A stretch of DNA of 26,214 bases from an uncultured archaeon (GCA_964632315.1 CAZWEM010000040.1:9405-35618); one strand, 5' to 3'. Positions 1 to 26,214 are shown, counted from the stretch's first letter. Notes: generated from the sequence alone by a model not told the origin. Program-made: numbers and translations.

Positions 1-134
1 GTTAATAAAAAAAATCCAAAAGTGATGGTATAACGTGTTCCAATTGCTCCTAAAGATAAAGCAATTAAGCCTAGTGAGGCACCCGTTAAAGTGACATAAT
101 CTTTTAATTTTAATAGTTTAAATATTGTTGACAT
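1..134 (-). CDS. Partial (N-terminus only) CDP-alcohol phosphatidyltransferase, archaetidylserine synthase (PssA)-like; runs off the window start
   Basis: Manual translation from ATG at 134 (alternative ATG at 143): MSTIFKLLKLKDYVTLTGASLGLIALSLGAIGTRYTITFGFFLL. The 'KLLKxxDYVTL' start followed by hydrophobic helices resembles archaeal PssA N-termini. The diagnostic DxxDGxxAR motif would lie outside the window. Confidence 0.55.
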   Translation of the reverse strand, partial: MSTIFKLLKLKDYVTLTGASLGLIALSLGAIGTRYTITFGFFLL

Positions 135-292
135 TTCATGCATTTGACATATATTTAATGAGTTAAATCTTGAATAGTTTAAAATATTTCCTTAATGAAA
201 AAGATGGACTCCTTATAGCTTAAATTTATTAAATAATTTAGACTAATAAAAAATAGAATAAATGAAATTTACAGAAAAGTAGGGTCAAATTC

Positions 293-1078
293 ATGAATTA
301 TTGTAAAGAATGTGGAGCAAAAGTGACTGAAGATCAAAGGTTTTGTGAACAATGTGGGGCGGAATTAATAGAGCTTAAAGAAGAAAAAAAAGATTCGGGG
401 GAAAAACCTGAAAATGTCCCGATTCAGCCTGGAGGATTATTTGATCTCAGCCGGAATTATTATTTAATCCATGAAAAAGCTTGGGATCTAGGTTTTGGTG
501 AAATTTACGATGAAAAAGGTAACCAAATCGGAAGAATGAATCGAATCATATTCAGCATTAGGAGAAGAGTAGAGTTACAGGAAATGGATGGGACTGTAAT
601 GGCGACTATTCATAGTAAAATCATTTCCGCACGTGGAGCTCAAGATCTAAAAGACGCACAGGGAAATCACATCGCGAGAATAAAAAGGAAAATATTAACT
701 TTTTTTAAGCAAAAGTTTTTCCTCGAAGAACCCGTTACAAAAACTCGTTGGTATGAAGCTGAGGGTGATTTTATGGGGTGGAGTTTCCGCATTTTCTCAG
801 TACCCGATAGAAAGTTGGTTGCAGAGATAGAAAAAGCTGATAGGTGGAGAGATGTTTTTTTGGGTGGAATATTTGACTATGCTGATAAATATGCTTTAAG
901 AATACAGGATAATGAAACTGATAGACGTATTTTACTCGGTTTCGTGCTTTCGATAGATAATGTATTGCATGATAATGCAGGTATGGGCCCTATGATGGGT
1001 CCAGTTTCTATGAGAAGAAGAATACCTGGAAGATCGGGTCTACCATTTGGTAGGATGCGCCCTCGGGGTCGCTGGTAA
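293..1078 (+). CDS. Zinc-ribbon plus LURP-one/scramblase (Tubby C-terminal-like) domain protein
   Basis: N-terminal CxxC...CxxC (CKECG/CEQCG), then a repeated beta pattern (IYDEKGNQIG, LQEMDGTVMA, LKDAQGNHIARIKRK), 'EGDFMGWSF', 'DKYALRI' and a terminal hydrophobic helix 'RILLGFVLSID', typical of the LURP-one family. Confidence 0.8.
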   Translation: MNYCKECGAKVTEDQRFCEQCGAELIELKEEKKDSGEKPENVPIQPGGLFDLSRNYYLIHEKAWDLGFGEIYDEKGNQIGRMNRIIFSIRRRVELQEMDGTVMATIHSKIISARGAQDLKDAQGNHIARIKRKILTFFKQKFFLEEPVTKTRWYEAEGDFMGWSFRIFSVPDRKLVAEIEKADRWRDVFLGGIFDYADKYALRIQDNETDRRILLGFVLSIDNVLHDNAGMGPMMGPVSMRRRIPGRSGLPFGRMRPRGRW

Positions 1079-1257
1079 CAAATAAAATTAAATAATATAA
1101 TTATTACCCTCTCTCATCAACTTAGTCATAATTATTTTTCCTAATTCAAAACTTTTTTATTAGCGAAATTTATTATGATGATAGAAAGACGATTTTGTGT
1201 TACTTCTTCTAACAAATAAAAAAGTTAGAAAGGCTAGTTAAAACGTGGAGAAAGCTC

Positions 1258-2157
1258 ATGAGTGAAGTTTATGAAGAATTTATGGTTTTTGAATTAAAGG
1301 ATTCTGGAGAACGGAGTAAATTAAAGATAAATCAAGATGATCTTCAAAATTATTTGCATTCGGAACAAGTATTGATAATCGTACGAGAGGATTTAAGGAG
1401 AATTTTTATATGGAAAGGAGCAAAATCACCCGTCAGAAAGCGGTTTATCAGTTCGAGAGTAGCTCAAAATATTCAAAAAGAGCTTGTTGATAATTCACGA
1501 TTTCATAGGTGTAAAATAGTTTCAATTGATCAAGGGGATGAACTCCAAGAATTCTTGAATGTCTTTAAACTCGAGTCAATGGAAGTTACTGAAAGACTCC
1601 CTGATATGAGATATGTGCGTAACATTGAGAGAGAGAAAATGGAAAGCATAAAAAATAAAGAGAAATCATACATGCATTCTCAAGGGGAGAATGAAGAATA
1701 TTTTTCTCCAGCTTTAGCTGATTTAAGTAATCAAGTAGTCAGATCATCAATATCTTCTCTAAGCATGCCAAAAGAAAGCAAAAAACACTCTTCATTTGGT
1801 TTATCAGAGGAGGAAAAAGAAAAGATTAAGAAAAAAATTCTTCAAATATCCGTTCCAGATGAGTTTGACAGACAAAATTTAATCATGGGACATGAATTGT
1901 ATGGAGCTGTATCTAAAGTAAGCGAAGTTTTTGGTAAAAATGTTGAAGAAGTCAAGTGGGAAAAAGTTAATAAATTACCTAAAGGAGTAATTGAACTGGA
2001 AGAACATAATTTTAGGGTATATCTTGATCAAAAAAAAGGCATTGTTGAAGCAGTTGAGGTTTTAAAGAAAAAGAATGGTTTGGCAAAAGAAGAATCAAAC
2101 TCAAAGATTCAAAAAAGAAGAGCACTTCCCAAAATCCCAAGTAATGAAAAAGAATAA
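1258..2157 (+). CDS. Single gelsolin-like domain protein with C-terminal domain of unknown function
   Basis: 'LHSEQVLIIV...IFIWKGAKSPVRKR...A...IVSIDQGDELQEFLNVF' matches the gelsolin repeat pattern (L.S.D.FIL...I.VW.G..S...ER..A...V.QG.E...F...F). Confidence 0.75.
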   Translation: MSEVYEEFMVFELKDSGERSKLKINQDDLQNYLHSEQVLIIVREDLRRIFIWKGAKSPVRKRFISSRVAQNIQKELVDNSRFHRCKIVSIDQGDELQEFLNVFKLESMEVTERLPDMRYVRNIEREKMESIKNKEKSYMHSQGENEEYFSPALADLSNQVVRSSISSLSMPKESKKHSSFGLSEEEKEKIKKKILQISVPDEFDRQNLIMGHELYGAVSKVSEVFGKNVEEVKWEKVNKLPKGVIELEEHNFRVYLDQKKGIVEAVEVLKKKNGLAKEESNSKIQKRRALPKIPSNEKE

Positions 2158-2160
2158 TTT

Positions 2161-2892
2161 TTATAAACGATAATAATCCTCTTCCTTGTTTTCATCAGCT
2201 TTTTCTTCAGAGGATTCAACAGAGTCAAGGTGGTCTTTCTCGGGTTCGTCTTTTTGGTTTTTTTTCTCATTTTCTTGTAAATCTTCAGATGGAGCTTCAA
2301 GATCCATTATTGGAATTTCCTCTGCATCTGGAACATGCTTAACGACTCTCTCTGGTTTCTCTTCCAATGGTTCGCGTTTTTTAATCATTTTCTTAATGTT
2401 TTTCAATCCATCAATAGCTTTTTTTCTTACGATGGGACTTTTATCTTTTAAAGCTTTCGCGAACACATCAAGAGAATGTGGATGGTGAAATTTTCCTAAT
2501 TCATCTGCAGCTTCACTTCGAACATCCTCGTTGGGATCATTTAAAAGTATGTAAGATAAGACACCTAAAACTTCATATTCTCCAAATTCTGCTAAAGATG
2601 CCACGGCTTCCTTTCTTACCTCTGGGGAGGGATCTGAGATAGCCGTATCTGCTAAGGTCTTAGTTACTTCATCTGATTTTCCAATTGGAGCGAGAGAACT
2701 TAGATCAGAGCCACAAAATTTGCAGAAATTGTGAGAGATTTTAATTATTTTTCCACAAGCAGGACATATCCTATGTTCATTGAAGTCTAAAGGGGCACGG
2801 GGGGAAAAAGATTCCTCTCTTAGGTTTGATTGCTCTTTTCGAACTTTATAAGGATTGTTGTTTGGATTTTGATAATAATCTCGATTACTCAT
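2161..2892 (-). CDS. Zinc-ribbon plus HEAT-repeat (PBS lyase-type) protein with acidic tail
   Basis: CPACG...CKFCG; three repeats DPSPEVRKEAVASL, DPNEDVRSEAADEL and DKSPIVRKKAIDGL; E/D/K-rich C-terminus. Confidence 0.85.
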   Translation of the reverse strand: MSNRDYYQNPNNNPYKVRKEQSNLREESFSPRAPLDFNEHRICPACGKIIKISHNFCKFCGSDLSSLAPIGKSDEVTKTLADTAISDPSPEVRKEAVASLAEFGEYEVLGVLSYILLNDPNEDVRSEAADELGKFHHPHSLDVFAKALKDKSPIVRKKAIDGLKNIKKMIKKREPLEEKPERVVKHVPDAEEIPIMDLEAPSEDLQENEKKNQKDEPEKDHLDSVESSEEKADENKEEDYYRL

Positions 2893-3006
2893 GATAATTT
2901 ATCTTATTGTTTTGAATCATTTCCTTATGATCTAAATAACTAAAACATTTAATATAATTATTGTAGTCCAGTATTTAATTATAAAAAGAAAAAATAAATA
3001 GATAAT

Positions 3007-4068
3007 TTAAGCAATATCAATTTCTTTGCATAAATAAACGTCTTGCACTGCATTTAAGATTTTAATACCGTCTGGAGTTGGCTTTTTAAAGGCTTTTCTA
3101 CCGAGAATTAAACCTGTTCCACCAGATCGTTTATTGATCACGGCTGCTTTTACTGCGTCTTGAAGATCATTTCCACCAGATTCTCCTCCCGAATTAATGA
3201 GTCCAACTCTACCCATATAACAATTTGCCACCTGATATCGATTCCATTCTAAGGGATGATCAGTTGCCAATTTATCATATACTAATTTATCGGTTTTTCC
3301 AAAGTTCAAATCTAAGAAGCCTCTACTAAGTGTTGATATTTTTTGTTTTACAATATCAGCTTCAATGGTGACTCCCAGATGATTAGCTTGACTCTCCAAA
3401 TCATTGGCTGTATGATAATCTTTACCACCACGTACGAATTCATCCTGATTTCTTAAATAACACCATAAAACACATACTAAACCTAATTCATGAGCAAATC
3501 TAAAGGCTTCTGAAGTTTCTTTTATTTGTCGTCTAGATTCTTGCGAACCGAAATATATCGTGGAACCAACTGCGGCAGCACCCATTTCGAATGCTTGTTC
3601 AACACTCGCAAACATCGTTTGATCAGAAAGAGGAGGTTTAGTGAGAAGTTCATTATGATTTAATTTTACAATAAAAGGTAGTTTCCTCGCATATCTTCTA
3701 CTCATTGACCCAAGCACACCTAAAGTGGATGCTAATCCATTACATCCCCCATCTATAGCTAATTTAATGATGTTTTCAGGATCAAAATAACTGGGGTTTT
3801 TAGCAAAACTTGCTGATGCACTATGTTCAATACCTTGATCAACTGGCAAAATTGAGACGTAACCAGTTCCAGCTAATCGACCTCTTTGGTTAAAAAGGCG
3901 ATGCATATTATTTAAGACCATATTGTTGCGATCACTATGCTCCATAGTCCGCTCGATGAAATCTGGTCCAGGTACATGAATCATATCTTTGGGTATACCA
4001 GTACAAGTGTGATTAAGCAGATCTTCTGCTTCTTTTCCTAAAATATTTTTTATATCATTAAAATCCAT
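3007..4068 (-). CDS. fbaB: Class I fructose-bisphosphate aldolase (DhnA/FbaB type)
   Basis: [35 protein letters not shown], Schiff-base Lys in [26 protein letters not shown]. Start placed at ATG 4068 (MDFNDIK) rather than the ORF-track start 4134. Confidence 0.95.
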
Positions 4069-4211
4069 GTGATACTTTATTCGTTCTTTGGTTATAACTA
4101 TGATGCTTAAAATTTTTATGAAATATAGTCTCAAACTTTTTTGCTCATTTTACAATAGCTTAATCAGAATTTAAGTAATTTACAAATATTAATTTGCGAA
4201 AGTGAAAAATA

Positions 4212-4469
4212 ATGCCAGATCATGCAACTTATCTCAAGGCAGTAAATAACCCAGTAAGAAAGGCAATGTTGATAGCAATAAATGAAGTCACAAAGATCAC
4301 TCGAAAAGATTTGTTGACTAAATTACAAGAAAGCAATGTTTTAAACAATGAAGACATGTTTGATTATCATATGAACTTTTTGATTCAAACAGAATGTGTA
4401 AAAAAGCTAGACAATAACGGGTCGGAATATGAAATTTTGCCTGCTGGAAAAGTAGTTGAAAAATATTAA
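4212..4469 (+). CDS. Small winged helix-turn-helix (ArsR-like) protein
   Basis: YLKAVNNPVRKAML (ArsR-like A..P.R..IL helix), YHMNFL recognition helix, YEILPAG wing. Confidence 0.75.
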   Translation: MPDHATYLKAVNNPVRKAMLIAINEVTKITRKDLLTKLQESNVLNNEDMFDYHMNFLIQTECVKKLDNNGSEYEILPAGKVVEKY

Positions 4470-4510
4470 TCTTTTTTTCTTTTTAATCATTATATCATTT
4501 TTGTATATCA

Positions 4511-4852
4511 ATGCCAGACGAACACGATTTTAAGGATTATAAATCCATTGAAGAATTTAGTAAGACTATCGAGGGGACAAATTATTATCACTCTCTTTAT
4601 ATGAAAGCAGTATCCCATCCTATAAGGAGAAGGATCTTAAAAATTATTTTTAACCAGAAATCGATTGAGTATCATAAATTACTGAGTATTCTTATTAAAG
4701 AGAGGATTATCTCCGACGAAGAGGTTTTAAAATATAATCTCAATTACTTAATCAAAGCTTTATGCATTAAAGAGGTAACTAATAACCATAATGGAGAAAA
4801 ATATTACATGATCACTCAGAGTGGAGAAGTAGTTGATTTTTTAGAGAGATAG
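4511..4852 (+). CDS. Small winged helix-turn-helix (ArsR-like) protein, paralogue of the upstream gene
   Basis: YMKAVSHPIRRRIL, YNLNYL, YMITQSGEVV. Confidence 0.8.
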   Translation: MPDEHDFKDYKSIEEFSKTIEGTNYYHSLYMKAVSHPIRRRILKIIFNQKSIEYHKLLSILIKERIISDEEVLKYNLNYLIKALCIKEVTNNHNGEKYYMITQSGEVVDFLER

Positions 4853-4863
4853 GAAGTCAACAT

Positions 4864-6150
4864 TCAATTTTTAAAATTAAAGCTTTTTTCTTTACTGTTA
4901 AATAAATCTTCCTTTTTTTTACCAGTGATCCTTCTTATTTTCATTATTTTTGAAGAAGAGAAGTATTCAAAATCGAATTCGACATCATCACCTGCTTTTT
5001 TTCCTATTACGGGCATTAGTCTTGCTGTTAATGGTTTATTTAATCGAATTGCTATGGTACATACATCCAATAAAATATAAAATAGTTCTTGCTCAGTTAT
5101 ATCACCAGGTAAAGGAACACAATCTAAACCTGTACCACACATAGTCGAATATAGCAGTAGTGTATCTAAATTAATTTTTTCCTCTGCTAAACTTCTTGCG
5201 ATTGTAAAATCTTCCAATACTGGAGGCATAAATCCAGAAAAGCCAATTATGTTTTTTTGGTGAGGAATCGCATTTTTAATTATCGCTACACCTAATAAGG
5301 ACCCTGGGGAACCAAAATATTCGTAATTTAACCTTTCAAATGCGGTTCCAATACTTTGATTGACTGTTGGAAAAGGCGCGGGTGAAAAATCCATACCGTG
5401 AAAATTTAAATCAAATTTCGAAGCTAAATCCGTACAAATTTCGTTTAATAAAGAATAAATTTGAATAAATCGCTCTCGTAATCTTTCTTGGGCACTTTTA
5501 AAACTCTGTGTTGCTTCAAAGACTTTTACTACCTCATCAGCCATCTCAAGTGCTAAAGAAAAACAAGGTAATTCGTCAAGATGAAATGAAGCGGGAAAAA
5601 AAGGAATATCTGGTTTTACGTTAGCACTAACACAGAAATTTAAATTCTTAAATGGGTCAGGATTAGAAAGTTGTTTAATAATTTTAGCACTTGACCGCAA
5701 AGCTGATAAATTAATTCCATTTTCATGAGATGCAACAGGTATAGATGTGAATAAACTTTTTCTCCGTTTAATAAAACTAGGAACTTCATTAAGAAATAAT
5801 TTTTCATATATCCCGTATTTTTCAATTTGTTGGTCCGCTAATACAGTACAGCACGCAAAATAGTTAAAATCGTAATTTTCGATATACCTCTCGATAAGTG
5901 CAAATTCATCATGAAGTTGAAGAATTGTCTGATTAAGATTATGTTGATAGACTTGTTGTTCATAAGACAGAATAGGTTGGGTACTCAATCTTTTTGATTG
6001 TACTTCAATATCAACATTATTTAAAGCTTCTTCTAATTCTTGATTAAACAGCTTAAATTTGCTTAATTTTTCTCTTAAGAAGTTCTCAAGAACAATGTTT
6101 TTAGATAAAAAAGGTATATTCTGCCCAATGGTAATTGCTCTTACTTTCAT
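4864..6150 (-). CDS. DUF711 family protein (PFL-like fold, function unknown)
   Basis: MKVRAITIG start (ATG 6150), PFFPASFH, GMDFSPAP, GFSGFMPPVLED, LLLYSTMCGTGLDCVPLPGD, NKPLTARLMPV. Confidence 0.9.
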   Translation of the reverse strand: MKVRAITIGQNIPFLSKNIVLENFLREKLSKFKLFNQELEEALNNVDIEVQSKRLSTQPILSYEQQVYQHNLNQTILQLHDEFALIERYIENYDFNYFACCTVLADQQIEKYGIYEKLFLNEVPSFIKRRKSLFTSIPVASHENGINLSALRSSAKIIKQLSNPDPFKNLNFCVSANVKPDIPFFPASFHLDELPCFSLALEMADEVVKVFEATQSFKSAQERLRERFIQIYSLLNEICTDLASKFDLNFHGMDFSPAPFPTVNQSIGTAFERLNYEYFGSPGSLLGVAIIKNAIPHQKNIIGFSGFMPPVLEDFTIARSLAEEKINLDTLLLYSTMCGTGLDCVPLPGDITEQELFYILLDVCTIAIRLNKPLTARLMPVIGKKAGDDVEFDFEYFSSSKIMKIRRITGKKKEDLFNSKEKSFNFKN

Positions 6151-6226
6151 TGTGATACTCAAAATTTATATGAGTTTAAAAAGATCTTAAAAGAGAATAA
6201 AGTATTTGTATTTTAAAGGTTTTTTC

Positions 6227-8623
6227 TTAGAGCTCATCTAATTTTGCTTTTTGTGTGATTTTTTCTTCCTTCACGACAGGTTTTATATACTCCCCAGGTT
6301 TGATTGGTCCCATAGTTTCAAGTAAAGATTTAAACTCGGTTATAGTTTGTGCATACTTTTCTCCTTCACCAGCAGAGATACTAACAATTCTTAGACGATT
6401 CTCGTTAATTCCTGCTTCTGCTAGCATTTCCTTTATACTTTCATATCTGGTTTTAGCTTTTATGAAGCCCCGATCATAATGACAATCTTGTTCATGACAT
6501 CCTGCTATTAAAACTCCGTCAGCACCCAAAAAGAACGCTTCAAATACTAAAGAAGGGTTAAGCATCGCAGTACACATAACATGAATCGATCTTACATTTG
6601 AAGGATAACTAATTTTGCTGGTTCCTGCTAAATCCGCTCCTAAATATGAACACCAATTGCATAAGAAAGCAACTATCAATGGTGAATCCTTCTTTTCTTT
6701 TGCTAAAATACTTTTCAGTTGGACAGATATTTGTTCTTTCTTAAATCCTGGCACGTATAAAGCATCTTCGGGGCACATAGCAGCACATGCTCCACACCCT
6801 ACACAATTAAGTTGAGTTAAATTTAATTTTTGATTTTTAATTTCAATAGCATTAAAATCACAAACATTTTCACATAATCGGCATAAAGTGCATTTTTCTT
6901 CATCAAAGTAAACGATATGAGGATCTAATTCCACTTTGCGCTTTGATATCAATGCAATAGCTTTTGCAGCCGCACTTTCCGCTTGAGCGATACTGCTTGG
7001 TATATCCTTGGGGCCTTGAATCATTCCCGCTAAGTATATTCCATTAACGGATGTTTCAGAGGGTTTTACCTTCAAGTGTTTTTCAAGTAAGAACCCATTT
7101 TGATCGAGAGAAATGTTTAATTTCTGGCTCAATTCATCAGTACCTTCAGCAGGTTCAGCTCCAACAGCCAACACAACTAAATCGGTTTTGTTTTCAAATA
7201 ATGCATCTTCAATTATATCCTCACCACGCACGATTAAGTCATCAGAAGTATCGCTTTTAAGGATTGAAGAAATATTGCTTTTAATAAAATGTATTCCAAA
7301 AACCTCTCGAGCGCGATTATAAAATTCCTCACAATTTTTACCCACTGCTCTAATGTCATTATAATAAATGTTAATCTGGGTATCTGGATTCTCTTTTTTT
7401 ATGAGCACTGCTTGCTTGATCGAAGCATTGCAGCAAACTTGTGAACAATATTCTCTATGAATTTGCTTATTACGTGAACCTACACATAAAATAAAAGAGA
7501 TTTTTTTAGGAGGGTTCCCATTTGATGGCCTTACAACTTTTCCTTTTGTTGGCCCATCATTGTTTAATAAACGCTCCATTTGCATGGTAGTAATGACATC
7601 TAAGTATTTCTGATAATTTAATTCACCTAATAATGAGGGATCGAAAGTTTCAAATCCCGTAGCAACGATAATTGAGCCAAATTTTCGTGAAATTATTTCA
7701 GGTTTTTGATCAAAATCAATAGCATCTCTGTCGCATGCTTGAGCACAAGCTTTACATCCAATACAATACTCTTCTAATATATTCGGAAATAGGGGAATAG
7801 CTTGAGGATAAGGAATATCTATTGCTTTTCTAGGATAAAATGTTTCGTTCACGTCAATAGGGCATACCTCACGACAGATATCTATACATCCCACGCAATC
7901 TTCTTCCACGATAAATCTTGGCTTTTTTTTAATTTTTACTTCAAAATTACCAACATAACCCTTTACCTCCTCTATTTCTGAATAAGTAAGGAGTTCAATA
8001 TTTTCATGGTCGTTAACTTCTGCCATTAATGGTCCTAGAATGCAAATACTACAATCAAGTGTAGGAAATGTTTTATCAAATAATGCCATTTTTCCTCCAA
8101 TCGTTGCATCTCTCTCAACTAAAGTAACTTTATATCCTGCATTAGCAATTATCATGGCAGCTTTTATTCCAGCTATACCACCTCCAATAATTAAAGTTGA
8201 AGGGTTAACTTTCGCATATTGTTCTTCTAAAGGTTGCAGTAATTTTACTCGTTCTATTGCCATATTTATTTGATCAATAGCCTTTTTAGTAGCTTTAGTT
8301 GGTTCATCGGGATGCACCCATGAATTTTGTTCCCGAATATTAGCAAAAGATATTAGAAATTTATTTATTCCCGCTTTTTCAATCGTTCTCTGAAACAGAG
8401 AACCGTGTAGTTTGAACGAACAAGCCGCAATTACTACACGATCAATTTCTTTTTCTTTGACTTCATCTATTATCTTACTTACACCAAGTTCAGAACAGAG
8501 ATATTGATCACTAAAAACTTCAATCTCGGGATTATTTTTCTTGTAAAATTCCTGAATCATTTCATTATCAATAACACCAGAAATATTCTTCCCACAATCA
8601 CACACAAATAATCCAATTTTCAT
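6227..8623 (-). CDS. hdrA: Heterodisulfide reductase subunit A fused to a C-terminal MvhD (hydrogenase delta) domain
   Basis: FVCDCGKNI, AACS, NIREQNSWVH; FAD motif GGGIAG; DKTFPTLDCSICIL; two ferredoxin pairs; CVGSR...YCSQVCC; GPKDIP; MvhD motifs FLCNWCSYLGAD and GADGVLIAGCHEQDCHY. Start at ATG 8623. Confidence 0.95.
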   Translation of the reverse strand: MKIGLFVCDCGKNISGVIDNEMIQEFYKKNNPEIEVFSDQYLCSELGVSKIIDEVKEKEIDRVVIAACSFKLHGSLFQRTIEKAGINKFLISFANIREQNSWVHPDEPTKATKKAIDQINMAIERVKLLQPLEEQYAKVNPSTLIIGGGIAGIKAAMIIANAGYKVTLVERDATIGGKMALFDKTFPTLDCSICILGPLMAEVNDHENIELLTYSEIEEVKGYVGNFEVKIKKKPRFIVEEDCVGCIDICREVCPIDVNETFYPRKAIDIPYPQAIPLFPNILEEYCIGCKACAQACDRDAIDFDQKPEIISRKFGSIIVATGFETFDPSLLGELNYQKYLDVITTMQMERLLNNDGPTKGKVVRPSNGNPPKKISFILCVGSRNKQIHREYCSQVCCNASIKQAVLIKKENPDTQINIYYNDIRAVGKNCEEFYNRAREVFGIHFIKSNISSILKSDTSDDLIVRGEDIIEDALFENKTDLVVLAVGAEPAEGTDELSQKLNISLDQNGFLLEKHLKVKPSETSVNGIYLAGMIQGPKDIPSSIAQAESAAAKAIALISKRKVELDPHIVYFDEEKCTLCRLCENVCDFNAIEIKNQKLNLTQLNCVGCGACAAMCPEDALYVPGFKKEQISVQLKSILAKEKKDSPLIVAFLCNWCSYLGADLAGTSKISYPSNVRSIHVMCTAMLNPSLVFEAFFLGADGVLIAGCHEQDCHYDRGFIKAKTRYESIKEMLAEAGINENRLRIVSISAGEGEKYAQTITEFKSLLETMGPIKPGEYIKPVVKEEKITQKAKLDEL

Positions 8624-8787
8624 TGCTTTCCTCAAGTTCAATTCAAATAAGGATTAAATAATATTTGATAATCTTAAGATATGATAATTACTAATTAAAA
8701 ATAATCTTAACTCTTACCAAAAATAAAAAATTTGTAAAACCAAGGAAACTAGATTAATTATTCTGATGAGCATATCATATAGATTTA

Positions 8788-10806
8788 CTAATTATCTATT
8801 TTAGAGATCTTTATCATTGTAGAGTAATAGGATCCTGATAATCTGGATTTTTCGGGATTTTGTGGTGTAAAAAGGTTCACGTTAATTCCTTTCTCAGAAT
8901 GACGTGGTGATCCCGAATATATTAATGCAACTCCAGGTCGTAATTGTTCAAATGTATTTACCACATATTCAGCTTTACCATATCGATTTGACACTAATAC
9001 TTTCTCATTTTTTTGAAAATTTAATTTTTTAATATCTAACGGATGCAAAAAAACATGTTCAAAATCTTCTAAGCTTTTCTTGTTAATCTGCCCAAACTGC
9101 GAATGGATATATTCCCTGTGAGAGGGAGAGATAAGATAAAAATCACTAATATCTTCGGGTTCCAATATGAAAGGATCTTGCAATAGGATTTTAGGATTAA
9201 TCTTTATTTTTTTATTGGAAGTTAAAGAAAACCATTCTTTTAATGGAACATCATTTTCTTTAAAAAGAACGTGATATCCTTGATTAATTACATTCTGTTT
9301 TATGTTTTGAGGGAGAAATTTAATAGAATTCTTAAAAATTGTCTTTTGGGTTTCTCGGAGATCTTCTAAGCCAATTTTATATGCCAATTTTTGAAAGAAT
9401 TCATAGTTAGTCATACAATTTGGATAAGGACACGGCCCTCCTTCGTTAATAGATACTCCGGGAACATAATAAGGTGAATATATATCATCATTTTCTACAC
9501 CTAATTTAGAGGGAATAACGAAATCTGCATATTTAGTGGTTTCTGTAAGAAATGGCTCTAAAACGACAATGGTTAGGTCTTCTCGTGAAAGAGTTTTCCT
9601 TACAAGGTTCAGATTTGGTAACGAACTTGCAGGATTGAAATTATAGATAAATAACATTTTGTATTTCAATGAGTTTAGAGCCCACCCCAGATCAATTAGT
9701 TTAATTTCTTTATCAGTTAACAAATCTGGAGGTTTTGTAATATACTGCTTGATTGGATTCATGTAATAATCACTGAAACTCCCTTGATCATAAATAATTC
9801 CCGTTCCCTTTTTTCCAAGATTACCCATAAGCACTTGAATTAACGCAATCAATTGAACAGTGTCTCCCCCATGATGATACTTTTGAACTCCAAAACCAAG
9901 ATTAAAGATAGTCTCATGTTTATATTTTTTTAATAACTCACTGACTTGAATGATTTCAGCACTTTTAAGACCTGTTTTGATGCATAATTTTTCTTCATCA
10001 AGATTACCAGCAATTTTTAACATTTCTGCAGCATTTTCGAGATGAGCTGAAATAAATTCATAGTCATGATCTCGAGATTTTACTAGTTGAGAAATTAATA
10101 ATTTTGCAACTAATAATTCTGTACCTGGAAAGGGTTGCAAGAAGATATGAGCTTTATCAGCTAGTTCGTGCCTTCTCGTATCTATTACTATCAACTTTAC
10201 TCCCCTTTTTAACGCATTCATTATAAGAGTGTAAGCATGGATATTCCGTTCTGATAAATTACTACCCCACACTATTATTAATTTCGTCCTTTCATTATTA
10301 AGTTGGAAAGGATTTGTGAGAGAGGATAAACCAAACATCTGTTCAAGAGCATGTGAACCCGCTTCATTGCATATTCCTCCAGTCGTAATAGTTGCTCCTA
10401 ACTCATTAAAAAATCTTAGAGGACTTAATTTTGATATAAGCCCGAAATTCCCGGCATAATAACTTCCAACAATAGATTCGGGTCCAAATTCATTAAGAAC
10501 TTCTATAACTTTTTGAGAGATTTTATTTATCGCTATTTCAGTTTTAATTTCTTTAAATTCATTCGCACCCTTAGGACCCACCCGTTCTAATGCATGCTTT
10601 AACCTCTCTGAATGGTAAATTAGATCCTCTCTTTTACTAAACTTAGAACAGAAAAAGCCTCGTGTGAATATATGACTTTTCGAAGGAATTGCTCTCAAAA
10701 ATTTTTTTTCTTCAGCGTCGTCATCCCATTCTCCAGTAAAAACGCAAGAACCATAACAATCTTTAGAACAGGTCCCAAAACGCTTTATAATCTCTTTATC
10801 TTCCAA
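8788..10806 (-). CDS. Molybdopterin (Mo/W-bisPGD) oxidoreductase catalytic subunit, substrate unknown
   Basis: N-terminal CSKDCYGSC...CSK [4Fe-4S] motif; GGICNEAG probable metal-ligand Cys; IIVWGSN; TETTKYADFVIP; C-terminal HSQF...LHPLD cofactor-binding domain. TTG start; no Tat signal visible. Confidence 0.9.
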   Translation of the reverse strand: MEDKEIIKRFGTCSKDCYGSCVFTGEWDDDAEEKKFLRAIPSKSHIFTRGFFCSKFSKREDLIYHSERLKHALERVGPKGANEFKEIKTEIAINKISQKVIEVLNEFGPESIVGSYYAGNFGLISKLSPLRFFNELGATITTGGICNEAGSHALEQMFGLSSLTNPFQLNNERTKLIIVWGSNLSERNIHAYTLIMNALKRGVKLIVIDTRRHELADKAHIFLQPFPGTELLVAKLLISQLVKSRDHDYEFISAHLENAAEMLKIAGNLDEEKLCIKTGLKSAEIIQVSELLKKYKHETIFNLGFGVQKYHHGGDTVQLIALIQVLMGNLGKKGTGIIYDQGSFSDYYMNPIKQYITKPPDLLTDKEIKLIDLGWALNSLKYKMLFIYNFNPASSLPNLNLVRKTLSREDLTIVVLEPFLTETTKYADFVIPSKLGVENDDIYSPYYVPGVSINEGGPCPYPNCMTNYEFFQKLAYKIGLEDLRETQKTIFKNSIKFLPQNIKQNVINQGYHVLFKENDVPLKEWFSLTSNKKIKINPKILLQDPFILEPEDISDFYLISPSHREYIHSQFGQINKKSLEDFEHVFLHPLDIKKLNFQKNEKVLVSNRYGKAEYVVNTFEQLRPGVALIYSGSPRHSEKGINVNLFTPQNPEKSRLSGSYYSTMIKISKIDN

Positions 10807-10825
10807 AAATCACACTTTGTTAAAG

Positions 10826-11428
10826 TCATTCCTTTACAAAATCATTGGGCAAAAAGGGATAGACTTTATAAATATTAAAATCCTTGGCTTTTAATTGGAG
10901 AAAATACTCTTCTTCCATCTCATATTCTTTTAATGCCCAAGATGTTATTTCCTCCCGAGAGTGATGCTTACCTTCATTTTCAAGTGATTTTTTCAAACCA
11001 GGACATTTTTTGGAGTAATCTACGAAATTTTTTCGACTTTCAACCATCATTTGCCAAAATGGAAAACATTGACATTGAAAAGGACGGGCTTCGTGAACAG
11101 TACATTCATTACCGACTAGGAATTTGCAATGTTCATCTTCACCTTCAAACTTGAAAGCTAGTGTCTTTATTCGATAATTTTTTCCCTTCTGAGCTCCAGG
11201 TTCTTTGTAATAAAATGTCTGGTCTATGGCTTTCAAGTACTTCTGAGCAAAATCCTTTAATCCCGATCTTTCGTTGAGATTCAGAAATTTTACCAGTTTT
11301 TTTATATCATCCATATATAAATACACTTCACCCTCATCGAGACCTCGACAGCAATCACCGCACATTTTGCAGGAAAAGCCAATTCCATTTTCTAGAGCTT
11401 TTGAAAGTTTAATTACCTTAGATGTCAA
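10826..11428 (-). CDS. YkgJ family cysteine-cluster (CxxCxxCC) protein
   Basis: FSCKMCGDCC, CKFL...CTVHEARPFQCQCFPFW, CPG. Confidence 0.9.
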   Translation of the reverse strand: MTSKVIKLSKALENGIGFSCKMCGDCCRGLDEGEVYLYMDDIKKLVKFLNLNERSGLKDFAQKYLKAIDQTFYYKEPGAQKGKNYRIKTLAFKFEGEDEHCKFLVGNECTVHEARPFQCQCFPFWQMMVESRKNFVDYSKKCPGLKKSLENEGKHHSREEITSWALKEYEMEEEYFLQLKAKDFNIYKVYPFLPNDFVKE

Positions 11429-11568
11429 TATAATGTATCATACAATTTAATTAAAAATGAATCTAAATAATAATATAGAAATAATAAATTAATATTTTAA
11501 TATTAGGGAATTGATTTCTTTTTATAAGCGACTATACAATCTAATAAGATATTACAACTAATCAAATC

Positions 11569-13803
11569 ATGAAAATTGATGCGTCTTACTTTCCAGAGAT
11601 CAAAACTGATTTAGATGGCTTGGAAAAAATTTTAATTAATAGGATGTTTGAGGAGTCCAAGGCATATCATAGTTGGAGAACACAATTTGTCGAAATTTAC
11701 GACGAATCTAGCATGGAAATACGATTATTTTTACTTTTTTCTCTTGTTTATTTCATTGGATGGAAAACATTCTTTAATGTTATTGATGGATATGACTTTT
11801 TTTATAAAAGTTCAAAAGATCTAAACGATTTAGTAAACAGAATTCATCAAATGAATGATAAATTTTCACTCCCCTTTTTCAACGAACTCATTAACGTGTT
11901 TGCAAGAGATGAAAAATCAAAATATAAACAATTAATGGATAAAATATTTCCAACAGCCAAAACTCCACTTGATACATATTTTGATGAATTAGTCAAAACA
12001 CTTATATCTCCAGTTATTAGGCATAAATCAGGCGAATTTTATACTCCTTCCTTTTTAGTTAAGAAAATGATTGATAAAGCATATATTTTCGGAGAAACGG
12101 TTGTTGACCCTAGTTGTGGAACAGGAAATTTTCTTTTAGAAATTATTAAAAAGGTAATTCACTCTGATAAAAGCCAAAATTCTAAATTTGAAGCAATATC
12201 TAATATTCATGGTTTTGATATCAATCCTGTTTCACTTATTCTTGCGAGAGTAAACCTTTTGGAGGCAAGTGGAAATTATCATGTAGATCTAAAAGACAAT
12301 TTGAAAATAGTGGATTCTCTTTTTTTTGAAAAGGACGAGTTTAAACAAAAATTTGAATTAGTAATTGGTAATCCCCCTTGGTATACTCTTCGCGATATTT
12401 ATTCGCCCCAATATCAAGAAAAAGTGAAAAAGCTTGCGGAAAAATTGGATATCAAACCTTTACCAAAAAATATTTTAAATATAGAGATCGCATCAGTCTT
12501 CTTTTATAAAACTAAAGAGACTCTAATGAGAGAAAACTCAAAAATCTTTTTCGTTTTACCACGAGGAGTTTTAACTGGTTCTCATGCTTCAAGATTTCGT
12601 AATTTTGATGGATTTAGAAATATCTTAATTTGGAACTTTGATGATTCAGTGATGAAGACTTTCAATATTGATTTTATCTGTCTCTATGGAGAAAAAGATT
12701 CAAAATTATCTGATCCACTAAAGTTGAGGAAAGTTGAAGTTCCAGAAATTACGTGGAAATTTAAGAAAGAGAAAACTAAAAGTCTATATTCTGATGATAT
12801 GAGATTAATCGTATCGAAAAAAGATTTTCTTCTACCTTATTCAAAATTCATCAAAAATAGCAGAGCTTATACTCAGAAGTTTATCTCAAAAGATAAAATT
12901 AAGCATCTTATTCCCTCTGGAGAGAGTGCTTATAAAAAATTGTTCCATAAGGGAGCAGATTTAAATCCAAGGAACCTTATATTTGTAAAAGTCAAAAATG
13001 TTGATAATGAGAATGCAATAATTAATCCAGATGAGAGAATTTTTAAAAGAGCAAAAGCACCATGGAATGAAATTATTTTCACGGAACAAATCGTAAATAA
13101 ACGTTATATCTTTAATGCTATAAAAAGTACGGAACTCGTCTCATTTAACTTATTTTCGCATTATTCCGTTTTCCTACCCCTCAATAAAAATAATCTTGAG
13201 TTTGATTTTGAGGCTCTAGACCAGAATTCAAGACGCTTTTATAATCTCATTAATGGTTATTACCTTAATCATAAAAAGAAGAGTACCAAAATGACATCCC
13301 TTCTTGAAAATTTAAACCATTGGCAGAAATTGATCACTGAACGTCAACTTTCCAGGATCAAGGTTGTCTATAATAATTCAGGATCGATATTGACCTCCGC
13401 AGTAATAATTGATAATTATTTAGTTACAGGAGACTTAAGTTTTTTCGATACTAATGACATCAATGAAGCGTACTACCTTTCAGCGATTTTGAATTCTAAA
13501 GTAATGAATGAACAAATACGAATTAAGAAGAGTTCACGACATATTTTCAAAATTCCACTAGGCATCCCTATTCCACCTTATAATAAGAAGGACAAAATTC
13601 ATTTAGACCTCGCAAATTTAGGAAAAATTGGGCATCAAAAGGCAAAAAAAATCGTGGAAAGCACTTTAAATAAAAATCCACGCACTTCAAAGTTTAAGTT
13701 ACAGAAAATATTAGAAAAAAAGTTAAAATCTATTTTTACTGAGATAGATGAGAAATTATACTTATTATTTGACCTAAAGAATAATTTGGAAATATTACAT
13801 TAA
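11569..13803 (+). CDS. N6-adenine/N4-cytosine DNA methyltransferase (gamma motif order) with C-terminal target-recognition region
   Basis: GEFYTP (motif X), VVDPSCGTGNFL (motif I), GFDINP, VIGNPPW (motif IV), EAYYLSAILNS and HIFKIP.IP TRD-like C-terminus. Confidence 0.9.
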   Translation: MKIDASYFPEIKTDLDGLEKILINRMFEESKAYHSWRTQFVEIYDESSMEIRLFLLFSLVYFIGWKTFFNVIDGYDFFYKSSKDLNDLVNRIHQMNDKFSLPFFNELINVFARDEKSKYKQLMDKIFPTAKTPLDTYFDELVKTLISPVIRHKSGEFYTPSFLVKKMIDKAYIFGETVVDPSCGTGNFLLEIIKKVIHSDKSQNSKFEAISNIHGFDINPVSLILARVNLLEASGNYHVDLKDNLKIVDSLFFEKDEFKQKFELVIGNPPWYTLRDIYSPQYQEKVKKLAEKLDIKPLPKNILNIEIASVFFYKTKETLMRENSKIFFVLPRGVLTGSHASRFRNFDGFRNILIWNFDDSVMKTFNIDFICLYGEKDSKLSDPLKLRKVEVPEITWKFKKEKTKSLYSDDMRLIVSKKDFLLPYSKFIKNSRAYTQKFISKDKIKHLIPSGESAYKKLFHKGADLNPRNLIFVKVKNVDNENAIINPDERIFKRAKAPWNEIIFTEQIVNKRYIFNAIKSTELVSFNLFSHYSVFLPLNKNNLEFDFEALDQNSRRFYNLINGYYLNHKKKSTKMTSLLENLNHWQKLITERQLSRIKVVYNNSGSILTSAVIIDNYLVTGDLSFFDTNDINEAYYLSAILNSKVMNEQIRIKKSSRHIFKIPLGIPIPPYNKKDKIHLDLANLGKIGHQKAKKIVESTLNKNPRTSKFKLQKILEKKLKSIFTEIDEKLYLLFDLKNNLEILH

Positions 13804-13875
13804 ATTATATTAATTCATATTTCTATTACTTATTAAATACTAAATAAGTGAACCTCTGAGCATCAAACTGAACTC

Positions 13876-14400
13876 ATGAAGAATTTCGTTTTCAAGATCC
13901 TCGTTGCTGGCAATGGTGGCGTTGGAAAAACCACTCTTTTACGCCGTTATGTAGATGGAGTTTTCGATGATTCTACGATTGAAACAGTGGGAGTTGATTT
14001 TTTCATTAAAGAAGTATTTATTGAAGATATTAATGCCCACTGCACCCTTCAACTATGGGATTTGGGTGGTCAAGACCGATTTCGATACATGCTGGAAAAT
14101 TTTGTCATGGGTGCTCGTGGGGCACTTTTGTTGTTCGACATGACCAAGATGTCTATAATAACTGAGATTTTGGAATGGGTCAACATCGTTCGAATTCACG
14201 ATTTTGACTTACCAATTCTCTTGGTGGGGACCAAATTAGATCTTGAAGACGCAATATCTGTTGATAAAGAAACAGCGCTAAATGTCAGGAATACCTTCAA
14301 CATGATTGACTACATACAAACATCCTCAAAAACGGGGCATAATGTAAGTGAGGTATTTGTTCGAATCATTAAATACATCATCATGAAAAGTAAATATTAG
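13876..14400 (+). CDS. Rab-like small GTPase (Ras superfamily)
   Basis: G1 GNGGVGKTT, G2/RabF1-like TVGVDF, G3 LQLWDLGGQDRFR, G4 TKLD, G5 TSSKTG; no C-terminal Cys. Confidence 0.95.
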   Translation: MKNFVFKILVAGNGGVGKTTLLRRYVDGVFDDSTIETVGVDFFIKEVFIEDINAHCTLQLWDLGGQDRFRYMLENFVMGARGALLLFDMTKMSIITEILEWVNIVRIHDFDLPILLVGTKLDLEDAISVDKETALNVRNTFNMIDYIQTSSKTGHNVSEVFVRIIKYIIMKSKY

Positions 14401-14452
14401 GTTCGAAATTTAATTAAATATAATAATAATTACGATAAATTCCTTTTCTACT

Positions 14453-15259
14453 ATGGATGATGAATTAGTTTTTTTAGGTTCGGGGGGAGGTCGCCATCAC
14501 ATCAGGACTCAATATAGAGCAACTGGAGGTATCTTGTATAAGTTTAATGGAATTCAAGCTCACATAGATCCTGGCCCAGGAGCGATAGTCAGACTTAATC
14601 AATATGGCGAAGACCCAACGAAAACAGAACTTTTTATCGTGACTCATGCGCATCTGGATCATTATAACGATCTTAGTGCAGTAATTGAGAGTTCAAGAGA
14701 AAATTTACATGATAAGCAATACAATTATTATAAGAAAGGAACTTTAATAACCAATAAAGATGTCTTACAACTCGTTTCTGATTATCACATTAACATGCTC
14801 GAGAAAGTGGTATTATTTCGATCTGGAGAAACATATAAATATAATGGCGTGGATCTAATAGGAACCAAAGTTGTTCATTCTCGAAATACAGAAGGATTTG
14901 GAATAAGGTTAAATCTTAGGGATTACTCCATTGCTTTCTCCAGCGATACAATGGTATTCGATGGGTTTAGTGAACAGTTTTCAGATGTGGATATCTTAAT
15001 ATTAAATTTATTGAGACCTGATTCAGTCACCTGCAAGCGACACCTTTGCACTGATGAAGTGATTCCATATCTCAATGAGATTAATCCTCCTTTAAAGGGA
15101 TTAATAATTACACACTTTGGAGCTTATATGGATAGTGATAGATCAATTCAAAATTATGTACCACTTCAGATAAAAAAATTCAAAATAAAAACAAAAATTA
15201 AGCGAGTTATCGCTACTCAAGATGGAATGAAAATTAAGATTAATAAATTCCTTTACTAA
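14453..15259 (+). CDS. MBL-fold metallo-hydrolase
   Basis: FLGSGGGR, IDPGPG, THAHLDH (HxHxDH), SSDT, ITHFG. Confidence 0.9.
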   Translation: MDDELVFLGSGGGRHHIRTQYRATGGILYKFNGIQAHIDPGPGAIVRLNQYGEDPTKTELFIVTHAHLDHYNDLSAVIESSRENLHDKQYNYYKKGTLITNKDVLQLVSDYHINMLEKVVLFRSGETYKYNGVDLIGTKVVHSRNTEGFGIRLNLRDYSIAFSSDTMVFDGFSEQFSDVDILILNLLRPDSVTCKRHLCTDEVIPYLNEINPPLKGLIITHFGAYMDSDRSIQNYVPLQIKKFKIKTKIKRVIATQDGMKIKINKFLY

Positions 15260-15292
15260 AAGAAAAAAAAATAAGATAAATTTAGTTTTTAA

Positions 15293-17461
15293 TTAGCAAT
15301 AATACTTATGGCCAAAACGATGAAAGTGGACTTTACTTAAGGCAAAGCTATAATCTGCAGCTCCAAGATCTATCATAGGACTGACGATTACATAAGTATT
15401 TACCCATTTACTTCCATATAAGAATGAAAATCCCGTTTCAGTTGCATCTCTTAGCCACATATCAAATACTACGTAATAGCTATGTCCTCTCCAACCTCGC
15501 ATCTCTTGAACTACGGTAACCATAAAATCTACTTCAGGATAAACGTGGTTTAAACTTTCAACATAGTCTTGTCCAGAAACATCTACATTAAACAGGTACC
15601 ACCCTTCATAGGTTGTAGCCCAATCAGTAACGTATCTGAATCCAAGATATACATTATCACCAGCATAAGCCGATAAATCAAATGTAATATTTACTATGTC
15701 TCCACTCCAAACAGTAAGACCAGGAAGATTATCCACAGCAGTTGAGATGGCAGCAGGATCATGGAAAGATGTCGTATTTGCGTTTGATAATGAGGTCCAA
15801 TCAGAATCCCATTTCCCATCAGTTGAGACTTGAACAAAACCAAAATCCCAGTAATCTTCAATATCCCAATAAGTTGTTAGTGTTAAATAAGGATCCGTTG
15901 GATCAACATAAATTTCCGTAGCGATTAGAGTATTCAATAGATCAGCAGCTCCAGAATACCAATACATTTCAGTATCATTATAACTCCATCCTTCAGTTGG
16001 AACATCATCTTGTCCATCAAGAAATAGGGTTTCTAATCCTTTTAAGTTAGCGAAATTGATGTAATCAGAACCATAAGCCCCAACGTCATAAATACCTGTT
16101 GAATATTGAGTATCACCCGGAGCTGTCGTTCCCGCCATTGTTTCACCAAAGAACTTAGATGCGGATTTCCAATTAAGTTGTCTTGCATTAATCTCATGCA
16201 CATTCAAGGGCTCAAGTTCATCAAAATTCAATATTGCTTTAGGATTGATGGCTTGGATTTCATCAAGCTGATATCCATACTTGCCATATTTCGCGTGGAT
16301 GAGATTTGCAATCCTCCAATCATGGAATACTTTGTTGAAATCTTTCCCATAAGGAGCTAATAAAGCGTTTATACCTTCTGTTCCTGCTAAGCCTCCTTGG
16401 GTATAAGCTCCCATAAAGTCAATGCCATAATGATCAGTTAGGTATAATGCCCATAGGAATGAAGCGCCATAATCAGCTAATATGTTGATACCACCTTGAT
16501 CTCCCCATTGGGTCAAGGAGTTATCCGGAGTAGCTAAAAACCATTCGATTTGACCAGCATCAAGATCATAACCACAGAGAGGCTCTGCAAATAATGAACT
16601 AGCTTCATTCATGTATGTAGCATCTCCAGGTAATTGGTCTCCATGAATATTATGCTGATATTCGTGAGCCACAGTCGATTCATATAAATTAGGCCTAGTA
16701 ACAGTTAATTCAGGGTGAGTATCTGGGAACCATTGGTGTCCCTCCTCTCCTATTCGTTGCCACCATCTCCAAGCATCTATATGGATCATATTACGATGAT
16801 ACCAATCTATCGTCTGTTGAGGACTAAAAAAACCAGCAACATAAGAAGGGTATGTAGGATCGTCGTAATTATCATCCACAATGTTCAATACTTTCAAAAT
16901 GACCTTTTGCCCATTAGTAACATTAATCCAATCGTATGTAAACGCTGGAAAGCCACTTAGTTCAAAGATGGTATTTAATCCATATCGATCTTGGGTAGTA
17001 CCATAATAACCAGAATCAATGGCATAGATGATATCGTTAAACTCTTTAGCCAAGTATTTGCACATATCATCCGTGATAATTAAGTTGAGGGGATCATCAT
17101 TTCTTGGATCACCGTCAGGGAAAGCTAAATCATTTGCGACATACACTTGCACAAATTCTTCTTCAGCTCGCAGGGTCATATATGGATCAAAACCTTGCGA
17201 ATATAGATAGTAATCCCACACCATTCCCCCTACAGGAGTGAGTGATGCATGAGGCTTACTTGAAGAACTTTTAAGTGATAAATCAGCATCAAAATCAGGC
17301 ATTGCGACATCTCCAGCAAGACCACTTTGCCAATCTACTGCCTGATAATCAGGAAGTGTAGTTACTGTATCGGCACTGGTGTTAACTATGAAGATGCTTA
17401 ATGGAAAAGATGATAAGCACATTGCTATTAAAATTATTAGAGAAGTTCTTGTTTTTCTCAT
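15293..17461 (-). CDS. Secreted zinc metallopeptidase (M30/M6-like) with immune-inhibitor-A-like C-terminal beta domain
   Basis: Signal peptide MRKTRTSLIILIAMCL...TSA; AHEYQH (HExxH) followed by YMNEAS; DNSLTQW, DYGASFLWALYL; YWDIEDYWDFGFVQVSTDG and FDLSAYAG...GFRYVTD. Start is ATG 17461 or TTG 17470. Confidence 0.85.
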   Translation of the reverse strand: MRKTRTSLIILIAMCLSSFPLSIFIVNTSADTVTTLPDYQAVDWQSGLAGDVAMPDFDADLSLKSSSSKPHASLTPVGGMVWDYYLYSQGFDPYMTLRAEEEFVQVYVANDLAFPDGDPRNDDPLNLIITDDMCKYLAKEFNDIIYAIDSGYYGTTQDRYGLNTIFELSGFPAFTYDWINVTNGQKVILKVLNIVDDNYDDPTYPSYVAGFFSPQQTIDWYHRNMIHIDAWRWWQRIGEEGHQWFPDTHPELTVTRPNLYESTVAHEYQHNIHGDQLPGDATYMNEASSLFAEPLCGYDLDAGQIEWFLATPDNSLTQWGDQGGINILADYGASFLWALYLTDHYGIDFMGAYTQGGLAGTEGINALLAPYGKDFNKVFHDWRIANLIHAKYGKYGYQLDEIQAINPKAILNFDELEPLNVHEINARQLNWKSASKFFGETMAGTTAPGDTQYSTGIYDVGAYGSDYINFANLKGLETLFLDGQDDVPTEGWSYNDTEMYWYSGAADLLNTLIATEIYVDPTDPYLTLTTYWDIEDYWDFGFVQVSTDGKWDSDWTSLSNANTTSFHDPAAISTAVDNLPGLTVWSGDIVNITFDLSAYAGDNVYLGFRYVTDWATTYEGWYLFNVDVSGQDYVESLNHVYPEVDFMVTVVQEMRGWRGHSYYVVFDMWLRDATETGFSFLYGSKWVNTYVIVSPMIDLGAADYSFALSKVHFHRFGHKYYC

Positions 17462-17878
17462 ATTTTTCAACTATTTATAGGTTTATTTTTTAATAAAATC
17501 GTCTATGTTATAACGTAACATAAACTTTACATCCAATACTCATAATTAAACCATTCTTAGATATAAATTTGAAAATTATATCATTTAGGATTATGAGTAT
17601 TTGTAAGGTAATCAAGATTTTATATTTAAAATTTATGATTTTAACGTGTAAGTGAAACCCATCACTATCGCTATCTTTTTTATCTTGTGTGAAAAAATTG
17701 GGAAAATAGTGCAAAAAATCATTTATTGTGTGCGTAAAAATCGAATTCACAATTAAGTATAATGGGATTTCATCATTCTCAATTGACTTTTATGTCTGAT
17801 CTTATAATCTACATTTATGTATAATGTAGAAAGGTAAAGGGATCATATCAGAGCTAAACATTAAGATAAGAGTAATAA

Positions 17879-17970
17879 TAAAGAGGGAGGGCGTAATCTG
17901 AGCCCTAAAAATAAAATAAGTTTTCTACTTTGAAATTAACTTGAAAAGAATATAATTGTTTCCTTTTTAC
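17879..17970. other. Conserved non-coding element, copy A (regulatory DNA or structured RNA)
   Basis: 17881-17913 matches 21363-21395 at 26/33 positions ungapped. 17879-17889 can pair with 17959-17969 (11 bp including G-U on the + strand). Confidence 0.6.
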
Positions 17971-18231
17971 TGTATTAACTATTAATTTAAACAAGGGTAT
18001 TAAATATAAGTAATTCTATTAAAAATTGAATCTCAATGTACAGTTTTGTGAACGATTTTACTATAACTTTCTTAAAAAGTCAAATCTGATATTGAGTGAG
18101 ATAATCAAGTAAAAATTATATAAAATTAGCTTCAGAACAGTTTTTTATTTTAATTGGTTTAAAACTAATCGGTGTTTGTTTTTTAATAATCGCACAAAAA
18201 TGAGAAAATAAAAAAAATTGGTTTTAATTTA

Positions 18232-20886
18232 TTATAATTTGACAATATCACCTATATACCAATAATCCCAGTAATCTGTTTTAGAGTGTAACCAAAGAAC
18301 TGCTAATCCTTTCTTACGATTGGGCAATTTAACACATGTAAACCATGAATCAAGAGTAAAGATTTTTGAATGCCAATTTCCCATTATATTAGAGAAATAT
18401 GTGATTTCAAGCGAATAGCATTCGGATTTACCGAAATATATTTGATATCCATCAATCATGATTAGATATTCACCCGGTTCAGTTATCTGAACAAACTCAG
18501 GAGAAGAGCCAGTAGCTCCATCAACATTCACCGAACCATTAGGGTAGAAGACTATCATATCAAGATCACTTGTAGCCCATTTAGTCCAGTCACGATACCA
18601 TGAAAGTTCAAGGATTGCTAATTGATCATGACCTAAATCGGGAATCGTAAAAGAGTAAAAATCCGACTCTCCTTCTTTGATGTATCCATGTTCTTGTGTT
18701 ATATCTCCTTTAAACAATTCCACTTGAGCCTCCTTTACATCAACTCCACTATTAAGAATTCCCAGATATTTACCAAATTTTAAGGCTTGTGTATTAACTA
18801 TCTCAATTGTCATCTTTTCGATGTGAATTGGACTATAAGAACTGAAGTCGCCTGCGAGTACTAAACGCTGAACTCCTGGTTGAAAATGAGAATCTGAGGA
18901 AATTTCATATTCCATTTCATTATAATAATAGAAATATTCCCTCCAATAGAAGTAATCATCAATGCCTTCTCTAGCAGCACTACTAAGATAAAGTGCTCCT
19001 GCGTCATAAACAAATAGTTCATTTTGTTCCTCACCGTATGAAATATCTGAAAGCGTGATTCTTACGGAATCTACTTCTTTACTAACCCAGAAATTAAAGT
19101 ATTTGAACATCCCTGGATTTAAGGTGATATCATAAACTTTGGCAATGCCATTATGGAACTTAAGAGTTTCTATTGGTGGGAACCACCAAGAACCCAAATG
19201 ATGATTCCAATTCCACTGGCATCCGCAATGATGATTCCATTTCCATTTACATCCATGATGATGAGAATCGATGACTTTTTGTTCTTCAACCATAGCTTTA
19301 ACAATTTCTAATGAATTAACACAATTAATATAACCGGCTCCTTGTTCGAAATCTTGGTATCCTTCTATTGGTATGGCTCCTTCCATAATAGATTTTTTGA
19401 TATCCGATGGCTCAAGACCTACACCTTCTGATTTAGCATAATTAATTAGTAGTGCAGCTTCCCCTGCAACTTGAGGACAAGAAAATGAAGTACCAGAACC
19501 TAGAGCTATTGTATATGGCCATTCTGAAGGAGGATACCCAAAAAAAGTCCAAGATCCCGTGGCAACAACATCAGGTTTGTTCCGCCCATCTGAAGTTGGT
19601 CCTCTAGAACTAAAGTCAATAATATAGTTTTGATCACTGGGATAATAATACCGTCCAACGCCAGGACCATATGCTATATCTCCATATACTCGTTCATGAA
19701 TAGGATCTTGGGCAGCACCGACTGTTATAGCACTTTCAGCAGTACCTGGTGATCCCACCTTAAGTAATGATGGTCCCTCATTTCCCGCTGAAACAACTAC
19801 AGTGATTCCAGCCTCAGAAGCAGCATCAACCAAGAGATCCGATGGATCTTCTCCTGGTGCTCCCACACCACCCCCAAGACTCATACTAATGACATCTACA
19901 CCTGCATTAATGGCAGCATCTATACCTTCCATAATAATCGAAGATGGAACAGCAGCTCCAGTATGATCAAATACTTTTACTGCATAAATTGAGGCAAATG
20001 GGGCAATACCATAACATGGCACGATGGTCTGATTATTCTCCTGATCAATTGAAACACCATCAACGTAATTTGCTATAGCAGCACCCCAGGGGTGAGGTGA
20101 ATAAGGAGGCAGAGTACTGTTATAGAATTTTAGATATGTATTAGCAGCTAAAAGTGTAGCACAAGCTGTTCCATGATAATAATTAAGTGGATTACCATAT
20201 CCTCCATACATGGAATTCCCAGCATCATAACTCAGATCAACACCATCATAAACTGCACCCCAATACCAAGGTGAATGTGGATTACCAGAGGGATCAATCC
20301 AAGTTTCATTCCAGCATCCCGAATCTATGATTGCAACCTTGGCACCATATCCATAAAGCGTTTCTTCCCAAATAGCGTTTGCATCTGTAAGATAAAAGTT
20401 TGAAAAGGTTGCAGGATATTCCTCCATCTCTTCAATATTTAATGGCACTGCTTCAATTCTTCCATCAGTCATGAGTAAATGTGTATCAATTTCTCCTTTG
20501 GCAATATTCATCTCTCTAATCTCATCTTTAAATATCTTTGAAATTAATGGACTGTTAGCTAAAGTGAATAAGTTACAAGCTGGAATCTCAACTGAGACTC
20601 CATTAATATTGTTATATTCAATATTAACAGTCCCACCTAAGGATTGTACTAATTTTGTTACTAACTCATAATCATGTGTTGTAGTTTCAACTATAACTGA
20701 AACTTTTGAGTTTGTATTATCGATTAGTCCTTTAGCATTAGATGTTAACTTATTAAAAGAATTTGATTTTTGTTTAGTTAATTCAAGAGGTTCAATTTTG
20801 CTATTTGGTGCAGCCATAGCTGGTACCATAAATAGACTAAATAGTGTAATTGCTACAAGTAGATATAGAATTTTATTTTTTTTCAT
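18232..20886 (-). CDS. Secreted subtilisin-like S8 serine protease with I9-type prodomain and C-terminal PPC-like domain(s)
   Basis: Signal peptide ending AMA; catalytic Asp in AIIDSG, His in HGTACA, oxyanion Asn in SAGNEG, Ser in GTSFSCP; FSSRGP; DLDMIVFYPNG...PGEYLI. Confidence 0.95.
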   Translation of the reverse strand: MKKNKILYLLVAITLFSLFMVPAMAAPNSKIEPLELTKQKSNSFNKLTSNAKGLIDNTNSKVSVIVETTTHDYELVTKLVQSLGGTVNIEYNNINGVSVEIPACNLFTLANSPLISKIFKDEIREMNIAKGEIDTHLLMTDGRIEAVPLNIEEMEEYPATFSNFYLTDANAIWEETLYGYGAKVAIIDSGCWNETWIDPSGNPHSPWYWGAVYDGVDLSYDAGNSMYGGYGNPLNYYHGTACATLLAANTYLKFYNSTLPPYSPHPWGAAIANYVDGVSIDQENNQTIVPCYGIAPFASIYAVKVFDHTGAAVPSSIIMEGIDAAINAGVDVISMSLGGGVGAPGEDPSDLLVDAASEAGITVVVSAGNEGPSLLKVGSPGTAESAITVGAAQDPIHERVYGDIAYGPGVGRYYYPSDQNYIIDFSSRGPTSDGRNKPDVVATGSWTFFGYPPSEWPYTIALGSGTSFSCPQVAGEAALLINYAKSEGVGLEPSDIKKSIMEGAIPIEGYQDFEQGAGYINCVNSLEIVKAMVEEQKVIDSHHHGCKWKWNHHCGCQWNWNHHLGSWWFPPIETLKFHNGIAKVYDITLNPGMFKYFNFWVSKEVDSVRITLSDISYGEEQNELFVYDAGALYLSSAAREGIDDYFYWREYFYYYNEMEYEISSDSHFQPGVQRLVLAGDFSSYSPIHIEKMTIEIVNTQALKFGKYLGILNSGVDVKEAQVELFKGDITQEHGYIKEGESDFYSFTIPDLGHDQLAILELSWYRDWTKWATSDLDMIVFYPNGSVNVDGATGSSPEFVQITEPGEYLIMIDGYQIYFGKSECYSLEITYFSNIMGNWHSKIFTLDSWFTCVKLPNRKKGLAVLWLHSKTDYWDYWYIGDIVKL
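19198..19264 (-). repeat. In-frame 30-bp tandem repeat (about 2.2 units) encoding HHHGCKWKWN-HHCGCQWNWN-HH
   Basis: Units 19198-19227 and 19228-19257 are 23/30 identical and are followed by a partial third ATGATGA. Confidence 0.8.
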
Positions 20887-21010
20887 TATTTTTCTAACCT
20901 TCTTAATTTTTAATACAAAATAATTTCAAATCGAAGAAATCTGATTTGCAAAGTTAATGTTTGAATACATTGCTAATTCCGACTTCTTGAACGATTGATA
21001 AATAAGAAAT

Positions 21011-21040
21011 GGTATATATATAAAAATTACTTTTTTCACG
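21011..21040 (-). promoter_or_regulatory. Putative archaeal BRE/TATA promoter for the S8 protease
   Basis: Minus strand reads CGTGAAAAAAGTAATTTTTATATATATACC: a purine tract followed by TTTATATA, about 130 bp upstream of the ATG. The AT-rich background lowers specificity. Confidence 0.4.
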
Positions 21041-21362
21041 TAATAAAAAGAAATATCATTCATATTATTAAAGATAAGATTTATGATTAATTTCTTAATA
21101 GCTTGTGGAAAATAAAGATAGATTAAGAACTCTTGTAAAGAACCCACTTATAGTTTTTATGTATTCCAATAAAAAATCGTAATTTTGTTAACAAGAATAA
21201 TTGAAAAATATCAATAAATTATCACAAAATGTATATTGTGTGAAAAAAAGAAAGTAATTTGTATCCAAAAATATGAATTTAAGTATATTCTCAATTTTAT
21301 CTTACGGAAGAGTTAATTTACCCGAAGTCTAAATCTTAATTTAGCGCTTTATAAGAAAGGAA

Positions 21363-21483
21363 AAGAAGGGAAGCGAAATGAGAGCCCTAAAAATACAAAG
21401 AGGTAGAGAATTAAAGTCAAAGACTTTAATAGAGGGCGAAATCCAATGTTTATAGGCTCAAATTTTTAATGTTTCCCTTCTAC
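21363..21483. other. Conserved non-coding element, copy B; long imperfect inverted repeat
   Basis: AGAAGGGAA (21364-21372) and TTCCCTTCT (21473-21481) form a perfect inverted repeat; inner GAGCC/GGCTC; apical perfect hairpin ATTAAAGTC-AAA-GACTTTAAT (21410-21430). Confidence 0.65.
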
Positions 21484-21646
21484 AATAGAAGAATAGAACT
21501 TCGTCCTAATAAAATGATGTATTATAAAATAAAAGATGTTCTGATATCGAGAACAAATAAAATGAAACTTCTATTCCCTATAATTAGTATCGATCTTGAC
21601 CAAAAGGCATTTTATGACAATTCTAATGCCCAAAAGAGAGTCGAAA

Positions 21647-22555
21647 TTAATGCTGAACAATTGCTTTAAAAGATTGAGATTCAATCAATTTAATAATCCT
21701 GTCCATTTTTTCTTCGGTTAAATTCCCCAAATCTTGATACTGATCTCCCTTTCCAATCTTTTCATACTTAGTTTTTGCTAGTTTATTGTAAGGCATTAAA
21801 TGCACCTCTCCAGAATAATTTACAGACTTTAGAAATGCCAATATCCCTTGTATGGTGGTTTTATCATCATTAACGGTTGGAATTAAAGGGATTCGAGGAA
21901 TAATGCGTTCGGTTCCAACCTTTGCTAATACATAACTAAAGTTTTCAAGAATTTTTTCATTTGTAACTCCTGTATATTTTTCATGTATCTTAGGATCAAT
22001 GTGTTTAATGTCAAACAAAAAGAGATCAACAAGCAGAATGAGTTCCTCTCGAATAATATCGTTAAAGTATCCACAAGTTTCAAGAGCGGTATGAATATCA
22101 TAACTTTTTAGACGTTTCAATAATTTTAATAAGAATTTTCCTTGCATTGTAGGTTCGCCTCCAGATATTGTCACACCTCCTCCCGAGTTATCATAAAACG
22201 GTTTATCATTTAAAACCAATTCGACAATTTCATCAACATCTCTTGTCACTCCTACAATTTCAATCACGCTATTTGGGCAAGCTGAGATGCAGGATCCGCA
22301 TAATTTGCACAGATCATTGTTACAAATAACATAATCCTCGGATATTTCTAAAGCATTATTAGGACAAACCTTAACACACGTTCCACATAACGTACACTTT
22401 TCTTTAAAATAGGATCTTTGCGGATTTGGGTCTTGAGATTCTGGATTTTGGCACCATATACAAGAGAGAGGACAACCCTTTAAAAATACAAGCGTGCGTA
22501 TACCAGGGCCATCATATATCGCATAATTCTGAATATCAAAAACTGTACCTTCCAT
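21647..22555 (-). CDS. Glycyl-radical enzyme activating protein (radical SAM with 2x[4Fe-4S] ferredoxin insert)
   Basis: DGPGIRTLVFLKGCPLSCIWCQNPES; CTLCGTCVKVC and CKLCGSCISAC; GGGVTISGGEP; HTALETCG; only 3 bp from the GRE stop codon. Confidence 0.96.
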   Translation of the reverse strand: MEGTVFDIQNYAIYDGPGIRTLVFLKGCPLSCIWCQNPESQDPNPQRSYFKEKCTLCGTCVKVCPNNALEISEDYVICNNDLCKLCGSCISACPNSVIEIVGVTRDVDEIVELVLNDKPFYDNSGGGVTISGGEPTMQGKFLLKLLKRLKSYDIHTALETCGYFNDIIREELILLVDLFLFDIKHIDPKIHEKYTGVTNEKILENFSYVLAKVGTERIIPRIPLIPTVNDDKTTIQGILAFLKSVNYSGEVHLMPYNKLAKTKYEKIGKGDQYQDLGNLTEEKMDRIIKLIESQSFKAIVQH

Positions 22556-22558
22556 ATT

Positions 22559-25186
22559 TTAAACACGATCGTGTTCAGTTCTCGAAATGATTTCATCTTG
22601 TACTTCTCTCCCAAGATCGACAAAATAGGCACTATAACCCCCAACTTTTACAATGATATTTTGAAACTTCTCAGGATTTTTTTGAGCGGCTCGTAATACT
22701 TCCGTTGAAACCACAGTAGGTTGCAATTGCTCTCCTCCAAGTTGAAAATAAGTCTTTACTAATGAAATCCATTTCTTCCGAGCTTCTTCTGTTTGTCCGA
22801 TCCCACTAGGATGCATTCGAATATTCACTGCACATCCGAGAACATGTTCATAATTTAATGCAGAAACAGATCGAAGGACTCCAGTTGGGCCTCCTTTTTC
22901 AACATTATATGGATTACAACTCGCAGCGAAGGGTTTTCCTGCCAATCTTCCATCTGGTGTTGCGATTGAGATCCTACCATCATATGTATGGGTTGTCATC
23001 GAGTTAATAAAAGGAGCATAAAAACCATTCTTATAAGTCCGATATTTATAGGTTTCTTCAAATAGATGATCCGTCATTTTACGAGCAATCTCATCAGATT
23101 CTGTATATCCATTTCCCCATTTTCCGGATAAATTCATTATTAACTCGTGGATCCATTCATATCCATTAGAAAAATTATTGTCGATAGCAGAAATAAGCTC
23201 GTCGAATGTAAATTTTTTTTGCTCGAATATTAATTTCTTGATTACGTACAGAGAATCAACAGTATTAGCAATACTCGTCATGAAGAGTATTCCTTCGCAA
23301 TTATATATTGCTCCTCCCTCTACCACATCCTTTTTATTTTGTAAGCATCCATCCATGAACGCAGAGATAAAAGGAGCAGGTAAGTATTTAGCATATAAGC
23401 TGTCACGAATGGTTGAGGCATCTACGATTTTCTTAATCATATAATCTCCTTGAGTCAAGAAAGCATCTAAAAATTCATCAAAAGATGTAAATGAATCAGG
23501 ATCACCAGTTTTCAATCCTACATCTCTCACCAATCCGACTAATGTCTGTGATGCTCCATTTCTTAGAGTCATATCTAATGTTCTACAAAGCATTAGTGAG
23601 GAAAATCCTTCTCCGCCTGTTTTCCCAGGAGCACACATATCTACACAACCAGTAATTGCATAATCCTTCGCGTCTTCTTGTGAAAAATTTCGATTTAGTA
23701 ATGCTTTAATTGAAATATTATCGTTCATGAGAGAAACGCTTGATACCCCATGATAGTGTAGATCTGCCACTTTCATCAATAAGTCATCAGGTGTCTTATC
23801 GTGAATTCGAACGACAAAATTTAATGAGGCTTTAGAACGATCTGCGGCCTCTAAAATGAGATATGATAATTCATTTGTAGCATCTTCTCCCTCTCGAGTG
23901 ACACCTCCTATAGTGACTGGTTCAGAACCTTCATATCGTTGGCTAAAATCACCCGATGCTGCTGAATTAGGACGCATATTATGACTCATTATTTTAAGGA
24001 ATAATTCTTCGAGGAGTTCCCTAGCTTTCTCCTTGTTAATTCGCTTCTCTTCCATATCTTTTTTGTAATAAGGATAAAAAATCTGGTCAACCCGCCCAGG
24101 AGCATGCACATTAAAAGGTATTGCAAGTTCTACTGCTGTTTTAACTGTCCAATAAGATTGAACTGCTTCCCTGAAAGTTTCAGCAGGATGCAGTGGGACT
24201 TTCTTACAGATTTCTAACATCTGAGATAGAATTTGCTTTCTTTCTGAGGAGACAATTGCATTTAGTTCTGTTTCAAGTTTCTCAGCGAGTCTTTTAGCAT
24301 AAATTATGATCCCATCCAGAGTTATTTCAATTGATTTTAAGAAATCTTGTTGCTCTTTAGTATTCTTAGTTGACTTTATTAGGTCGCTTACTTTTTCTTT
24401 CATCTGTATCAAGCCTAATTTAATAGGAGTTTCATGATCTAAGATTAAGTGACCTTGCCATACTCCTAATGCTGCTCCAAGTGATATGATTAAATCAGCT
24501 TGTCCTGTTCCACGAGGTAAATGTTCAATAAATTCTTTAAATTCACCCTCATAGATATCTTCCTTAATAAACGCTTTCCGTAACAAATGAGCTATATTTT
24601 TTTCTTCCCAATAAGGTATTAATTGATTAAGAAGTACTAGCTTATCATTTTCTTCTATTTTATAAGGATTAATAGGTCTTTTATCCATTGTGAGCGTACC
24701 CATACCGGGCATTGCCACTCCAATTTTTTTACTGTGCTGTAAATTTTTGATCAAATTTAGTATTCCATCTTTTCTAATTTTCCATAGAGCAAATCGTAAA
24801 TTACCTTTCAAATTGAATTGCTTCATTTTTTTTCGATCAAGTTCAACCGCAAAAACTTGATTAAACAAACCTCTTTCTATATCAATAGGAGTTCCCAAAA
24901 AATGTTCTGTCCAAGTTCCAGCGATTCTGTCATCTGGATCGATATAAAAATCCATCTTTTCAAACACGTTTTTCATAGCTAATGCTACACGCATCCCATT
25001 AGAAAGTCCATTTGTTGACTTCCAGCTTTCAGTATAATAAAGTGCTCTTTGAATTGAGATATTTGTTTTCTCTTGAAGGTATCTATGACGAATACGCTTA
25101 ATTCTTTCACTAGCTTTATCAATCATAGTAAATACTAACTTTTCATCACTTTTTTCTAAACTTTGGAGATTTTGAGAATCACTCAT
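22559..25186 (-). CDS. Glycyl radical enzyme (PFL2/eliminase-like, single catalytic Cys), substrate unknown
   Basis: PAETFREAVQ, PGRVDQ, TIGG...DATNELSY, Cys loop ITGCVD, KWGNG, ATPDGRLAG, Gly loop IVKVGGYSAYF, EIISRT. Confidence 0.93.
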   Translation of the reverse strand: MSDSQNLQSLEKSDEKLVFTMIDKASERIKRIRHRYLQEKTNISIQRALYYTESWKSTNGLSNGMRVALAMKNVFEKMDFYIDPDDRIAGTWTEHFLGTPIDIERGLFNQVFAVELDRKKMKQFNLKGNLRFALWKIRKDGILNLIKNLQHSKKIGVAMPGMGTLTMDKRPINPYKIEENDKLVLLNQLIPYWEEKNIAHLLRKAFIKEDIYEGEFKEFIEHLPRGTGQADLIISLGAALGVWQGHLILDHETPIKLGLIQMKEKVSDLIKSTKNTKEQQDFLKSIEITLDGIIIYAKRLAEKLETELNAIVSSERKQILSQMLEICKKVPLHPAETFREAVQSYWTVKTAVELAIPFNVHAPGRVDQIFYPYYKKDMEEKRINKEKARELLEELFLKIMSHNMRPNSAASGDFSQRYEGSEPVTIGGVTREGEDATNELSYLILEAADRSKASLNFVVRIHDKTPDDLLMKVADLHYHGVSSVSLMNDNISIKALLNRNFSQEDAKDYAITGCVDMCAPGKTGGEGFSSLMLCRTLDMTLRNGASQTLVGLVRDVGLKTGDPDSFTSFDEFLDAFLTQGDYMIKKIVDASTIRDSLYAKYLPAPFISAFMDGCLQNKKDVVEGGAIYNCEGILFMTSIANTVDSLYVIKKLIFEQKKFTFDELISAIDNNFSNGYEWIHELIMNLSGKWGNGYTESDEIARKMTDHLFEETYKYRTYKNGFYAPFINSMTTHTYDGRISIATPDGRLAGKPFAASCNPYNVEKGGPTGVLRSVSALNYEHVLGCAVNIRMHPSGIGQTEEARKKWISLVKTYFQLGGEQLQPTVVSTEVLRAAQKNPEKFQNIIVKVGGYSAYFVDLGREVQDEIISRTEHDRV

Positions 25187-25327
25187 ATGTTAAGACCCAG
25201 AAAAGAATATATTAATATATCTAAATATAAAAAAACAATAACTTCGTTAATAATCTTCGATTTTTATGAGAAAAGTACTAGCTTAAAAAGGAAATTTTTG
25301 AAAACTTTTAATTTCCTAATTTTTATG

Positions 25328-26214
25328 TCAATTTTTAGGTTTATCACTATTATTACGTGATTTTAAATACTCTTTTTCCTTTTTTTCGTGCAATTCCATT
25401 ACAAAATTCTTCTTTTGTAACCGTTTATGCCCATCTAAAGGATACCTAAGTAAAATTAAGGCGCTAGTTATTAAAAATATGCTTGGAAATATACAAAATG
25501 CAACAAGAATACCCGTTAATGCTTCTGAAGATTGTGGTTGTTTTACATCTACCCCATTTATGATTATTGGTACGACAAATCCAAAAGCTCCAATAATTGC
25601 CAAAAAGGAGGAATTTGCTATTGAAACTGCTGGTTTAGTCATAACCGCATTAATGCCACCATAAATTGCTTCTCTACGTTTCCCTGTTATTATTTCATCA
25701 TTATCGATTACGTCTCCCATTAAAACTGGTGTAGTTATCAAAGCTCCTATGTAACCAAATCCAATAAATAAAAAGGGGATTTAGATGCATAAGGGTTAAG
25801 TCCTAAAAAGAAAAATGCAATAAGAGTAAAAGCAAGGATTAACAAATTTGCAATACCAGTTCTTTTAAGAGCCCATTTTCCTATTTTTTTGAGATTTATT
25901 ATCGCTCCGATTATGGTTCCAACAAAGAAAGCTATTCCGACAAAAATAGGATCTTCATTAATATAATCTATATAATAAAGTAATCCAGTCAATGTTACTT
26001 GCGAAATTAATTAAAGAAAAAATGCTGGAATCATTAAAATCCAAAATGGTTTATTTTTTAGAATTAATATGAAACTCTCAAGAAAACGTTCTCTTTCTTG
26101 TATTTGGGCAAATAAATTTCCTTTAATTCCATATGACGTAATGAATAGAATAAACGAAGAGCCAAAGCCTATTATTAGAATAATAGGTACAAATAATGGA
26201 TGAATACCCTCTTG
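25328..26214 (-). pseudogene. GPH/MFS sugar-cation symporter family gene, disrupted; 5' part lies outside the window
   Basis: Continuous membrane-protein reading ...FLESFILILKNKPFWILMIPAFFL*LISQVTLTGLLYY... with an in-frame TAA at 26013-26011. A frameshift near 25780 joins ...LNPYAS to IPFLFIGFGYIGALITTPVLMGDVIDNDEIITGKRREAIYGG, the GPH D.ID.DE..TG.RRE signature. Confidence 0.85.

Follow-up and report, generated by a model that had tools for sequence, protein, structure and literature searches.

Trans-acting small RNAs with C-rich motifs, such as RsaE/RoxS of the Firmicutes, mask Shine-Dalgarno sequences, and trans-acting sRNAs also exist in archaea, for example in Methanosarcina. Among known archaea, the Asgard group stands closest to eukaryotes, and to our knowledge few of its non-coding RNAs have been described beyond rRNA, tRNA, SRP and RNase P RNAs and snoRNA-like guides. 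In a window of 26,214 nucleotides from an uncultured member of this group (GCA_964632315.1 CAZWEM010000040.1:9405-35618; positions are counted from its first letter), we find what is almost certainly the gene of a small structured RNA that resembles these sRNAs in its size (~100–130 nt), its own predicted promoter, its U-tail and its several paralogues, as well as in the unpaired GCCCUCU and UCUCUCCCU that it carries on a stable scaffold and that are complementary to GGAGGG ribosome-binding sites. It differs from them in that the motif lies in the large internal loop of a rod and not in hairpin loops, in a 24-nt invariance that exceeds the need of a pairing seed, and in that the Asgard targets are only predicted. 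With the orphan structured RNA motifs that make up the candidate class of Rfam it shares covariation, conserved flank signals and a narrow taxonomic range; unlike these, it stands outside Rfam 15, is confined to one Promethearchaeota family and is syntenic with a gene for an RNase Z-like metallo-β-lactamase (MBL) protein. Y RNAs and bacterial YrlA are similar in being ~100-nt rods closed by their 5′ and 3′ ends, with a pyrimidine-rich internal loop, a U-tail and paralogues, but the Asgard RNA showed no recognizable version of their conserved bulged Ro-binding helix. We rejected this class, as PF05731 (TROVE/Ro60) is absent from the genome while being detected in control genomes, and there is no Rfam Y_RNA match.

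The genome (label G000; 4.45 Mb, 99.5% complete) has few long intergenic gaps: of the 3136 that separate ORFs of 100 aa or longer, 88 reach 700 bp or more. The two considered here, gap A and gap B, lie upstream of the genes of an M6 metallopeptidase and an S8 subtilase (Table 1). No homology between the two proteases is seen by BLASTP, so that, as the first-pass annotation had argued, duplication of the protease genes does not explain the match between their upstream regions. That annotation had described four boxes in the same order in both gaps, all of which we find at the positions given, and had proposed a control module for an exoprotease regulon, with an undescribed sRNA family among the options. 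It is this last option that the data bear out: the core of the A–B element is a conserved small RNA gene beside unrelated genes, not a protease-specific control element.

Table 1. Features of gaps A and B and their flanking genes, in window coordinates.
Feature	Position	Strand	Evidence or remark
M6 metallopeptidase gene, InhA-like	15293-17470	minus	downstream of gap A
S8 subtilase gene	18232-20886	minus	downstream of gap B
Box 1, gaps A and B	17685-17697 and 21236-21248		as first annotated
Box 2, gaps A and B	about 17753-17784 and 21279-21296		as first annotated
Box 3, gaps A and B	17881-17913 and 21363-21395		as first annotated
Box 4, gaps A and B	17953-17970 and 21467-21483		as first annotated; gap A box on minus strand, read directly, could pair with 17827-17839 as outer closing stem (minimum-energy fold)
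Diverged promoter-like stretch upstream of M6 gene (CACGTTAAAATCATAAATTTTAAATATAAAA)	17600-17655	minus	manual count against module
Boxes 1-2, gap A, counterpart of 21232-21296	17681-17784	plus	17-nt repeat, 94% identity
Candidate degenerate RNA paralogue, gap A	about 17833-17935	minus	overlaps box 3; both covariance models
Conserved promoter/leader module of protease slot	20972-21079	minus	86-193 nt upstream of S8 ATG
Boxes 1-2, gap B	21234-21311	plus	inverted repeats with 21020-21045, 87-88% complementary
Pyrimidine/U-rich tail after P1 (UUUCCUUUCUUAUAAAG), probable terminator	21345-21363	minus	
Intact structured small RNA, ~120 nt	21364-21485	minus	covariance models, fold z, covariation
P1 (plus-strand coordinates)	21364-21373		pairs with 21471-21481
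P2 (plus-strand coordinates)	21381-21386		GAGCCC pairs with GGCTC 21455-21459
P3 hairpin	21410-21430		
Invariant core, ACAUUGGAUUUCGCCCUCUAUUAA on RNA strand	about 21426-21449		
Co-conserved region upstream of RNA gene	21486-21566	minus	71-79% identity block in same-genus genomes
TATA-like boxes upstream of RNA	about 21507-21514 and 21520-21529	minus	

The RNA of gap B is a rod of helices P1, P1b, P2 and P3 and contains a large internal loop. On the 5′ side this loop is invariant (ACAUUGGAUUUCGCCCUCUAUUAA), and on the 3′ side it is pyrimidine-rich, reading UCUCUCCCU in many copies. Box 3 of gap B comprises the 3′ strands of P2, P1b and P1, and box 4 is the 5′ strand of P1. A covariance model built from 17 orthologues with the window left out (R1) recovers the copy at 81 bits (E 1e-18), and a model from other genera (R2) at 90 bits. 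The fold z-score is −3.2, and a block of ~220 nt (about 21345–21566) is kept at 71–79% identity in most same-genus genomes, with E values down to 1e-26. Among 33 distinct sequences, 95% of the cells are paired and both sides have changed in 22/29 pairs, a level reached by 0/500 shuffles; a second, independent set of 64 sequences has 89% of its cells paired and shows compensatory changes in 25/29 base pairs, with 231 compensatory cells vs 69 ± 8 and slid controls paired at no more than 57%. Compensatory double substitutions are present in all four helices, and the 24-nt core is invariant across genera and unpaired in the consensus structure while the stems vary. These data leave us in almost no doubt that gap B holds a real structured RNA gene. 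Rfam 15 gives no match at gathering thresholds in the window; the best sub-threshold matches in 21250–21646 have E values of 1.7–8.4, far under the cut-offs, and there are none in 17780–18100. A description of such an RNA was not found in full-text literature, which is a weak negative. Small proteins were rejected as occupants of either gap: the closest relative lacks a homologue of the 80-aa ORF at 17508–17750 (gap A) in the corresponding position, and for the 25-codon plus-strand ORF from 21379 in gap B the relatives lack the ATG and substitutions track base pairing rather than codons.

Flanking sequence signals make it very probable that the RNA is encoded on the minus strand. Paralogues with otherwise unrelated flanks have TATA-like boxes about 22–30 nt ahead of the RNA, and a run of at least five T within 25 nt downstream occurs in 25/51 family members on the minus-type strand vs 3/51 on the opposite one. 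Both kinds of signal stand at the distances expected for a promoter and terminator of its own, and a TATA box ~25 nt upstream together with an oligo-T tail suggests that the RNA is an independent gene. The RNA is also co-stranded with the upstream MBL gene in 52/63 loci. Transcription from the plus strand, which would yield a purine-rich version, has some points in its favor, namely the more stable fold in this genome (−35.2 vs −27.7 kcal/mol) and tandem GA motifs beside P3 that could make a K-turn-like loop. Across 34 copies, however, the lower-energy strand splits 17:17, so that folding energy is uninformative as a strand indicator, and the plus strand shows neither an oligo-T run behind the structure nor a suitably spaced TATA box, and at most loci it is opposed to the upstream MBL operon. 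In addition, the alignments, which were fitted to the minus-strand model, have 44 G-U cells vs 16 A-C cells on the RNA strand, such that on the plus strand A-C mismatches would exceed G-U pairs, 44 to 16. We therefore consider plus-strand transcription very unlikely.

The distribution of the RNA speaks to what it is associated with. It is found in 89/101 genomes of the same Promethearchaeota (Asgard) family, at 1–7 copies each, and in 0/19 genomes of sister families. The usual locus is just downstream of a methyltransferase / Ras-GTPase / RNase Z-like MBL cluster, with more paralogues elsewhere; in 63/79 MBL-anchored loci, drawn from many MAGs, the RNA lies about 60–350 nt after the MBL gene, and this position is kept across genera. 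At this main locus the RNA faces a convergent gene, and the downstream genes vary among paralogues, whose neighbors encode an MFS transporter, RNase Z-like MBL, Ras GTPase, methyltransferase, aldehyde:ferredoxin oxidoreductase (AFOR), beta-CASP RNase or DUF4125 protein. Usual neighbors are the RNase Z-like MBL gene, a transporter or an oxidoreductase, and a protease in some genomes only. Orientation relative to the MBL gene is flipped in 11/63 loci, and the gene in this genome is inverted relative to most relatives. The cluster itself was rejected as a defense system, since PADLOC gave only generic methyltransferase matches.

These observations bear directly on the proposed exoprotease regulon, in which boxes 1–4 would form a distal cis-module or long leader co-regulating secreted proteases. 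An M6 or S8 gene does occur within about 400–650 nt of the RNA in several relatives, and here the RNA lies 480 nt upstream of the S8 gene and points the same way. Yet most genomes have no protease adjacent to the RNA, the 60–350 nt spacing after the MBL gene leaves no room for one in between, and copies of the box 3/4 element adjoin genes of unrelated function, including those for AFOR, beta-CASP RNase, DUF4125 and methyltransferase. Where relatives have a protease gene, the two are as a rule oriented divergently, and the RNA carries what look like a TATA box and an oligo-T terminator of its own. The start regions of both protease mRNAs are poor predicted targets (−10.3 and −5.3 kcal/mol). We suggest instead that protease genes have been inserted beside the RNA in some lineages.

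The relatives do share a promoter/leader module between both protease families, and in one genome (G065) it precedes both an M6 and an S8 gene. This module differs in sequence from boxes 1–4 and is start-proximal, with CGTGAAAAAAGTAAyTTTTATATAT (BRE/TATA) followed by TCTTAttTaTcAAT and TTCAAGAAGTC, and its behavior is that of a positional orthologue of a single locus. A profile built on six relatives, from sequence upstream of M6 or S8 genes, finds it ahead of the S8 gene at E 1.3e-14 as the only significant match in this genome, and has no match in gap A, where the stretch upstream of the M6 gene agrees with the module at about 22/31 positions by a manual count on alignments. The promoter that the protease genes really have in common lies apart from the boxes, at 20972–21079. 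A weak match of the same profile at boxes 1–2 of gap B (E 0.78) and the inverted repeats listed in Table 1 suggest that these boxes may be a second copy of the module, inverted and degenerate. In relatives, boxes 1 and 2 have matches at chance frequency only, and no conservation of them is seen upstream of orthologues. Taken together, a regulon built on the boxes is highly improbable.

A mobile repeat of the MITE type, in which terminal inverted repeats mimic a stem and the two gaps were hit independently, would also produce copies beside unrelated genes. Like MITEs, the element is short and multi-copy, at 1–7 per genome, and it has a terminal inverted repeat in the P1 arms (GAAGGGAA...TTCCCTTC), although an RNA helix at the termini would look no different. 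The flips relative to the MBL gene fit as well, as do copies at contig ends in genus g12 that are 93–100% identical and have 150–500 nt of common flank, from which some mobility or concerted evolution is possible. Unlike MITEs, the element is conserved in synteny, after the same MBL gene across genera, and its sequence signals include an attached promoter and terminator. Double substitutions that compensate in four helices and the G-U asymmetry are unexpected for a DNA repeat, as is an invariant single-stranded core between variable stems, and no transposase gene was seen among the neighbors scanned against Pfam, which were those of genus g1. We thus give the MITE explanation very little credence.

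What remains is the likeness of gap A to gap B, for which the first-pass annotation had named composition-matched shuffles as the control. On single measures the similarity is marginal: the local alignment score of 37 is matched or beaten by 6/300 dinucleotide shuffles, the longest common word of 14 nt is reached in 16/300, and box 3 by itself has a BLAST E of 0.11 genome-wide. The order of the matches fares better, as the colinear chain scores 153 vs 77 ± 22 in shuffles, with 0/200 getting there; in 178 comparisons with real long gaps of the same genome, A and B are each other's best match (runners-up 135–141). The exact shared words of 13 and 14 nt, TTGTGTGAAAAAA and GAGCCCTAAAAATA, are colinear and occur exactly twice each in the genome, counting both strands, and only in gaps A and B; the exact 13-mer lies in boxes 1–2. 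Two colinear 13-mers that are not AT-only are shared in 10/7310 real long-gap pair × orientation comparisons (0.14%), A–B included. The two regions upstream of the protease genes are thus genuinely alike.

In gap A, both covariance models place their second-best window match on the same strand as in gap B (R1, 19.2 bits, E 0.0095; R2, 18.7 bits, E 0.046). This copy retains a core (GAUUACGCCCUCC), an 8-bp P2 (UUAGGGCU/AGCUCUGA) and CCCUUU as the P1 3′ strand, and lacks P3; P3-less and core-variant paralogues are also present elsewhere in this genome (C16:31976-32068 and C12:76870-76929). Homology with gap B can be drawn in either of two registers. The box 3 pairing first proposed is correct in sequences and coordinates, but its register (offset 3482) is probably not homologous, as both models put box 3 of gap A on the invariant core and the 5′ P2 strand (offset about 3545), a placement that also agrees with the offsets of the other boxes (3512–3551). 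Whether box 4 of gap A acts as an outer closing stem, as modeled, is uncertain. Chance similarity between AT-rich gaps, with only gap B being real, would account for the marginal single measures, a chain score only ~10% above the next best real pairs, the lack of gap A conservation among relatives, and weak profile and model support: a sequence-only profile for the RNA has no match in gap A, the fold there is no better than shuffles (z −0.9), and 19 bits would fall short of genome-wide significance. Against it stand the genome-unique colinear words, the chain score, and the fact that models without this genome's gap B copy place their best non-self window match on box 3 and on the same strand. 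In 268 kb, only one other non-family match reached at least 19 bits. Chance is on this basis quite unlikely, and we lean toward gap A holding a decayed or strongly diverged RNA copy that has lost its P3 hairpin. Overall, the best explanation, and a probable one, is that gaps A and B are paralogous remnants of one intergenic segment duplicated within the genome, with boxes 1–2 as lineage-specific flank.

As to function, the favored idea is that the exposed CCCUC loop would act in trans by pairing with the purine-rich ribosome-binding site (GGAGGG) of target mRNAs. The invariant loop is predicted to pair at −14 kcal/mol or better with 296/3914 start regions vs 87–155 for five shuffles, a 2–3-fold excess that could be expected of any CCCUC word, and the top predicted targets have GGAGGG(C/T) 5–12 nt before the start codon; a reporter for this model would carry GGAGGGCG as its ribosome-binding site. 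Such an anti-Shine-Dalgarno mechanism is possible but doubtful. The loop could alternatively be a protein-binding site, and because the 24-nt invariance goes far beyond what a pairing seed needs, a role in protein binding or tertiary structure is at least as likely. Several other classes were rejected. Alignments lack a conserved C box (RUGAUGA) or D box (CUGA) of box C/D sRNAs, and neither strand has the conserved ACA after P1 of box H/ACA sRNAs, nor is there an Rfam H/ACA match near threshold. Complementarity of the core to 16S/23S rRNA of a same-genus genome, as for an rRNA guide, is not significant, with 15/200 and 40/200 shuffles scoring as well; no assembled rRNA genes were found in this genome. 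A riboswitch or cis-acting 5′ leader does not fit an RNA that follows the MBL gene, has differing downstream genes and is followed by an oligo-T tract.

These results carry a practical warning: when long AT-rich upstream regions have "boxes" in common, the boxes need not be operators and may instead be RNA genes that escaped annotation, together with what is left of them. It is conceivable, if unlikely, that this lineage-defining multi-copy Promethearchaeota RNA is the RNA part of a novel ribonucleoprotein or a global translational regulator, in which the 24-nt loop would bind a protein or the ribosome and the gene, coupled genomically to the RNase Z-like nuclease / Ras-family GTPase / methyltransferase cluster, would in a minority of lineages have been inverted at its locus. 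With its strong covariation, its presence in about nine of ten genomes of the family, its paralogues and its 24-nt core, the RNA is a concrete candidate for experiments, which may suit cultured Promethearchaeum / Lokiarchaeum relatives, if they are carriers, or metatranscriptomics.

Most genomes of the same genus hold a counterpart of one block of gap B, the non-coding region upstream of the S8 protease gene, at 71–79% identity (E down to 1e-26), and a 45-nt core of this block gives several matches per genome. Alignment of orthologues and paralogues reveals stems that vary with compensation around an invariant stretch; helix P3 is found as AAACUC/GAGUUU, AAGCA/UGCUU, UACGU/ACGUA or AAAGUC/GACUUU, and P1 as GAAGGG/CCCUUC or GAUGGG/CCCAUC. 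Two covariance models, R1 trained on 17 same-genus orthologues with the window excluded and R2 on other genera, locate the same ~120-nt minus-strand segment, at 81 bits (E 1e-18) and 90 bits, respectively. In model-fitted alignments, which inflate pairing somewhat, 95% of cells are paired among 33 distinct sequences, with both-side changes in 22 of 29 pairs, and in a second, independent set (64 sequences, anchored on a neighbouring protein gene) 89% of cells are paired, with double changes in 25 of 29 pairs and 231 compensatory cells versus 69 ± 8. For the 33-sequence set, none of 500 shuffles is as good, and sliding the partner lowers pairing to ≤53%. Compensatory changes are also plain in a structure-blind MAFFT alignment. 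No Rfam family matches the gap B RNA.

Features of the locus, the RNA copies and the promoter module (window positions unless a contig or locus is named)
Feature	Position	Strand	Remark
Methyltransferase-like gene	11569-13803	+	
Ras-family GTPase	13876-14400	+	
MBL-fold gene (MBL)	14453-15259	+	RNase Z similarity sub-threshold
InhA-like M6 metallopeptidase	15293-17470	-	
Gap A	17471-18231		
Gap A match to R1 and R2	17833-17935	-	
S8 subtilase	18232-20886	-	
Tandem duplication in S8 gene	19197-19256		30 bp, 80% identity; described already in the first-pass annotation
Gap B	20887-21646		
Promoter/leader module	20972-21079	-	~110 nt
Conserved block (RNA gene and promoter)	~21345-21566		
The RNA	21364-21485	-	
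Radical-SAM activase and glycyl-radical enzyme		both -	after gap B in gene order
Paralogue without P3	C16:31976-32068		another contig of this genome
Paralogue with core variant	C12:76870-76929		another contig of this genome
Module in relatives	L085:1277-1411 and 4014-4081; L021, L022, L023, L024		

Folding energies do not discriminate between the strands. On the minus strand, 44 G-U versus 16 A-C cells are counted, and the opposite strand gives the reverse. Of 51 non-redundant copies, 25 have at least five consecutive Ts within 25 nt after the structure on this strand, versus 3 on the other. TATA-like boxes (TTTATATA, TTTTAAAA) lie ~22–30 nt upstream of the RNA, also where the flanks are otherwise unrelated, and the RNA is co-stranded with its upstream gene in 52 of 63 loci. 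These data establish a conserved, structured, multi-copy RNA bearing gene-like signals, and the predicted transcript is very probably an independent one, read from the minus strand.

The genome under study is a 4.45-Mb assembly of 33% G+C, in which the window occupies C40:9405–35618. The MAGs of relatives, found by way of a neighbouring gene, carry the label Promethearchaeota or Promethearchaeia (Asgard archaea). R1 recovers the RNA from 89 of 101 further genomes in the family, at 1–7 copies each and in 11 of 12 genera, the exception being genus g14, and from none of 19 genomes belonging to three sister families of the order. At the main locus the RNA follows the MBL gene by ~60–350 nt (63 of 79 MBL-anchored loci), and in 11 of these 63, within loci L094–L172, it lies on the strand opposite to MBL. 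Two readings of the RNA's role, as a 3'-end element belonging to the MBL cluster and as a mobile repeat, jointly take the probability left over by the two considered at the end of this section.

The cluster itself, at 11569–15259, comprises genes for an N6-methyltransferase-like protein (744 aa), a Ras-family small GTPase and the MBL-fold protein; it is kept in many Promethearchaeota MAGs (L094–L172), usually with the RNA directly after it. Further paralogues adjoin genes for aldehyde:ferredoxin oxidoreductase, a beta-CASP/RMMBL nuclease, DUF4125 and methyltransferases. With this nuclease, encoded at a second paralogue locus, the MBL-fold nuclease-like neighbours of the RNA are of two different kinds, which could be coincidental or not. 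In four genomes of another genus (g12: G118, G041, G079, G061; L067–L084), within-genome copies are 93–100% identical, have 150–500 nt of flank in common and are often at contig ends, suggesting recent duplication, concerted evolution or mobility.

M6 or S8 genes stand between the RNA and MBL in some genomes only, in which RNA and protease gene are usually divergent. G065, the closest relative found (79% DNA identity in the M6 gene), has the order M6 then S8, with a diverged RNA copy (37 bits) upstream of M6 and divergent from it. In the genome under study, the RNA gene and its promoter block are inverted with respect to most relatives, and the RNA therefore points at the S8 gene, 480 nt off. 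Given these varied neighbours, with intervening proteases in some genomes only, the RNA is not tied to proteases, and the proposal that the boxes form a control module of an exoprotease regulon is unsupported.

The boxes in question, four colinear sequences common to gap B and to gap A upstream of the M6 gene, all lie at the coordinates claimed in the first-pass annotation, and the M6 and S8 proteases are indeed not homologous. Genome-wide, there are exactly two occurrences of the box 1 13-mer and two of the box 3 14-mer, all confined to gaps A and B. Single measures of likeness are marginal: 6 of 300 shuffles match or beat the local alignment score, and box 3 by itself has a genome-wide E of 0.11. 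The colinear chain, in contrast, scores 153 versus 77 ± 22 in dinucleotide shuffles, a value attained by none of 200, and ranks reciprocally first in 178 comparisons with actual long gaps from the genome (runners-up, 135–141). Two colinear, non-AT-only exact 13-mers are held in common in just 10 of 7310 real long-gap comparisons. We take the similarity to be real, at roughly p = 0.001–0.007. For box 3, the positions were right, but the alignment offset of 3482 fits the other boxes worse than ~3545, the register of the covariance models, which agrees better with the offsets of boxes 1, 2 and 4 (3512–3551). The former alignment seems to draw on a likeness, within the RNA itself, of the core to the P1b/P1 3' strand. 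Box 3 corresponds to the 3' strands of P2, P1b and P1, and box 4 to the 5' strand of P1.

The second-best window match of both models falls in gap A (19.2 bits, E 0.0095, and 18.7 bits, E 0.046); in a 268-kb search, one other non-family match alone attained 19 bits. Here GAUUACGCCCUCC aligns to the invariant GGAUUUCGCCCUCU, UUAGGGCU/AGCUCUGA make an 8-bp P2, CCCUUU supplies the P1 3' strand and P3 is absent. Diverged paralogues elsewhere in this genome include one without the P3 hairpin (26.8 bits) and one with the core variant GAUUAAGCCCUCU (31.8 bits). Against a functional gap A copy we count a fold no better than shuffles (z −0.9 versus −3.2 for the gap B copy), its being missed by a sequence profile built without this genome, and the lack of conservation in relatives comparable to the gap B block. 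The segment is probably a decayed duplicate of the RNA. The alternative suggestion, an sRNA family not yet described, has strong support in gap B and extends to gap A tentatively, as a relic.

A separate module in gap B joins a BRE/TATA element (CGTGAAAAAAGTAAyTTTTATATAT) to conserved leader words. It is kept 70–240 nt upstream of whichever protease fills the slot, M6 or S8, in five relatives, including both G065 genes, and the sole match in this genome of a profile built from the relatives' modules is the gap B module (E 1.3e-14). Gap A holds a diverged version at best. Non-homologous genes for secreted proteases (M6 or S8) at the same locus in different genomes, in the order M6–S8 in G065 versus S8–M6, suggest gene shuffling behind a retained promoter. 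Inverted repeats (87–88% over 15–17 nt) link boxes 1 and 2 of gap B to the module, and the two boxes are a weak second match of its profile on the opposite strand. Hence they may be a degenerate copy of the module in inverted orientation, produced when a rearrangement turned the RNA gene around. In relatives, boxes 1 and 2 are not conserved beyond chance.

The invariant loop holds GCCCUCU and, in many copies, a second tract, UCUCUCCCU; in the consensus structure both are unpaired. Invariance over 24 nt suggests that a protein or a tertiary contact is involved too. A protein-bound scaffold is a reading nearly as probable as the pairing regulator considered below. A search of this genome found no Ro60 partner. 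No significant rRNA complementarity was detected against same-genus 16S and 23S; the assembly (99.5% complete; contamination estimate, 8.6%) contains no 16S or 23S rRNA genes. Loop duplexes of −14 kcal/mol or better are predicted at 296 of 3914 start regions versus 87–155 for shuffled loops, an excess partly expected of any CCCUC word, and the best predicted targets carry GGAGGG(C/T) at Shine-Dalgarno distance. The start regions of the S8 and M6 genes are poor predicted targets. We infer that the RNA acts in trans, and tentatively consider it a regulator that pairs with ribosome-binding sites: an anti-SD-like RNA whose exposed loop would engage sites such as GGAGGGCG.
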